Of a stretch of DNA of 64,000 nucleotides, positions 1-64,000 are shown in pieces. Position numbers and translations under genes: made by a program. Every line of letters starts with the position of its first letter. The stretch's first letter is position 1. The notes under the pieces are model-generated. The model saw only the letters and a program-made list of their open reading frames with translations. It was not told the DNA's origin and searched no databases. The stretch is from the NCBI GenBank assembly GCA_963726245.1, contig CAVSBT010000015.1, positions 192,001 through 256,000 of the forward strand, written 5' to 3'. This stretch comes from an uncultured Chloroflexia bacterium. GTDB lineage: Bacteria > Chloroflexota > Dehalococcoidia > DSTF01 > JALHUB01.

Positions 1-708
1 ATCATCGCCCAGAACGATGAGTTCGGCTCGGAGGGTGAGGAGGGACTCCGCGAGGGTGTCAAGGACGCCAACATGGACATCGTCGTTGAGACTTACGAGG
101 AGACCCAGAACGACCTCGTCGGCCAGGTGCAGCGGTTGAAGAACGAGAACGTGGACGTCATCGCTGCTTATGCCATGCCCATTCAGGTGGCCAGCGCGAT
201 CAAAGGTGCGCACGAGACGCTGGGCTGGAACGTGCCCATCGTGATCACCGGCGTCGACGCCGTCGAAGTCGTGGGCGCGCTCGCCGGCCCGGACAACATC
301 GAGGGTACGGTCAGCGTGGTCTATGGCCATCAGGCCTTTGAGAAAGACAATGCAGGCGTGGCCAACCACTGGGACATCATGGCAAAGTATGCGCCGGGGG
401 TGAAGCCTACCAACCTCACCCTGACGGGTGCCTCCATCGCCGAGGGCATGACGAACATCCTGCGAAACGCCGGCCGGGATCTCACCCGCGAGAAGTTCCT
501 CGATGCAGCCGAGTCAACCTGCAAGTGGGAGGCCCCTGCAGGCCTCGCCCCATCGAGCATGAGCCCGACCGACCATCGCCCCATCGAGGTGGAGGAGTAC
601 GTGCGGGCGACAACGGACAAGTCGACAAACCCGCCGGCGTTCGCGTGGAAGCCGTTCGGCGACCTTATCAACTTCGAGAGCACTAAGGATTGCACCGCGC
701 CGCAATAG
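1..708 (+). CDS. Branched-chain amino acid (LivJ/LivK-like) ABC substrate-binding protein, 5'-truncated by window edge
   Basis: Frame open from base 1 (IIAQNDEFG...); close paralog of the C-terminal half of 742..2028. Confidence 0.85.
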   Translation: MIAQNDEFGSEGEEGLREGVKDANMDIVVETYEETQNDLVGQVQRLKNENVDVIAAYAMPIQVASAIKGAHETLGWNVPIVITGVDAVEVVGALAGPDNIEGTVSVVYGHQAFEKDNAGVANHWDIMAKYAPGVKPTNLTLTGASIAEGMTNILRNAGRDLTREKFLDAAESTCKWEAPAGLAPSSMSPTDHRPIEVEEYVRATTDKSTNPPAFAWKPFGDLINFESTKDCTAPQ

Positions 709-741
709 AGAGGGGCGATCGAGCCAGTGCAGGGGGGTGCC

Positions 742-2028
742 ATGGCGCGAATTCGTGTCGGGCGGTGGCTAATGGTCTTGGTCCCGCTGCTGGCGGCCGT
801 GCTGGCGATGCCGGCCTGCGGCGGAGGCGGAGGGGGCAATGGAGGTGGTGAGGAGACACCGCGGGCAACAAACGTCCCAGGAGTCACCGATACAGAGATC
901 CTCCTCGGTTCTCATCTGCCTCTGAGCGGGTACGCCGCCGCGTGGGGAGTCGACATCAAGGCAGGGATGGATGCCTACTTCGCCTATGTGAACGACCAGG
1001 GAGGCGTGAACGGCCGCAAGATCAGGCTCATCGTCTATGACGATGCGTACAGCGGGCCCCTGGCGGCTGAGGTGGTGCGGAAGCTGGTGGAGCAGGACAA
1101 GGTCTTCGCCATCATGGGAGGCCTGGGCTCGGCGGCGCACAGCGGGGTCTGGAAGTACCTGGAAGCCAACGGCGTCCCCGACATGTTCATCCTCGCCGGC
1201 GACTCGAAGTGGACCGACCCGGTAGTGAAGACGCGCTTTGCCGGCCTGGTGGACTACACCGACGAGGGTAGGATCCTGGGCCAGTACATCGCGGACAACT
1301 TTCCGGGCAAGAAGCTGGGCATCATCGCCCAGAACGATGAGTTCGGGCAGGAGGGCGAGAAGGGCGTTCGCGAGGGTGTCAAGGACGCCGGCATGCAGAT
1401 CGTCACTGAGTACTACGAGGAGTCGCAGGGCGATCTTATTGCCCAGGTGCAGCGGCTGAAGAACGAGAACGTGGACGTGATCGCCGCCTACACGATGCCC
1501 ATTCAGGCAGCGAGCGTGATCAAGGGCGCGCACGAGACCCTGAACTGGAACGTGCCCGTCGTGGTTACCGGCGTCAACGCCGTTGAGGTCGTGGCCGTGC
1601 TCGCCGGCATGGACAACATCGAGGGCACAGTCAGCGTGGTCCCTGGTCATCAGATCTTCGAGAAGGACGTGCCGGATATCGCCAGGCACTGGGAGATCAT
1701 GGCCAAGTACGCGCCGTCAGTGAAGCCCACCAACCTGACGCTGGTGGGCGCCACCATCGCCGCGGGCATGACGAACTTTCTGCAGGACGCCGGCCCGGAC
1801 CTCACCCGCGAGAAGTTCCTTGATGCGGCCGAGTCTATGTGCGATTACATGACCACCGGCGCTTACGCGCCGTCAAGCATGAGCCCTACCGACCATCGCC
1901 CCATTGAGGTGGAGATGTATGTGCGGGCCACCGTGGACCGCTCCACGGACCCGCCGTCCTTCCGCTGGCAGCCCTTCGGCGAGCCTCACGGCTTCGAGAC
2001 CACGAAGGAGTGCTCTAAGAAGGAATAG
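742..2028 (+). CDS. Branched-chain amino acid-type ABC substrate-binding lipoprotein
   Basis: Signal peptide ending in a lipobox-like LAMPAC; GVTDTEILLG, GGVNGRKIRL and DDAYS motifs of periplasmic binding protein type 1. Confidence 0.9.
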   Translation: MARIRVGRWLMVLVPLLAAVLAMPACGGGGGGNGGGEETPRATNVPGVTDTEILLGSHLPLSGYAAAWGVDIKAGMDAYFAYVNDQGGVNGRKIRLIVYDDAYSGPLAAEVVRKLVEQDKVFAIMGGLGSAAHSGVWKYLEANGVPDMFILAGDSKWTDPVVKTRFAGLVDYTDEGRILGQYIADNFPGKKLGIIAQNDEFGQEGEKGVREGVKDAGMQIVTEYYEESQGDLIAQVQRLKNENVDVIAAYTMPIQAASVIKGAHETLNWNVPVVVTGVNAVEVVAVLAGMDNIEGTVSVVPGHQIFEKDVPDIARHWEIMAKYAPSVKPTNLTLVGATIAAGMTNFLQDAGPDLTREKFLDAAESMCDYMTTGAYAPSSMSPTDHRPIEVEMYVRATVDRSTDPPSFRWQPFGEPHGFETTKECSKKE

Positions 2029-2050
2029 AGGGGGTAGGTTGCAGTTGTCA

Positions 2051-2080
2051 GAAGGGGCCGGTCGAAGCACCGGCCCCTTC
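2051..2080. terminator. Intrinsic terminator-like hairpin between SBP gene and convergent tRNA
   Basis: gaaggggccggt-cgaagc-accggccccttc, perfect 12-bp stem. Confidence 0.7.
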
Positions 2081-2100
2081 CATCTGCGCGCTCTTCACGG

Positions 2101-2178
2101 TGGTCGGGGTGGGCCGACTTGAACGGCCGACCTCCTGGTCCCAAACCAGGCGCTCTAGCCAGACTGAGCTACACCCCG
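2101..2178 (-). tRNA. tRNA-Pro (anticodon TGG)
   Basis: Reverse complement cggggtgtagctcag...cctggtTTGGGaccagg...gttcaagtc...caccccgaCCA; cloverleaf with encoded CCA. Confidence 0.97.
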
Positions 2179-2241
2179 ATCGCTCCTAGCCTATAGGCAG
2201 CATAGGGCGCCGTCAACAGCGCCCCGCCGTTTCACCCACCC

Positions 2242-2322
2242 GTGGAAGGCTAAAGCCTTCCGCTACATGGTGCGCTTCCGGCGCCCGTGATCCACCCGTA
2301 GCGGAGGGCGTCAGCCCTCCAC
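2242..2322. repeat. Pair of GTAG-foot REP-like palindromes
   Basis: gtggaaggctaaagccttccgctac and gtagcggagggcgtcagccctccac; same family as 17410-17512 and 55189-55213. Confidence 0.75.
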
Positions 2323-2497
2323 CGGATTCGTGACGGTCCGCGCGGTCCGCCCGTTAGGTCGCCGGTTCCGCCTCCTCGAGGCAAGAAGGAACTCTTCGAC
2401 CTTCCCGGCCCCAACGACGACGAGATGGAGCAGATGAGGGAGGCGATACGACTGGCGGCGGAGCGTTAGCCTTGGGTGTTCTCAGAGGGCGGAGGGG

Positions 2498-2710
2498 TCA
2501 TCGCGGAGCCATGGTCTTGCCTGGCACGAGCCCCGCCCGCTGCGGTCGTTCGGCCGATCGGTGGCATGTCCGACAACGGCCAGCCGGGTCCGCTGCCAAC
2601 TCATAGTGCCCCAGCCCGATGAGTATGCGGCAATCCGGGCAGCGCTGATGGTTCCCGACTAGGCCTCCGCAGATGAGGCAGTTGGGTTCGTCGCTCGTTG
2701 GCGGTCTCGT
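2498..2710 (-). pseudogene. Small triple-CxxC zinc-binding ORF lacking a canonical start (ACG after GGAGGA)
   Basis: Manual translation TRPPTSDEPNCLICGGLVGNHQRCPDCRILIGLGHYELAADPAGRCRTCHRS...; absent from the ORF track. Confidence 0.45.
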
Positions 2711-2790
2711 TTCTCCTCCGCCGCCTGGCGGTGGGCCACGGTAGGAAAGGCCAGGGGCACTACCATTCTAACATAGCAGGCCCGCTCCCT

Positions 2791-4696
2791 TTAGGTCGCT
2801 GCTGATTCCGGCTCCTCCGCCCTCTCGTCGAAGCGGAAGCTGATCTCCCAGGCGTTCTCCTCGTACTTGCTGCGGATGAGGTAGCCTGTCTCTGGAAGAG
2901 GCGGAGCATGCGGCGGTTGTCGCTCAGCACCAGGGCGGTGAAGCCTTCGATGCCGTTGATGATGGCAATGCGGATGAGGTACTGGAGGAGGAACCTGCCC
3001 AGGCCGCGGCCCTGCCACTGGTCCCGGACGGCGAAGGCGGCCTCGGCCAGGTTGGTGGCGGGGTCGCGCTCGTAGCGGGCCACGGCGATGATCTGCTCGC
3101 GATCCTCCTGTCGCAGGACGGCCACCAGCGCCATGCGGTCCCGGTAGTCGACGACGACGAAGTGCTGGGCTTCGAGCCGGGGCATGCGCTTCAGGGGCCG
3201 GAAGAAGCGGTGGTAGATCGCGTCCTCGGAGAGCGAGTAGAAGAACTCCAGCCAGAGGTCGTCGTCGGTGGGCTTGATGGGGCGCACCAGGACCGTCTCG
3301 CCGCTGGTCAGGGTGAAGGTGGTCTCCAGGTCCTGCGGGTAGACGCCGGCGCCCGCGGGCGGGATCTCCTGGTCCTGGAGGACGTAGCGCCGCTCCTTGG
3401 CGAAGGCCAGAAGGTCGTGGCGGTAGTCCGGGTGGGCGATGCCGATGAGAGCCATCGCCCGCTGGCGGGCGTTGCGGCCGTAGAGGTCGGCCACGCCGTA
3501 CTCGGTCACGACGTAGTGGACGTCACCCCGGCTCGTGACGACGCCCGCGCCCGGCTTCAGCTGAGAGACGATGCGGGAGATGGTCCCCTCCTCGGCCGTC
3601 GAAGGCAGCGCGATGATGGGCCGGCCGCCCTTGGAGCGGGACGGCGCCCCGGATGAAGTCCACCTGTCCGCCGATGCCGCTGTAGAAGAGGTGCCCGAGG
3701 GAATCGGAGCAGACCTGCCCCGTCAGATCGACCTCGATGGCGGCGTTGATGGCCACCATCCGCTCGTTCTGGGCAACGACGAAGGGGTCGTTCACGTATT
3801 CGTTGGGGTGCAGCTCCACCAGCGGGTTGTCGTCCACGAAGTCGTAGAGGCGCTGCGTGCCCATGACGAAGCTGGCGATGATCTTGCCCCGGTGCAGGGT
3901 CTTGCGGGAGTTGTTGATGACGCCGGACTGGATGAGGGGCAGGGTGCCGTCGGACAGCATCTCGGTGTGCAGGCCGAGGTCGTGCTTGTCGGCGAGGCAT
4001 CTCCAGGATGGCGTCGGGGATGGAGCCGATGCCGATCTGGAGGGTGGCGCCGTCCTCCACCAGGGAGCCGACCCAGCGGCCGATGGCGCGCGACACGTCG
4101 TCGGGCGGCGGGTGGGTGACCTCCGGCAGCGGCGAGTCGTGCTCCACCATGGCGTCGATGGCGTCGGCGGCGATGAAGCTGTCGCCCAGGGTGCGCGGCA
4201 TGCGGGGGTTGACCTCGGCGATGATCACGCGGGCGCACTCGACCGCCGGCTTCACAATGTCGACGGAGACACCGAGGCTACAGAAGCCGTGCTCGTCGGG
4301 GGGCGTCACCTGGATGAGGGCCACGTCGATGGGGACGCGCCCGCTGCGGAACAGGCGGGGCACCTCGGAGAGGAAGATGGGCGTGTAGTCCGCCTCGCCG
4401 GCGGCGACGCCCTCGCGCACGTTGGGCCCGACGAAGAAGGCGTTGTGGCGGAAGGACTCCTTCACCGGGGGCAGGGCGTAGGGCGCGATGCCCAGCGTCA
4501 TGATGTGGATCACCTGGGCGGCGTGCAACTGCTCGGCGCGGGCCGTGAGCCGCTCCACCAGGAACTGGGGCGCCGCGGCGCCGGAGCCCACGAAGATGTG
4601 CTGGCCGCTGCGCACGACGCGAAGGGCTTCGTCGGCGTAACGGAGCTTGTCGGCGTAGCGTTCGCGCCAGTCTGGGTCGTAGGACGACTTGGTCAT
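2791..4696 (-). CDS. Acetyl-CoA hydrolase/4-hydroxybutyrate CoA-transferase fused to a C-terminal GNAT domain (several frameshifts)
   Basis: Pieces 3557..4696, 3523..3960, 2760..3509 and 2791..3018 give LQIGIGSIPDA, SGIGGQVDF, TEYGVADL, then GNAT EAAFAVRDQWQGRGLG. Confidence 0.85.
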
Positions 4697-4728
4697 GTGG
4701 GCACTCCTGGGTTCTCTTCCCGAAGCTC

Positions 4729-5529
4729 TTAGCGCGGGTACTTACTGAAGTCGGGCTCGCGGCGCTCCTTGAAGGCGTTCTTGCCCTCATCGGCCTCGCC
4801 GGTGCGGAAGAAGTCGGGCGCGATCTCCTGCACCCAGTTGCGGCCGCTGGTCTCGCGCAGGGGCTCGTACTCAGCCAGAAACGAGGCCTTGAGGATCTTG
4901 AGGCAGCTAGGGCTCTTGGCCATCAGCTCGCGGCACCACTTGTCGACCTCGTCGTCCAGCTTGTCATAAGGGACGACGGCATTGACCAGGCCCATCTGAA
5001 GGGCCTCCTGTGCCGAGTAGCGGCGGCAGAGCATCCACATCTCGCGCGCCTTCTTGGCGCCTACCACGTGCACGAGGTAGTTGACCCAGTGTCCGGAGGC
5101 CGGACTGCCGATCCGTGGGCCTACCTGCGAGAACTGGGCATGCTCGGCGGCGATGGTGAAGTCGGCGTGGTAGGCCATGTGGTTGCCCCCGCCGATGGAG
5201 TAGCCGTTGACGCGGGCGATGACCGGCTTCAGGCACTCCTCGATGCCGGCGTGGGGGTCGAGCCCGCCCGCCGCCGAGCCGCCCTCCTGCTGCGCCTCCT
5301 GGAGCCATTTGACGTCGCCGCCGGCGCAGAAGGCGCGCTCCCCGGCGCCGGTCATAACGATGACGCCCACGGAGGTGTCGGCGCAGGCGTCGTCCACCGC
5401 CTGCCTCATCTCCCGCAGGGTATCGCCGGTGAAGGAGTTCATGACTTCGGGCCGGTTGATGGTGATCCAGGCGGCGCCCTGAACCCGGTGGTGCTTCTGG
5501 TAGATGATGTCTTTGAAGTCGAGGGGCAT
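4729..5529 (-). CDS. Crotonase-family hydrolase, MenB/BadI-like
   Basis: WITINRPEVMNSF, AFCAGGD, VNGYSIGGG, KKAREMWMLCRRY motifs typical of the naphthoate synthase/2-ketocyclohexanecarboxyl-CoA hydrolase subfamily. Confidence 0.8.
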   Translation of the reverse strand: MPLDFKDIIYQKHHRVQGAAWITINRPEVMNSFTGDTLREMRQAVDDACADTSVGVIVMTGAGERAFCAGGDVKWLQEAQQEGGSAAGGLDPHAGIEECLKPVIARVNGYSIGGGNHMAYHADFTIAAEHAQFSQVGPRIGSPASGHWVNYLVHVVGAKKAREMWMLCRRYSAQEALQMGLVNAVVPYDKLDDEVDKWCRELMAKSPSCLKILKASFLAEYEPLRETSGRNWVQEIAPDFFRTGEADEGKNAFKERREPDFSKYPR

Positions 5530-5580
5530 GCTGAGACCTCCGTGTCCTTGTTCGGCTGTTCTCCGAAGCGGTTCGTCTTC

Positions 5581-5634
5581 CGAAGGCCGGCCTTCCAGGC
5601 CGGCGGGGACGCGCCAGGCTGAAGCCTGGCTTCG
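5581..5634. repeat. Inverted REP-like doublet
   Basis: cgaaggccggccttccaggccggc ... gccaggctgaagcctggcttcg; the ggctgaagcc core matches the other REP-like copies. Confidence 0.5.
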
Positions 5635-5635
5635 A

Positions 5636-6559
5636 TCATCTGATGGCGGCGCCGATGATATCGTGCACGTCTTCCACCCCTTGCTCTTCTAGGAAGCGCT
5701 GGATGCCTTGTAGAACCTCCAGGGGAGCCAGAGGATTGGAGAAGGTGGCAGTGCCTACCTGGACGGCGCTGGCACCCGCCATCAGGAACTCGACGGCGTC
5801 CAGGCCGCTGCCGATGCCGCCGCAGCCGATGACAGGGATATCGACCGCTGCCGCCACCTGGTAGACCATGCGCAGGGCTATAGGCTTGATGGCCGGGCCG
5901 GAAAGGCCGGCGAAGACGCTGGAGATGACGGGCCGCCGCGAACGGACATCGATCGCCATGCCCTGGACGGTGTTGATCACGGTGACGGCGTCGGCGCCGG
6001 CCTCGGCCACAGCGCGGCCCACGGCGGCGATGTCGGTGACGTTGGGCGTGAGCTTGACGATAACGGGCAGTGTGGTCTGGCGCAGGGCGGCGCTGGTGAC
6101 GGCGGCGGCCAGGCCGGGGTCCTGGCCGAACTCCATGCCCCCTCTGGCCACGTTGGGGCAACTGATGTTCAGCTCCAGGCCGCTGATGCCGGGCACGCCG
6201 TCCAGCCTGGCCGCCAGCTCGCCGTACTCGTCCACGCTGTCGCCGGAAACGTTGACGATGACGGGGACTCGCCAAGTGGCCCATACGGGGGCTATGTCGC
6301 GGATGAGAGCTTCGACGCCAACGTTCTGAAGGCCGATGGCGTTGAGCATGCCGCAAGGCGTCTCAACGGTCCGAGGCTGGCGATGGCCGGAACGCGGCCG
6401 GAGAGTGGTGGCCTTGCTGACGATGGCGCCTAGCTTCTGGACATCGAAGACCTTTGCGAACTCCAGACCGTTCGCGAAGGTACCGGAAGCGGTCATCACG
6501 GGGTTGGCCAGCAGCAGCCCCCGCTTGCGTCGGGGTGCCAGCTCTACCGAGAGGTTCAC
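5636..6559 (-). CDS. pyrD: Dihydroorotate dehydrogenase family 1B catalytic subunit
   Basis: NPVMTASGTF, MLNAIGLQN, ELNISCPN, KLTPNVTDI, GLSGPAIKP. Confidence 0.95.
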   Translation of the reverse strand: MNLSVELAPRRKRGLLLANPVMTASGTFANGLEFAKVFDVQKLGAIVSKATTLRPRSGHRQPRTVETPCGMLNAIGLQNVGVEALIRDIAPVWATWRVPVIVNVSGDSVDEYGELAARLDGVPGISGLELNISCPNVARGGMEFGQDPGLAAAVTSAALRQTTLPVIVKLTPNVTDIAAVGRAVAEAGADAVTVINTVQGMAIDVRSRRPVISSVFAGLSGPAIKPIALRMVYQVAAAVDIPVIGCGGIGSGLDAVEFLMAGASAVQVGTATFSNPLAPLEVLQGIQRFLEEQGVEDVHDIIGAAIR

Positions 6560-6629
6560 TGTTCGTCCTTCTGGAAGCCAGGCGATGTGGGGTCATTATA
6601 GGCTTCGCCTGGGGGCCTGTCGAGGGAAA

Positions 6630-6668
6630 CAAGACAGAGGGGCGGCTCGTTGGAGCCGCCCCCCTGTT
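6630..6668 (-). terminator. Intrinsic terminator after small hypothetical gene
   Basis: Minus-strand ggggcggctc-caac-gagccgcccc followed by tctgtcttgttt. Confidence 0.65.
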
Positions 6669-6698
6669 TAGGCGCGGAAGGCAGTGAGTAGGCGGGCC

Positions 6699-6980
6699 TC
6701 AGAAGCCTTCTTGGTCCTCTATGGAAGAGCGCGTTACGCTGTACGTTGTCACCGGATCGGCCTGGGCGGTGGGGACACTCGGCCCCTCCCAGAACGCGTC
6801 CGGAGAAGAATTGCTGAACTCGCGCTGGGACCCGCAGAGCTTGCACATGCCCCAGCTAGTTGCCCCTTGAGGGCTTTCAATGAGCCAGTGGTGCCGGCAC
6901 TCCGACACCGCCGGCGCTTCGGGCGCTGATACCTGTGTTGCCGGTGCTTCCCGTTCCTGAACCGCTGTTGCCGGTGTCAT
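6699..6980 (-). CDS. Small hypothetical protein with CxHHW...CxxC metal-binding motif
   Basis: CRHHWLIESPQGATSWGMCKLCG; purine-rich RBS upstream and a terminator downstream. Confidence 0.7.
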   Translation of the reverse strand: MTPATAVQEREAPATQVSAPEAPAVSECRHHWLIESPQGATSWGMCKLCGSQREFSNSSPDAFWEGPSVPTAQADPVTTYSVTRSSIEDQEGF

Positions 6981-7388
6981 TTCTCCAGTCCCTCCCTTCT
7001 TGCTGGAGCCAGACGACGCCTCGCGTCGAACGATAGAATACCAGAGGTGTGCACGCGTGTCAAGCTTTTCGCGCTAAAAAGGCTACATAGCCACCACCAG
7101 CTTGCCTGCGTCATCTGAGGCCCCTTATAATTACCAGTGGAGGCCTGTGTACGAGGTCTCGTGCTGACTGGTGGAAGTGCTTCGCGATCGGCTTGCAAGT
7201 CGCCCTCCATGATTGGAGTCTTGGTGCGAAACCTATAATATGCGGCGATTGTTTTGCTAATATGAAGTTGAGATGGAAGAGTGTGAAGGAAACGTGAACA
7301 TAGCGCCATATGATTGGGCTTCGGCCTGCCATACGCGGGTATTTGGAGCAGTGCCTCTCGGGGCGCGGCTTGGATGGGAAGGTTGAGC

Positions 7389-8501
7389 ATGGCAGAGCCC
7401 AGCGAACAGGAGATCCTGGCCGCCTTGAGTAAGGTGCAGGACCCCGAACTGCACCGCGACATCGTATCCCTGAACATGGTGCGAGACGTAAAGATCGACG
7501 GAGGCCGCGTCTCGCTGAAGATCGTCCTCACCACGCCTGCCTGCCCCCTCAGCGGCCCCATCAAGGAAGAGGTCGAGAAAGCGCTGATGGCCCTGGCCGG
7601 CGTAGCGTCGGTGGATGTCGCCATCGACGCCGAGGTGAGGGCGCACCAGGCCATGGGCGGCCCCAAGGCCGTGCCCGGCGTGCGCAATATCATCGCCATC
7701 GCCAGCAACAAGGGCGGCGTCGGCAAGACCACCGTCGCTGTCAACCTGGCTGTCGCCCTGGCCAAACGGGGCGCCCGCGTCGGGCTGCTGGACGCCGACG
7801 TCACGGGCCCCAACGTCCCCATCATGATGGGATTGACGGACGGCTTCATGGGCGAATCCGATCGCGGACTGGAGCCCGTGGAGCGTCACGGTGTTCGGCT
7901 GTGCTCGATAGGGTTTGTGCTGCCGAAAGGTTCTGCGGTAATATGGCGCGGGCCTATGGTGGGCTCTGCGGTCCGCCAGCTCATACACGACATTCCCTGG
8001 GGGGAACTGGACTACCTGCTTATCGACCTGCCGCCGGGCACCAGCGACGCCTCGTTGAGCATGGCCCAGGAAGCGCCGATTGCCGGGGTAGTCATCGTGA
8101 GCACGCCTCAGGCCGTGTCCCTGGAGGACGCCACGAAGGCGGTCTCCATGTTCGACAAGCTCAAGGTGCCCGTCTTCGGGCTGGTGGAGAACATGAGCTA
8201 CTTCGTCTGCCCTCACTGCGGAGAGCGGACGGATATCTTCGGACACGGGGGAGCTCGGGCCGCGGCCGATGAGCTGGGCTTGGAGTTCCTGGGTGAGGTT
8301 CCGCTGGATACTCAGACCAGGGCGGGCGGAGACGAAGGCATGCCAATCACCGAGTCGCAGCCGGACTCGGCTCAGGCTCAGGCCTTTATGGCTCTGGCCG
8401 AGAAGGTTGCCGCCCGTTGCAGTGTGCTGGCGTTCACGGAAGACGCGGACGCCCAGATGGGCGCGCTTCCGGGCGCTGCCGCCGCGGGAGGTGTTGGCTA
8501 G
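7389..8501 (+). CDS. mrp: Mrp/NBP35 (ApbC) Fe-S cluster carrier ATPase with N-terminal SUF/DUF59-like domain
   Basis: VQDPELHRDIV, LTTPACP, KGGVGKTT, DLPPGTSD, ENMSYFVCPHC. Confidence 0.92.
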   Translation: MAEPSEQEILAALSKVQDPELHRDIVSLNMVRDVKIDGGRVSLKIVLTTPACPLSGPIKEEVEKALMALAGVASVDVAIDAEVRAHQAMGGPKAVPGVRNIIAIASNKGGVGKTTVAVNLAVALAKRGARVGLLDADVTGPNVPIMMGLTDGFMGESDRGLEPVERHGVRLCSIGFVLPKGSAVIWRGPMVGSAVRQLIHDIPWGELDYLLIDLPPGTSDASLSMAQEAPIAGVVIVSTPQAVSLEDATKAVSMFDKLKVPVFGLVENMSYFVCPHCGERTDIFGHGGARAAADELGLEFLGEVPLDTQTRAGGDEGMPITESQPDSAQAQAFMALAEKVAARCSVLAFTEDADAQMGALPGAAAAGGVG

Positions 8502-8503
8502 CC

Positions 8504-9718
8504 GTGGCGCCGCCTTTCTTCAGCCGCCGACGCAAGGAGGAACCCACGGAAAGTCCACGGGTCGATGAGCCTGCCCCCCCCGCCGCTACGACGCCCCAGC
8601 GCCCGCCGGAACAACAGCCGGGTCCCCGCCGCCAGTCCGATGGCCGTTCCCCGCGCGCCCCGCGCCGGCCCCCTTCCAGGGGCGGAAGGGCGCGCCTCCT
8701 CGTGTAGAGCCCGAGCTGGAATCGTTTATCCAGGAGGAGGCGGCCCGAACGGGTGCGAATACGCGGCCGCGGGAGACCCCGCGGACCCATCAGCCGGAGT
8801 GGGAGAAGCCCAGCACCGCGCCGCCGGAGCCTGCCCCAGCGCGCCCACTACCACACGGAGACGCCGCCGGGGCGGTCGCCCCAAGCCCGTCGAGGCGGCC
8901 GTTCCGCTGCCCTCACCGGAACCTCCTGCTGCGCCGCCTCCCCCTGCCACGCCGGCGCGGCGTCGGCGGCGCGGCGGCGGCAGGCAGACCGAGGCACAGG
9001 CGGGGACGCCCGAGTGGCGCCTGCAGGCACGGTCGCGGTCGAAGTGCCGAGCCAGGTGCCGGCGGGCGACCTGCCGGGGCTCCTCGCCCGTCAGGGGGCG
9101 GTCGTGGAGGCCTATGCCGCGGAGCAGCTACGGGTCCTCCAGGGCATGCACAGGTCGTTGGGATCCCTGGAGGCGCGACTGGGCTCTGCCTTGGGTCGGG
9201 GTGTCGCCGAGCAGGGCGGAGTGGCTCTGCCACGCGTCGGGATCTTCGTCGACGTGCCCAACGTCATGTACGCCGCCGAGCGACGCGGCATCAGCATCGA
9301 CTTCGGCCGCCTGCTGAGCTTCCTCTCCCGTAACCGGGAGCTTGTGCGGGCCAGCGCCTACGCGCCTATCAGCGACGATCCCCAGGTGCCCCTGGCGGGC
9401 CAGAAGTTCGTCCAGCCCTTCGTCGACCTCGGCTACCGCATCGTCACCAAGCCCCTCAAGCGCTTCGCCGACGGCAGCATCAAGGCCAACTTCGACGTGG
9501 AGCTGGCGATCGACATCCTCACCATGTCCGACCGTCTGGACGTAGTGAGCCTCGTCTCCGGCGACGGCGACTTCCGCCGCCTCGTGGAGCTGGTAGCCAG
9601 CAAGGGCGTGCGCGTGGAGGTGGTCGCCTTCGCCGAGAGCACCTCTGCCGACCTTCGCGCCGTGGCTGACGAGTACGTCGATCTCGGCGCCAACCTGCCG
9701 GAGTTCCAGGCCCGCTAG
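8504..9718 (+). CDS. NYN (LabA/DUF88) domain protein with long Pro/Arg-rich N-terminus (frameshifted)
   Basis: IFVDVPNV, KANFDVELAID, LVSGDGDF in the C-terminal part; the N-terminus is spread over three frames, so the start is approximate. Confidence 0.75.
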
Positions 9719-9740
9719 GCAGAGACGTCCGACAAACACT

Positions 9741-9813
9741 GTAGGGGCGCAGCATGCTGCGCCCCTACGGGTATCGGGCCTTGTTGTAGGGGCAGTTCGC
9801 GAACCGCCCCTAC
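9741..9813. repeat. Two GTAGGGGC...GCCCCTAC REP-like palindromes
   Basis: gtaggggcgcagcatgctgcgcccctac and gtaggggcagttcgcgaaccgcccctac between convergent genes. Confidence 0.8.
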
Positions 9814-10616
9814 TCGTTGGCGGCGAGACGGCGGCGGGCCATCTCCACGTAGCGGGGCACGCTCTCGATGAGGAGCCAGCGGCGGCCGTGGCGCTGGGCG
9901 GCGAGGGCTAGGGTGCCGGCGCCGCCGAAGGGGTCCAGCAGCAGGTCGTCGGGGCGGGTAGCCACCAGCACCAGCCTCTCGACCAGGGCCAGCGGCTTCT
10001 GCGAGGGGTGAGGACCCTGCCCGTCATGCGCTCTCTCTGCCTTCGGCGTCACCGAGAAGTCCCACAGGTTCCGCATCTGCTTGCCGCCCGCCAGGTCTTT
10101 GGCCTCCCAGTAGTTGAAGGTCCACTTCTTTGCCCGCTTCGGCGTCTCGTTGACGGCCCAGATGATCTGCTCCGTGCTCTCGGTGAGGGTGCGGGCGGTG
10201 ATGTTGGGCTGGGCGTTGGGCTTGAACCAGATGATGGAGTTGAGGATGCGGCGGTTGAGGACGTTCTGGAGGATGAAGCCTAGCTGGTAGATGCTGTGGT
10301 AGGTGCCGAAGACCAGCAGGTTGCCGTTGGGCTTCACCACCCGGCACACCTCCGTCAGCCAGCGGACGTTGAACTGGAAGAAGTCGTCCTGGGAGAAGCG
10401 GTCCCAGGCCTCCTGCATGGTGACGTGGGAGGAGAAGGCCCACCCCAGGCCCTTGCCCTTGCCGCCGCGACCGCCGCCCGACGCGATGCCGAAGGGCGGG
10501 TCGGCGATGCAGTGGTCGACGCAGGCGTCCGGCCACCGCGACATGACCTCTATGCAGTCGCCCTCGATGATGGTGTTGGGGGTGGGGGCTGCCGTGCTGG
10601 TAACGTGATCGATCAT
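9810..10616 (-). CDS. Orphan beta-class amino (N6-A/N4-C) DNA methyltransferase
   Basis: DPPF catalytic motif first, then HPSQKP and LDPFGGAGT SAM-binding motif; no restriction enzyme adjacent. Confidence 0.88.
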   Translation of the reverse strand: MIDHVTSTAAPTPNTIIEGDCIEVMSRWPDACVDHCIADPPFGIASGGGRGGKGKGLGWAFSSHVTMQEAWDRFSQDDFFQFNVRWLTEVCRVVKPNGNLLVFGTYHSIYQLGFILQNVLNRRILNSIIWFKPNAQPNITARTLTESTEQIIWAVNETPKRAKKWTFNYWEAKDLAGGKQMRNLWDFSVTPKAERAHDGQGPHPSQKPLALVERLVLVATRPDDLLLDPFGGAGTLALAAQRHGRRWLLIESVPRYVEMARRRLAANE

Positions 10617-10858
10617 GTGATCATTAGATCAAACGGCAGGCTTCACGTCAAGCGGGAGGAGGCGCGGTCTGGTCGTAGGGACAGCTTAGCTTCGTCCGTT
10701 ATGCTGACGGTAGCTTGCCAGCTCCGTCGCGGATAGGCTTTCCAGCCGGGGCACCACTTGCGTGATGCCAGCTGCAGATCCGGCCGTCACGACTCGGTTC
10801 TTCTCACGCATTCCATCCCGCATGTCTCGTTCCACCGCCGCCAGGCAAGCCACCTCCT

Positions 10859-11715
10859 CTACCAGAACACGTCCCGCAGCTCGAAGCGCGGGCCGTCTTT
10901 GCACACGAGGCGCACGCCCGCGGCGGGTCTCGACGGCGCAGCCGTAGCAGATGCCCGTCCCGCAGGGCATCACCTCCTCCAGCAGCACCTGCACCGACTT
11001 CCGCCTTCGGCGGGCGCCCTCACCCTCGACGCGGCGCACCACTTCGGCCAGGGCGCGGAACATGGCGTTGGGCCCGCAGGCGAAGACCTGGTCCGCCCAC
11101 GACAGGTACTCGGGCACCAGGTCCGTCACCAGCCCTCGCTGGCCCAGCGAGCCGTCCTCGGTGACGGCGACCACCTCCACCTCCGGCGGCAGCAGGTGGG
11201 CCGGGAAGAGGCCGTCGGCGCTGCGGGCGCCCTGGATGAGGGTGACGTGGCGGCCGCGGGCCACCTGCTCGTCGGCCAGCCAGACCAGGGGCGCCACGCC
11301 GATGCCGCCCGCCACCAGCAGGAGGTTGCCGGCGTCGCGACGGACGGCGTAGCCGCGGCCCAGGGGCCCGTAGACGAAGATGCGGTCGCCGGGCCGGCGG
11401 CGGGAGAGCCACTGCGTGCCCCGCCCGACGGCATCGAAGAGGATGGCGAAGTCGGCGCCGCCGCCCTGAGCCGGGCGGAGGCGGTGGTAGCTCATGGGCC
11501 GGGGCAGCATGGGCGGGCCGTAGCAGGTGCCAGGGGCGGACGTGGCTCGCCCGCCACGTTGGGCCGCTCGCTATCGCCGGAGCCCTCGTCGTGGCAGCGG
11601 AGCATGAGGAACTGGCCGGGGACAGCGCCTCGCGCCACCTCGGGGGCGCGGAGCCAGAGGGCCCAGGTGTCGCCGTAGAGGCGCTCAGACTCGATGACGG
11701 TGGCCCAGGCGATCT

Positions 11716-11719
<4 letters not shown>
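10859..11719 (-). CDS. pyrK: Dihydroorotate dehydrogenase electron transfer subunit (frameshifted)
   Basis: [40 protein letters not shown]...VCKDGP across frames. Confidence 0.88.
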
Positions 11720-15142
<3,423 letters not shown>

Positions 15143-15152
15143 AGTCTGGCCC

Positions 15153-15688
15153 TCACCGGCGCATCACCCGTGCTCTCATCCTGCGCCGCGGCCGCGCCCT
15201 CGGCAGGGCGAGGGCGACGGCGTAGGCTGAGCCGCCGACCAGGGCCAGCACCAGGGGGATGGCGCCCCAGACCGGCAGCGGCGTCAGGAAGATGAGGATG
15301 GCGAGCAAGGCGCAGCCCGCCAGCGAGAGGCCCAGCGCCAGGGCGTAGGCCGGCCACTCCGTGATGAAGTCGGCGGAGAACGGGAGGCCGACGAAGCCGA
15401 GCAGGAGGCCGATGGCTGCCGACAGAACGGCCAGGCCGAGCGAGCCGAGGGCAAACCACAGCGCAAAGAAGCCGTGGCCCGCGGCGGCGTGGCCGATGCC
15501 GCCGAACACAGCGATGGGGACGAGCAGGATCGCCGCTACGAAGCCCATGACGCTCAGCGTCAGCACGCCGTACGAGATGCGGATGACGACGTCGCTCACG
15601 ACCGGGCGGCCGGCGGGCCGCAGCACCCGGAAGTACATGCCCCGCACGAAGCGGTCAGCACGGCGGCGAAGGTGGAGCGATGTGTCAT
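15153..15688 (-). CDS. Hypothetical multi-pass membrane protein inside the pyr operon
   Basis: About four hydrophobic segments in ORF 15153..15647; upstream ATG at 15688 is out of frame (possible indel). Confidence 0.5.
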
Positions 15689-15693
15689 GGGCT

Positions 15694-16151
15694 TCACAGC
15701 GGCAGCTCGAACCTCATGTCCGGGTTGTAGATGGGCACCAGGGCGCCGATGCTCGACAGGAAGCTCAGCGCCACCTCGTTGTTCTCCGGCAGGCGGCCCC
15801 GCAGGCGGCGGTAGCCCTTGTCCCGCGCGAAGCCCAGGGCGTACTCGGCGATGGCCGTCCCCAGCCCCTTTCGACGATACTCGGGCAGGACCCAGACCCC
15901 CAGCGTGGCCGTGTCCGGCTCCTGGGTGTTGAAGTCGAGGGCGCCGAAGCCGGCCACCCGGCCCTCCACCAGGCAGAGGAAGATGCCACCCTGGACGCCA
16001 TGGCGGGCAAGCCAGGTGCGCACGCCCTCCGCCGTCGTCGGGCCGTCCAGTCCCACCGGGTTCGGCTCCTGGACGATGCGGTTGATGACCCCGGCGATGG
16101 CCTCGGCGTCGTCGATGGTGGCCTGTCGATAGGTGGCCTCTCCGGTGTCAT
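15694..16151 (-). CDS. GNAT family N-acetyltransferase
   Basis: RQATIDDAEAI, LGVWVLPEYRRKGLGT, ENNEVAL; start approximate. Confidence 0.85.
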
Positions 16152-16171
16152 GCCGTGCCTCCGCGCGAAGC

Positions 16172-16246
16172 CCTGTCATTCTGAGTCCGCCGAGGCGGAC
16201 GAAGAATCTGTTCAGCGAGACCCTTCGCTTCGCTCAGGGTGACAGG
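16172..16246. repeat. TGTCATTCTGAG-family palindromic intergenic repeat (copy 1)
   Basis: cctgtcattctgag...gaagaatct...agacccttcgcttcgctcagggtgacagg; inverted near-copy at 38865-38933. Confidence 0.8.
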
Positions 16247-16247
16247 A

Positions 16248-17398
16248 CTACACAGTGTCGCAATAGGCCCTAGTGTCGTGCGATGGTGTCCCTCCGGCCT
16301 CGTTCACCATCGCCAGGAACCTCTCGAAGAGGTACATGTTGTCCAGCGGCCCCGGCGATGCCTCCGAGTGGTACTGGATGGAGAGCACGGGCAGCTCGCG
16401 GTGGCGCAGCCCCTCCACCGTGCCGTCGTTCAGGTTGACGTGGCTCACCTCGGCGCCGCCGCGCAGACCGTCGGGGTCGACGGCGTAGCCGTGGTTCTGG
16501 GCCGTGATGTAGACGCGGCCGGTCGCCAGGTCGCGCACGGGGTGGTTCGCGCCGCGATGCCCGAACTTGAGCTTGAAGGTGCCCGCTCCGAAGGCGCGAC
16601 CCAGCACCTGGTGGCCGAGGCAGATGCCCATGATGGGCATCTTGCCCAGGAGCCCGTCGGCGGAGCGCACCACGTAGTCCAGCAGGGCGGGGTCCCCCGG
16701 CCCGGGCGAGAGCACGACGCCGTCCGGCCGCAGGGCCAGGACCTCCTCGGCGCTGGAGAGGCAGGGGACGGCGGTGACGCGACAGCCCAGTCGGTGCAGG
16801 ATGCGCAGGATGTTGTACTTCACCCCCAGGTCCACTACCACGATGTGGCGGCCCGCCGGTCCGACCGCCGCCGAGGCGGCCTGGCCGTCGCCGGGCCAGT
16901 CGTAGGGCGACTCGGCGCTGACCTCCGGCACGAAGTCCACGCTGTCGTAGCGGGGCATCTCGCGCAGGCGGGCGAGGGCGTCCTCGGGCGACTCGTCGGC
17001 GGTGATCGTGCCCATCATGACGCCGACGGAGCGCAGTCGACGGGTGAGGGCGCGGGTGTCCACGCCGCTGATGCCGGGGATGTCGCGCTGCGCCAGGTAG
17101 TCGTTGAGGGTGCCCTCGGACTGCCAGTGGCTGGGGATGTCGCAGTGCTCGCGCACGACGAAGCCGCGCACCTGGATGCGCCGCGACTCCACGTCGATGC
17201 GGTTGATGCCGTAGTTGCCCTGGAGGGGGTAGGTCATGACCAGGATCTGGCCGGCGTAGGAGGGGTCGGTGAGGGCCTCCTGGTAGCCGGTCATGCTGGT
17301 GTTGAAGACCACCTCGCCGTGGGCGCGCGCGGCGCCCCGAAGGGCCTCCCTTCGAAGGCGGAGCCGTCCTCAAGGACGAGTAGGGCCTTCTCCGTCAT
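16248..17398 (-). CDS. carA: Carbamoyl-phosphate synthase small subunit (frameshift near 5' end)
   Basis: MTEKALLVLEDG start; VFNTSMTGYQE, SPGPGDP, GICLGHQ, FGHRGANHPV. Confidence 0.95.
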
Positions 17399-17409
17399 CC
17401 GTTGCTCCT

Positions 17410-17512
17410 GTAGCGGAGGGCTTCAGCCCTCCACAGCCAACCTGTCAGCCGGCCGTAGCGGAGGGCTTCAGCCCTCCACGACCGTAGGTGGAGGCCTGAA
17501 GGCCTCCTCTAC
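17410..17512. repeat. Cluster of three GTAG-foot REP-like palindromes
   Basis: gtagcggagggcttcagccctccac twice (17410, 17455) plus gtaggtggaggcctgaaggcctcctctac. Confidence 0.85.
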
Positions 17513-18847
17513 GTTGTTGCGATTCGCGCCGTCTCCAGCGCGTACACCACCCGCCCGCCGTAGACCGTCGCCACCACCTGGCCGCGGAGGGTGCGACCGG
17601 CCAGGGGCGTGTTGCGTCCCTTGCTGGCGAAGCGCTCCGGCTCCACGACCCACTCCCGCTGCGGGTCGAACACCACCACGTCGGCGGGGGCGCCGGGCGC
17701 CAGGCTGCCCAGCCCTTCGAGGCCCGGCCGCCGGTCCAGCGCCAGGGCCGCCACCGGGCCCGCCGTCAGCTTCGCTATCAGGGTCGCCAGGTCCAGTCGC
17801 CCCTCGGGCACGAGGGTGAGGAGGGCGCCCAGGGCCGTCTCGAAGCCGCTGATGCCGAAGGCCGCCTGGTCGAACTCGCAGAGCTTGTCTTCCAGGGCGT
17901 GCGGCGCGTGGTCGGTGGCGATGGCGTCGATGGTGCCGTCCAGCAGCCCGTCGAGGCAGGCCTCCACGTCCTCGCGAGTCCGCAGGGGCGGGTTCACCTT
18001 GGCGTTGGTGTCGTACGTCAGACCGCGTTGTTGCCGGCCGAGAAGGCCACCGCCTCGTGGGTGAGGGTCAGGTGGTGAGGCGTGACCTCGGCGGTGACGC
18101 GGACGCCGCGGGCCTTCGCCGCCCGCACCAGCTCGACGCTGCCCCGCGTGCTGACGTGGGCGATGTGGACGTGGCTGCCCGTGAACGCCGCCAGGGCGAT
18201 GTCGCGGGCCACGGCCGCCTCTTCGGCGGCGGCGGGCTGGCCGCGCAGCCCCAGGCGCGTCGCCACCCAGCCTTCGTGCATCACGCCCTCTTTGGTCAGC
18301 GACGGCTCCTCGCAGTGGTCGATGACGGGCAGCCCCAGGGCCTGGCTGTACTCCAGGGCCCGGCGCATCAGGCTGGCGTCGGCCACGGGGTTGCCGTCGT
18401 CGCTGAAGCCGACGACGCCGGCCTCGGCCAGGTCGCCCATCTCGGCCAGGGCCTCACCGTGGCGGCCCTTGCTCACGCAGCCGATGGGCAGCACGCGCAC
18501 CAGCCCCACAGCCGCCGCCGTCCGCAGCACGTACTCCACGGTGGCCCGGCTGTCGATGGGGGGCTCCGTGTTGGGCATGCAGCAGACGGTGGTGAAGCCG
18601 CCGCGGGCCGCCGCGCGCGTGCCGGTCTCGATGGTCTCCTTGTACTCGAAGCCGGGGTCGCGCAGGTGGCAGTGGATGTCGACGAAGCCGGGGCAGACCA
18701 CCAGCCCTGCCGCCTCGATGACCTGGGCGGCGGCGAGCGCCGCCCCTACCTTGGCGATGCGCCCGTCTTCGATGAGGACGTCGGCTATCATGTCCAGGCC
18801 GCGGCCCGGGTCGAGCACGCGGCCGCCGCGGATGAGAAGGGAACCAC

Positions 18848-18851
<4 letters not shown>
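17509..18851 (-). CDS. pyrC: Dihydroorotase (frameshifted near 18020)
   Basis: PGFVDIHCHLRDPG, MPNTEP, HIAHVST, EVTPHH, NPPLR, IATDHAPH. Confidence 0.93.
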
Positions 18852-19909
<1,058 letters not shown>

Positions 19910-19911
19910 AA

Positions 19912-20454
19912 CTATCCCCCCTCCGGCGAGACGAGCACCACCTCGTCGATGCCGTCGGTCTCCTGGAACCTTACCTCCACCTCGTGGCTGTGGGAGGTTG
20001 GGATGTTCTTGCCCACGTAGTCGGCGCGGATAGGGAGCTCGCGGTGGCCGCGGTCCACCAGCACAGCGAGCTGAATGCGCTCCGGCCGCCCGTAGTCGAT
20101 GAGGGCGTCGAGGGCGGCGCGGATGCTGCGGCCGGTGTAGAGCACGTCGTCCACCAACACGACGCGCTTGTCGGCGATGTTGGTGGGGATATCGCTGGGC
20201 TTGATTTGGATGGCGACCCCCCGGGCGGGAACGTCGTCGCGATAGAGGCCGATGTCGAGGGTGCCCACCGGCACCTCATCGTGCTCGAAGTCGGCGATGG
20301 CGGCGGAGAGGCGCCGCGCGAGGGGCACGCCGCGGGTCTGCATGCCCACGAAGACCAGGTCGTGGCAACCGCGGTTGTTCTCGACGATCTCGTGGGCGAT
20401 GCGCACGATGGCGCGCCGCATGTCTTCCTGGGCCAGGATGACGCTCTCAGACAT
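19912..20454 (-). CDS. pyrR: Pyrimidine operon attenuation protein / UPRTase
   Basis: [46 protein letters not shown]. Confidence 0.97.
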
Positions 20455-20590
20455 AAGAAAACCTCTCGTCCGCCTCGGGCAGACAAGAGGCCTCCCTTGC
20501 TTGTATTCTGCTATAGCCCTGGGCGTTCGCGCCCATCGCCGCGCTGCTCCCCTTTCCGGCCTCACAGGACCGGCCTTAAAGGTTCGACCG
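20455..20590 (-). promoter_or_regulatory. PyrR-binding RNA attenuator with terminator immediately before the pyrR start
   Basis: Minus-strand ctttaaggccggtcctgtgaggccggaaagg matches the PyrR loop consensus (CUUUAA...RUCCnGnGAGGY); hairpin cctcttgtctgcc/ggcggacgagagg plus ttttctt before the ATG. Confidence 0.88.
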
Positions 20591-20952
20591 GGGCCTACAC
20601 TGGCGCGATTATAGCAGCCGTTCGCCCGCGCCGCAAGGCGATCCTTTGGACGGCGCGGCCTTTTCTCCGGCCTGGCCCGTGGCAGACGGGCCGTCTTGAC
20701 AGAGCCTCCCGTGCGGTGTACCTAGACGAGAGGCCGCCCGGCACCTTTACAGAGCGCACACCACATCGGGCGTGAGAGCGGCGCGACCGGCGGCATGGTA
20801 ACATATACGCACTCGATGCTGTTTACTTTGGTGATGGCGGGCATTAGACGGGATTAGCCTGCCCGGCGGACCAGGGCCCCCAAGGGAACTTGGGGCGGGC
20901 ATCGCAGCTCTTCTAACCATCCAGCCCAGCTAGAGAAGCGAGGCAGACTCTC

Positions 20953-23406
20953 TTGCGAAGGACCTGGCTGCTTCTGACGAACGTTATCCAGAGGCGGTAC
21001 CTCTGGATACTCGTGGTCGCCGTTCTGATCACCCCCGTCCTGGCGCTGGGCATCCCTCGCATCCGGTTCAAGACCGGCCAGGACACGCTGGTCTCCTCGA
21101 GCTCAAAGGTCTATCAGGACAACCTGCGCTACCAGCAGCAGTTTGGCGGCGACCCCATGCTCGGTCTCTTCGAGGGCGACGTCCGTCAGCTCTTCTCTTC
21201 GCCCAACGTCGATACCCTCCGCCGCCTGGAAGCGGAGCTCCGCAGTCGCAAGGACGTGAATACGGTCGTGAGCCCACTCACCGCCGTCCAGTTGGCGGGC
21301 GACCAGTTCTCACTCCAGCAACAACTGGCTCTTTCGGCGCTGGCAGGGCGAGAGGAGCAGGCCGCAACCGCGGCCCGTCAGAGCGCCGCCGCGCAGGGAC
21401 TCTCGCCGGAGGCCCAGGACCAGGCGGCCAAGGCGGCCTCCGATACTGTGGCCGCCGAGTTCGCGCAGCAGCGGCAGGCCGACGCGCTACGGCTGGCCAA
21501 AGTGGGGGAGCTCAGTCTGAGCAACCCGGCCTTTGTCGACTTCATCATATTCGATGAGAAGGGGGACGTGCGGCCGGAGCTGCGGAGCGTCATTCCCGAC
21601 CCCCAGCACGCGCTACTGGTGGTGCGCATGGCCGGCAACATGAGCATCGACGAGCAGGCGGTGGCGGCCGGCCAGATAGTGAAGACGGTGCAGGCCACGA
21701 AGTTCGAGGGACTGAGTGTGCTGCCCTCCGGGCCGGCCGTCCTGATCAAAGAGATCAACGATGACATGCGCAACAGCATCATTGGGATGGCTATTCTGGC
21801 GACGGCTATCATGGTGCTCGTACTCTCCTTCCTGTTCCCGGTGCGCTGGCGGCTCCTCTCCCTGCCCGTGGTGCTGGTCGGTTGCCTGTGGGCTTTCGGC
21901 CTGATGGGGCATCTGGGTTTGCCATTGACGATGGTAACCATCTCGGGTCTGCCCATCCTCATCGGCCTGGGAGTGGACTTCGCCATCCAGTTCCACAGTC
22001 GCTTTGACGAGGAGAGCCATCGACAGCCGAACGCGGCGAGCGCTCTCCGCGAGTCTTTGACGCATATCGGGCCGGCCATTGCGGTGGCAGTGCTCGCATC
22101 CACTTTGGGCTTCATGGTCCTCCACATCTCGCGCGTGCCCATGATCCGCGACTTCGGGTCGATGCTGGCTGTGGGCACGGTGATCCTCTTCCTGGCCGTG
22201 TTCTTCATCCTCAATGCCGTTCTCTACCGCAGCGACCGCGGCAGGCGGGGAGACCAGGCCGACCGGCCGTTGACTGCGCGCTTCCGGGTTGAAAACGTCG
22301 TGCAGACACTGACCCGGAACACGGTGGGCCGCGTCCTGCCTATCGTGGCGATAGGCCTTTTGATCGCCCTGGTGGGGCTGATGGTCGACTCCCGCATCCC
22401 AGTCCAGACGGACCCGGAGCGCTTCATCCGCCAGGACAGCCCGGTGCTCCAGGACCTCTACCACATCCGAGACGTTGCCGGTTCCTCAAGCGAGCTGGGC
22501 ATCCTCGTTCAGGCCCCGAACGTCACCAGCCCCGAGGTGCTTTCCTGGATGGCGACGTTTCAGGACCGCATGCAGCGACAGCACAGCGAGCTGCTGCGCT
22601 CCGACAGCCTGGCGACCCTCCTGATGATGGGGGCCGACGGGAGCGTGCCTCCGGCCGACCTCAAAGAGAACGTTCTGGCTACGGCGCCCTCCGATATCCG
22701 GCGCTCCCTGATGAGCGACGACCGCTCGCAGGCCGCTGTCATCTTCAGCGTGGGGGCAGGCGTCACGCTGCAGCAGCGGAAGGCTCTCGTTGACTCCATG
22801 GAGGCCGACCTGCGCCTGCCGCCTGGCGTCTCGGCGACGCCGGCAGGGCTCGCGGTGGTGGGCGTCGAGGCCATTGACGCCCTCTCCGCGAACCGGGACC
22901 TGATGGTATTCGCAGCCATGGGCGCCATCGTGTTGGGGCTGTTTCTCATCTATCGAAACCCCATCAAGGCGGTGGCGCCGGTCCTGCCCATCGTGCTCGC
23001 CCTGGGCAGTTCGTCCGTGCTGCTCTACTTCCTGGGCATCGAGCTCAGCCCCCTGACGGCCGTGTCAGGGCCTCTCATCATCGCGATGGGGAGCGAGTTC
23101 ACCCTGCTGCTGATGGCCCGCTACTTCGAGGAGCGGGGGCAAGGCGCCCCGCCGCGCGAGGCCATGGACGTGGCGACGCTGCGCATCGGGCGGGCTATCA
23201 CGACCTCAGGCCTGACGGTGATGGGAGGCTTCGCCGTCTTGGTCTTCTCCAACTTCCCGCTGCTGGTGGACTTCGGCAAGGTGACGGCCCTGGACATGGG
23301 CCTGGCCCTTCTGAGCACGCTCGTCGTGCTGCCGCCTCTCCTTATCTGGCTCGACGAGGGCATCGGGCTGGTGCCGGCCGAAGAGAGGGTGCCGGCGTCG
23401 GACTGA
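20953..23406 (+). CDS. MMPL/RND (HAE3-like) family transporter
   Basis: Two repeats of 1 TM + extracytoplasmic loop + 5 TM; IGLGVDFAIQF and IAMGSEF motifs. Confidence 0.88.
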   Translation: MRRTWLLLTNVIQRRYLWILVVAVLITPVLALGIPRIRFKTGQDTLVSSSSKVYQDNLRYQQQFGGDPMLGLFEGDVRQLFSSPNVDTLRRLEAELRSRKDVNTVVSPLTAVQLAGDQFSLQQQLALSALAGREEQAATAARQSAAAQGLSPEAQDQAAKAASDTVAAEFAQQRQADALRLAKVGELSLSNPAFVDFIIFDEKGDVRPELRSVIPDPQHALLVVRMAGNMSIDEQAVAAGQIVKTVQATKFEGLSVLPSGPAVLIKEINDDMRNSIIGMAILATAIMVLVLSFLFPVRWRLLSLPVVLVGCLWAFGLMGHLGLPLTMVTISGLPILIGLGVDFAIQFHSRFDEESHRQPNAASALRESLTHIGPAIAVAVLASTLGFMVLHISRVPMIRDFGSMLAVGTVILFLAVFFILNAVLYRSDRGRRGDQADRPLTARFRVENVVQTLTRNTVGRVLPIVAIGLLIALVGLMVDSRIPVQTDPERFIRQDSPVLQDLYHIRDVAGSSSELGILVQAPNVTSPEVLSWMATFQDRMQRQHSELLRSDSLATLLMMGADGSVPPADLKENVLATAPSDIRRSLMSDDRSQAAVIFSVGAGVTLQQRKALVDSMEADLRLPPGVSATPAGLAVVGVEAIDALSANRDLMVFAAMGAIVLGLFLIYRNPIKAVAPVLPIVLALGSSSVLLYFLGIELSPLTAVSGPLIIAMGSEFTLLLMARYFEERGQGAPPREAMDVATLRIGRAITTSGLTVMGGFAVLVFSNFPLLVDFGKVTALDMGLALLSTLVVLPPLLIWLDEGIGLVPAEERVPASD

Positions 23407-23430
23407 CGCCGCCCTGGAGCTCGGAACACA

Positions 23431-23457
23431 AAGCCCGCGACGCAGGTCGCGGGCCTT
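23431..23457. terminator. Hairpin between convergent MMPL and NiCoT genes
   Basis: gcccgcgac-gcag-gtcgcgggc. Confidence 0.6.
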
Positions 23458-23492
23458 CGCATCATCGAGGTCAAGACGTCTGAAGAGCTGAC

Positions 23493-24483
23493 TTACGATT
23501 GGGGGCCGCCTATCCAGCGGAAGTACGTCCCCAGGTCGGGCAGCAGGCCTCCCGCCGCAAAGAGGAAGATGAGGCCGACGATGAGACTGAAGACGGCGGC
23601 CAGCAGCCCTGCCACGACGTAGACCAGTTGCCGCCGCTGGGCCGAGATGAAGCCGGCGGCCGTGGTGACCGTCACAAACGAATTGGAGATGAGGATCCCT
23701 AGCACAAAGAACAGGAGGGCCGCCACGCCCATGGCCTTCGTTCCTGCGCCCACGGCCGTGGCGATGATCAGGACCTGGGTGCCTGTTTCGGCGCCGATGC
23801 CGTGAATGAGGCCGACCGTGTAGGCGGTCCTGGGGCCGTACTGATCGGACGGCGTGGACGTGGACATGCTCCTGCTCCCCATGGAGTCGCGCCGAGAGCC
23901 AGTTCGCGCCGTTGCGCACACCCGCGAACACCAGCATCCACCGGCTTCGAATGCGGAACTCGCCCTTCCCTCGCAGGTAGCGGTACAGGGAGTAGAAAAG
24001 GTACGTAGCCAGGAAGATGAGGGTGACGCCCACCACCCGTTCCATGACGGGGTCAATCCAGTGAGGCAAGAACCCGGAGGCCAGTATGGCCAGCAGGCCC
24101 AGAAGGAACACGACGGTGCCGTGGCCGACGGCGTATAAGCTGCCGAGGAAGATGGCGCGCCGCTGACTCACCAGGAGGGACCCGAAGCCGCTCCGGCTGG
24201 CGGCGCGGGGCGGCGCCTCCATGACTATCGCCTCACCGCCGGCGATGGGCCGCCGGCGGAGCATCTCCGTCACCTCGTGATCGCTCTCGTCGGTGAGCAG
24301 CACACCCGGCTCGCCGGTGAGCCACTCTTCGCCGGTATCGCCGCTTGCGCTGGTCGTGCTGGTGATGTCGGTGATGGCGGCTATGTGATCCCAGTCGATG
24401 CCGTGGCGTATGCCCAGTGCGAGAGCGCCGCCCAGCACACCCAGCGAGCCACCCAGACCTATCGTCAGAAAGCTAACGTCCAA
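23493..24483 (-). CDS. Nickel/cobalt permease, HoxN/NixA/RcnA-like (frameshift near 23850)
   Basis: LGIRHGIDWDHIAAI signature, His-rich HVHVH loop, GLIHGIGAE. Confidence 0.8.
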
Positions 24484-24962
24484 GCGGCGCAACTCCTGTC
24501 TCGGATCTGGCTTTGCGAGCTCGCAGCCGGGAGGAGGGGCCTTTTTGGCAGGCGGCGCAGATGCCGAAGATGGCGAAGTGCTCCAGGTCCGCCTGGAAGC
24601 CGTGGGCCTCCTGGAGCCGGTCGGCCAGCGGCCGTCAAGAAGGAATCGTCCAGGGCCGCGGTCTTCCCGCACTGCCGGCAGACCAGGTGGTGGTGCCGGC
24701 CGCGCTCACTCAGCTCGTATTCGACAACGCCCTCACCAAGGTCGGTCTCCGTGATCAGGCGCAGCTTCTTCAGAAGCTGGAGCGTCCGGTAGACAGTGGA
24801 AATGTCCACAAAGGGGTACTGCTCCTTCACCCTCTCGTGGATCGCCTCAGCCGTGATGTGGCCCGCGCTCTGATGTATTGTGGCCAGGATCATCATGCGC
24901 TGCGGGGTGAGACGGTAGCCCACCTCGCGCAGAGACGCCGCCATGTCTGAGTAAGTAGCCAT
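24465..24962 (-). CDS. Fur-family metalloregulator (3' end probably frameshifted)
   Basis: RLTPQR, STVYRTL, HHHLVCRQCG. Confidence 0.9.
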   Translation of the reverse strand: MATYSDMAASLREVGYRLTPQRMMILATIHQSAGHITAEAIHERVKEQYPFVDISTVYRTLQLLKKLRLITETDLGEGVVEYELSERGRHHHLVCRQCGKTAALDDSFLTAAGRPAPGGPRLPGGPGALRHLRHLRRLPKRPLLPAASSQSQIRDRSCAAWTLAF

Positions 24963-25018
24963 CGTTTTCTATTGCCTAATGCTAGTTATTACATTGTAAT
25001 GCATTTGCACTAGTTGGT

Positions 25019-25831
25019 CTACGGCGCCTCCAGCCCGTGCTCCTCGAGGAGACGCATGTCCCGCAGGATCTCCGACGTAGGTCCGTCGGCCACCACCAGC
25101 CCGTCATCGAGGACCACCGTGCGCGGCAGGAGGTCGCGGACCAGGTGCATGTCATGGGTGGCGACCAGCATGGCCTGGGGCAGCTCTCGCAGCAGGCGGA
25201 TGAGGGCGCGGCGCGACCGCGGGTCGAGGCCGGAGGAGGGTTCGTCCAGGGCCAGTACGGCCGGCTCCATGGCCAGCACGGTGGCGATGGCCGCTCGCTT
25301 CCTCTCGCCCATGCTGAGACGGTGGGGCATTCGTGACCCGTATCCCTGCATGTGGACGGCGGCCAGGGCCTTGTCGACGCGCCGGCGGACCTCTGACTCG
25401 GCCAGGCCCATGTACAGCGGCCCGAAGGCCACGTCCTCGAAGACGGTGGGCGAGAAGAGCTGGTCGTCCGGGTTCTGAAAGACCAGGCCCACCAGGCCGC
25501 GTATGCGACCCAGGTTCTCCTGACTGACGGGTAGACCGGTGATGCGTACCTCGCCGTCGCCGCCGCGCAGGATGCCGTTGAGGTGAAGCAGGAGGGTGGA
25601 CTTGCCGGCGCCGTTGGGCCCCACCAGGGCGACCTTCTCGCCGGGCCCCACGGTGAGGTCTACCCCGCTCAGGGCCGGGAAGCCTCCTGGGTAGCTGTAT
25701 CGCAGGCCACGGACCTCCACGGCGGCCGGACGGTCCGCCGGACGCGTCATGCGGACGACGCCCGCCTGGGCCTTCGTCCGCGGCTGGTCGGCCACGGCCG
25801 CGTCTACCTTAGCCTCCGAATAGTCGAGCAT
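25019..25831 (-). CDS. cbiO: ECF Ni/Co transporter ATPase (start may be downstream of 25831)
   Basis: GPNGAGKST, VFQNPDDQLF, DEPSSGLDP. Confidence 0.9.
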   Translation of the reverse strand: MLDYSEAKVDAAVADQPRTKAQAGVVRMTRPADRPAAVEVRGLRYSYPGGFPALSGVDLTVGPGEKVALVGPNGAGKSTLLLHLNGILRGGDGEVRITGLPVSQENLGRIRGLVGLVFQNPDDQLFSPTVFEDVAFGPLYMGLAESEVRRRVDKALAAVHMQGYGSRMPHRLSMGERKRAAIATVLAMEPAVLALDEPSSGLDPRSRRALIRLLRELPQAMLVATHDMHLVRDLLPRTVVLDDGLVVADGPTSEILRDMRLLEEHGLEAP

Positions 25832-26609
25832 AGGTCTCCAGGGCGGCCAGGAGGCCGAATACTATCGCCAGCGCCGCGTAGTCGGCGCGCCGCAACGAGG
25901 TAACGGCCAGGGACTTCAGTTCGCCGTCGTAGCCGCGCGAGCGCATGGCGTCGTAGATGCGCTCGGCCCGTCCAAAGCTGCGAATGAAGAGGGAACCGGT
26001 CATGTTGCCCAGGACGCGGGCCCGCCAGCGGATGCTGCCGCCGCTGGCCTTGCCGGTGACCGCGCTGCGGCACTCGCGAGCCCGCATGAGCCGCTGCGCC
26101 TCCTCGCCGATGACGAAGACGTAGCGATACATGAACGACACGGTGGCTACGATCACGCGCGGGGCGTGCAGCCCCCGCAGAGCGCGCAGAAGGTCAGTGG
26201 CCGGTGTCGTGGCCGTTAGGACCACCGCCGCGCTCACCGAGAGCCACGACCTGACGAGGATCGTCAGCAGTGCCTCCAGGCCGGCGTCGGTGGCTGTCCA
26301 GCGCCAGGCCAGGATAGGGACCCTGAAGATGGCGTCTCCCTCGCGAGTGAAGAGGAGAGGGACGGCGGCGAGAATGAAGGGCAGGGCCAGGGCGGAACGC
26401 CGCAGCACCAGGAGCGGCGAGAGGCCGCTCAGGGCCACGCCTGCCGCCAGGAGGACGGCGAGGACGCCCAGAACCTCCCAGCGGCCCGTCGGCGTCAGCG
26501 TGGCGGCGAAGATGAAGGCCAGGGCGATGAGAAGCTTTGCCCGCGCCTCCAGGCGGTGCAGGAGGCTGCCGCCCTCCTGAAAACGCTGGTCCAGGGCGAG
26601 CAGAGACAC
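25809..26609 (-). CDS. cbiQ: ECF Ni/Co transporter T component
   Basis: LHRLEARAKL, FMYRYVFV, AMRSRGY. Confidence 0.9.
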   Translation of the reverse strand: MSLLALDQRFQEGGSLLHRLEARAKLLIALAFIFAATLTPTGRWEVLGVLAVLLAAGVALSGLSPLLVLRRSALALPFILAAVPLLFTREGDAIFRVPILAWRWTATDAGLEALLTILVRSWLSVSAAVVLTATTPATDLLRALRGLHAPRVIVATVSFMYRYVFVIGEEAQRLMRARECRSAVTGKASGGSIRWRARVLGNMTGSLFIRSFGRAERIYDAMRSRGYDGELKSLAVTSLRRADYAALAIVFGLLAALETYARLFGG

Positions 26610-26612
26610 GAG

Positions 26613-26984
26613 CTACCGCTCCCCGGGTCCGGCCTCGCCTCCCGCCGATCCCGGCGGCGCCAGCGCGGCAGGCTTGGTGTCGGCGATGGCCGTCCGCCTG
26701 GAGAGGGCTCTAAGACCGAGGCCCGCGGTGAGGACGAAGGCTGCCACCACAACCACCCCCACGGCTCCGCCGAGGATGGTGGCCGCGTCTTCGTTGCCTA
26801 CCCAGGGGAAAGCGTAGTCAGCGATGAGCTTGTAAGGCGGGTCATTCCCTTTGTCAACAAATGCCTTGTCCTCGGCCACGCGCTCCAGTCCGTCGGGGCT
26901 GGAGGACGCCAGGGGGCTGAAAAGGGTGATCGCCAGGGCGATCCCCAGACCTACCAGCAGCAGGACGAGATATCCCTTCTTCAA
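26613..26984 (-). CDS. PDGLE-domain accessory subunit (NikN-like)
   Basis: SPLASSSPDGLERVA between two TM helices. Confidence 0.85.
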   Translation of the reverse strand: MKKGYLVLLLVGLGIALAITLFSPLASSSPDGLERVAEDKAFVDKGNDPPYKLIADYAFPWVGNEDAATILGGAVGVVVVAAFVLTAGLGLRALSRRTAIADTKPAALAPPGSAGGEAGPGER

Positions 26985-27694
26985 CTCAGGCCTCCTTCCG
27001 GCGCCACCCGCCGAGGCTGCTCGACTAGGTCAGGCCGGGTGGTGAGGACGAAGGTCACGGCCGCAGCCGTGATCAGCCCCTCGCCGACGCCGATCAGGGC
27101 GTGGACGCCCATCATGGCCGGCAGGACGACGTGGAGGGGCGAGGTGCCTGAGACGGCCAGCTCGATGGACGTGGCGAAGGCCGCCAGCATGACAGTGATC
27201 CAGGAGGCGACGAAGACCCCCGTCGACAGAACCCAGCCTCGCCGGCCGTTTGTGAAGAGCGTGGCCAGGTAGTAGATGCCGTAGCCTACAAGGGCGGGGA
27301 TCACACCCATGTTGAAGACGTTGAAGCCCAGGGCAGACAGCCCGCCGTCCTGGAACATGAGCCCCTGGACGCCTATCACCGACGTCATGACGATGATGGC
27401 CGCCCAGGGCCCGACGAGAATGGCAGCCAGCGTCCCACCTAGCAGGTGGCCGGAGGTGCCGCCGGCCACGGGGAAGTTCATCATCTGGGCAGCGAATATG
27501 CAGGCCGCCGTCACTCCCATGAGGGGCACGGACTTCTCGCCCAGGCTGCGATTGGCCCTCCACACGGCCACGGCCACGAACGCCGCAGCCAGGGCATACC
27601 CCAGGCCGGCTACGGGACCGCTGAGGAAGCCGTCCGGGATGTGCATGGGCGATGGGGAGGGGAGGGTGGGAGCGGGAAGGTCTGTGTAGGCCAT
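26981..27694 (-). CDS. cbiM: ECF Ni/Co transporter S component
   Basis: MHIPDGFL (Met at 27646), AQMMNFP, GTSGHLLGG, DGGLSALG. Confidence 0.92.
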   Translation of the reverse strand: MAYTDLPAPTLPSPSPMHIPDGFLSGPVAGLGYALAAAFVAVAVWRANRSLGEKSVPLMGVTAACIFAAQMMNFPVAGGTSGHLLGGTLAAILVGPWAAIIVMTSVIGVQGLMFQDGGLSALGFNVFNMGVIPALVGYGIYYLATLFTNGRRGWVLSTGVFVASWITVMLAAFATSIELAVSGTSPLHVVLPAMMGVHALIGVGEGLITAAAVTFVLTTRPDLVEQPRRVAPEGGLS

Positions 27695-27727
27695 GCTCCT
27701 CTCCTTTCGGACACCGGTGGAGGAGGC

Positions 27728-27749
27728 TTATTGCAATTGATTGCTATAA
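27728..27749. promoter_or_regulatory. Candidate Fur-family operator upstream of cbiM
   Basis: AT-rich near-palindrome TTATTGCAAT-TG-ATTGCTATAA in a high-GC background. Confidence 0.55.
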
Positions 27750-27776
27750 CATATTACTGCAGCACCGCCAGCAGTT

Positions 27777-27844
27777 CAACAAGCAACAAGCAGCAGGCAA
27801 CAAGGGGAGGGGAGGGGCCTTGTTGCTGGTTCCTGGTTCCTTGG
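27777..27844. repeat. Heptamer tandem repeats arranged as an inverted pair
   Basis: (caacaag)n ... (ctggttc/cttgttg)n; similar arrangement at 50245-50310. Confidence 0.55.
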
Positions 27845-27850
27845 GACGGG

Positions 27851-29522
27851 TCAGGAGCCCTGAAGGTAGGAGCGGTAGTCGCTCAGGTGCAGATCGATGG
27901 TCTCCGGCAGGTGTTCCGTCACCTGCGTGAGGAGGTCCAGCGTGAGGTTCACCGCCTCGCGCGTCGTCGGCACCGAGGGGTCCCGGCGAAGGATGGTGTT
28001 CATCTCCAGGCAGGCGGCGCTCCGGAAGAGCTGGCGGAACAGGGTGAACTCCTCCCGCAGGCTGTCGGGGGTCTGCTGGCTGGAGAACAGCCTCTCCAGA
28101 ACCCGCTCATCGGCCCTCGCCGAGGGGCCATGACCGGCCTCTTGCAGCAGGCCGTTGATGAAGGCGCGCTCCTGGCTGTCATCCACGGCACGGTAGGCGT
28201 TGTAGGCCGTCTCCATGGTGCCCATGGGCGTGCGGCCCGCCAGCAGGTCGGCGACGAACTGGGCCTCGCTCAGACGGCGGAGGACGCGGTCGTCATCGGC
28301 GTCGCGACGGAGGAGGAAGACGCTGGTGAGGCGGAGAGGCGTCAGCGGGTTTGCGTAGACCCGCTCCTCGCCGAAGACGCGGCTAATGTCGAGCATGGCG
28401 CGGGCGTTGTCGAAGGCCATTAGACGGGCCAGTTCGTGGGCCATCTCCTCATGCGACACGTGCAGGCTGCCATCCAGCTCATTGACCGCGCGACTGAGGA
28501 GCAGTCGCCGGCGGTCCATGAACTCGGCGGTCACGTTGGGGCAGTTCTCCAGCTTCGACTGCATGAGGGCGCCGAGTGCGGCCGGGAAGCTCTCCACGAT
28601 GTTGCTGCGGAGGTAGAACCGCCGCTCAGAGATGTAGGCGTAGGCGGCAGGCGGCGCCTCGAAGTCTATCTCCTCGCCGGCAACGCTGCGCCGTCCGTTG
28701 TCGACTGCGAGGGTGTCCAGAGTGGTGCCCGCGGGGGCGCCGTTGGCGGCCAGCCAGGGGAGCACGCGATAGCCGCGCACCACGGAGCCGTCGGGGCTGC
28801 GGAGGCTCACCGGCGACACGCGCGTCCCATCGCGAAGGGCGACGGCGTAGCGCACGTACACCCAATCGTCGGAGTGGAAGGCGGCGCCCGGAAGACGCAT
28901 CAGACCGTAGGAGGCCGTCGACTTGCCGGTGCCCGTGGGGGCAATGAATAGAATGCCTTGGCCACCGGTGTCCACGGCAGCGCCGTGAATCGAGTGGATG
29001 CCGAACTCGTCGGCCAGGATCCGCCCCACGGCGCCCAGGACCCAGCTCTTGAGCTGGCCGTAGTAGGACGTGTTGAAGAAGACGATAGTGCTCTTCTCGC
29101 GGCTATAGTAGGCGGCCACGTCCTCAGGCACGTGGCCCAGGGCATAGACCATGACGGCGGGCTCGTCCGGGGCCGGCTTCCCTGCCACCCGCTGCCACTC
29201 GTCGGTGGCGAACCAGTTGTCGGTCCAGAAGTCGTATAGGTGCGAGAGGTTGGTGACGGCGCGGACGCGGACGCCGTGGATGACCACGTCGTGGACGCGG
29301 ACATCTTTGGCCTGGGCGGCGGCGTAGGCCTCGGCGCGTCCGATGAGAGCGTCGCGACTGGGCCGGGTCCCTGTCGAGCGCTTTGTCGTGTATGGAGGTG
29401 CGGCTCTTGGTGCGGGTGACGACGTTGCTGACGCCAATGGGCGCCCCGCCCCATTCGAGACTGTCGGGTACTGGCGGCGGCGGCCAGTCGTAGCCCGGAT
29501 CCTTCACCTGCTCGGCGACCAT
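27851..29522 (-). CDS. Uncharacterised P-loop protein of HPr-kinase/PEPCK-like type (frameshift near 29360)
   Basis: IHGAAV, APTGTGKST Walker A, SDDW; N-terminus MVAEQVKDPGYDW in another frame after an RBS. Confidence 0.7.
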
Positions 29523-29745
29523 GCTCTGCTCTTCCTGGCGGGGCCTTGTGTGCAACGGGTGGCCGCACTAGTGACTACATCTATCGTCAGCATAGTTGTT
29601 GTCGATGCCGCCTGTCAAGCCCCCTGGCGCGCAGTTTTATGGATCTGGGCGGTCTTGGGGGAAGTTGGGTCGTGGGAGCAGACCGTGATGCGCGCCACCA
29701 TGGGCACTGTTGCCGTAAGCCTGCGTGTCGTGGGCGTCTGCACGT

Positions 29746-29773
29746 TAAACAATGGGGGCGCTCCGGTCGATTA
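29746..29773 (+). promoter_or_regulatory. sigma28 (FliA/WhiG)-like promoter for the GGDEF gene
   Basis: TAAA-N16-GTCGATTA versus consensus TAAA-N15/16-GCCGATAA. Confidence 0.5.
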
Positions 29774-29807
29774 TGTATTGGGCAGGCCCATTTGGGAGAA
29801 AGCTCAC

Positions 29808-30677
29808 GTGCCGCTAGGTAATCCCCGGCGCCCGGATGCGCGTAGCCGCTGGCGGGCAGCCCTGGACAAGGACGACACCCGCGCAGGGCAAGGTACGCCT
29901 GTGCGGGGCAACCACGCTCAGATCGTGGCCCCATCTTCCGGACCTCCTGCGAAGGGCCTCTTGACCTTAGAAAGGGTTCTGGCCTTCGGTGTCTTGGCCT
30001 GGACGCTGGGCATCATACTCGCCATCTTCAACCAGGCGGACCAGCTCTCCCGGACTTCGGTCATCGGCGTTCTCCTGCTTCTGGGGCTCCTGGCCTTTAT
30101 CGCGGCGCTGGTGCTGATTGTGCCGCGGGTGCGGCCGGCAACGACCGAGCATGTCCTTGTGGAGGCCGCGGTCTGCGACCCGTTGACCGGCCTACCCAAC
30201 GAACGCTACCTTCTGCTGCGCCTTGAAGAAGAGATGGCACGGGCGCATCGAGATGAACGCCCGCTTGCCCTGGCAGTTATCGATATCAATGGCCTGGCGG
30301 TGATAAACGAGCAGCACGGTCGGGACTCCGGCGACGAGGTGCTCCGCCACGTAGCCAGAGTGTTGGAGTCGACCAAGCGAGCGTCTGACATCGTCGCCCG
30401 CCTGGGCGATGACGAGTTCGCTGTCATCCTCTCCGAATGCACGAACGAAGGAGCCCAGGCCTTTGTGCACCGGCTGACGGAGCGCCTGGCGAAGGAGCCC
30501 GCGGGCGCGCTCATCGAGGGCCGTCCTTCTCACATCTGGGTTGGAGTCTGCGCCGGGCTGGCCGACATGTGGCCGGATCAGGAGGCGCCGGCGAATTTCC
30601 TCGACCGTGCCCGAGCTGCTCTTGCCGACGACCGTGAAGAGCGCGAGCATCGACGTCACCTGTGGCGGACGGCGTAG
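29808..30677 (+). CDS. Membrane-anchored GGDEF-domain protein (GDDEF variant with RxxD I-site)
   Basis: Two TM helices, DPLTGLPN, GDEVL, RASDIVARLGDDEF; GTG start after gggagaaag. Confidence 0.88.
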   Translation: MPLGNPRRPDARSRWRAALDKDDTRAGQGTPVRGNHAQIVAPSSGPPAKGLLTLERVLAFGVLAWTLGIILAIFNQADQLSRTSVIGVLLLLGLLAFIAALVLIVPRVRPATTEHVLVEAAVCDPLTGLPNERYLLLRLEEEMARAHRDERPLALAVIDINGLAVINEQHGRDSGDEVLRHVARVLESTKRASDIVARLGDDEFAVILSECTNEGAQAFVHRLTERLAKEPAGALIEGRPSHIWVGVCAGLADMWPDQEAPANFLDRARAALADDREEREHRRHLWRTA

Positions 30678-30713
30678 CTGACACACATCCCATCCCCTTA
30701 GCACCTCAGGACT

Positions 30714-31247
30714 TCAACTTGCGGCGGCCTTTGTGCGCTCTCGTTCCCTGGTGACGGGATACTGCGCCCTCGCGCGCTGCACGACCCGGCCGATGCCTAC
30801 GAGCAGCGCTAGCGTTGCCTGGGCCTCTCGATCACCCCGGGACCGCGCGGCGGATCGCTCTTGGCCGGGGAACGCTGCCAGTCGCCCGAGAACCTCGCGG
30901 TGGGCGGCGCGTACCGAACGGCGGGCCTGCGGGTGCCGCGGCGCCCAGGCCCAGAGGTCCACTAGCAGGGCGCTCGTAACGTGACGCCGCGCGACGTCCG
31001 CGGCGGCGCGCGCTGGCAGACTCATCTCGCGCCGCAGCTCCTCCAGAGCCGCCTCCTGGAACACGGCCTCCTTGCTCGGGAAGTGATGATAGAAGCCGCC
31101 CTTTGAGACACCGGCCGCCCGGCAGATGTCGTCGACCGTCACAAAGCCAAAGCCCCGCAAGAGGAAGAGCGCCTTAGCAGCTTTGAGTAGCCTGGCGCGA
31201 GTCTGGCTGCCCCGCGAGGCCGGAACGAGGTGGCGGCGAACGTCCAT
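30714..31247 (-). CDS. TetR/AcrR family regulator
   Basis: TRARLLKAA...TVDDICRAAGVSKGGFYHHFPSKE HTH. Confidence 0.88.
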   Translation of the reverse strand: MDVRRHLVPASRGSQTRARLLKAAKALFLLRGFGFVTVDDICRAAGVSKGGFYHHFPSKEAVFQEAALEELRREMSLPARAAADVARRHVTSALLVDLWAWAPRHPQARRSVRAAHREVLGRLAAFPGQERSAARSRGDREAQATLALLVGIGRVVQRARAQYPVTRERERTKAAAS

Positions 31248-31393
31248 CACAGGATGTATCGTCGAAAAGCGGCGTGATCTGAAGCTGCGCACGTAGCACG
31301 GGGCGCCTGACGACGGGCCGGGAACGTTGCCTGAGGTTCTGGTTAGGGTAGCTTCAAACCTAGGGAAAACCCGCACTTAGCCGCGCAGAAGCC

Positions 31394-31446
31394 TTGACAA
31401 GCGAGACATAAGGGCCATAATACATACCGACGAGTCGGTATGTATT
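31394..31446 (+). promoter_or_regulatory. sigma70-type promoter overlapped by a perfect 28-bp TetR-type operator
   Basis: TTGACA(31394)-N16-CATAAT(31416); aatacataccgac-ga-gtcggtatgtatt at 31419-31446. Confidence 0.8.
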
Positions 31447-31512
31447 GGTGAGACGGACGGTAACGTAGGAAACCAAAGCACTAAGGGAACGGTTCAACCC
31501 GGAGGAGAAACG

Positions 31513-31611
31513 GTGAAAAAGAGACTGGGCCTTGCTCTCGTGGCCCTGGTTGCGTTGGTCATTGTGGCCGCGCAGCAGGCCCCGGTTCTGCTTTGGCGAG
31601 CGTGGGGTTAG
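31513..31611 (+). CDS. Unannotated 32-aa hydrophobic peptide MKKRLGLALVALVALVIVAAQQAPVLLWRAWG
   Basis: GGAGGAG RBS, GTG start, TAG stop, dedicated promoter upstream and terminator downstream; basic N-terminus and hydrophobic core. Confidence 0.75.
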   Translation: MKKRLGLALVALVALVIVAAQQAPVLLWRAWG

Positions 31612-31794
31612 CCCGTCGGCTAAGCAGGGCCGCATAGTCCTGAAGACTGGCTAATAGCGCCCCTGTCGACGCTGGTCCTGGCTAGCGTTGACAGGGCCTA
31701 GCCTACCGACTCATCAGGCCGCAAGCCACGCTAGCTCGGCGGGCGGGGCCGAGGTAGCGCGGTGTTGAGGCGACTGAACCTTCTGTCTCGCTGA

Positions 31795-31828
31795 GGAAAC
31801 GCCTCTGCCCACAGGGGCGTTTTCCTTT
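31795..31828 (+). terminator. Intrinsic terminator closing the peptide transcript, possibly bidirectional
   Basis: aaacgcctctg-ccca-caggggcgttt followed by tccttt; the G-U pair favours the plus strand. Confidence 0.7.
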
Positions 31829-31836
31829 GGCCCTGC

Positions 31837-33321
31837 TCACGCTGCCCGCCGCCTCTCCCCAGCCATGGCCTTCTCCTTGGACTCCCGCTGCACCCACTCG
31901 TCGTAGGCCTCCAGAAACGCCTCCACCACCTGGGGGTCGAACTGGGCGCCGCTATGCTTCACGATCTCGTCGTGAGCGGCCTCCCAGGGCAGGGCGCGCC
32001 GGTAGGGCCGGTCCGAGGTCATGGCGTCGAACGTGTCCGCCACGGCGAATATGCGGGCCCCAAGCGGTATGTCCTCGCCGGCCAGCGCGCGGGGGTATCC
32101 CTTGCCGTCGAAGCGCTCGTGGTGGCTGAGGACGACCTCGGCGGGGCCGCTCAGGAAGTGCACCCCCTTCAGCATCTCGTGCGCGATGGCGGGGTGGCGC
32201 CGCATCTCGTCCCACTCCTCGGGGGTGAGGGGCCCCGGCTTGTGAAGGATGAAGTCGGAGACGCCGATCTTGCCCACGTCATGGAGAAGGGCGGCCCGCT
32301 TCAGGTCCTCCCAGGCGAGTGTGTCCGGCTGGAACCCCACGCGGCGGGCGATGTCCATGGTGTACTCCATGACGCGGGTGGAGTGGCCCTTGGTCTCCCG
32401 GTCCCGGGCGTCCAGGGCGGTGACTAGCGCCTCCAGCGTGCCGTCATAGGTGTTTTTCAGCGTCTCCGTCATCTCCAGGATCTCGCGGTTAGCCTTCTCG
32501 AGATCCTCGTTCTTGCGCCGGAGGGCTACCACCGTCTCGGTAGTCCGTCCAACGTACTGCTTGATGGACAGTTGCATCATGATGGGCGGCGCCGCGAAGA
32601 CCAGGAGGCCGGTGACGCCGAGGGCGCGGTAGGCCATAGCCAGGGCCAGCCCGAGTAGGCCGAAGACCACGTAATGAGGCAAGATCCAGCGGTCCTTCTC
32701 CAGCCAGACGTCGAGCAGCGGGCGGCCGGTGGTCAGGCTCACGACCTGGTCCACCAAGTAGACGTTCACCCCGTAGGCCACGCCGGCCGCCACGAGGGCC
32801 GCTGGCAGCATGATGGGTCGTAGATCATCGCGTCCGCTGCCCGCCATGGCCTCGAAGGTGACGGCGGCGAGCGTGATAGCGATAGTGAGGTTCCCGACAT
32901 CAAAGGGCAGTCGGATGCTGAAGAAGTTGCGAGGTATGTGCCAGGCCACAATCGCGGTGGGCACGGCTATGACCACCCCGGCTGGGCCGTAGAGGACAGC
33001 CGCCGCGAAGGCAGGTATGAAGCTTACTGATAGGCGGGACTCGCCGTAGATGGGGACGGCAAGGCGGTCTGCAAGAATCGCCAAAAGGGTGAGGAGGGCC
33101 AACCCCGGGGCGTCGGAGGGGTCGAAGTGTGGGGCGTACCAGGCGATGAGCCCCACGCCGGCGGCGCTGACGGCGCCTATGTAGAGGCGGGCCGGCCAGC
33201 TCAGCGGCGGCTGGTCACGCTGCTGCTCAGCCTGCGCGTTGGCGGCCTTGCGGCGCAGAGGACGGGGCTCGGACCCCACTCCCTTGGCGCCCATAGCCCC
33301 AGGCCCTTTATCCAAGCCCAT
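31837..33321 (-). CDS. HD-GYP c-di-GMP phosphodiesterase with multi-pass (about 6-7 TM) membrane sensor domain
   Basis: Hydrophobic N-terminal half, coiled coil, TKGHSTRV, LLHDVGKI, HHERFDGKGYP, ADTFDAMTSDRPYR. Confidence 0.93.
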   Translation of the reverse strand: MGLDKGPGAMGAKGVGSEPRPLRRKAANAQAEQQRDQPPLSWPARLYIGAVSAAGVGLIAWYAPHFDPSDAPGLALLTLLAILADRLAVPIYGESRLSVSFIPAFAAAVLYGPAGVVIAVPTAIVAWHIPRNFFSIRLPFDVGNLTIAITLAAVTFEAMAGSGRDDLRPIMLPAALVAAGVAYGVNVYLVDQVVSLTTGRPLLDVWLEKDRWILPHYVVFGLLGLALAMAYRALGVTGLLVFAAPPIMMQLSIKQYVGRTTETVVALRRKNEDLEKANREILEMTETLKNTYDGTLEALVTALDARDRETKGHSTRVMEYTMDIARRVGFQPDTLAWEDLKRAALLHDVGKIGVSDFILHKPGPLTPEEWDEMRRHPAIAHEMLKGVHFLSGPAEVVLSHHERFDGKGYPRALAGEDIPLGARIFAVADTFDAMTSDRPYRRALPWEAAHDEIVKHSGAQFDPQVVEAFLEAYDEWVQRESKEKAMAGERRRAA

Positions 33322-33422
33322 AGGGTATGCGCCTAATTCCCTAGCGCCCGGGTCGGGCGGTCGTCCTGGTCACCGGAAGCGACGCCCATCTCGGGACATC
33401 GCTGCCGAGGGTGTCCTAGTAA

Positions 33423-33449
33423 TTATCGGTAGGGTACCCGCTTCATGTA
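33423..33449 (-). promoter_or_regulatory. sigma28-like promoter for the HD-GYP gene
   Basis: Minus-strand TACA-N15-ACCGATAA. Confidence 0.55.
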
Positions 33450-33543
33450 GGGCGCAACGGCGTCTGGGCCGCGACTCTGACGGCAGGATCGGGGCCCTTG
33501 TGCCGGGATTCTTCTCGAACGATGGCTCACAGGAGGCTGAGGC

Positions 33544-34266
33544 TCAGGCGACCTCCTCCAGGGCGGGCTCCAGCCGGTGGCGCAGGGAAGCCAGGATCTT
33601 CTTGTGAAGCTGGCATATGCGCGACTCCGAGAGCCCCATCAGCGCCCCGATCTCGTGGAAGGGCATGGACTGCCCGTAGCGCATATAGAGGATGGAGCGC
33701 TCCCGTGACGACAGGGTGCCCATGGCGTCCTTCAAGAGACCCAGCGTGGCCCGGTGTTCCGTCGCCGTTGCCGGGTTGCCGAACTCGTCTTCATCGGCGG
33801 GATCCCAGATCAGGCCGGGATTGTCCGGTCGATCCTCCAGGCACTGCTCCAGGGAGACGACTTTGGAGCTTGAGCGAGAGCGGAGGACGTGCAGCTCGTC
33901 CAGGCTTAGGCCGAGGCGCAGCGCGATCTCCTTGTTGGTCGGCCAGCGTCCCAGTTGACAGGCCAGCTCCTGGGAGCCCTGTTCCAGCTCGCGGGCGCTG
34001 CGGCGCACAGAGCGAGGCAGGACGTCCTGCTTGCGGATCGCGTCAAGGATGGAGCCCCGTATGCGTCGCACCGCGAAGCTAGCGAAGCTGGTGCCGCGCT
34101 CGGGGTCAAAGCTGTCGACGGCTTGGATGAGCCCCTCGGTGCCATAGGCCATGGCATCATCTCGATCCAGGCCGTTTCTATTGCTCGTCTCCGATGACAT
34201 CCTGCCGACGACAAAGGCCACCAGCGGCATGTGACGTATGATCATCGCGTCTCGTTCTATCACCAT
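33544..34266 (-). CDS. FliA/WhiG family RNA polymerase sigma factor
   Basis: GLIQAVDSFDPERG, FAVRRIRGSILDAIRKQD, LGRWPT, EIGALMGLSESRICQLH; ATG after ggagg. Confidence 0.92.
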   Translation of the reverse strand: MVIERDAMIIRHMPLVAFVVGRMSSETSNRNGLDRDDAMAYGTEGLIQAVDSFDPERGTSFASFAVRRIRGSILDAIRKQDVLPRSVRRSARELEQGSQELACQLGRWPTNKEIALRLGLSLDELHVLRSRSSSKVVSLEQCLEDRPDNPGLIWDPADEDEFGNPATATEHRATLGLLKDAMGTLSSRERSILYMRYGQSMPFHEIGALMGLSESRICQLHKKILASLRHRLEPALEEVA

Positions 34267-34293
34267 CTCGCGCCTCCGGGTCGTCCGAGCGGC

Positions 34294-34328
34294 AAACAAG
34301 AGCCGCCTTCGGAATGACCGACGGCGGC
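34294..34328 (-). terminator. Riboswitch expression-platform terminator before the sigma gene
   Basis: Minus-strand gccgccgtcgg-tcatt-ccgaaggcggc followed by tcttgttt. Confidence 0.65.
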
Positions 34329-34396
34329 AAACCCGTGCCTGATCTCCCTGGCGGTGTGGCGCTAGAGGCGATGATCCTTTCGCCAGTACTATGGCC

Positions 34397-34495
34397 TTCG
34401 GTAGCCCGGCTGCCCTGGCTCCACCGTCCGTGGCGGAGGGAGCCTTAGGTCCGCGGCTTTGCGCCCCCCTCTTTCGAAGGGTTTGCCTTTGTCGG
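34397..34495 (-). ncRNA. c-di-GMP-I (GEMM) riboswitch
   Basis: Minus-strand aGGCAAACccttcGAAAgagggggGCGCAAAGCCgcggacCTAAgg...GGCAGCCGGGCTACCGaa matches the GEMM consensus including GAAA tetraloop and receptor. Confidence 0.92.
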
Positions 34496-34926
34496 TGCCT
34501 CTCTCTGTTGTCTCGCGGGTGGGTGGCCTATCGACCGTTGCGGCCACTCGCCGAACCCCTTCGAACTTCCAAACGCATCGTAACTTCTTGTGTAACGTGT
34601 TGGGGTGGCCTCGCCGGTAACGGTTTGGTGAAGGCTGCGTCGACCGCTGTCTAGTCGGATACGGCCGGCACGCCTGGCTGCTAATACCATGCTCTGCTAT
34701 CCTGATCTGTGGGGTGGATGGGACGCTTCGGGCCCTGGCCTGGCTCCCTGCGAGCCTTTCGCCGGCGCGGCATAGGGCGCTACAGAGACCATCGATGGGC
34801 GCGTCCCTAGGTCGTGGCCGGCGTGCGGCTGCTGAGGCAGGGTCCTTTCTTCGCAATCCTTCCACGCGAGCCAATCCGACCCTGTAAGAGGCCCTGCGGC
34901 TGGTCGACAACTACTCAGAGGGTGCT

Positions 34927-35622
34927 GTGAGGAGAGAACCTCTCACCAGGCAGGTGCAGAAGCAGCAGACGCGGGCTCTGCTCGTCAATGCTGCGCTGCG
35001 TGTCTTCGCCGAGCATGGCTACGAAGCGGCTACGGTGGAGGAGATCTCCGCCGCGGCCGGCTACTCCAAGGGGGCCTTCTACTTTCACTTCGGCAGCAAG
35101 GAAGACATCTTCTTGGAACTGCTGAAGCAGTGGACCGGCGAGCAGAGGGAGCGCCTGACAGCTTTCGACGACGCCACGCCGGCGGCAGCCGCTCTCTTGG
35201 AGGGCCTGGAGAGCTTCCTCTCCTACGAGGAGCGCGAGATTGTCTGGCCACGCCTGCTGGTGGAGTTCTGGGCTCAGGCCCGGCACCAAGAGGCCATCCG
35301 CCGTGGTCTGGGTCAGGCCTACGCAGCCTGGCGCCGGCTTCTGGCGCAGGCCTTCCGTCGCGCCGGCGACGCCGGGCTTCTCTCGCCGCAGTTCGAGCCG
35401 GACGACGCCGCTCGGCTGGTCCTGTCCACCCACGATGGGCTGGTTGTGGAGGCCTGCATCGACCCCGCGGCTGCCGGGAAGGTCTCTCTGCGGCGGGTGC
35501 TGGGTGCCCTGCTCGCCTATCTAGCCTCGCCCGCCGCCAAGGAGCTGCCTGAGGCGGCCCGACCGCTGGCTACAAAGAAGTCCGCGGCTGGGGCCCGCCG
35601 CTCTCGATCCTCCGCCGCCTGA
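34927..35622 (+). CDS. TetR/AcrR family regulator
   Basis: TRALLVNAALRVF...TVEEISAAAGYSKGAFYFHFGSKE. Confidence 0.92.
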   Translation: MRREPLTRQVQKQQTRALLVNAALRVFAEHGYEAATVEEISAAAGYSKGAFYFHFGSKEDIFLELLKQWTGEQRERLTAFDDATPAAAALLEGLESFLSYEEREIVWPRLLVEFWAQARHQEAIRRGLGQAYAAWRRLLAQAFRRAGDAGLLSPQFEPDDAARLVLSTHDGLVVEACIDPAAAGKVSLRRVLGALLAYLASPAAKELPEAARPLATKKSAAGARRSRSSAA

Positions 35623-35779
35623 TACCGCCACCCGCCGTGACCCATCCTGGAGTGCGCCTGCCGATCCCGTGGTATAGTTGCGTGTCGAAGCCCGTACTTG
35701 GCATGATCATGCGTGCCCTAGCCTCGCTGGAGGCGCGGGCCATGGCCTGCGGGCGGTCTGGCTCGGTGTGACAAGCGGC

Positions 35780-36424
35780 ATGAGCTGGGAAGAGGAGAAA
35801 CAGGAAGTCATCGCGGCCTGCCGGCGCATCGTCGCCGCGGGGTTGGTGGCGGGCGCCAGCGGCAACGTTAGCCGCCGAGTCGAGGGCTCCGATGGGGCGC
35901 CGCTCGTGGCCATCACGCCCAGCCGCGTGCCCTACGAACGCCTGACCGCTGGCGACATCCTGGTCATCGACTTCGAGGGGGACCCTGTGGAAGGGGAGGG
36001 CGAGCCCTCCAGCGAGACGCCGGCTCATCTGGCCGTCTATCGGGCCCGCGCCGACGTGGGGGCCGTCATCCATACCCACTCGATCTACGCCAGCGCCCTG
36101 GCGGTGGCGGGCCTGGAGATACCGCCGCTTCTCGACGAGCAGGTGGTGGCCCTGGGCGGCTCCGTCCCCATCGCCGGGTACGCCATGTCCGCGAGCCAGG
36201 AGCTCGCCAATAAGGCCTGCGCGGCCCTCGGCGAGGGCAACGCCGTCCTCCTGCGAAACCATGGCGTTCTGGGCGTGGGCGCCGACCTGGAGGAGGCCGC
36301 CTCCGTCTGCGAGCTGGTCGAGCGGCTGGCCCAGGTGTACGTGCTGGCGCTTGGGCTGGGACGGGTCGCGCCCCTGGCCGGGCATGTGGTCGAGGCGGAG
36401 AAGAAGATATTTCGCCAAACATGA
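35780..36424 (+). CDS. Class II aldolase/adducin family (FucA/MtnB-like)
   Basis: SGNVS, ITPS, PSSETPAH, HTHS, LLRNHG. Confidence 0.9.
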   Translation: MSWEEEKQEVIAACRRIVAAGLVAGASGNVSRRVEGSDGAPLVAITPSRVPYERLTAGDILVIDFEGDPVEGEGEPSSETPAHLAVYRARADVGAVIHTHSIYASALAVAGLEIPPLLDEQVVALGGSVPIAGYAMSASQELANKACAALGEGNAVLLRNHGVLGVGADLEEAASVCELVERLAQVYVLALGLGRVAPLAGHVVEAEKKIFRQT

Positions 36425-37269
36425 GCCCCGTGGAGCCCATCGACTTCATAGAGCGCTGGCGGCGCATCATCGAAGAGCGCAGGCTTCAGACGGACGCCGC
36501 CTACGCCCGCCTGGGCCGCACCACCGCCGACTACTGGGCGCGCCGCGCCGGCCGCTTCGCCGCCTTCAGCCGCGAGTCCCGCCCCGACCCGTTCCTGGAG
36601 AAGGTGCTCGCCTTCGTCGACGGCCGCTCCACGGTGCTGGACGTGGGAGCCGGCACCGGCCGCCACTCGGTGCCGCTGGCGCACGTGGCGAAGCGGGTCC
36701 TGGCAGTCGAGCCGTCGGCGGCTATGGCCTCTCGCCTGCGGGAGTGGGCGCAGAATGAAGGTCTGGGCAACATCGAGGTCATCGAGGGCGCCTGGCCCGA
36801 TGTTGACGTCCCTGCCTGCGACGTGGCCATCTCCTCCCACGTGCTCTACCCGGTGGCGGAGGTGGAGCCCTTCCTGCGCAGGCTGGACGCCTCGGCGCGG
36901 CGCCACTGCTTCCTCTGGCTCCACGACGGCCAGATGGCCCTGGAGTCGCTGGGGCTCTGGGAGCGCTTCCACGGGGAGCCACGCGCCCGCCAGCCCACCG
37001 TCCGCGACGCGCTGCCCGTCCTCTGGCAGATGGGCCTGCGCCCCAATCTGGAGATGAAAACCCTGCCTGAGAGCTGGTCGTGGGAGAGCATGGACGAGGC
37101 GGCCGGGCACTTTCGCGAGCACCTGGCTATCCCGGAGGACGAGGCCACGGAGGCACGGCTGCGGGAGATGCTGACCGCTGCCCTCGTGCAGCGCGAGGGC
37201 CGCCTCCACCTGCCGAGGACGACGTACCGGTCGGCCATCGTGTGGTGGGAGAAGGAGGGAGCGCCATGA
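36421..37269 (+). CDS. Class I SAM-dependent methyltransferase
   Basis: VLDVGAGTG, AVEPS, SHVLY. Confidence 0.88.
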   Translation: MSPVEPIDFIERWRRIIEERRLQTDAAYARLGRTTADYWARRAGRFAAFSRESRPDPFLEKVLAFVDGRSTVLDVGAGTGRHSVPLAHVAKRVLAVEPSAAMASRLREWAQNEGLGNIEVIEGAWPDVDVPACDVAISSHVLYPVAEVEPFLRRLDASARRHCFLWLHDGQMALESLGLWERFHGEPRARQPTVRDALPVLWQMGLRPNLEMKTLPESWSWESMDEAAGHFREHLAIPEDEATEARLREMLTAALVQREGRLHLPRTTYRSAIVWWEKEGAP

Positions 37270-38852
37270 CCAGCCTTCCGCCCCACATAGCCGCCCTCCT
37301 CTCGCCGGAGGCGTACCCCCACAAGGTGGGGCGGGTCGACCTCGTCCAGACCCATATCTCCTACGTCTTCCTGGCCGGCGACTTCGTCTACAAGGTGAAG
37401 AAGCCCGTTGACCTGGGCTTCCTGGACTTCACCACTCTGGAGAAGCGACATCACTTCTGCCAGGAGGAGGTGCGACTCAACCGGCGCCTCTGCCCCGGCA
37501 TCTACCTGGGCGTGGTGCCCGTCGCCTACGTCGAGGGCAAGGCAGCGGTCGATGGCGGCGGGCACGGTGGTCGACTACGCCGTCAAGATGAAGCGCCTGC
37601 CGGATGAGCGCATGATGGACCACCTGCTGGAGAAGGACGCCGTCACCGCCGAGATGGTGCGCGGCCTGGCGCGGCGGCTCGCCGAGTTCCACGCCTCGGC
37701 GGAGACGGGGCCGGAGATCGAGGCCTTCGGCGGCCTGGACGATCATCACCGGCAACTGGCGCGAGAACTTCGAGCAGACGGAGCCCTATGTCGGCCGCAC
37801 CATCACCGCTCGCCGGTTCCAGGAGACCCGCGAGTACGTGGAGGGCTTCCTCGCCCAGGAGAGGGACCTGTTCGAGGCGCGGGTGCGCGAGGGCCGCGTC
37901 CGCGACTGCCACGGCGACCTGCGGGCGGACGCCGTCTGCTTCCAGGACGGCATCTGCATCTTCGATTGCATCGAGTTCAACCAGCGCTTTCGCTACTCGG
38001 ACGTGGCCTCCGACCTGGCCTTCCTGGCGATGGACCTGGACTTCCGCGGCCGGCCCGCCATGTCCGACGAGCTGGTGGGCCTCTACCTGGAGATGTCCGG
38101 CGACAGCACGCTTCCGCTGGTGCTGGACTTCTACAAGTGCTACCGGGCCTACGTGCGGGGCAAGGTGGAGGGCTTCCTGCTCGACGCGCCGGAGGTGCCG
38201 GCGGCCCAGAAGTCGGCGGCGCGCGGGCGGGCCCGCGCCTACTTCCGTCTGGCCCACGGCTACGCGCGGCGGCGCACGCCGTGCACGCTGGTCAACATGG
38301 TCGGCCTCAGCGGCACGCGGCAAGAGCTTCCTGGCGAACGCCCTGGCCGCTCGACTGGGCGCCGTCGTCATCTCGTCCGACGTCGTGCGCAAGCGGCTGG
38401 CGGGCGTCGAGCCGACGGAGCGGCACATCGAGCCCTGGGCGCGGGGGATCTACGCGCCGGAGCGGACGGAGCGCACCTACGAGGCGATGCTGGAGGAGGC
38501 GGAGCCGCACCTGGAGCGCGGCCGGCCGGTCATCCTCGACGCCACCTTCCTGTTGCGAAGGCACCGCGAGGCGGCGAGGGAGCTGGCGCGTCGGCGGGGT
38601 GCCCGCTACCTGGCAGTGGAGTGCCTGGCCGACGAGTCGCTGGCCCGCGAGCGGCTGGCGCGGCGGTCCGAGGACCCCTGGACGGCCTCCGATGGCCGCT
38701 GGGAGATCTTCGCTGCCCAGCGAGAGCACTTCGAGCCGCTGACAGAGGTGTCGAAGCGCGAGCTGCTGCGGGTGGACACGGCGCGGTCGCTAGGGGAGCA
38801 GCTTGACATAATCGTGGCCCGCACCGTTGGGCGTCGCGGGAGAGTCTGTTGA
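37266..38852 (+). CDS. Aminoglycoside-phosphotransferase-like kinase fused to a P-loop (AAA_33-type) kinase domain (frameshifted)
   Basis: QTHISYVFL, KVKKPV, CHGDL, FDCIEFN, DLAFLAMDL; GLSG..GKS, SSDVVRK, DATF. Confidence 0.85.
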
Positions 38853-38864
38853 TAAGCCCTCCAG

Positions 38865-38933
38865 TCCTGTCACCCTGAGCGAAGCGAAGGGTCTCTGTGA
38901 ACCAGATTCTTCGCTGCGCTCAGAATGACAGGA
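38865..38933. repeat. TGTCATTCTGAG-family palindromic repeat (copy 2, inverted)
   Basis: Reverse complement near-identical to 16172-16246. Confidence 0.8.
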
Positions 38934-38977
38934 GTGGCACAAGGGCCTTTTTTCAAGAAGCCCCGGAGATGAGGGCG

Positions 38978-41900
38978 CTATAGGCCGCCTACCATCTCCT
39001 CCGCCATCTCCACGTGCTTGGGCATGCCGATCTGGCGGTACATGGCGATGGCTTCCGTGAGCAGCTCGCGGGCCTTGCTCGCGGTCGCCGGGGGCGTCGC
39101 GGTCGATGAGCATGCGGGCGTACCAGCGCCGCACCTCCGGCTGCTCGATGACGATCGGTATCTCATGGGCCTGGCGCAGGGCCGTCTGGTAGTGCTCCTC
39201 CGCCTTCTCCCACTGGCCGCCGGCACGCCGCCGCGATGCCGGCCACGGTCTGAAAGAGCGGACAACCAGACACGAGGGGGCCGGAATCGATGGCCTCCAG
39301 GACCAGGGGGTAGAGCTTCGCGGCCTCCTCTCGTTCACCGAGGACGGCCAGCCCTTCGACCGCCGCGAAGAGCATCCCCAGGCGCCCACGGTGTTGGCGC
39401 GGCCGGGGCGCGGAAGGCCTTTCCGCCGCTCCTCCAGCGCGGCCAGGGCTGCATCCTTGTCGCCCATGTACCCCTGGCACAGGAAGAGCCCGGCCCAGTC
39501 GTCACCCGGCCAGCACGCCCGGGGGCTCCAGCCTGGCGCGCCTCCTGGAAGCTCTCCAGCGCCTGGTCCCAGCGGCCCCTCCAGAAATGCGCCAGGCCAA
39601 GGTAGGTGTAGGAGTTGGAGACCCAGGGCATGCCGGCGCTGCGACATAGCTCCAGGTCCGCCCTGGCGAACTCCTCGAATCTGTCGATGTCGCCCGTCAG
39701 GCTGAGATCGTTGAAGCCGCTACCGCGCCTGACCGCCAGGAGGGCCTGCAGGTGGCCCAGGCGCTCGGCCAGCGGCTCCGCCTCCTCGGCTATCCTGGCG
39801 GCTTCATCGAAGCGGCCGAGAAAACCGAGGGCGTACTGGGTGCCGTACAGCGTGTCGGCCAGAACCCAGAGGTCGCCGGCGGAGCGCAAGAGCTCGGCCG
39901 CCCGCAGGCCGGCGTCGACCGCTTCCCGCGGCTGCAGGTACCACAGGTTCATGTTTGCCCTCGCTGACAGGACGTATCCGAGCAGTCGCTCGTCGCCCAA
40001 CTCCTGGCCCATGGCCAGGGCCCGGTCCAGCGGCGGCTGGGCGGCATCATAATCGCCGCAATAGTACAGGAGCACGCCCTCGATCATTAGGAGGCGGCAG
40101 CGGGCGACGCTCGCCTCCTCGCCCACGGAGGCGAGGCCGCGGCGGGCGACCTCTAACCCTTCGTCCCAGCGGGCTGCATAGGCCAGCAGTGCGCCTAACC
40201 CGTTGCAGACGCGGGCCAGCGCCTGGGCGTCGCCCAGCTTCTCGTAGGTGTCCAGCGCCTCCCGCCAGTCAGTCAGCGCCTCCTCCCAGCGGCCCAGGCT
40301 GCGCAGGGCCAGCCCCCGCTTGAAGAGCAGGTCGGCCCGCGCCCGCCGGTCTTCGGCTGGCTGCAAGGAGAGGGCGTTCTCGTAGTGGCGCAGGGCGTCC
40401 TCGAAGGCGGCGGCAGCGAGGGCCTGGTCGCCAGCCAGCGCCAGGTAGCGCACCGTCTTCTCGGGGTCGGCGGCGGCCCCGGCCTGGTTGAGGTGGTAGG
40501 CCAGGTCGGCGGCGTGCTCTTCGATGGACCGGGCAGTAGGCCCGCTCGATGGCCTCCGCCACCCGCAGGTGCAGCCGCTGGCGTCGGGGCAGGGACAGAG
40601 CGCTGACCAGCGTCTGGCGGATCAGCTCGTGGGTGAAGGTGAAGCGGGCTTGGGGACCGTCGCTGGCGGCGGTGATAAGGCGGGCCCGCTCCGCCTCGTC
40701 GACGGCGTCCAGCAGGGCATCTGTCTGAACCTCGCCCAGAGCATCGAGCAGCTCGAAGCTGAAGCCACGGCCGATAACGGCGGCGGCGGTGAGTACCCGC
40801 CGGCAGTCCTCGCAGACGCGCTCCAGCCGACGGCCGATGACCAGGCGGACCCCCTCCGGCACGTCCAGCTCGCCTACGCGGAGGTCTGCGCGCCAGCGGC
40901 CCTGGGCGTCGAACAGCTTGCCCTCCTCGGCCAGGTGCTGGAACACCTCCTCCACGAAGAAGGGGTTGCCCTCCGTCTCAGCGTAGACGGCCTGCACCAG
41001 CGGGGCGGGCGGCTCCTGGCCGCTCAGGGCCCGGAGCATGGCCGCCACGCCGTCTTGGGGCAGCCGCCTGAGGGCGATGCGGTGGGCCAGGCGCTGGCGG
41101 AGGAGGCCCTCCAGGGCCCTGGCCAGGGGGCGGCCCACGTCCAGCTCCACGTCTCGGTAGGTGCCCAGGATGAGGACGGGCACCTCGCGGAGCTGCTGAG
41201 CGATGTGCTGGAGCAGCAGGAGGGTGGAGTCGTCGGCCCAGTGCAGGTCGTCCAGCACGAGGAGGAGAGGCTGGGCTCGGGCGGCACGCGCCAGGAACTC
41301 CCGCACACTGTTCAACAGGTAGTGGCGTTCCTGCTCCGGTGGCAGCTCCAGGGGCGGCGGTATGTCGGGAAAGAGGCGGCGCAGCTCCGGCAGGAGCTTG
41401 GCCACCTCCGGCGCCGAATCGCCCAGGGTCTCGCGGAGGGCCGGCGGCGCGATCACCTGGGCCGCGCTCTCCAGGATCTCCACGAAGGCGATGTAGGGCG
41501 GCGCCCCTTCCATCTCGTAGCAGTGGCCGCTCCAGGCCAGTGCTCCGCGCTGGCGGGCCTCGGCCATCAGCTCCTCGGCCAGCCGCGTCTTGCCGACACC
41601 GGGCTCGCCGCCGATCATGACCAGGGCGCCCTGGCCGCGAATCGACTGGTCCAAGAGGCGGCGCAGGTCGGCCCGCTCCGCCTCCCGCCCCACAAAGGGC
41701 GTGCGTTCAGCAACCGCCGGCCCGGCAGTCGGGGCCTCCTTCCGCCAGACGACCTCGTACAGGCGCCACCGCTCCGGGAAGCCCTTGAGGCGGAAGCGGC
41801 CGCGGTCGACCAGTTCCACGTTCTTGGGACGTCCCAGGACCGCCCGCACAGCCTCGGATATCAGTATCTGGCCGCCCTTGGCCTTGGCCGCAACGCGAGC

Positions 41901-42284
41901 AGCGGCATTCACCGTCTCGCCAAAGAGGTCCCGGTCCTCCTCGATGACCTCGCCGGTGTTCAGGCCGATGCGCACCCGCACTTGGTCATCCGCAGGTTGC
42001 CGCAGGTTGTGCCCATAGAGCGCTCGCTGAATGGACGCGGCGCAGGCCACGGCACGCCGCGCCGACCCGAAGGCCACCATGAAGCCGTCACCTATCGACT
42101 TCACCTCGCAGCCGCTGTGCTGCCCCACTTGCTGCCGCACTAGCTCGCGCTGGGCGCGGAGGATCGCGTGGGCGACATCATCGCCCCGGCGTGTCGTCAG
42201 GTCAGTGGAGCCCTCAACGTCGGTGAAGAGGACGGTAACGGTGCCCTCGGGAAGATCCTGAGCCACGGCAGATGATCCCCGCAC
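38978..42284 (-). CDS. Class III nucleotide cyclase + AAA/STAND-type ATPase + TPR protein (frameshifted)
   Basis: VLFTDVEGST, GDGFMVAF, VNAAARV; FVGREAE, GEPGVGKT, LDDLHWAD, GNPFF; TPR-like helices continuing in later frames. Confidence 0.85.
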
Positions 42285-42509
42285 CCTGGATGCACCGCAT
42301 TATTGTTCCGTTTGCTGACGATGTCAACAAGAAGTAGAGCGCGCGAGCTTCAGGCTGGTGCAAGCCGAGAACGTTAGCAGCTTGAGTTGAATAAAGACGG
42401 GCTGCAGAGCTAGGGCCCGGGCAAGGCGTTCAGCGCAACCTCTGCCGCCAGCCCCGCCTGAATCATGCGTTGACGCCGGCCGGTGGGGCATCCGTGAATA
42501 GGGCTCAGC

Positions 42510-43907
42510 TCAGGTAGACTTCGGCTTCCTCGGTGGCCGACCGGCGGCCTTCGCCGCAACAGGGGTAGTACTGCCCGCCGCATAGGCCTCGTCCAGCACC
42601 TCAACCACGTGAGCGACGGTGCCTGGCACACCGTGCTGGCGTAGTCCGGCCTCGAGCTGGAGCATGCAGCCGGGGTTGGCGGTGGCCACCGTCGACGCCT
42701 CCGTGGCAGCCACGGCCCGCATCTTCTCGGCCAGGAGCCTCGATGACATCTCGCGCTGGGTGACGTTGTAGATGCCAGCGCTCCCGCAGCAGCGGTCGGC
42801 GTTCTCCATCTCGACGAGCTCCAGCCCTGGTATGGCTGCCAGAAGCTGGCGCGGCGCGGCCGTGATCCCCTGGGCGTGGGCCAGGTGACAGGAGTCCTGG
42901 TAGGTGACGCGGCGCTCCAGGCGGCCCAGCCCCTCCTGGAAGGGGAGCTCCACCAGGAACTCGGTGATGTCCTTCACAATCGACGAGAAGCGGGCCGCCT
43001 TCTCGGCGTATTCGGGGTCGCCGGCGAGCAGCTCGCCGTACTCCTTGAGGGTGGACCCACAGCCGGCCGCGTTGATGATGACGGCCTCCACGCCTGCGGC
43101 GAGGAAGACATCGATGTTGCGACGGGCCAGCCGGCGGGCAGTGCGGCGGTCGCCGCCGTGGACGAAGAGGGCGCCGCAGCAGACCTGCTCCTCGGGCACC
43201 ACCACCCGGCAACCGTGGCGCTCCAGGACGCGCACCGTGGCCTCGTGCGTCTGAGGGTAGATGAACGGCATCACGCAGCCCGTAAGCAGGGCGACGCGGC
43301 GGGCGCCGCCGTCGGCGCCGGGGTTCGAGGCGGCGCTGGCCGGCGTGAAGAATCGGCCGGCCACCGGCGGCAGGAGCTGCTCGAGGCGGTGCAGATGGAA
43401 GGGCAGGAGCCACAGAAGGTGGGTGCGGCGCATCAGGCTCTGGAGGCCGCTCCGCTGGTAGAAACGCAGCAGAACGGCGAGCAGGCGCAGCCGTCGCGGA
43501 TGGGGGAGCGTCCAGCGCAGCGCGACGGAGCGCAGCCGCCAGCTCAGGGGGCTCCGGCCGGCCGCCACCACCTGCGCGCGACCCCCTTCCATGATGCGCC
43601 CGAATCGCACCCCCGACGGGCAGGCCGTCTCGCAGGCCCGGCACTGGAGGCAGAGGTCCAGGTGCTCCAGGGCCGCGCGCCCCGTCTTGATGCGACCCTG
43701 GCTTAGAGCATCGATCAGGTGGATGCGCCCGCGGGGCGATTCGGTCTCCAGCCCCAGCGCGACGTAGGTCGGGCAGTGGTTCAGGCAGTAGCCGCAGTGG
43801 ATGCAGCGGCTGATGTCCTCCGCCCGTGGCCCTTCCTGCCCGGCAGGCAGGCCTTCTATGCCGGCGGGGACGGCGGTGCGTGTACTCGTGACAGTGGTAT
43901 CCGCCAC
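42510..43907 (-). CDS. glcF: Glycolate oxidase Fe-S subunit
   Basis: CIHCGYCLNHCP, CLQCRACETACP, two CCG domains, NPGCMLQ. Confidence 0.9.
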   Translation of the reverse strand: MADTTVTSTRTAVPAGIEGLPAGQEGPRAEDISRCIHCGYCLNHCPTYVALGLETESPRGRIHLIDALSQGRIKTGRAALEHLDLCLQCRACETACPSGVRFGRIMEGGRAQVVAAGRSPLSWRLRSVALRWTLPHPRRLRLLAVLLRFYQRSGLQSLMRRTHLLWLLPFHLHRLEQLLPPVAGRFFTPASAASNPGADGGARRVALLTGCVMPFIYPQTHEATVRVLERHGCRVVVPEEQVCCGALFVHGGDRRTARRLARRNIDVFLAAGVEAVIINAAGCGSTLKEYGELLAGDPEYAEKAARFSSIVKDITEFLVELPFQEGLGRLERRVTYQDSCHLAHAQGITAAPRQLLAAIPGLELVEMENADRCCGSAGIYNVTQREMSSRLLAEKMRAVAATEASTVATANPGCMLQLEAGLRQHGVPGTVAHVVEVLDEAYAAGSTTPVAAKAAGRPPRKPKST

Positions 43908-43911
43908 TGGC

Positions 43912-45258
43912 CTACAGCCTCCCCAGGAAGCGGCCGGGGTTCAGGGTGCCGTGCGGGTCGAACTGCTCCTTCAGGCGACGCATGAGGGCGAAGTCGGCGC
44001 GTGGGCGGCCCCAGACGTCGACGTGGCGCTTGAGCTCGACCCCGCAGCCCTCGACAACGGCAGCGCCGCCCAGGGTCGCCGCCGACTCGCTGAGGGCGGT
44101 GAGCAGGCCCCGGCCGCGCTCTCCGCCCAGGCCCGGCCCCTGCCAGCGGGTGAAGACGCAGCCCGCGCCCACGTGGGCGGCCAGGGCGGGCGCCAGGCCC
44201 GTCTTCGCCGCCAGGGCGGCCGTGCGCTCGATCCAGGGCAGCATCCGCCGCGGCGACAGGAGAGCCTTCACCAGGAGAACGTTGTCCTCCAGGGCGGGGC
44301 GAGCGAGGGCTCGCAGCGCCTCCCACACCTCGGCGGCGCCGCCGGGCCGCATGGCTCCGGCGGCGAGACCGTGGTCGCCGGCGAGGCTGTCAAGGTCCCG
44401 CAGCGAGCGCTCCACCGCCGCCCGCGTGCCGGCGGCTTGGGCCAGCACGGCGTAGCCCCGGCTGTCCAGCGCCGCCGCGGCCAGGGGGCCGTCGGGACCC
44501 AGCGGGCCGGCCACAGTCAAGGCTCCCAGACGCAGCCCGCGAGTGTCAGCATCCAGGGCCAGGCGGACCGCTTCCGCGGAAGATGGGCAGACCACAGCCC
44601 AGGTCTCCTCCAGCGCGGGCAGCGGCGTTACCTTGAGAGAGGCCTCCACGATGACCCCCAGGGTGCCCAGCGACCCCAGGTAGAGCTTGGTCATGTCGTA
44701 GCCAGCGACGTTCTTCACCACGCGGCCGCCGGCTTTGGTGGCCCGACCGTCGGCGTGGACGACGCGGACGCCCAGCACCCAGTCGCGCGTGGGACCGTAG
44801 GCGTGGCGCCGGGGGCCGAAGACGCCGGTGGCGAGCGCGCCGCCGAGCGTGGCCTCATCGGGCGCGTCCAGCGGCAGTAACTGGCCGTGACGCTTAAGCT
44901 CGCGGGCGAGCGCGGCCATGGTGATGCCGGCCTGCGCCGTGAAGGTGAGGTCGGCCGGCTCGTACTCCAGGATGCGGTCCAGCCGGCGCGTGACCAGGGC
45001 AAGGTCGTAGGCGCGGGGCAGGTTGCCCACCGCCATGGCGGTGCCACCGCCCCAGGGCACCACCACCGCCCGCTGCCCGCAGGCCGCCGCCAGAACCGCC
45101 GACACCTCGTCGACGCTTTGGGGCAGGACGGCGGCGACGGGACGCAAGCCATCTACCTCGTATCCCCCGGCGTCTTCGCCCGTCAGAACCTGCTCTTTGG
45201 GAAGGGTGGAGGTCAGGGAATCGAGGAGGGCGGCGGTCCCTATAGGAGACATGGTCAC
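43912..45258 (-). CDS. glcE: Glycolate oxidase FAD subunit, GlcE-like
   Basis: YEPADLT, GGRVVKNVAGYDMTKL, GSLGTLG, FDPHGTLNPGR. Confidence 0.85.
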   Translation of the reverse strand: MTMSPIGTAALLDSLTSTLPKEQVLTGEDAGGYEVDGLRPVAAVLPQSVDEVSAVLAAACGQRAVVVPWGGGTAMAVGNLPRAYDLALVTRRLDRILEYEPADLTFTAQAGITMAALARELKRHGQLLPLDAPDEATLGGALATGVFGPRRHAYGPTRDWVLGVRVVHADGRATKAGGRVVKNVAGYDMTKLYLGSLGTLGVIVEASLKVTPLPALEETWAVVCPSSAEAVRLALDADTRGLRLGALTVAGPLGPDGPLAAAALDSRGYAVLAQAAGTRAAVERSLRDLDSLAGDHGLAAGAMRPGGAAEVWEALRALARPALEDNVLLVKALLSPRRMLPWIERTAALAAKTGLAPALAAHVGAGCVFTRWQGPGLGGERGRGLLTALSESAATLGGAAVVEGCGVELKRHVDVWGRPRADFALMRRLKEQFDPHGTLNPGRFLGRL

Positions 45259-46737
45259 ACGGAGGCGTCGGGGCCCATGCTGCGCATGACCTGCTCTTGG
45301 CTCACGCCGCCGGGGCCCTCGGCCGCGGGGAATATCTTGCCCGGATTGAGGAGCTCGTCGGCGCCAAAGACGGCCTTCAGTCGCTGCATGGCCCCCAGGT
45401 CATCGTCCGAGAAGAGCCAGGGCATGTACCGGCGCTTCTCCAGCCCAACACCGTGCTCGCCGGTGATCGTGCCGCCGACGTCCACACAGATGCGCGTGAT
45501 CTCGCTGGCCGCCTCCAGCACGCGCTGGATCTCCCCTGGCTGGCGGGCGTCGAAGAGGATATTGGGGTGCAGATTGCCGTCGCCTGCGTGGAAGACGTTG
45601 GCGATGTGGAAGTCGTACTTCTGGCCGACTGTCGCGACGCGTCGGAGCACCTCGGGCAGGCGCGTGCGCGGCACGGTGCCGTCCACGACGTGCCAGTTGG
45701 GCGTCAGACGCCCCAGGGCGCTGATAGCCCCCTTTCGACCGGCCCAGAGTCGCTCGCGCTCGGCGCTGTCCTCGGCCACGCGCACCTCGCGGGCGCCTTG
45801 AGCCTGGCATACCCGCTTCACCGCCTCGCCCTCTTCGGCCACCGCCTCACGCAGGCCCTCCAGCTCGATGAGGAGGACGGCTTCGGCGTCCATCGGGTAG
45901 CCGACGTGGAGGGCGGGCTCTACAGCCTGGATGATCTCCCGGTCGATCATCTCCAGGGCGGCGGGCACGAAGCCCTGGCCGATGATGGCGGAGACGGCGT
46001 TGCTGGCCTGGTCCATCTCGTCGAAGATGGCGAGGAGGGTGAAAACGGCCTCCGGCAGGCGGAGCAGGCGCACCAGGGCCTTGGTGACGATTGCGAGGGT
46101 GCCCTCGGAGCCGATGACGGCGCCTGTGAGGTCATATCCCGGCAGGTCGCGGATGCGCCCTCCCACCCAGACAATCTCGCCGTCGGCCAGCACGAGCTCC
46201 AGGCCGAGGACGTGGTTGGTGGTGACGCCGTAGGCCAGGCAGTGGGGCCCGCCGGCGTTCTCGGCCACGTTGCCGCCCACCGTGCAGGCCCGCTGACTGC
46301 TCGGGTCGGGCGCGAAGTAGAGGCCGTAGTGCTGCACCGCCCGGCTCAGCTCGAGGTTGACGACTCCCGCCTCGACCAGGGCTGTGCCCTCCTGGTGGTC
46401 CACCTCCAGGATGCGCTTCATGCGCGTTAGCACCAGCACGACACCGCCCATCTCGGCGATGGCGCCGCCGCTCAGGCCCGTGCCCGGCTCCTCGGGGGGT
46501 TACCGGCAGACCGTGGCGACGCGCCAGCTTGACCACCTCCGACACCTGCTCCGCCGTCTCGGGGAGCACCACAACCTGAGGCAGAGAGCGGTCGACGGCG
46601 GCGTCGTACTCGAAGATGAGGAGGTCGGCGGGGTCGTGGAGGACGTACTCGCGGCCCACGATGGCTGTGAGCTCACGCAGGATATGCTTGTCGAAGGCTG
46701 CTGCCACTCTCGTGCGGTTCGCTACGCGCTCCGACAT
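45255..46737 (-). CDS. glcD: Glycolate oxidase FAD subunit, GlcD-like (frameshift near 46490)
   Basis: APDPSS, GGNVAENAGGPHC, HAGDGNLHP, GEHGVGLEK. Confidence 0.9.
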
Positions 46738-46754
46738 CTGCCGTTTGACCACCT

Positions 46755-47042
46755 CTAGGGTGCTTCCAGGGGGATCTCCAATCCGCAGTGGGGGCAGAAA
46801 CGGCCCCCGGAAGGGGGCAGTGGATTGCCGCAGCGCGGGCAGCTCGTCGCCAGCCTCTCGCCGCAGTGGGCGCAGTACTGCCAGTCCTGGGGCACCTCCG
46901 ACTGGCAGGCCTGGCACTCGCGGACGAACTGCTGGAACACCTCCAGGGCGTGTTGGTAGCGGGCCTCGTCGCGCGCGGCGGGCCGCCTCGCCGTTCGCCG
47001 CTTGGGGGAGGGCGCCCGAGCCCGCCTCGATGGCTGCGTCAT
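46755..47042 (-). CDS. Double zinc-ribbon small protein
   Basis: Four CxxC motifs (CQAC, CAHC, CPRC, CPHC). Confidence 0.75.
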   Translation of the reverse strand: MTQPSRRARAPSPKRRTARRPAARDEARYQHALEVFQQFVRECQACQSEVPQDWQYCAHCGERLATSCPRCGNPLPPSGGRFCPHCGLEIPLEAP

Positions 47043-47141
47043 GGCTCCTCCTGACTCGCGCTCATGATATCACGTCGTGATAGAGAATTGGGGAAAAGGA
47101 AGACCGCCCTTATCGGGCGGCCGCGATTTGGAGGACGGAGG

Positions 47142-48008
47142 CTAGGCGAAACGCTTCAGGTAGGCCTCCAGGTTGAACTCGCTCACCTCCTCCACGAACT
47201 CCCGCGAGCGCTGATCGAACGGCTCTCTGGACTCGTCGCGGTAGAAGAGGCCGAGGTGCACGCGCTCTTCGGTAAGGGCCAGGTGAAGCGCTGCCGCCAG
47301 GTCCGAGGTATCGTGCCCGGGCGGCATCTCGTCCACTGCCTCGTCGTAGTGGTTGTAGGTGTTGTGGAACTCGGTGCAGGGGCTCTGGACGTGGATGAAC
47401 GAGAAGCCGTGGTGCCGGATACCCTGCACAATGAGCTCAGACATCTCCTGTGGCCGGGCCGAGTAGCCGCGGCCGACGAAGGTGGCGCCGTAGGACAGCG
47501 CCAGCATCACGGGCTTGAATGGCCTGGCGATTGAGCCGAAGGGCGTCGACTTGGAGATGTGCCCTGTCGCCGACGTGGGCGAGGCCTGGGCCTTGGTGAG
47601 GCCGTAGGTCTGGTTGTCCATCATGATGACGGTGATGTCCACGTTGCGGGCCGCCGCGTGCGGCAGGTGTCCGGCGCCGATGCTCATGAGGTCGCCGTCG
47701 CCGCCCATTGCCAGCACCGTCAGCGCCGGGTTGGCCAGCTTGACGCCGGTGGCGATGGGCAGAGGCCGGCCGTGGACTCCGTGGATGCCGTAGGTGCGCA
47801 TGAAGTAGGGGGTGCGGCTGGAGCAGCCGATCCCCGACACCACGACAACCTCGTGCGGCTTCAGTTGAAGCGTGGTCAGGGCCTTGTAGGTGGCGCTGAG
47901 CACGCCGAAGTCGCCGCAGCCGGGGCACCACACCGGCTTGACACCGCTCTTGTAGTCTTTGACCTCCAGCAGGACGTCCTGCTCTTCGAGGGCTGTATCA
48001 ATGGTCAT
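47142..48008 (-). CDS. korB: 2-oxoacid:ferredoxin oxidoreductase beta subunit
   Basis: WCPGCGDF, SGIGCS, HGRPLP, GGDGD, YGLTKAQASPT. Confidence 0.9.
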   Translation of the reverse strand: MTIDTALEEQDVLLEVKDYKSGVKPVWCPGCGDFGVLSATYKALTTLQLKPHEVVVVSGIGCSSRTPYFMRTYGIHGVHGRPLPIATGVKLANPALTVLAMGGDGDLMSIGAGHLPHAAARNVDITVIMMDNQTYGLTKAQASPTSATGHISKSTPFGSIARPFKPVMLALSYGATFVGRGYSARPQEMSELIVQGIRHHGFSFIHVQSPCTEFHNTYNHYDEAVDEMPPGHDTSDLAAALHLALTEERVHLGLFYRDESREPFDQRSREFVEEVSEFNLEAYLKRFA

Positions 48009-49722
48009 GATTGAGAACCTCTTCGACCTTGCGGAAGATCTCCCCCGGCATGAAGGGGAGGCCGCCGTACTTGTTGAGGGGTATGGGCTTGAATCCGAAG
48101 GTGGCCGCCAGGTGATGGGCCATCTGCCCCTGGTAGTTCACCTCGGGCACGATGACGTGCTCCACCGAGTCGATGAAGGCCCCCAGTTCCTTTTCTGGCA
48201 GCGGATTAAGAACCCGCGGGTGCAAGGCAGCCACCTCGTAGCCGGCCGCCAGCGCCCGGTCGACGGCCTCGCGGATGGCGCCCTCTGTGGCGCCCCAGCC
48301 GATGATGCCGACCTTCGGGTTGTCGGAGCCGTAGCGGGGTACGGGCCCCAGCTCAGACTGGAGAGTCGTCAGCTTCCGGAAGCGCTTCTGGGTCATCAGC
48401 TCGTGGACAGCGGGCTCCTGGCTCGGGTGGCCCGACTCGCCGTGCTCCAGGCCCGGCGCCACGTAGGCGCCCTCGACATCCATCCCTGGCAGAGCCACGG
48501 GGGAGACGCCGCTCTCCGTTTCCCGGAAGCGCCAATAGGGCTCCGGGTCGCCCCCCTGAGGTCGCGCCCGGTCGACCACGGTGAGCGGACTTAGGTCGGG
48601 CATCTGGAGGGACTCAGTGCGATGGGACAGCGACTGGTCGGAGAGGAAGATGACCGGCATCTGGTACTGCTCCGCCATGTTGAAGGCATCCACGATCTCG
48701 AAGAGGCAGTCTTGGACCGAGCCCGGCGCTACGACGATGCGGGGGAAGTCGCCGTGGCCGGCGAACAGTGCATGGTACAGGTCGCCCTGCTCCAGCTTGG
48801 TCGGCATGCCCGTGCTGGGGCCGGCCCGCTGGGCATCCACGATGACGACGGGGATCTCGGCCATGGAGGCAAGACCCATCAGCTCCGTCATCAAAGAGAA
48901 GCCGGGCCCGGAGGTAGCGGTCATCGCCTTCGTGCCCGTGAACGATGCCCCCAGGCAAGAGGCCAGGGATGCCATCTCATCCTCGCCCTGAAGGAAGATC
49001 CCTCCAAGCTTGGGTAGCTCCCGGGCCATCGTCTCCAGGATCTCGGAGGCGGGTGTGATGGGGTAGCCGGCGTAAAAGCGACAGCCCGCGTGCAGCGCGC
49101 CGGCCACGATGGCATCGTTGCCGCTCATGACCAACCGGCTTACATTGTCGCTGGTCCCCAGGTAGTATCCGTCTTCCTTGCGGATCTGCCGCGTGTACTC
49201 GTAGCCGTATTGGAGGGCCTCCAGGTTCTTGGAAAGCAGCTCGGCGCGGCGCTTGAGGCGGCCGCGCACCAGGTCTTCCAGAGAGGCGGGGTCCAGGCCG
49301 AAGAGGCCTGCCATGATCCCCAGCGTCAGTACGTTCTTGCCCCGCTGGAAGTCCAGCTTCTCGCGGGCGATGCGCTGAAGGGGCACCGGGTACCTGATGC
49401 GGCCGTTGGTCTCGCCAACGTCAACACGGTCCGGGTCGTAGATGACCACTCCGTGCTCGTTGACGTCCCCGATGTGCCTTTGATAGGCCTCGTTGTCGAA
49501 GGCGATGAGGACATCGACGCCGTCCCCAATCGAGAGGACCGGCTTCTCGCTGACGCGGATCTGGTACCAGGCGTGTCCGCCCTTGATCTCGGCCGGGTAG
49601 GTGCGGAAGGTAAAGACGTGGAATCCGGTGCGGGCAGCGCCGCTGGTGAACATGTCGCCGGCGCTGATGACGCCTTCGCCACCCTCGCCGCCGATCCTGA
49701 TGATGATATCGTTCTTAGCCAT
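47998..49722 (-). CDS. korA: 2-oxoacid:ferredoxin oxidoreductase alpha(gamma) subunit
   Basis: GGEGGEGV, AEIKGG, YPITPASE, TSGPG, QRAGPSTGMPT. Confidence 0.9.
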   Translation of the reverse strand: MAKNDIIIRIGGEGGEGVISAGDMFTSGAARTGFHVFTFRTYPAEIKGGHAWYQIRVSEKPVLSIGDGVDVLIAFDNEAYQRHIGDVNEHGVVIYDPDRVDVGETNGRIRYPVPLQRIAREKLDFQRGKNVLTLGIMAGLFGLDPASLEDLVRGRLKRRAELLSKNLEALQYGYEYTRQIRKEDGYYLGTSDNVSRLVMSGNDAIVAGALHAGCRFYAGYPITPASEILETMARELPKLGGIFLQGEDEMASLASCLGASFTGTKAMTATSGPGFSLMTELMGLASMAEIPVVIVDAQRAGPSTGMPTKLEQGDLYHALFAGHGDFPRIVVAPGSVQDCLFEIVDAFNMAEQYQMPVIFLSDQSLSHRTESLQMPDLSPLTVVDRARPQGGDPEPYWRFRETESGVSPVALPGMDVEGAYVAPGLEHGESGHPSQEPAVHELMTQKRFRKLTTLQSELGPVPRYGSDNPKVGIIGWGATEGAIREAVDRALAAGYEVAALHPRVLNPLPEKELGAFIDSVEHVIVPEVNYQGQMAHHLAATFGFKPIPLNKYGGLPFMPGEIFRKVEEVLNHDH

Positions 49723-50000
49723 TCTAGGCTCTTCGCTCAGAAGTATCGGCGTCTCCGCCGGGAAGCTTTAGCAGCAACAAAGCTTCTTTATTCAATTCTA
49801 CCACCAAGGCCAAGTGATGGTAAGTGTGAAGCAGGCTCCACGCGGCCCCACAGAAGAAGGGCACACTTCAATTCTAGCACGTTCGGCGTCCGGTTCCCAC
49901 GTTGACGGCGGGTCTGGGACGGTATACTAGATAGTAGGCCGTCGAAAGAGGTATCGCAGAGCAAGGCAAGATACGGCGCTGGCAGGGAAGGAGACTCGAC

Positions 50001-50240
50001 ATGGCCATCAAAGCGTACGTTTTGGTCGTGGTTGACCCCGGACAGACGAAGAAGGTGTTCCAGGCCATCAAGTCCATCCCGGAAGTGGCGGAATGCCACG
50101 AGGTGATGGGCCCCTACGACATAGTCGTCGAGCTGAAGGTGGAGAGTCTTACAGAGGTTGCGCCCGTCTTAGGCCAGCGCCTGCGCACCATACCCGGCAT
50201 CGAGAGCACCACGTCCCTGGTGACGTTCCCCGAACCGTAG
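50001..50240 (+). CDS. Stand-alone Lrp/AsnC ligand-binding (RAM) domain protein
   Basis: AYVLV...VMGPYDIVV...IPGIESTTSL; no HTH. Confidence 0.85.
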   Translation: MAIKAYVLVVVDPGQTKKVFQAIKSIPEVAECHEVMGPYDIVVELKVESLTEVAPVLGQRLRTIPGIESTTSLVTFPEP

Positions 50241-50244
50241 CACC

Positions 50245-50310
50245 TTAGAACCTGGAACCTTGGAACCGCTCACCAAGACTGGTCCAAAGGTCCCAAGGTT
50301 CCACTGTTCC
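50245..50310. repeat. Short tandem repeats in inverted arrangement between convergent genes
   Basis: gaacct/ggaacc repeats facing ggtcc/ggttcc repeats. Confidence 0.45.
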
Positions 50311-50312
50311 AC

Positions 50313-51686
50313 CTAGACCAGGCCTTCGCGGCGCATGGCGGCGAGCGTCTCGTCGAAGGCGGCGAGCGTCGCCTCCACGTCTTGCTCGCTGTGCACGGCC
50401 GAGACCAGCCCGCCGTTGCGCATGAGGTCCACGCCGCAGTTGAGCATCCCTCGCTTCAGCGCTTCGAGCCGTTCACGGGACATGCCGGGCACGGTCGAAC
50501 CGGGGGCGCCTTGCCAGTGCCAGAGGAAGCCATCCTCGGGCGGCGGCACCTCCTGGCCCATGGTGATGTGCAACATCGAGGAGAACCCGTAGGCGCAGCC
50601 CGGCACGCCGGCCCGGCGCATGACCGCGTTCATCCCCTGGCAGAGACGTCGACAGAGGCCTGCGGCCTGCTCCTGGGCCCGGCCGTCGGCTATGAGGGAG
50701 AGGCAGGCGGCGCCGGCGGCCGCCGAGAGGGGGTTGGCGTTGAAGGTGCCTGGGTGTGAGATGCGCCGCTTCAAGTTCCAATCGTCTTCGCCGAAGCCCA
50801 GGAGGGAGAGGACCTCGCGCCGGCCGACGACAGCGCCGCCGGGAAGCCCGCCCGCCAGGACCTTCGCCAGGCATGTGATGTCCGGCAGGACGCCGAAAAG
50901 AGCCTGAGCGCCGCCGGGCGCCACCCGGAAGCCGGTAACCACCTCGTCGAAGATCAGGAGGGCGCCGGTGCTCTCGGTCACGCGGCGGGCTTCGGCCAGG
51001 AAGGCGGGCTCCAGGGGCACGGTGCCGTACGAGGCGCCCGTCGGCTCGATGATGACGGCGGCGATGTCGTCGTGCTCCTCGAGGGCATGGCGTAGTGCCT
51101 CGACGTCGTGCTGGGGCACGAGCACCTGGTTCTGGAGGGCCGACAGGGGAATGCCCACCGCCTCCGGCGTGGCCTCGCCGGCGAGGGTGAAGCCCACCAC
51201 GCTGTCGTTCCAGCCGTGGAAATGGCCCTGGAAACGAACCAGCTTCTGGCGGCCGGTGTAGGCGCGGGCCAGGCGCACGGCCATCATCGTCGCCTCGGTG
51301 CCCGAGCTGGTGAAGCGCACCAGCTGAGCCGACGGCACCAGGCGCTGCACCCACTCCGCCCAGCGTATCTCCATCTCATGGCAGGCGCCGTAGTGGGTGC
51401 CCTTGGCGAGCTGCTCGGCGACGGCGCGCGTGACATCCGGGTGGGCGTGGCCGAGGAGGAGGGCGCCGTGGCCCATCACGTAGTCGATGATCTCGTGGCC
51501 GTCCACGTCCCACTTGCGGGAGCCGGCGGCGCGCTCGACATAAATCGGGAAGGGGCCGAGGTGGCGGACGTCATGGGTGACGCCGTTGGGGAAGAAGCGC
51601 AGAGCCTCGGCGTGCAGGGCCGCCGACCGCGGGTGCAACTGCCGGTAGCGCTCGAGGATAGTGGTCACGTGTCCCTGCGCCTCCAT
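50313..51686 (-). CDS. Class III PLP aminotransferase, HemL (GSA aminomutase)-like
   Basis: DYVMGHGALLLGH, SSGTEATM, FDEVVTGFR, AKVLAGGLP, GTFNANP. Confidence 0.85.
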   Translation of the reverse strand: MEAQGHVTTILERYRQLHPRSAALHAEALRFFPNGVTHDVRHLGPFPIYVERAAGSRKWDVDGHEIIDYVMGHGALLLGHAHPDVTRAVAEQLAKGTHYGACHEMEIRWAEWVQRLVPSAQLVRFTSSGTEATMMAVRLARAYTGRQKLVRFQGHFHGWNDSVVGFTLAGEATPEAVGIPLSALQNQVLVPQHDVEALRHALEEHDDIAAVIIEPTGASYGTVPLEPAFLAEARRVTESTGALLIFDEVVTGFRVAPGGAQALFGVLPDITCLAKVLAGGLPGGAVVGRREVLSLLGFGEDDWNLKRRISHPGTFNANPLSAAAGAACLSLIADGRAQEQAAGLCRRLCQGMNAVMRRAGVPGCAYGFSSMLHITMGQEVPPPEDGFLWHWQGAPGSTVPGMSRERLEALKRGMLNCGVDLMRNGGLVSAVHSEQDVEATLAAFDETLAAMRREGLV

Positions 51687-51711
51687 CTTCGGGGCAGGCG
51701 AGGCGGCCCCG

Positions 51712-52725
51712 TCAGCTTTGGACCCGACGGGCGTAGAGCAGGGGAAGGTCCGCCATCGTGAGGAGCCCCGGCGGCGCTGCCACTACTACGGCCGGGATGG
51801 CGTTAGCCACGACGGCCGCCGTCGCCAGGTCTCCCTGGATGCCTCCCTCGATCACCATGTGCACCGGCGGCCGCCCCTCAATGAGGACTTCGTCGCGGGG
51901 CCGGGCCGCCCCCGCCGACATCTCCAGCTCCAGGCGCAGCGCCTCGCGACCGTTGCGGAGGCCGCTGACCACCTGGTGAATGCCGGCCACCTGGCCCCTC
52001 TCCAGGCGCAACTCGCCGGCCTGGCGCGGGTCGGTGCAGACCACCGGCTCTAGCACCTCCTGCCACTCCTCCATCGGCCAGGCCAGGGCGTGGGCTACAA
52101 GGCGGGCCGACTCCATGAGCCCCACGTGCCCGAAGCGGCCCGTGGCCTTGCGCCGCTCGAACTCGTCCGGGGTGATGCCCAGCCCTACCTTGCGCTGAAG
52201 CTGAATTCGGCGCGTGCTGACGTCAACCACGCGCCGGATCTCGAGGCGCGACAGCGACTGGCAGGCGGCGCTGACGGCCAGGGCCAGGGTGTCCATGACG
52301 AAGCCCGGGTTGACGCCCGTGCCCACCACCGTCACGCCGGTCGCTTTCGCCCGGGCGTCGATCTGGCTCGATAGGGCGGAGTGACGGTCCCACGGGTAGG
52401 ACAGCTCCTCGCAGGTGGAGAGCACATTCTTGCCCGCGTCCACGGCTGCCAGCAGTTGTGGTGCCACCTCCTCCAGATACGAGCCCGTCGTGTGGACGAC
52501 CACGTCCGCCGGCAGAGCGAGAGCGGCCTCGGCGTCGACGGTGACGGTTATCCCCAGGTCTCTCCCGAGGCCCGCCAGCCGGCCGAGGTCCTGGCCGGCC
52601 TTGTCCGGCGCGCGGTCGATGGCGGCCACGATCTGCACATCGGGATGGCCGGCCAGGGCGCGTGTCACCTCAGCGCCGATGGCGCCGATGCCGTACTGGA
52701 TGACGCGGTAGGTCGATGGCGGCAA
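51712..52725 (-). CDS. NAD(P)-dependent dehydrogenase, 2,4-diaminopentanoate dehydrogenase (Ord)-like
   Basis: QYGIGAIG, STCEELSYP, GTGVNPGF, GGIQGDLATAA. Confidence 0.8.
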   Translation of the reverse strand: MPPSTYRVIQYGIGAIGAEVTRALAGHPDVQIVAAIDRAPDKAGQDLGRLAGLGRDLGITVTVDAEAALALPADVVVHTTGSYLEEVAPQLLAAVDAGKNVLSTCEELSYPWDRHSALSSQIDARAKATGVTVVGTGVNPGFVMDTLALAVSAACQSLSRLEIRRVVDVSTRRIQLQRKVGLGITPDEFERRKATGRFGHVGLMESARLVAHALAWPMEEWQEVLEPVVCTDPRQAGELRLERGQVAGIHQVVSGLRNGREALRLELEMSAGAARPRDEVLIEGRPPVHMVIEGGIQGDLATAAVVANAIPAVVVAAPPGLLTMADLPLLYARRVQS

Positions 52726-52819
52726 AGCCTGTTCCTTCAGATTCCCGAGGCAAATATAGCACAAGCAGCGGCGAGGGTGAGAGCCGGAGAGGCACGGTGT
52801 CGGCGGCGCGCGAGCGGTG

Positions 52820-53440
52820 CTACAGGATGATCACCTGCGCCGCGTCGCCGACCAGGGTGGCGAAGCGCTTGGGGTCGCCGCCGGTGGCGTAGCCGTAGTG
52901 CATGGGGATGACCACCTTCGGCTTCAGGTCGCGCACCAGGGCAGCAGCCTCCGGCTCGTCCATCGTGTAGGTGCCGCCAATGGGAATAAGGGCTACGTCG
53001 ATAGGGCCGAGCTGTGCCATCTCGGGGACACGGCCGGTGTCGCCGGCGTGGTAGACGGTCTTGCCCGCCACGCTGAAGACGAAGCCCACGTTGAAGCCCC
53101 TGGGATGATGGCTGTTGTAGCCGGCCACGGCCCGGATCTCGATGCCTTTCTCGTTGGCGGTCTGGCCTTCCTCCAGGGCCACCACGCGGCCGTGGCCCTC
53201 GAGCCGCGCGGCGCAGGACGCGTTGGCGACGATGACGGTGCCGTCCTTGCTCAGCGCGGCGATGGTCGCCGGATCCAGGTGGTCAAAGTGCTCATGCGTA
53301 ATCAGGATAAGGTCTGCCTTCTCACCCTCCTCTATCTTGTGAGGATCGACGTAGATGACCGTGTCAGGGGTCTTGATGAGGAAGCTGCTCTGGATGAAGC
53401 GCTGGAAGTAAAGGTCGTCGATCGTGGTGGACTGAGCCAT
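52820..53440 (-). CDS. Metallo-beta-lactamase fold hydrolase
   Basis: THEHFDH, YHAGDT, PIGGTYTM, PMHY. Confidence 0.88.
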   Translation of the reverse strand: MAQSTTIDDLYFQRFIQSSFLIKTPDTVIYVDPHKIEEGEKADLILITHEHFDHLDPATIAALSKDGTVIVANASCAARLEGHGRVVALEEGQTANEKGIEIRAVAGYNSHHPRGFNVGFVFSVAGKTVYHAGDTGRVPEMAQLGPIDVALIPIGGTYTMDEPEAAALVRDLKPKVVIPMHYGYATGGDPKRFATLVGDAAQVIIL

Positions 53441-53534
53441 CCCGGCCTCCTTTCTGGGGGGCACAGCCGGACCGCTCGGCCGGAAGGGCCGGCAGGGGCT
53501 AAGTTGACATAACCCCATCGCCGATGCCGGCGGT

Positions 53535-53756
53535 CTAGACGGCTTCGCGGGCAGCGGCGACGCAATCGTAGTGAGTTAGTTCGTCGATGACCTCGGCGTC
53601 CAGATAGTCCTGGGCGGTCTCCTGACCCTCCGGGAAGCGGAGAGCCTGGCGACCGAAGTCAATCACGGTGAGAGGGGCGCCGCAGAGCGAGCAGCGAAAG
53701 AGAGGGGCGCCGCGCTGGTCCCGGACTATGCCTTCGGCCTGATAATCACGGGCCAT
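53535..53756 (-). CDS. Small hypothetical protein with CxxC...HxxC
   Basis: ggagg RBS; CSLC and HYDC. Confidence 0.6.
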   Translation of the reverse strand: MARDYQAEGIVRDQRGAPLFRCSLCGAPLTVIDFGRQALRFPEGQETAQDYLDAEVIDELTHYDCVAAAREAV

Positions 53757-54056
53757 GAGCCGCCTCCAGGGTGCTGGGCGGGCACGATCCCGCCTGTGAC
53801 AAGTGAAAACGAAGGCGGCGTTGACCTGTTACAGTTCAGAATGGCGTAGCGCCGCCTGCCTGTCAAGCGCGTGACGAGCGGAGAAGGCGCCGCGCGCGGC
53901 GGCGGGCGTCAGCCAGCGCGTCGGACTGGGCGCGGGGCGCCGGCGCAGCGAGGAACCCCCGCAGTTCCCGGTCTCGCGCCTGGCTGGCGGAGCGGTTGAA
54001 GGATCGCCTTTGCAGAGCTAACATGGGCCGACAGGCCTTAGCCGAAGGGGGAAGAA

Positions 54057-54314
54057 ATGGCCGAGAAACTGACCATTCAGATCGAGTACTGCGTGCCTTG
54101 AAACTACCTCTTTAGAGCCGCCTGGATGGCGGAGGAGCTTCTTCACGCCTATAGCGACTGGATTCAGAGCCTGACCCTCGTCCCCAGCGGGCGCGGCCGC
54201 TTCGAGGTGACAGTGAACGGCCGGCTCATCTTCTCGAAGGCCGCCGAGGGCCGCTTCCCCGAGCTGAGCGAACTCACGCAGAAACTCCATGCGTTGATGG
54301 ACGCCGAGGCCTAA
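54057..54314 (+). CDS. SelW/SelT/SelH (Rdx) family selenoprotein, in-frame UGA at 54099
   Basis: MAEKLTIQIEYCVP-U-NYLFRAAWMAEELL...GRGRFEVTVNGRLIFSK...RFP; CxxU motif. Confidence 0.88.
54102..54135 (+). promoter_or_regulatory. Candidate bacterial SECIS hairpin
   Basis: ccgcc-tggat-ggcgg stem-loop; loop about 21 nt after the UGA with G in second position. Confidence 0.5.
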
Positions 54315-55049
54315 CCTAATCCGCTAACATGGCCCCCATCTTCCATGTTCGCACGTCAGGGCGGCGACCGCGGGCGGTGTGGCCTGCCGTCCCGTGCCGC
54401 GGTCATTCTGCTCCCCGCGGTGACACGCGTCGACGCCCACGCTTGCCCGCATCGGAACTCACGTCGCCATCGCGAGGAGGGCGCGAGCCCTAGCCGCCCC
54501 GGCCCCCAGGCCCGGGCCGGAAGCGCTATTTGAACGTGAAAGTACTGCGCACTATAACTCTTACGTTAAGTACAACTCCTGCGCTGGGGTTTCTGCCTGG
54601 GCGGCTCTTATGTGGCCGGCCGGCCGGAGCGGATGGCTCAGAGGAGTCGGCTGTGCCTACCGGCGGAACGTCCACCATGGGCTCGACCGGTTTCTCGGCT
54701 GGCTGTGGGCCGTCGAGGCCGACGGTCGGCGCTCCTTCTGCAATGTGGTCCGGGTTCTGAGCGTCCCGGAGCGGCCGCAACAGCGGCCTCGGTGGCGATG
54801 GGACGGCATTGGCAGCCAGATGGCGGCGAAGGTTGTTATGTCATGTTACGCTGGCGGAGCCCGCGCGGCCAGCTCCGGCTTGCGGGCGTATTGTGCGCTT
54901 GCTATTATACCGTCGGAGCGGGCCGGAGCTGGGCTGTGATGGGTCCGCAGGGTTGTCCGGGGCTGGGATTGCCTAGAACGGGTGTGCTGGCTTCAGATGT
55001 GACTCCCCTATCGCAGGTCGATTGCCAAGGGGGTTGTCTTTCGCTCCAG

Positions 55050-55124
55050 GGCGACGTGGCCAAGTGGTTAAGGCGGGGGTCTGCAAAACCCCTATCGCCG
55101 GTTCGAATCCGGCCGTCGCCTCCA
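55050..55124 (+). tRNA. tRNA-Cys (GCA)
   Basis: ggcgacgtggccaagtggttaaggc...ctGCAaa...gttcgaatcc...gtcgcctCCA. Confidence 0.97.
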
Positions 55125-55188
55125 TTCGATCCCACCGGCTCAGGACCACCCCGGTTCTGAGCCCGTTCTTTGTGGAGGTCGACCAGCG

Positions 55189-55213
55189 GTGGAGGGCTGA
55201 AGCCCTCCGCTAC
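55189..55213. repeat. REP-like palindrome between the tRNAs
   Basis: gtggagggctgaagccctccgctac is the reverse complement of the 17410 unit. Confidence 0.8.
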
Positions 55214-55235
55214 GGCGGTGACGGCGGGGTTTCGT

Positions 55236-55324
55236 GCCGGGGTGGCGGAACTGGCAGACGCAGCGGACTTAAAATCCGCCGTTCCGTAAGGGACATGCGG
55301 GTTCGAGCCCCGCCCCCGGCACCA
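55236..55324 (+). tRNA. tRNA-Leu (TAA)
   Basis: gccggggtggcggaactggcagacgc...ctTAAaa, long variable arm, gttcgag...cccggcaCCA. Confidence 0.97.
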
Positions 55325-55545
55325 ATATAACGAACCCGGGGCCGCATCATGGCGCCGTGGATGCGAACTCGCCTCTGCCTTGGTCGCGCCGCACTCCCAA
55401 TGGCGTCGACCGTGCCCCTCGCAATTCTCTCCCCTTCGTAGCTGACGATCTGCACGATCCCTTCCGACAATACTACAGGAGGGTTTGCATGACGCATTGC
55501 CTCTTGTTCGACACGGCCAGAAGGCCGCCGGTATGACCTAGGTAG

Positions 55546-57789
55546 GTGATGAGAGGGATGTGGCGACGCCTAGTGGCCCCCTGCAAAGTCCTTAGCCTGA
55601 GGTCATTCCGAGGGCGGTCCATTCTGGCAGGTCTCGCGCTACTCCTGCTATTGGCAGGTGTGGCAGGAGTGGCTCTCTGGCGCGCTCAAAGCGAGCAAAG
55701 CGCACGCCGCTCACTGGAGCGGAGGGCCCTCGCACTCGCCTCTCTCGAGAGTGCCCGCGCTCAGCTCTTTCTTTCGGCCACGTTCACTGCCATTGCAGTA
55801 TTCGCAGACGACCCCGCGCCGCTCGTCGACCAGTATCGGCAAGGTCACATTTCGGTCACCAAGGACATACAGGATGCTCGAGACAAGCTGCTTGCCGCCG
55901 GAGGGCCGGATGAGGCCGCCCCACTGGATGCGGCGGCCGGAGAGGTGGAACAGCTTCTGGGAGAAGCAGACGCAGTCATGGCCTCTTTCCTCACTTCGAG
56001 CAGGGAGGCAAGGTTAGCGACAGCGCAACAAACCCAGGAGAAGCTCTGGCCTCCGGCCGCAGGAGTGATCGCCGAGCTGGAGCAACTGGCGCAGGAACAA
56101 GAGGCCATGCTGTCCGCCGAGCGAGCGGCGGTGGACCGCACCTCAGACTCTACCCTTGGGCTGTTGATCGGGTTTAGCGCGTTTGCCTTCTTGACAGCGT
56201 CTCTGGCACTCCTCACGCTCCTTCGCTCGGTGACACGCCCGCTCGCCGAGCTTCGATCGCGGGCCAGAGAGATCACGTCAGGGAACCTCGAGGCCAGAGT
56301 TAACGTGTCCGGCCCAGAGGAGGTAGCTTCCCTGGCGCACGACTTCAATGAGATGACGGAGACCCTGCTCGACAGGACGGCGCGGCTCCAGAAATCCGAG
56401 CGTCGGTTCCGCGATGTCCTGGAGGTCTCCCGCGACCTGATCTACAAGTTGAACCTGCAAACCCGCACCTACGACTACGTCAGCCCATCCGCTGTCCAGC
56501 TACTGGGCTTCACGCCCGAAGAGATCACTGCGATGGGCGTTGAGGGAGTCAAGGAGAGGTTCCATCCTGACGACAGGAAGAGGCTCCGGCCATCCCCGCG
56601 CGACCTGCCGGATGACGCTCCTGAGGGCCGCATGGCCGCGACAATTGAGTACCGGTTCAAGCGCAGGGACGGAGAGTACCGCTGGTACAGCGATGACCGC
56701 GCCTTCGTACGCGCCGAGGATGGGACGCTGCTGGCTTTGGTGGGGACAGTCCGCGACATCACCAACCGCAAGGCAGCGGAGGATGCCCTGCGCGAGAGCG
56801 AGGAGAAGTTCCGCGTTCTCAGTGCCTCGGCGCCCATCGGCATCTTCTCAACGGACGCCGAGGGCAAGTTCATCTACGCCAACGAGCACTTGCTTGGCAC
56901 ATTTGGGTTGCGGCCCGAAGAACTACTGGGGCGGAGCTGGATCAAGAACATTCATCCGGATGACCGCCAAGCGACAGTCGAGCAGTCGCTGAAGGCAGGG
57001 CGTGAAAAGCGTACGTTCTCCTGGGAATACCGCATCTTGAGGGCAGGGGGAGAAGTACGCTGGGTTCGCACAGTGGCGAGTCCAATACTATCCAGAGACG
57101 GTAGTCCCGCGAGCTATGTGGGCGCCGGTGAGGATATCACTGAGGAAAAGCGGATCGAAGAGGACAAGCAGAGGGCCTTTGAGAACACGGTGATGCTGCT
57201 GGCGGTGGCCGCTGAAGCCCGCGACCCCTACACAGAGAGCCACCTGCTCAGGATCAGAGGCTTCTCAGAGGCGATAGCACTGGAACTGGGACTCAGCCGT
57301 CAGGAGGCTAGAGAAATAGGTCTTGGCTCGCTCCTCCACGATGTCGGCAAGATGCGAGTGCCGGACCCCATCCTTGCCAAGCCGGGGCCGCTCACGGCCG
57401 AGGAGTGGGAGATCATCAAGCAGCACCCCATATGGGGCCAGGACCTGCTGTCGTTGCAGCCCTCGCTGGAGACCGCTCGCCAGATCGCCCGCTGGCACCA
57501 CGAGAACTGGGATGGGACAGGATACCCGGACGGCCTGCGCGGCGAAGAGATACCCATCGGGGCCGCTGTCACCGCCGTCGCCGACTCATTCGACGCTATG
57601 ACGACCGAGCGGCCCTACAAGGACGCCTGGCCGCCAACACGCGCCGTCAAAGAGATCAGGCAGGGCAAAGGCCGGCGATACTCTCCCACGGTCGTGGAAG
57701 CGTTCGACCGCGCGCTGCGGAAGGGTGAGATCGAGAGAGTCGCGATGGCCAGCCCTCCCAGCATCTCAGACCTCGTCAAGGCCGCCTGA
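55546..57789 (+). CDS. Membrane sensor HAMP-PAS-PAS-HD-GYP phosphodiesterase
   Basis: Two TM, HAMP (EVASLAHDFNEM), two PAS/PAC (HPDDR), LLHDVGK, HHENWDGTGYP, FDAMTTERPYK. Confidence 0.92.
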   Translation: MMRGMWRRLVAPCKVLSLRSFRGRSILAGLALLLLLAGVAGVALWRAQSEQSARRSLERRALALASLESARAQLFLSATFTAIAVFADDPAPLVDQYRQGHISVTKDIQDARDKLLAAGGPDEAAPLDAAAGEVEQLLGEADAVMASFLTSSREARLATAQQTQEKLWPPAAGVIAELEQLAQEQEAMLSAERAAVDRTSDSTLGLLIGFSAFAFLTASLALLTLLRSVTRPLAELRSRAREITSGNLEARVNVSGPEEVASLAHDFNEMTETLLDRTARLQKSERRFRDVLEVSRDLIYKLNLQTRTYDYVSPSAVQLLGFTPEEITAMGVEGVKERFHPDDRKRLRPSPRDLPDDAPEGRMAATIEYRFKRRDGEYRWYSDDRAFVRAEDGTLLALVGTVRDITNRKAAEDALRESEEKFRVLSASAPIGIFSTDAEGKFIYANEHLLGTFGLRPEELLGRSWIKNIHPDDRQATVEQSLKAGREKRTFSWEYRILRAGGEVRWVRTVASPILSRDGSPASYVGAGEDITEEKRIEEDKQRAFENTVMLLAVAAEARDPYTESHLLRIRGFSEAIALELGLSRQEAREIGLGSLLHDVGKMRVPDPILAKPGPLTAEEWEIIKQHPIWGQDLLSLQPSLETARQIARWHHENWDGTGYPDGLRGEEIPIGAAVTAVADSFDAMTTERPYKDAWPPTRAVKEIRQGKGRRYSPTVVEAFDRALRKGEIERVAMASPPSISDLVKAA

Positions 57790-57938
57790 GCCGCTATTCA
57801 CCCTGCCAAGATACCAGTATCGATACGGCTGTCTTCTCTTCTCTCCTCGTACCTCTGGCACTTGCCTCGCCGACGGCAACGCCCCGATAATTGACGAAGA
57901 GATGACTCGGGAAACGACGTCCGCGCGCCGAATCCACC

Positions 57939-59168
57939 ATGCGCCACTCGGAGGCGGCCGACCGCGGCGCCGCGCCCAAGCCGCCCGTCGGCGATGTCGA
58001 CTTCAACCTCACCCCCTTCACGGTCGCCTGGGAGATAACCCGCGCCTGCGCCCTCAGGTGCGTCCACTGCCGCGCCGAGGCCCAGCCCAAGCGCGACCCG
58101 CGCGAGCTGACCACCGAGGAGGGCTTTCGCCTCATCGACCAGATCGCCGAGATCGGCGGGCCCATCCTGGTGCTCACCGGCGGCGACCCCATGATGCGGC
58201 GCGACATCTTCGACTTCATCAGGTATGCCGCCAAGGACCGCGGACTGCGGGTGGCCCTCGCGCCCAGCGCCACCGCCCTCGTCACCCGCGAGCGGCTGCG
58301 CAAGGCCCGCGACGCCGGCGTCACCCGCACGCACATCAGCCTGGACGGCGCCACTCAGGAGAGCCACGACGCCTTCCGCCAGACCCCCGGCTCCTTCCAG
58401 CGTACCCTGGAGATCATGGATGACCTGCGCGATCTGGGCATGTCGCTCCAGATCGGCGCCACCGTCAGCCGCCACAACCTGCACGAGCTGGACGCCATCG
58501 CCGAGGTCGCCGCCCGCTACGGCGCCGTGATGCTCAACTTCTTCTTCCTGGTGCCCACCGGCCGCGGCACCGCCGAGGACATGATCTCGCCGGAGGAGCA
58601 TGAGCGCGTCTTCAACTGGATGTATGACCTGGCGAAGACGGCCCCCTTCGACGTGCGCAGCACCGCCGCCCAGCACTACCGGCGCGTGGTCATCCAGCGC
58701 CGGCGCCAGGAGATGGCGGAGTCAGCGGCGCGCGGCGAGGAGTCAGCGGCCGGGCCCGGCGGCAGCATGCACCTCACCGGTGCCGGCTACAGCTTCGCCG
58801 GAGGGCTGGGCCAGTCGACCATGAAGGGCGTCAACGACGGCAACGGCTTCGCCTTCATCAATCACATCGGCGAGGTCTGCCCCAGCGGCTTCCTCCAAGT
58901 CCCCGCCGGCAGCGTCCGCCGCCAGAGCTTCGTCGAGATCTACCGCGACTCGCCGCTGTTCCGGGAGCTGCGCGACTACACCAAGCTCAAGGGCCGCTGC
59001 GGCGTCTGCGACTTCCGTGACGTGTGCGGAGGCTCCCGCGCCCGCGCCTTCGCCGTCACCGGCGACTACTTGGAGACGGAGCCCTACTGCATCTACCTGC
59101 CGCCCGCCTGGAAAGAGGCGGCGGCGGCGCCCTCGGGCGGAGTCACGCCCGTCGGCGGCAGGCGGTAG
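57939..59168 (+). CDS. Radical SAM/SPASM protein, AhbD/NirJ-like heme biosynthesis enzyme
   Basis: WEITRACALRCVHC, TGGDP, SPASM CGVC..VCGGSRARA; directly upstream of AhbA/B-like genes. Confidence 0.8.
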   Translation: MRHSEAADRGAAPKPPVGDVDFNLTPFTVAWEITRACALRCVHCRAEAQPKRDPRELTTEEGFRLIDQIAEIGGPILVLTGGDPMMRRDIFDFIRYAAKDRGLRVALAPSATALVTRERLRKARDAGVTRTHISLDGATQESHDAFRQTPGSFQRTLEIMDDLRDLGMSLQIGATVSRHNLHELDAIAEVAARYGAVMLNFFFLVPTGRGTAEDMISPEEHERVFNWMYDLAKTAPFDVRSTAAQHYRRVVIQRRRQEMAESAARGEESAAGPGGSMHLTGAGYSFAGGLGQSTMKGVNDGNGFAFINHIGEVCPSGFLQVPAGSVRRQSFVEIYRDSPLFRELRDYTKLKGRCGVCDFRDVCGGSRARAFAVTGDYLETEPYCIYLPPAWKEAAAAPSGGVTPVGGRR

Positions 59169-59171
59169 GCC

Positions 59172-59693
59172 GTGATCGACAGCCACACATCGGGCGGCCG
59201 CCGCGGCCGGCATCGCCCCGCGGCCGGTGCTCCCGTCGTGCTCGACCGCCGCGACCGCATCCTCCTCAACCACGCGCAGGGCGGATTCCCCGTCGTCTCG
59301 CGGCCCTTCGCCGCCCTGGGCGAGGCCCTGGGCATGAGCGAGGAGGAGGTGCTGTTCCGGCTGCGACACCTGCTGAAGGCGGGCGCTCTCAGCCGCTTCG
59401 GGCCAATCCTCAATGCCCGCCAGATGGGCGGCGAACGCACCCTGGCCGCCCTCCACGTGCCGCCTGAGCGCTTCGACCAAGTGGCGGCCTTCGTGAGCCG
59501 CCTGCCCACCATCTCCCACAACTACGAGCGCGACCACCACTACAACATGTGGTTCGTCGTCTCCTCGGACGACGAGGCCGAGGTGGAGCGCACTCTCCAG
59601 GCCATCGAGCAGGAGACGGGGCTGCGGCCGCTGAACCTGCCTGCCCTGGAGGAGTACTTCGTGGAGGTCAATCTCCAGTTGCCGGTGGAGTGA
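59172..59693 (+). CDS. ahbA: Siroheme decarboxylase alpha subunit (AhbA/NirD-G-like)
   Basis: QGGFPVVSRPF, RFGP, SHNYER..YNMWF. Confidence 0.8.
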   Translation: MIDSHTSGGRRGRHRPAAGAPVVLDRRDRILLNHAQGGFPVVSRPFAALGEALGMSEEEVLFRLRHLLKAGALSRFGPILNARQMGGERTLAALHVPPERFDQVAAFVSRLPTISHNYERDHHYNMWFVVSSDDEAEVERTLQAIEQETGLRPLNLPALEEYFVEVNLQLPVE

Positions 59694-60202
59694 TGGTGCT
59701 GACGGAAGAGGAACGACAGCTCCTTCTCGCCATCCAGGACGGCCTGCCCCTGGTGCCCGAGCCCTACCGGCAGGTGGGCGACCGCCTCGGCATGAGCGAG
59801 GAGCGGGTCATGGAGCTGGTGCGCTCCATGCTGGCGGAGGGCAAGATCAAGCGCCTGGGCGCCGTGCCCAACCACTACGCCCTGGGCATCCGCGCCAACG
59901 GCATGGCCGTCTGGGACGTCCCCGACGACCGCGTGTCGGAGCTAGGGCCGCGCCTGGGCGGGATGCCGGAGGTCACCCACTGCTACCGGCGCCCCCGCCA
60001 CCCGCCCGACTGGCCCTACAACCTCTTCGCCATGGTCCACGGCTACACCAGGGAAGAGGTGCTGGCCACCGTGCAGCGCATCGCCCGCGAGCTGGGCCTC
60101 GACGGCCTGCCGCACGAGGTCCTCTTCAGCACCCGCGTCCTCAAGAAGCAGGGTACACGCGTGCAGGCCCGCCTCGGGCGACCGGACGGGTCTGGCGACT
60201 AG
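59693..60202 (+). CDS. ahbB: Siroheme decarboxylase beta subunit (AhbB/NirH-like)
   Basis: GLPLVPEPY, NGMAVWDV, THCYRRP..WPYNLFAMVHG. Confidence 0.82.
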   Translation: MVLTEEERQLLLAIQDGLPLVPEPYRQVGDRLGMSEERVMELVRSMLAEGKIKRLGAVPNHYALGIRANGMAVWDVPDDRVSELGPRLGGMPEVTHCYRRPRHPPDWPYNLFAMVHGYTREEVLATVQRIARELGLDGLPHEVLFSTRVLKKQGTRVQARLGRPDGSGD

Positions 60203-60268
60203 CCAATTGCCAGCCCCGCGTCCCATCGCGCCAGCGGCGGCGAAACCGATTTCGGCAGGAGGCGTCAA

Positions 60269-60721
60269 GTGGAAGTCGAATGGTTGATCCTGGCTGACTA
60301 TGCCGAGATTATCGGCGGCAAGCTCTACCTGATGGGCGGAGGCTGGGACAGGTTGACCGTGAATACCGGCTTCCCGTTCACGAAACCGATTGGGCTGGCC
60401 GCCGCGTTCCGGGTGCCGTGGAACGAGACGAATCGACCGCAGAACGTCGAGATCGAGATCCAAACCGACGACGGGGACTCCATCGGCAAGATGGGCGCCC
60501 AGTTCGAAGTGGGACGACCGCCGGGCATGAAGCCCGGGCAGAACCAGCGCTTTCAGCTCGCCGCGAACCTGTCGCTGCCCCTGGCGGGGCCCGGAAGCTA
60601 CGTCGTTATCGCTCGCGTCGAGGGTCAGGAGGCAAGTCGGGTGCCATTCAACGTCACGGCTGGCCCCATGCTTCAGGCTCGACAGCAGCCGGGGAATCCA
60701 GAGCACGGCCCTGGCGAGTAG
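60269..60721 (+). CDS. Conserved hypothetical beta-rich protein
   Basis: WLILADYAE..GKLYLMGGGW..VPW; aggagg RBS. Confidence 0.75.
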   Translation: MEVEWLILADYAEIIGGKLYLMGGGWDRLTVNTGFPFTKPIGLAAAFRVPWNETNRPQNVEIEIQTDDGDSIGKMGAQFEVGRPPGMKPGQNQRFQLAANLSLPLAGPGSYVVIARVEGQEASRVPFNVTAGPMLQARQQPGNPEHGPGE

Positions 60722-60767
60722 TGCCTGGCAGGCGAGAACCCTCCTCTCCCGCCTGCAGCGAATCTCG

Positions 60768-60796
60768 TTGACAGCCCCTAGGGCATGACCTACAAT
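60768..60796 (+). promoter_or_regulatory. sigma70-type promoter
   Basis: TTGACA-N17-TACAAT. Confidence 0.75.
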
Positions 60797-60811
60797 CACA
60801 AGCGACACCAA

Positions 60812-61015
60812 GGGGTGACGGACGAGTTCCGCCTGCCGGCCGGGCCTAGTCGCACCGGCAGCCGGGACGCGAGGGATCGAGCCCAGGAGGGCGAATTCCG
60901 CGCCCGCGCGTGGAGAGGGCAGAGCTTCAGCCCCAACCCCACAGTCAACCTCGCAGGCGCCAGAAGGCATGCCCAGCGCGACGATAGCCCGGGGCTAGCG
61001 CTTTGGGCTTTCTGC
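60812..61015 (+). ncRNA. Divergent c-di-AMP (ydaO/yuaA)-like riboswitch plus terminator/antiterminator
   Basis: GAGTTCC..GGGAC-GCGAGGGAT, GGGCGAATTCC..GG-AGAGGGC..GCCC-CAACCCCACAGTCAACCTCGCAGGCG parallels the ydaO consensus; hairpin gcccagcgc..gcgctttgggc followed by tttct. Confidence 0.65.
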
Positions 61016-61049
61016 TATCGCGCTGCGGCTGCCTCCGGGAGGAGCGGCC

Positions 61050-62387
61050 ATGTACGGAACCCTCGCCATTGCTCCCAGGTCTATCCAGGACCTCGCGTCC
61101 ACCGTCGGCGATGAAGACCTCGCCGAACTCGCCCGCCTGGCCAGGCCCCTGCGCGGCCTCCGCATCCTCAACCTCAGCGTCACAGCCTTCGGCACCGGCG
61201 TGGCTGAACTGCTGAGCGCCTCCGTCCCCCTGATGACGGACCTGGGCCTGGACTGCCGGTGGCAGGTGGTGCGCACCAGCGAGGAGTTCAACCCCGTCAA
61301 CAGGGCCATGTACATGGCCCTGGGCGGCCGCCACGTCGACTGGTCTCTGGAGATGGTCGACGCCTGGCAGCGCTACAACGCCATGAACGCCGGCCTCCTG
61401 ACAGAGGACTTCGACGTGGTGGTGGTCCACGACCCTCAGCCCGCCGGCATCCGCTCCTTTGTCGATGAGCGCCGGCGCGCCGCCACCCGCTGGATCATGC
61501 ACTGTCACCTGGACGTCTCCAGCGCCCAGGAGGATGTCTGGCTCCTCCTCCGCCAGCACATCGAGGCCTACGACGCCATCATCTTCGAGACGGCGAGCTT
61601 CGCCAGGAGCGGCGTGCAGGCGCTCGGCATCGAGGTCATCCGTCCTGCTATCGACCCCGCCGGACCCCGGAACATGGGCCTGTCGCCGGAGTCTGTGGCA
61701 GCCATCGCGGAGCGCTACGGAATCGATACGCGGCGGCCTCTCCTCTGCCAGCTATCGCCCCTGGACGAGAGCTGCGACCCCATGGGGGCCATCGACGTCT
61801 ACGACCTGGCGCGAGAGGCGGTCCCCGACCTCCAGCTCCTGCTGGTGGCGACGGTGGTGCCCGAGGAGCCCCTGGCCCGCGCCAGCTTCGATGAGGTGGC
61901 CGGAAGGGCCATGGACTACAGCGGCGTCTCCGTCCTCTCCAGCCTCAACGAGGTCGGCAACGTGGAGATGAACGCTTTCCAGCGGGCGGCGGACGTGATT
62001 ATCCAGAAAGACCTGCGCCGGGGCTTCGGGCTCTGGATCTCCGATGCCCTCTGGAAGGAAAGGCCGGTGGTGGCTGCGCCGCGAACCGGCCTCCTGGAGC
62101 AGGTCGTCGACGGACAGACCGGATTCCTTGCCGAGAGCACCGAGGAGTTCAGCGGCCGCGTCGTCGCCCTCCTTCAGGACCGCGGCCTGGCGGCGAGACT
62201 GGGCGCCGGCGGCCGCCGTCACGTGCGAGAGAACTTGCTTATCACCCGATACCTCGCCGATTATCTGCGCCTGCTGGGCCGCGCTCACCGGGGCCTCGAG
62301 CTAGCGCCGAAGAGAGAAGAGCAGGATGCTTGGTTCCGTCCCCACCACACCGAAGTCGCTCCAGGACTACGTGCCTGTAATCGGTGA
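61050..62387 (+). CDS. TreT-like GT4 glycosyltransferase paralog with degenerate active-site motifs (3' end possibly frameshifted; real stop may be near 62304)
   Basis: TAFGTGVAELL, HDPQP, HCHLD; QLSPLDESCDP and QKDLRRGFGL replace QVSRFDPWKDP and QKSVREGFGL. Confidence 0.8.
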   Translation: MYGTLAIAPRSIQDLASTVGDEDLAELARLARPLRGLRILNLSVTAFGTGVAELLSASVPLMTDLGLDCRWQVVRTSEEFNPVNRAMYMALGGRHVDWSLEMVDAWQRYNAMNAGLLTEDFDVVVVHDPQPAGIRSFVDERRRAATRWIMHCHLDVSSAQEDVWLLLRQHIEAYDAIIFETASFARSGVQALGIEVIRPAIDPAGPRNMGLSPESVAAIAERYGIDTRRPLLCQLSPLDESCDPMGAIDVYDLAREAVPDLQLLLVATVVPEEPLARASFDEVAGRAMDYSGVSVLSSLNEVGNVEMNAFQRAADVIIQKDLRRGFGLWISDALWKERPVVAAPRTGLLEQVVDGQTGFLAESTEEFSGRVVALLQDRGLAARLGAGGRRHVRENLLITRYLADYLRLLGRAHRGLELAPKREEQDAWFRPHHTEVAPGLRACNR

Positions 62388-63627
62388 GGAGTTCGTCAGG
62401 GAGATCCGGGACCTGGCGGCTCCTCTCGCGGGCGCCCGCGTGCTCCACATCAACGCCACGGCCTTCGGCGGCGGCGTGGCCGAGCTCCTCGGCTCGCTGG
62501 TCCCCCTCATGAACGACGCCGGCCTGCGCGCCGACTGGCAGGTGATGAAGGGCAGCGACGAGTTCTACCAGGTCACCAAGGCCATGCACAACTCGCTCCA
62601 GGGCATGCTCATCGACTGGACGCCGCACATGCGGGAGGTCTGGCTCCACAACAACCTTCTCAACGCCCAGCTTTTCGACGAAGACTACGACTTCGTGTTG
62701 GTGCATGATCCACAGCCGGCGGCCATACTGAGCTTCATCGCCGAGCTACGGCGGCGCCACCCCGCCGGCCACTGGCTCTGGCGCTGCCACATCGACCTGA
62801 CACATGCCCAAGTTCAGGTGTGGGACACCCTCCGCCCCTACCTGGAGGGCTACGATGCCGCCATCTTTACCCTGGCAGATTATGTAAAGGAAGACCTGGG
62901 TGGCCCGCGGACGTTTGTCGTGCCGCCGGCCATCGACCCGCTGAGTCCGAAGAACGGAGATCTGCCGGAGGACGTGCAGCAGAGCATCCTCGCCCGCTAC
63001 GGCATCGATCCGGCCAAGCCCCTTCTCGTCCAGGTCTCCCGCTTCGACCCCTGGAAGGACCCCCTGGGCGTCATCGAGGTCTACCGCGCCATCAAGCGCG
63101 AGGTGCCCGACCTCCATCTGGTGCTTATAGCGTCTATGGCCCATGATGACCCCGAGGGCTGGGCGTGGTATGAACGCACTGTGCGCCGGGCCGGCGATGA
63201 CTACGACATCCATATCCTCTCCAACCTCAACGGCGTGGGGAACGTGGAGGTCAACGCCTTCCAGCGGGCAGCGGACGTGGTCATCCAGAAATCGGTGAGG
63301 GAGGGCTTCGGGCTGGTCGTGTCAGAGGCTCTCTGGAAGGGCCGGCCGGTGGTCGCCGGCAACGTCGGCGGCATTCCCCTTCAGATAGTGAACGGGAAGA
63401 CCGGCTACCTGGTGAGTACAGTCGAGGAGTGCGCCCAGAAGGTGCTATCCTTACTCAGGGACCCTGAGAAGGCGCACCAGATGGGAAGCGCTGGCCGGGA
63501 GTTCGTGCGGGACAACTTCCTCATCACCCGCTACCTGCGGGATTACCTGCGCATCTTCCGCGAGTTGAGGGGCATCGAGCCACTGCGCAAGGAGGGCGCC
63601 GCCACGGCAGCCCGAGTGCTGGAGTAG
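62326..63627 (+). CDS. treT: Trehalose synthase TreT-like GT4 glycosyltransferase
   Basis: HINATAFGGGVAE, HDPQP, WRCHID, QVSRFDPWKD, QKSVREGFGLVVSEALWK. Confidence 0.85.
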   Translation: MLGSVPTTPKSLQDYVPVIGEEFVREIRDLAAPLAGARVLHINATAFGGGVAELLGSLVPLMNDAGLRADWQVMKGSDEFYQVTKAMHNSLQGMLIDWTPHMREVWLHNNLLNAQLFDEDYDFVLVHDPQPAAILSFIAELRRRHPAGHWLWRCHIDLTHAQVQVWDTLRPYLEGYDAAIFTLADYVKEDLGGPRTFVVPPAIDPLSPKNGDLPEDVQQSILARYGIDPAKPLLVQVSRFDPWKDPLGVIEVYRAIKREVPDLHLVLIASMAHDDPEGWAWYERTVRRAGDDYDIHILSNLNGVGNVEVNAFQRAADVVIQKSVREGFGLVVSEALWKGRPVVAGNVGGIPLQIVNGKTGYLVSTVEECAQKVLSLLRDPEKAHQMGSAGREFVRDNFLITRYLRDYLRIFRELRGIEPLRKEGAATAARVLE

Positions 63628-63639
63628 GGGGTGGTTTCG

Positions 63640-64000
63640 GTGAAGAGGGTAATTGGCCTCGTCCTGGCCGGAGGCCAGGGGGACCGGCTCAGCGTCCTCT
63701 CGGAGGAGAGGGCTAAACCGGCCGTTGTCTTCGGCGGCCACTACCGCATCATCGATTTCTCGCTCAGCAACTGCGCCAACTCCGGGATCACCCGGGTAGG
63801 CGTCCTCACCCAGTACCGGCCCCGCTCCCTGAACCAGCACATCGCCATCGGCCGTCCCTGGGACCTGGACCGGCAGGGCGGCGGCGTAACCTTGCTCCAG
63901 CCCTACCTCGGTCGGGAAAGCTCTGATTGGTACCGCGGCACCGCCGACGCCGTTTACCAGAACCTCTACTACATCGAGGAGTCGCGCGCCGACCAGGTCC
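63640..64000 (+). CDS. glgC: Glucose-1-phosphate adenylyltransferase (runs off window end)
   Basis: Manual translation [54 protein letters not shown]. Confidence 0.9.

Follow-up and report, generated by a model that had tools for sequence, protein, structure and literature searches.

Between positions 29746 and 35622 of the window, the whole 64,000-nt stretch of DNA that was analyzed, lie genes for a GGDEF protein, a TetR regulator (TetR1), a 32-aa peptide, an HD-GYP protein, a FliA/WhiG-family sigma factor (sigmaA) preceded by a c-di-GMP-I aptamer and terminator, and a second TetR regulator (TetR2). All of these had been listed in the original prediction, and all were located in that order. 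Comparison with 40 related genomes told the conserved core apart from local additions. The core runs from a divergent TetR gene and an ECF-type promoter through the canonical c-di-GMP-I aptamer with its intrinsic terminator to sigmaA, which is followed by the membrane HD-GYP gene behind a sigma28-type promoter. The window probably contains one copy of a regulatory cassette shared by uncultured Dehalococcoidia (Chloroflexota) throughout a group of order rank. The linkage of aptamer, WhiG/FliA sigma factor, and HD-GYP is conserved across this group. Of the four elements expected to co-occur in relatives, these three are kept together, and the 32-aa ORF is confined to the same genus.

Genes of the core and local additions

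SigmaA (240 aa; 33544..34266, minus strand) starts at ATG 34266, with GGAGG at 34277-34273. It contains Pfam sigma regions r2, r3, and r4, passes TIGR02479 by a very small margin (189.7 bits vs. a cut-off of 189.6), and has its best solved relatives in the WhiG chains 6pfv/6pfj, followed by E. coli FliA (6pmi). Orthologues with 53-88% identity were found in 38 of 41 genomes. TetR2 (34927/34954..35622, plus strand), a profile match to the TetR family with a BetI-type C-terminal domain, is divergent from sigmaA in 14 of 20 relatives' loci. On the other side, the membrane HD-GYP gene (31837..33294/33321, minus strand) stands directly downstream of sigmaA in 18 of the 20 loci, with a partial copy in one more. 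Its product joins a multi-TM N-terminal domain to a C-terminal HD_5 domain (129 bits), with at least five hydrophobic segments in the protein. The HD (residue 338), HHE (391), and GYP (399) motifs are intact, and the protein is probably a c-di-GMP phosphodiesterase; the MASE9-like appearance of its N-terminal domain (Atlas 0.89) is a lead only.

The membrane GGDEF-domain protein (289 aa; 29808..30677, plus strand; Pfam GGDEF, 109 bits) has two hydrophobic (TM) segments and is restricted to the same genus. Its start is most likely GTG 29808, which is conserved, together with a GGAG Shine-Dalgarno sequence, in the sister species, the only other genome with the gene. Position 29746, formerly taken as the gene start, belongs instead to a sigma28-type promoter, TAAA-N16-GTCGATTA (29746..29773, plus strand; two mismatches in the consensus scan), whose counterpart in the sister species, TAAA-N15-GCCGATGA, stands where alignable sequence begins. 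The protein contains RASDIVARLGDDEF. Its active-site motif departs from GG[DE]EF, reading GDDEF in the window and ADDEF in the sister-species orthologue; NER replaces NRR, GL replaces FK, and GH is also altered in the window protein. Five residues ahead of this motif, the RxxD I-site is preserved (RASD-x5-GDDEF in the window; RTSD in the sister species). Given this degenerate active site, synthesis of c-di-GMP, the role first assigned to the protein, is unlikely, and it is more likely a c-di-GMP receptor or sensor than a cyclase.

TetR1 (TetR_N, 63 bits; minus strand) extends from 30714 to 31250 or 31376, its start being ambiguous, and a TetR-like gene follows the HD-GYP gene in 9 of 20 relatives' loci. 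Adjoining TetR1 and upstream of the 32-aa ORF is a perfect inverted repeat of 13 nt, its arms 2 nt apart (31419..31446, unstranded), identical in the sister species and a candidate TetR1 operator. The ORF itself (31513..31611, plus strand) follows a GGAGG Shine-Dalgarno sequence and encodes a peptide with KKR at its N-terminus and a single hydrophobic helix; no family match was found for it. The sister species keeps 25 of its 32 residues, with 4 synonymous and 7 non-synonymous codon differences; among the 20 loci, tblastn retrieved it only from that of L029.

These neighbors had been drawn into a loop with an active membrane diguanylate cyclase and the 32-aa peptide signaling to the HD-GYP protein. 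The genes do adjoin in the window, and the peptide ORF with its Shine-Dalgarno sequence persists in the sister species. Such a loop is nonetheless highly improbable: neither species has an intact GGDEF active site, only 1 of 20 relatives' loci yielded the peptide and GGDEF genes while the HD-GYP gene is conserved order-wide without them, and the peptide gene lies beside an operator-like palindrome near TetR1. No tie between the peptide and the HD-GYP protein was found.

The leader of sigmaA

The c-di-GMP-I (GEMM-I) aptamer occupies 34396..34496 (minus strand) and scores 75.4 bits with RF01051, for which the gathering score is 35, bearing out the class first assigned to it. Pairing is kept in 94.9% of cells in a model-fitted alignment of 54 aptamers, with double changes at 12 of 21 pairs; none of 500 shuffles did as well, and slid controls reached 29-53%. 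All 19 aptamers compared have GGCAAAC, CGCAAAGC, and ACCGAAG without variation, segments that would fit the presumed ligand contacts G20, A47, and C92 of Vc2. The aptamer resembles its class in fold, and it probably binds c-di-GMP. The c-di-GMP-I-GGC model (RF03167) is also above its gathering score (67 vs. 59). This variant, in which G presumably replaces the middle contact A, was rejected on the grounds that the window and all 19 relatives have CGCAAAGC at the middle-contact position, where the model consensus is CGCGAAGC.

Comparing the coordinates of the two features shows that 32 of the 38 sigmaA-bearing genomes have the aptamer fewer than 250 nt ahead of sigmaA; the 32 comprise all sigmaA carriers in four families. 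In family f2, sigmaA, the promoter, and the HD-GYP gene are all retained, but no c-di-GMP-I aptamer was found. At the 5′ end of the leader, 74 nt upstream of the aptamer, is an ECF-type promoter, GTTACA-N15-CGTTT (34571..34596, minus strand). Of 51 unique leaders, 44 carry the motif, 59-104 nt ahead of the aptamer, as opposed to 1 of 1020 shuffles. A sigma28 box precedes sigmaA in only 1 of 51 leaders. With an ECF-type rather than a sigma28-type promoter ahead of sigmaA, any feedback loop would close only via c-di-GMP levels and not through autoregulation.

Downstream of the aptamer is an intrinsic terminator (34294..34328, minus strand), whose stem (34328-34302) and U-rich tract (34301-34294) comprise a hairpin of -20.7 kcal/mol followed by CUUGUUUG. 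An anti-terminator strand, GGGUUUGCC GCC GUCGGU (34317..34334, minus strand), overlaps the terminator 5′ arm and is complementary to the 5′ half of the aptamer. In the window this duplex reaches -28.3 kcal/mol vs. -15.1 when shuffled, a value attained by 0 of 200 shuffles, and one compensatory change was seen, in L053, where ACCGAU pairs with AUCGGU. The unconstrained RNAfold MFE structure of the window leader forms the terminator and not the native aptamer; enforcing the anti-terminator helix yields -108.3 kcal/mol vs. -108.6 for the MFE, 0.3 kcal/mol apart. The window leader thus combines an intrinsic terminator with an alternative helix between aptamer sequence and the terminator 5′ arm, as Cd1-like transcriptional OFF riboswitches do. 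Since the aptamer 5′ half is complementary to the terminator 5′ arm, we infer an OFF switch, in which high c-di-GMP means less sigmaA. Without ligand, the aptamer 5′ half would pair with the terminator 5′ arm and RNA polymerase would read into sigmaA; with c-di-GMP bound, the aptamer would keep its own 5′ half, the terminator would form, and no sigmaA would be made.

Both ON and OFF types of c-di-GMP-I switches are known. An ON or translational riboswitch, in which c-di-GMP raises sigmaA, sigmaA raises the HD-GYP protein, and the latter in turn lowers c-di-GMP, would make a negative feedback loop and produce homeostasis rather than bistability. In its favor, only 32 of 51 unique leaders have a strong terminator; in the other 19, where no clear terminator is seen, hairpins lie directly against the Shine-Dalgarno sequence, and families may therefore differ in mechanism. 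Furthermore, of the 32 terminator-bearing leaders, 19 have an anti-terminator duplex that outdoes 95% or more of the shuffles and 13 fail the 5% mark, and in f4-type leaders the complementarity is no better than in shuffles. We nevertheless regard this possibility as distinctly unlikely. In the window and in f1/f3-type leaders the aptamer-complementary segment overlaps the terminator 5′ arm, so that the ligand-free state would prevent termination, and the terminator stands alone without borrowing the P1 3′ strand, as an ON design would require it to.

Sigma28-type promoters and two sigma factors

The HD-GYP gene has a sigma28-type promoter of its own, TACA-N15-ACCGATAA (33449..33423, minus strand). 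Between the sigma gene and the HD-GYP gene, each of the 19 spacers, that of the window and those of 18 of 18 relatives' loci, contains a single YCGATA -10 box; L039, without the HD-GYP gene, and L044, with only a partial one, were left out. The two sigma28-like promoters of the original prediction are where they had been placed, and box conservation and shuffled controls mark them as more than chance matches. Allowing two mismatches at most, the consensus matches intergenic DNA ahead of genes in 38 rows, or about 30 sites, across the genome, while each of 20 shuffled motifs gives 2-14 rows. The genes downstream of these matches are rich in GGDEF/HD-GYP domains. In keeping with the original prediction, such promoters are far commoner ahead of c-di-GMP turnover genes than elsewhere: a box precedes 9 of 26 c-di-GMP genes vs. 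84 of 2391 genes overall in this genome (Fisher p = 1e-7), on crude gene calls (2414 genes, 78% of the genome). The same -10 box lies upstream of csrA in 28 of 30 loci. The box of a Tad pilus gene is kept in only 3 of 30 loci, those of the closest genomes, and 0 of 28 archaellin genes have a sigma28 box; no conserved structural output was identified.

The conserved boxes beside the sigmaA gene suggest that sigmaA may read TAAA-N15-GCCGATAA promoters. A second FliA/WhiG paralogue, sigmaB (G000:C38:45878-46666; 36% identical to sigmaA) and the more canonical of the two, is encoded in nearly all genomes and could read the same promoters as an alternative. If sigmaB alone were the reader and sigmaA had another specificity, c-di-GMP would gate sigmaA and the HD-GYP loop would bypass it. 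SigmaB does outscore sigmaA on TIGR02479 (199.9 vs. 189.7 bits) and on the WhiG and FliA models, and its gene is about 1 kb from csrA with its well-kept box. However, the HD-GYP box stands directly downstream of sigmaA in all 19 spacers, family f2 included; both paralogues have in common the parts of regions 2.4 and 4.2 that can be aligned with WhiG, the RIRG...PRS and SESR..Q segments seen in WhiG being retained in each; and the HD-GYP and csrA promoter sets compared without clear difference. A bypass of sigmaA is, on this evidence, somewhat unlikely.

The flagellar control that characterizes the FliA family has no counterpart for sigmaA. Flagellin, FlhA, and FlgM (PF00669, PF00771, PF04316) each matched 0 of 41 genomes, control genomes being matched, and FliW was not found either; the lack of flagellar genes remarked upon in the window therefore extends to the whole set.

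A putative c-di-GMP circuit and its counterparts

The reading we favor, at a probability of about 0.6, is a cassette in which an ECF-type promoter, a c-di-GMP-OFF leader, and sigmaA (or sigmaB) acting on the HD-GYP gene would form a positive loop. The ECF-type promoter would start a transcript whose leader is the aptamer followed by the terminator. SigmaA or sigmaB would then read TAAA/GCCGATAA-type promoters, with likely targets in the adjacent HD-GYP gene, csrA, roughly one in three of this genome's GGDEF/HD-GYP genes, and the Tad pilus gene of the closest genomes. As the adjacent HD-GYP target is predicted to degrade c-di-GMP, the core would be a double-negative (positive) feedback that could lock cells in a low-c-di-GMP state, and the window GGDEF protein would be a degenerate I-site receptor under the same promoter type. 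Of the closed loop first envisaged, the aptamer-sigmaA-HD-GYP core is retained; the cyclase and the peptide input are not. The genes that a flagellar-type sigma factor seems to activate here encode enzymes for the breakdown or sensing of c-di-GMP, the signal that the leader RNA would itself detect. In these flagellum-less Dehalococcoidia, a c-di-GMP decision circuit would be wired through RNA, where other bacteria employ a protein sensor.

The closest parallel in RNA is C. difficile, in which the class I aptamer Cd1 terminates the flgB-sigD operon transcript, c-di-GMP causing premature termination and less FliA-type sigma and regulon (PMC5386303). The order of aptamer and terminator is alike. 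In C. difficile, however, the sigma gene is deep in a flagellar operon with a sigmaA-type promoter, whereas here the aptamer directly precedes a monocistronic WhiG-like sigma gene whose promoter is of the ECF type. No flagellar genes were found in the lineage, and an HD-GYP gene would be the first target. The logic is shared with Streptomyces and Rubrobacter, non-flagellated bacteria in which c-di-GMP holds down a WhiG-type sigma through RsiG; in Rubrobacter, pili are under the control of RsiG-(c-di-GMP)-WhiG, the regulon includes pilus genes, and DGC/PDE genes lie behind 5 of the 12 promoters mapped (PMC8325347). There the sensor is a protein anti-sigma acting post-translationally in Actinomycetota; here it is predicted to be an RNA acting on transcription in Chloroflexota.

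In B. subtilis, csrA (fliW-csrA) is SigD-dependent and lies behind a sigma28-type promoter, as csrA does here. Unlike in B. subtilis, csrA in this group adjoins the second FliA/WhiG paralogue, and searches for flagellin, FlgM, and FliW came back empty. The group does have archaellum and Tad genes, with archaellin genes in this genome and 34 of 41 relatives and a cluster (G000:C9) of archaellins, FlaF/G-like, KaiC-like, and T2SSE genes. This agrees with the bacterial archaellum described for Chloroflexota in PMC12488501, in whose main text the terms c-di-GMP, FliA, promoter, and riboswitch do not occur. The archaellin genes here are without sigma28 boxes, and three archaellum-related genes of this genome carry the ECF-type motif.

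A c-di-GMP-I aptamer ahead of a WhiG-like sigma gene

The closed c-di-GMP/sigma28 loop of the original prediction appears right at its core: c-di-GMP would gate a WhiG-like sigma factor through an aptamer, and sigma28-type promoters precede c-di-GMP genes, while the active cyclase and the peptide input are mistaken or lack support. All listed elements are present in the window, in the order predicted (ORF listing, Pfam, NCBIfam): a GGDEF-domain protein of 289 aa with two TM segments (GTG at 29808, + strand), a TetR gene (TetR1; 30714-31376, -), a 32-aa ORF from the ORF listing (31513-31611, +), a membrane HD_5/HD-GYP protein (31837-33321, -), a FliA/WhiG-family sigma gene (sigmaA; 33544-34266, -; TIGR02479 at 189.7 bits vs a cut-off of 189.6), and a second TetR gene (TetR2; 34927-35622, +). 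The source genome, G000, is a 2.68-Mb bin of 66.6% G+C, 83% complete with 6% contamination, and the window lies on a 320-kb contig. A search for RNA data sets containing window 31300-35000 turned up none, and the DNA data sets with matches all have under 0.4 of its words in common. The HD-GYP protein matches Pfam HD_5, keeps the HD, HHE, and GYP motifs, and carries at least five hydrophobic segments; its N-terminal part has no Pfam domain match, and its likeness to MASE9, from atlas clusters at 0.89, serves as a lead only. The window holds a second HD_5/HD-GYP gene of about 706 aa (55669-57789, +), with no sigma28 box upstream.

A covariance-model scan recovered the riboswitch anticipated before the sigma gene as a c-di-GMP-I-clan aptamer in Rfam (34396-34496, -); in a whole-genome search, RF01051 gives it 75.4 bits and RF03167, the GGC variant, 67 bits. 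At the diagnostic position the RF03167 consensus reads CGCGAAGC; because the window aptamer and 18 relatives read CGCAAAGC instead, with A as the diagnostic base, the variant is ruled out and the aptamer is assigned to canonical class I. Pairing in an alignment of 54 aptamers reaches 94.9%; 12 of the 21 pairs have double changes, a result that none of 500 shuffles equals.

Of 41 genomes (G000 and 40 relatives, spanning five families, f1-f5, of uncultured Dehalococcoidia), 38 carry a sigmaA orthologue, 53-88% identical; none was found in G013, G024, or G038. By comparison of coordinates, 32 of the 38 carry an RF01051 match <250 nt upstream of sigmaA, and these are every sigmaA-bearing genome of families f1, f3, f4, and f5. 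The remaining six, with no such match upstream of sigmaA, all belong to f2. Among 20 syntenic loci of 13-20 kb, the HD-GYP gene follows sigmaA in 18, with a partial copy in one more and none in L039; a TetR gene is divergent from sigmaA in 14, and a TetR-like gene stands after HD-GYP in nine. The GGDEF gene and the 32-aa ORF are confined to L029, the locus of a same-genus sister species. The expected co-occurrence thus recurs for the aptamer, sigmaA, and HD-GYP, and fails for the short ORF.

The cyclase assigned to the loop is probably inactive. The window GGDEF protein reads RASD-x5-GDDEF and that of the sister species RTSD-x5-ADDEF, and the former has NER, GL, and GR where active cyclases have NRR, FK, and GH; the most plausible reading is a c-di-GMP receptor with a degenerate active site and a retained I-site. 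A riboswitch-controlled GGDEF protein elsewhere in G000 is canonical. A Shine-Dalgarno sequence precedes the 32-aa ORF, whose product has one hydrophobic helix and keeps 25 of 32 residues in the sister species; the ORF adjoins a perfect 13-nt palindrome (31419-31446) next to TetR1. Its proposed role as an input to HD-GYP is unsupported, as no link was found and the ORF is restricted to one genus among these loci. The noncoding stretch between this ORF and the HD-GYP 3′ end (31611-31830) is about 85% identical to the sister species, equal to the flanking genes, and holds several inverted repeats and a terminator-like hairpin (31797-31822).

Proposed leader switching and a replacement leader in family f2

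Downstream of the aptamer, the minus strand presents a hairpin (34328-34302), a U-rich tract (34301-34294), GGAGG (34277-34273), and the sigmaA ATG (34266). A strong terminator is found in 32 of 51 unique leaders; in the other 19, hairpins adjoin the Shine-Dalgarno sequence and control may be translational. In the window, the 5′ half of the aptamer (CACCGAC AAA GGCAAACCC, 34497-34479) is complementary to GGGUUUGCC GCC GUCGGU (34334-34317), a stretch overlapping the terminator's 5′ arm, and the duplex reaches -28.3 kcal/mol vs -15.1 for shuffles (0 of 200 reach it). Complementarity passes at the 5% level in 19 of the 32 terminator-bearing leaders, with f4-type leaders mostly failing. Enforcing the anti-terminator helix in the window leader costs little (-108.3 kcal/mol vs -108.6 for the MFE fold, which forms the terminator); a constrained "aptamer plus terminator" fold, at -79.6, reflects hand-set pairs and carries no evidential weight. 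Since the aptamer's 5′ half can pair with the terminator-arm stretch, the free strand would block termination and the ligand-locked aptamer would permit it. Ligand-free RNA would accordingly be read through into sigmaA, and c-di-GMP binding would let the terminator form. We infer that the riboswitch is an OFF switch, working like Cd1 of C. difficile (PMC5386303).

Family f2 departs from this arrangement: a c-di-GMP-I aptamer occurs anywhere in the genome in two of seven f2 genomes vs all 34 genomes of the other families. Of 16 aptamer-less loci, 14 retain an ECF-type promoter, 155-196 nt upstream of sigmaA. The aptamer's place before sigmaA is taken by a different, undescribed element that is conserved and structured (L045:9562-9664, L042:9554-9659, L043:9542-9653, L044:10364-10463, and nine further loci), built on a P1 helix, GGAUGCGA/UCGCAUCC, whose outermost pair covaries. 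A second, competing helix overlaps P1 by 3 nt; its pairing is 82.7%, five of its nine pairs show double changes, and none of 500 shuffles equals its count of double-changed cells. The element has no Rfam match at E up to 10, and its covariance model finds one copy per genome, always before sigmaA and only in f2 (6/7 genomes). The f2 leader could be a new riboswitch class, its ligand possibly c-di-GMP or a related signal. The c-di-GMP-I aptamer and the f2 leader make up a natural replacement series, and such series have exposed new riboswitch classes before.

Sigma28-type and ECF-type promoters

Exactly one YCGATA box lies in the sigmaA-HD-GYP spacer of the window and of all 18 relatives' loci examined, with typical forms GCCGATAA/T/C and cTAcA 15-16 nt upstream. 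The HD-GYP promoter originally proposed, TACA-N15-ACCGATAA, is the window copy of this conserved box. The proposed GGDEF promoter, TAAA-N16-GTCGATTA, also stands: the sister species keeps TAAA-N15-GCCGATGA, and the promoter sits exactly where the two genomes become alignable.

A genome-wide motif scan extended these observations, using a published sigma28 search recipe from PMC8325347 (TAAA-N15/16-GCCGATAA, up to two mismatches, intergenic, within 250 nt of a gene). It returned 38 rows (about 30 sites) vs 2-14 rows for 20 shuffled motifs; the GCCGATAA 8-mer alone is weakly enriched, at 26 noncoding matches where permutations give 13 at the median and 31 at the 95th percentile. By our own rough gene calls, a strict -10 core stands ≤250 nt upstream of 9/26 c-di-GMP genes vs 84/2391 genes overall (Fisher p = 1e-7). 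When recipe sites are combined with a permissive list, the c-di-GMP genes behind boxes encode GAF-GGDEF, GAF-HD-GYP, and HAMP-GGDEF-HD-GYP proteins, three more GGDEF proteins, a GAFx3-GGDEF protein, and a PAS-GGDEF-GAF-HD-GYP giant. Other genes behind boxes include csrA, a TadZ-like gene, and one for an OmpR-type regulator.

Across the order, csrA has a box upstream in 28 of 30 loci. We rejected sigma28 control of Tad as an order-wide feature, the TadZ box being convincing in 3/30 loci, those of the three closest genomes (any box: 8/30 loci vs 8/90 control segments). Control of archaellin genes was likewise rejected: 0/28 loci have a box within 220 nt upstream, and for this reason the lone G000 archaellin match, GCCGAAAA (two mismatches), is not trusted. 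Given these two outcomes, the defensible conserved regulon consists of HD-GYP, csrA, and, in G000, much of the c-di-GMP enzyme set. Within the window, the sigma28-type match closest to consensus is TAAA-N16-GCCGATAC (one mismatch; 49743-49770, -), 21 nt upstream of a pyruvate:ferredoxin-oxidoreductase-like gene (47998-49722).

The boxes may be read by sigmaA or by sigmaB, a second FliA/WhiG paralogue (G000:C38:45878-46666; TIGR02479 at 199.9 bits) that is found in nearly every genome of the group. The two are 36% identical and share segments aligning to WhiG regions 2.4 and 4.2. sigmaB lies about 1 kb from csrA (G000:C38:47769-48062), a linkage that recurs in relatives by coordinates. FliW was not found in G000, a bin 83% complete; csrA keeps its sigma28-type box although no flagellin, FlgM, or FliW was found.

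The leader itself would be transcribed from an ECF-type promoter. The motif GT[TA]A[CT]N-N15/16-CGTT[TAG] occurs in 44 of 51 leaders, 59-104 nt upstream of the aptamer (1/1020 shuffles), and in the window as GTTACA (34596-34591, -) and CGTTT (34575-34571, -). Such a pairing of AAC and CGT elements is typical of ECF-sigma promoters. Among 27 occurrences in G000, 20 are intergenic. One (G000:C25:111623-111649) stands 19 nt before an ECF-type sigma gene (G000:C25:111668-112234) and another (C9:10636-10661) is upstream of the first gene of an archaellum-like cluster; others are upstream of sigmaA, near the fourth aptamer, and upstream of two archaellin-like genes, a sortase, a TetR, and a glycosyltransferase. 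Further listed sites are C26:5498-5523, C33:10364-10389, and window 53807-53832. The presence of the motif before the ECF sigma gene, sigmaA, and archaellum genes suggests an ECF sigma atop the cascade. Direct autoregulation by sigmaA is not seen, as a sigma28 box precedes the aptamer in only 1/51 leaders.

Proposed circuit logic, known systems, and surface structures

An OFF riboswitch on sigmaA, together with sigmaA-driven HD-GYP, would create a bistable double-negative loop, placed below an ECF sigma that would also drive archaellum-related genes. If true, this would be a three-tier sigma cascade in a bacterium swimming with an archaeal motor. The joint reading, in which this Dehalococcoidia order has rebuilt in RNA the c-di-GMP-to-WhiG switch of Actinomycetota and the f2 leader is a linked replacement riboswitch, has in our estimate about one chance in four of being correct. 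In the RsiG-WhiG systems of Streptomyces and Rubrobacter, c-di-GMP controls a WhiG-type sigma through a protein anti-sigma; here the controller would be RNA. In C. difficile, control is indirect, with the aptamer ahead of a long flagellar operon, whereas here it lies directly on a stand-alone WhiG-like sigma gene. As predicted from sequence, the system resembles Cd1 and RsiG-WhiG in its working, yet is wired distinctly and in a different phylum. Within the literature library searched, we found no paper on c-di-GMP riboswitches in Dehalococcoidia and none on an aptamer upstream of whiG. The circuit of aptamer, sigma, promoter, and HD-GYP is compact, at about 2 kb, and testable in vitro or in a surrogate host.

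The reported lack of flagellar genes extends well beyond the window: flagellin, FlhA, and FlgM families are matched in 0/41 genomes, and control genomes match. Archaellin genes are present in 34 of the 41. G000 has an archaellum-like cluster (G000:C9:10683-19417) with two archaellins, FlaF/G-like genes, a KaiC-like ATPase, a T2SSE ATPase, and a 521-aa membrane protein. It also has a complete Tad/Flp pilus locus (G000:C25:113874-121797). Archaella are already published for Chloroflexota bacteria (PMC12488501), in a paper in whose main text the words c-di-GMP, FliA, promoter, and riboswitch do not appear. The locus would offer a first handle on how c-di-GMP signalling is organised in bacterial archaellum carriers.

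Archaellin genes of f1 genomes (L164, L167, L171, L173, L174, L176, L177, L178, L183, and L188) share a conserved leader, about 115 nt long and placed about 125 nt upstream, that contains several G+C-rich hairpins and has AAGGAGGGAG at its end, before the start codon; this leader may represent a structured 5′ UTR or be targeted by CsrA. G000 has two further c-di-GMP-I aptamers (G000:C15:316357-316445 and G000:C30:103485-103560), one preceding a canonical membrane GGDEF cyclase and the other a secreted Pro/Thr-repeat protein. Another, at G000:C25:108932-109045, is followed on the RNA by a weaker match (L004:1187-1337) some 200 nt further downstream; the two, possibly tandem c-di-GMP-I aptamers, precede a C-terminally anchored surface protein with Pro/Thr repeats. 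By coordinates, at least 10 relatives have one aptamer or a pair at 3-9 kb from TadZ.

Follow-up and report, generated by a model that had tools for sequence, protein, structure and literature searches.

A tryptophan-tailed micro-ORF under a predicted TetR-type operator, convergent with a membrane HD-GYP gene in Chloroflexota, as a candidate signalling peptide gene

What does a reading frame of only 32 codons encode when it stands under a promoter and an operator-like palindrome of its own, between a TetR-family regulator gene and the gene of a membrane HD-GYP c-di-GMP phosphodiesterase? This question is raised by a locus within the window, that is, the whole stretch of 64,000 nucleotides that was analysed and to which all window coordinates refer. 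A sequence-only reading had taken this short open reading frame (sORF) for the precursor of an exported or membrane-tethered signal peptide whose tail is sensed by the membrane domain of the neighbouring HD-GYP protein, with a type I toxin among the alternatives. Neither the 32-aa peptide nor the 91-aa minus-strand frame at 31360-31635 gave any match in Pfam, and the protein atlas returned no match above 0.78 for the peptide. The system as a whole is absent from Pfam, NCBIfam and Rfam, and searches of the literature on the operator half-site, MASE9, HD-GYP peptides and c-di-GMP sORFs found no description of it.

The signals for transcription and translation that had been proposed for this locus were all recovered (Table 1). 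Direct reading and a consensus scan both confirmed the TTGACA-N16-CATAAT promoter, which has 11 of 12 consensus matches and is the sole promoter-like site found by that scan between 30500 and 32500 (shuffled sequences gave a mean of 0.1). Its TTGACA element is invariant in all 15 aligned relatives of family f4 and is also found in relatives of family f1, to which the window belongs (here and below, f denotes a family, g a genus, G a genome and L a locus). The palindrome placed over the predicted start site proved to have perfect 13-bp arms and to cover both the final 3 bases of the -10 element and the expected start of transcription. The GGAGGAG ribosome-binding site and the 32-codon ORF with its GTG start were both read at the positions given for them, and a site of the GGAG or GGAGG type, at the same spacing, precedes the sORF in 29 out of 29 relatives that have it. 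At the distal end, the convergent HD-GYP gene has its stop codon 8 nt beyond a terminator-like hairpin, and a hairpin occupies the equivalent terminator position in f4 relatives.

Table 1. Features of the sORF locus and its neighbourhood in the window.
Feature	Coordinates	Strand	Details
GGDEF diguanylate cyclase gene	29343..30677	+	On the other side of TetR-A
TetR-A, TetR-family regulator gene	30714..31376	-	Divergent from the sORF promoter; TetR_N E=1.7e-17
Sigma-70-type promoter	31394..31421	+	-35 TTGACA 31394-31399, N16, -10 CATAAT 31416-31421
Putative TetR-type operator palindrome	31419..31446	.	Perfect arms 31419-31431 and 31434-31446, 13 bp each, 2-bp spacer
5' arm of predicted long-range closing helix	31447..31460	+	RNAalifold, window and two relatives
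Shine-Dalgarno sequence GGAGGAG	31501..31507	+	5 nt 5' of GTG 31513
sORF	31513..31611	+	32 codons, GTG start; signal-peptide-like N-terminus and Q-A-P...Trp-rich tail
Structured 3' untranslated part (predicted)	31612..31792	+	Closing-helix 3' arm 31779-31792 and stretch pairing with the Shine-Dalgarno sequence
Terminator hairpin and T-run	~31795-31829	+	Between the convergent genes
Membrane HD-GYP c-di-GMP phosphodiesterase gene	31837..33321	-	494 aa; MASE9-like N-terminal domain; convergent with the sORF
FliA/WhiG-type sigma factor gene	33544..34299	-	Directly upstream of the HD-GYP gene, same strand
TetR-B, second TetR gene	34927..35622	+	BetI-type C-terminal domain; candidate alternative operator binder

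Relatives of the locus were collected from three independent anchors, namely the operator, the HD-GYP protein and metagenome contigs. The operator-anchored set comprised 30 loci fetched from the 33 operator-bearing genomes among the 93 of the order. An HD-GYP gene identified by tblastn is convergent on the far side in 28 of these loci, and 29 of them contain, starting 44-77 nt past the operator, an ORF that is preceded by a Shine-Dalgarno sequence and carries Trp among its last four residues. L144 in genome G055 has the operator without the sORF, no promoter match and a different HD protein, and in G019 the HD-GYP gene and the operator-sORF unit are found on separate contigs. For the HD-GYP-anchored set, an orthologue was found at E<=1e-60 in 68 of the 401 genomes sampled across the class, and the 30 loci fetched included 18 genomes new to the collection. 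The sORF occupies the same convergent position in twelve of these 18, seven belonging to f4 (including G060), four to f2 (4/4) and one to f34. The four f2 genomes all have the sORF and the HD-GYP gene; the palindrome was not found in them, nor was a TetR or GGDEF gene detected alongside, and the surviving pairing is that of the sORF with the sigma-HD-GYP unit. Metagenomes contributed seven contigs with a near-full-length HD-GYP relative, and the sORF is present in all six that extend downstream.

In total, the sORF is kept in 41 genomes over a length range of 6 to 34 codons, and the expectation that similar short ORFs accompany homologous HD-GYP genes was borne out, the sORF being a near-constant convergent neighbour of the orthologous gene. 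No sORF was detected at the HD-GYP loci of G451, G429, G210, G338 and G193, which make up five of the six orthologue loci examined outside the order, nor at that of G025, the single locus examined of f5. The latter family offers an observation in its own right: at L191 (G025), the sigma-HD-GYP unit and a convergent GGDEF gene are present with nothing like TetR-A or the sORF between them, and the TetR-A/sORF cassette is apparently lost from f5 or was never inserted there. A profile built from ten long forms of the peptide matched only 6 small proteins among 1.84 billion representatives, and all 6 end directly after the Trp-rich tail. The synteny itself could largely reflect inherited gene order within one order.

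Substitution patterns speak for the sORF as a coding sequence. Conservation in the alignment of 15 f4 sequences falls on the two promoter elements (-35 and -10), the operator, the Shine-Dalgarno sequence, six codons and the stem of the terminator; neither the leader nor the spacer after the stop codon is conserved. The invariant Arg of this family is written CGC, CGA, CGG or CGT, and the Ile/Val position uses six codons. Variable columns at the first, second and third codon positions number 7, 5 and 17 in the group of the window, 5, 1 and 10 in g8, and 1, 3 and 4 in f3, and the start codon may be ATG, GTG or TTG at the same site in different genomes. The synonymous codons, together with the excess of variation at third positions, indicate selection on the amino acids. 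RNA structure may account for part of the apparent peptide conservation in g2, where a predicted hairpin joins the start-codon region to the His and Trp codons, and where a change from Trp to Phe goes together with one from C to A on the opposite strand of the hairpin. From these patterns, the sORF is very likely a real translated gene, and it probably encodes a real, unannotated signalling peptide.

The predicted peptides come in long and short forms. Most f1 genera, among them that of the window, have long forms, as do f3 and some metagenome contigs. All ten have an N-terminus bearing one to three Lys or Arg residues and contain 11-18 consecutive uncharged residues; they share an invariant Gln, usually within Q-A-P, and a tail in which Leu or Ile is followed by Trp, Arg and Phe. 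The layout that had been described for the window's peptide, with a basic N-terminus, a hydrophobic core and a Trp-rich tail, is therefore confirmed and conserved in the long forms. A rule-based scan located small residues at positions -3 and -1 of a possible cleavage site at residues 17-20 in nine of the ten long forms, the 19-residue form being without such a site, and cleavage at these predicted sites (by this heuristic, not SignalP) would leave 11-14 residues. The product of the window looks like a 32-residue pre-peptide made of a putative Sec signal peptide and a hydrophobic, aromatic tail of about 12 residues, and the long form may be exported and cleaved.

Short forms predominate among the homologues, as 19 of the 29 operator-anchored peptides have 6-9 residues and neither a signal peptide nor a membrane helix. 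The g2 peptides consist of 7 residues only and end in H-W-W or H-W-F; those of f4 have 6-9 residues with the consensus M-F-R-[IV]-x-W, one f4 genome encoding a 19-residue intermediate; and the f2 peptides, 7-8 residues long, have acidic residues after G-W. No residue other than Trp is universal. The tails otherwise differ considerably between families, and the window's own tail is unlike the tails of its closest relatives. Of the exported or membrane-tethered precursor envisaged in the sequence-only reading, the signal-peptide-like character of the long forms stands, but since most homologues possess neither signal peptide nor helix, a mechanism valid for all forms cannot rest on Sec export or membrane tethering.

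The 26-nt core of the palindrome found no match in 100 shuffles of the window, and with up to 3 mismatches it occurs a single time in the 2.68-Mb assembly. Allowing up to 2 mismatches, it is present in 33 of the 93 genomes of the order, distributed as 16/17 in f1, 2/2 in f3, 12/36 in f4, 2/21 in f2 and 0/16 in f5. At least 119 stretches, belonging to many phyla, contain the same 22-bp palindrome. Among the matches listed, 68 of 119 have the start of a TetR-like gene less than 500 bp away; 67 of these 68 genes read away from the palindrome, and 65 of the 68 operator-adjacent TetR genes of other phyla match TetR-B better than TetR-A. Furthermore, the TetR regulator SACE_1906 of Saccharopolyspora erythraea was footprinted on sites containing the half-site core ATACCGAC (PMC12890868). 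The two systems have this half-site core in common and an intergenic operator beside a TetR gene; they differ in that the gene controlled here would be a micro-ORF, not an enzyme or efflux gene, and in that two TetR paralogues are candidate binders here. The recurrent pairing of palindrome and TetR gene, together with the half-site footprint, supports the earlier claim, and the assignment of the palindrome as a putative TetR-type operator, with TetR-A or TetR-B as candidate binder, is well supported.

In TetR-A, the helix-turn-helix falls at residues 63-109 of the longest frame, so that the true start is probably ATG 31247, giving a protein of 177 aa; its orthologues have 167-214 aa. A tblastn match to the TetR protein of the window adjoins the operator in 22 of 30 related loci. 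Five g2 genomes have no TetR-A, and the best TetR match there is the TetR-B orthologue, about 3.5 kb away.

The palindrome also occurs in another setting. One alphaproteobacterial MAG (L015, L051, L052, L056, L068, L071, L088, L100 and L116) and one Bacteroidales MAG (L014, L025 and L041) carry the same 22-bp sequence on many contigs; its flanks are A-runs and T-runs or longer inverted repeats in both MAGs. At 8 of the 9 alphaproteobacterial and all 3 Bacteroidales sites, no TetR-like gene was detected within 500 bp. These copies look like a dispersed hairpin or terminator-type repeat, not an operator.

The HD-GYP protein of the window matches HD_5 (E=1.6e-37) and has an HD domain with the HHE..DG.GYP motif, whose H-H-E and G-Y-P residues are invariant across 20 orthologues. 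Its N-terminus matches MASE9 (PF20972) with 15.8 bits, below the cut-off of 24.3; among the 20 orthologues, 12 are matched at E<=1 (best 6.7e-8), and five exceed the cut-off. From this weak match, the N-terminal region may be a divergent MASE9 membrane sensor domain, the window protein itself being sub-threshold. A sigma-70 family gene is found at the position equivalent to that of the FliA/WhiG-type gene in 17 of 20 related neighbourhoods, and in 21 of 30 related loci tblastn places GGDEF matches near the operator.

Several further observations concern the surrounding genes. At 444 aa, the longest GGDEF frame of the window exceeds its orthologues (285-294 aa) by about 150 residues and overlaps a 528-aa minus-strand frame at 27851-29437, for which only a weak HprK-like P-loop match was obtained. 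Upstream of the GGDEF gene, g2 and f4 genomes encode a conserved protein of 181-187 aa without a Pfam match (L168:4439-4984, L171:6723-7283, L174:6768-7331, L180:2773-3324), which may belong to the same module. In g5 and g8, TetR-A does not stand beside GGDEF; downstream of it, in the same orientation, comes a gene for a family-5 solute-binding protein of the oligopeptide/dipeptide type (L165:5850-7553, L166:5717-7453, L167:2582-4250), apparently split into two frames in G010. At L143 (G036), about five tandem GC-rich hairpin-like units of about 45 nt lie between the sORF terminator and the HD-GYP stop codon and extend the intergenic region to 400 nt. Finally, the minus strand of the window holds another pair of signalling genes at 39335-42284, about 8 kb from the sORF: the first encodes a fusion of an adenylate/guanylate cyclase with an AAA_16/STAND-type ATPase, the second a TPR protein.

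We propose, as the best explanation of the locus but one that we place slightly short of an even chance, that the sORF encodes a TetR-gated micropeptide modulating the MASE9-HD-GYP phosphodiesterase. A TetR-family repressor, TetR-A or TetR-B, would sit on the palindrome over the start site and keep the sigma-70-type promoter shut. Once released, the promoter would drive a short, terminated transcript whose sole payload conserved across families is the Trp-tailed ORF with its Shine-Dalgarno sequence, and most relatives would produce the tail alone, as a leaderless peptide of 6-9 residues. The lipophilic Trp/Arg tail would then partition into the membrane and modulate the MASE9 sensor domain, so that the chain would run from a TetR ligand through the peptide to the control of c-di-GMP breakdown.

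The steps of this proposal differ in strength. A functional tie between the sORF and the HD-GYP gene is, to judge from gene order, rather likely, because their convergent adjacency is invariant, including in lineages without the TetR and GGDEF neighbours, and the peptide may accordingly be pictured as acting on the HD-GYP protein. That the peptide is a direct ligand of MASE9 is appreciably more doubtful. A lipophilic ligand would fit the domain because the authors of MASE9 propose that it binds its ligand within the membrane (bioRxiv 10.1101/2021.11.05.467447). An intramembrane lipophilic ligand could also reconcile the exported long forms with the leaderless short ones. Long-form tails would be delivered outside and leaderless peptides made inside the cell, and the binding site would therefore need access from two sides, or the cell an exporter. 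We consider it unlikely that leaderless hexapeptides and longer, Sec-exported homologues are interchangeable natural ligands of MASE9. A complex prediction for HD-GYP residues 40-290 (20-row alignment) with the peptide (10-row alignment), run without controls, gave 0.01, the mark being 0.32, and is given no weight in either direction.

One alternative makes the RNA itself the product. It would act in trans as a small RNA, or else it would target the convergent fliA-HD-GYP transcript by read-through, by antisense pairing or by way of the terminator that both share, and translation of the mini-ORF would merely tune RNA folding or stability. In f1 and f3, the sORF lies inside a transcript of 300-450 nt, closed by a predicted helix in which the first bases past the operator pair with bases just before the terminator. 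RNAalifold, applied to three genus groups with different arm sequences, recovered the closing helix in each of them, and in f1 the helix reached z<=-3 against dinucleotide shuffles in 11 of 17 sequences, five others ranging from -0.3 to -2.8. The window's own helix, at z=-0.8, is no better than shuffles and is retained here only because of its relatives. The Shine-Dalgarno sequence and the start codon are predicted to be paired; in the group of the window, the former would pair with a conserved downstream stretch, and the Trp codons with sequence just past the stop codon, which changes together with the peptide tail. In g2, RNAalifold predicted 79 pairs from 8 sequences, 16 of them with compensatory changes. 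The invariant convergent orientation of the sORF and the HD-GYP gene would suit an RNA acting on the opposite transcript as well.

Traces of the transcript itself are in line with this alternative. Contigs of 151-191 nt with 1-6 differences, from three metatranscriptome libraries of two studies, map to 31568-31791 and thus mainly to the untranslated 3' part; no contig of the same libraries matched the flanking genes at >=95% identity. These contigs, which show neither strand nor ends, are a weak hint that the transcript is abundant, and because Logan contigs are fragmentary, the absence of cover over 31470-31563 is uninformative. Against an RNA product stands the transcript of f4 and f2, which is only about 130-150 nt long, has no such structure, and keeps its codons conserved with its non-coding parts unconserved. 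Moreover, synonymous codons at invariant residues favour a peptide, and in the window a terminator separates the two genes. Rfam searches of the window region and seven related loci at permissive E-values matched no family, returning only sub-threshold, chance-like matches. We therefore regard an RNA product as quite unlikely.

A second alternative keeps the peptide and changes its receptor: in the manner of SHP/Rgg and ComS/ComR, an exported pheromone would be re-imported, bind the TetR protein and induce its own promoter, the c-di-GMP genes being neighbours or targets. In its favour, the operator occurs nowhere else in the genome than at the sORF, which is divergent from a TetR gene, and the long forms have an exportable appearance in the rule-based scan. 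In 3 of 20 neighbourhoods (G005, G008 and G010), the family-5 solute-binding protein gene that follows TetR-A on the same strand would be a candidate for re-import, but this Opp-like gene occurs in two genera only. An artificial Trp-rich peptide is known to induce TetR; no natural TetR protein that binds a peptide is known to us. TetR-A is, moreover, missing from the five g2 genomes, and the four f2 genomes retain the sORF and the HD-GYP gene without the operator or a detectable adjacent TetR gene. A pheromone sensed by TetR is about as unlikely as an RNA product on this evidence.

The type I toxin that had been kept as an alternative, or a membrane-perturbing Trp/Arg peptide, silenced by a folded mRNA, turned out to be a poor fit. 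The long forms are short and hydrophobic, and the pairing of the 5' and 3' ends into a panhandle, with the Shine-Dalgarno sequence paired, resembles hok-type mRNAs, whose full-length form is inert. Homologues of 6-9 residues, however, cannot form a membrane helix, and hexapeptides cannot span the membrane. The consensus scan of 30500-32500 found no antisense promoter-like site on the minus strand, although such a scan cannot exclude one, and the gene is single-copy, fixed beside signalling genes, and neither mobile nor duplicated. A toxin is thus highly improbable.

The same degree of improbability applies to a leader peptide that senses Trp or arrests the ribosome and so controls downstream termination. 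Trp as the one universal residue, the tandem Trp codons of many f1 forms and the terminator 3' of the ORF are what such a leader would have, but the model fails because there is no gene to control: no co-directional downstream gene exists in the window or in relatives in which the interval from the sORF to the HD-GYP gene was read through. In addition, a single Trp codon is the rule in f4 and f2, the stretch from stop codon to terminator varies and has no conserved alternative pairing, and residues other than Trp are constrained too, such as the invariant Arg. That the ORF is a mere chance frame within conserved intergenic regulatory DNA is scarcely credible. One could cite the very short frame, the many open frames that high-GC DNA provides and the lack of any family or annotation; but 41 genomes retain an open frame with a Trp tail and a Shine-Dalgarno sequence at constant distance, through lengths of 6-34 codons, and variation is in excess at third codon positions.

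Returning to the micropeptide proposed to modulate the HD-GYP enzyme, its locus can be set beside three kinds of known systems. With SHP/Rgg, ComS-XIP/ComR and Phr/PapR it shares an unannotated mini-ORF adjoining a transcription factor gene, and a peptide with a basic N-terminus, a hydrophobic stretch and an aromatic-rich C-terminal active part; some XIPs carry a double-Trp motif. It differs from them in that the adjacent regulator is of the TetR family and not an RRNPP/Rgg protein with TPR repeats, in that many members are leaderless hexa- or heptapeptides, and in that the constant partner is the HD-GYP enzyme. No RRNPP/Rgg receptor of the TPR type was found among the scanned neighbours (TetR, GGDEF, HD-GYP and sigma), the TPR gene at 39335-40453 being 8 kb off.

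The likeness to MgrB-PhoQ and SafA-PhoQ lies in the peptide, which is about 30 residues long and has a single hydrophobic helix, and in the proposed action on the membrane domain of a signalling enzyme. In those systems, however, the transmembrane helix is needed, whereas it is dispensable in most homologues here, and the proposed target here is a c-di-GMP phosphodiesterase and not a histidine kinase. Since an RRNPP receptor is lacking and the helix is dispensable, the sORF locus falls outside both the pheromone and the small-modulator families as these are defined. MccA, the 7-codon precursor of microcin C, has homologues with N-terminal extensions of variable length and a fixed C-terminal Asn. 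The sORF family resembles it as a ribosomal heptapeptide gene with a variable N-terminal extension and a fixed C-terminal residue, which here is Trp and not Asn, and neither an MccB-type adenylating enzyme nor another maturase was found among the scanned neighbours. On the sequence evidence, we rate the sORF as belonging among the regulatory or signalling micropeptides.

To our knowledge, the MASE-type membrane domains of c-di-GMP enzymes are orphan sensors to which no ligand has been assigned. A genetically linked peptide of 6-12 residues provides a concrete, synthesisable ligand candidate for such a domain and, if short and long forms are indeed interchangeable ligands, would be the first ligand assigned to MASE9. 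Its gene would then be among the smallest conserved signalling genes known. Within the family, the coding sequence appears to have shrunk from 34 codons for a putatively secreted precursor to 6 codons without a leader, with promoter, operator, ribosome-binding site and partner gene kept, which bears on the minimal size of conserved bacterial genes and on what gene callers miss. For the Chloroflexota, it would mean that a metabolite sensed by a TetR protein is linked to c-di-GMP turnover and to flagellar sigma-factor control.
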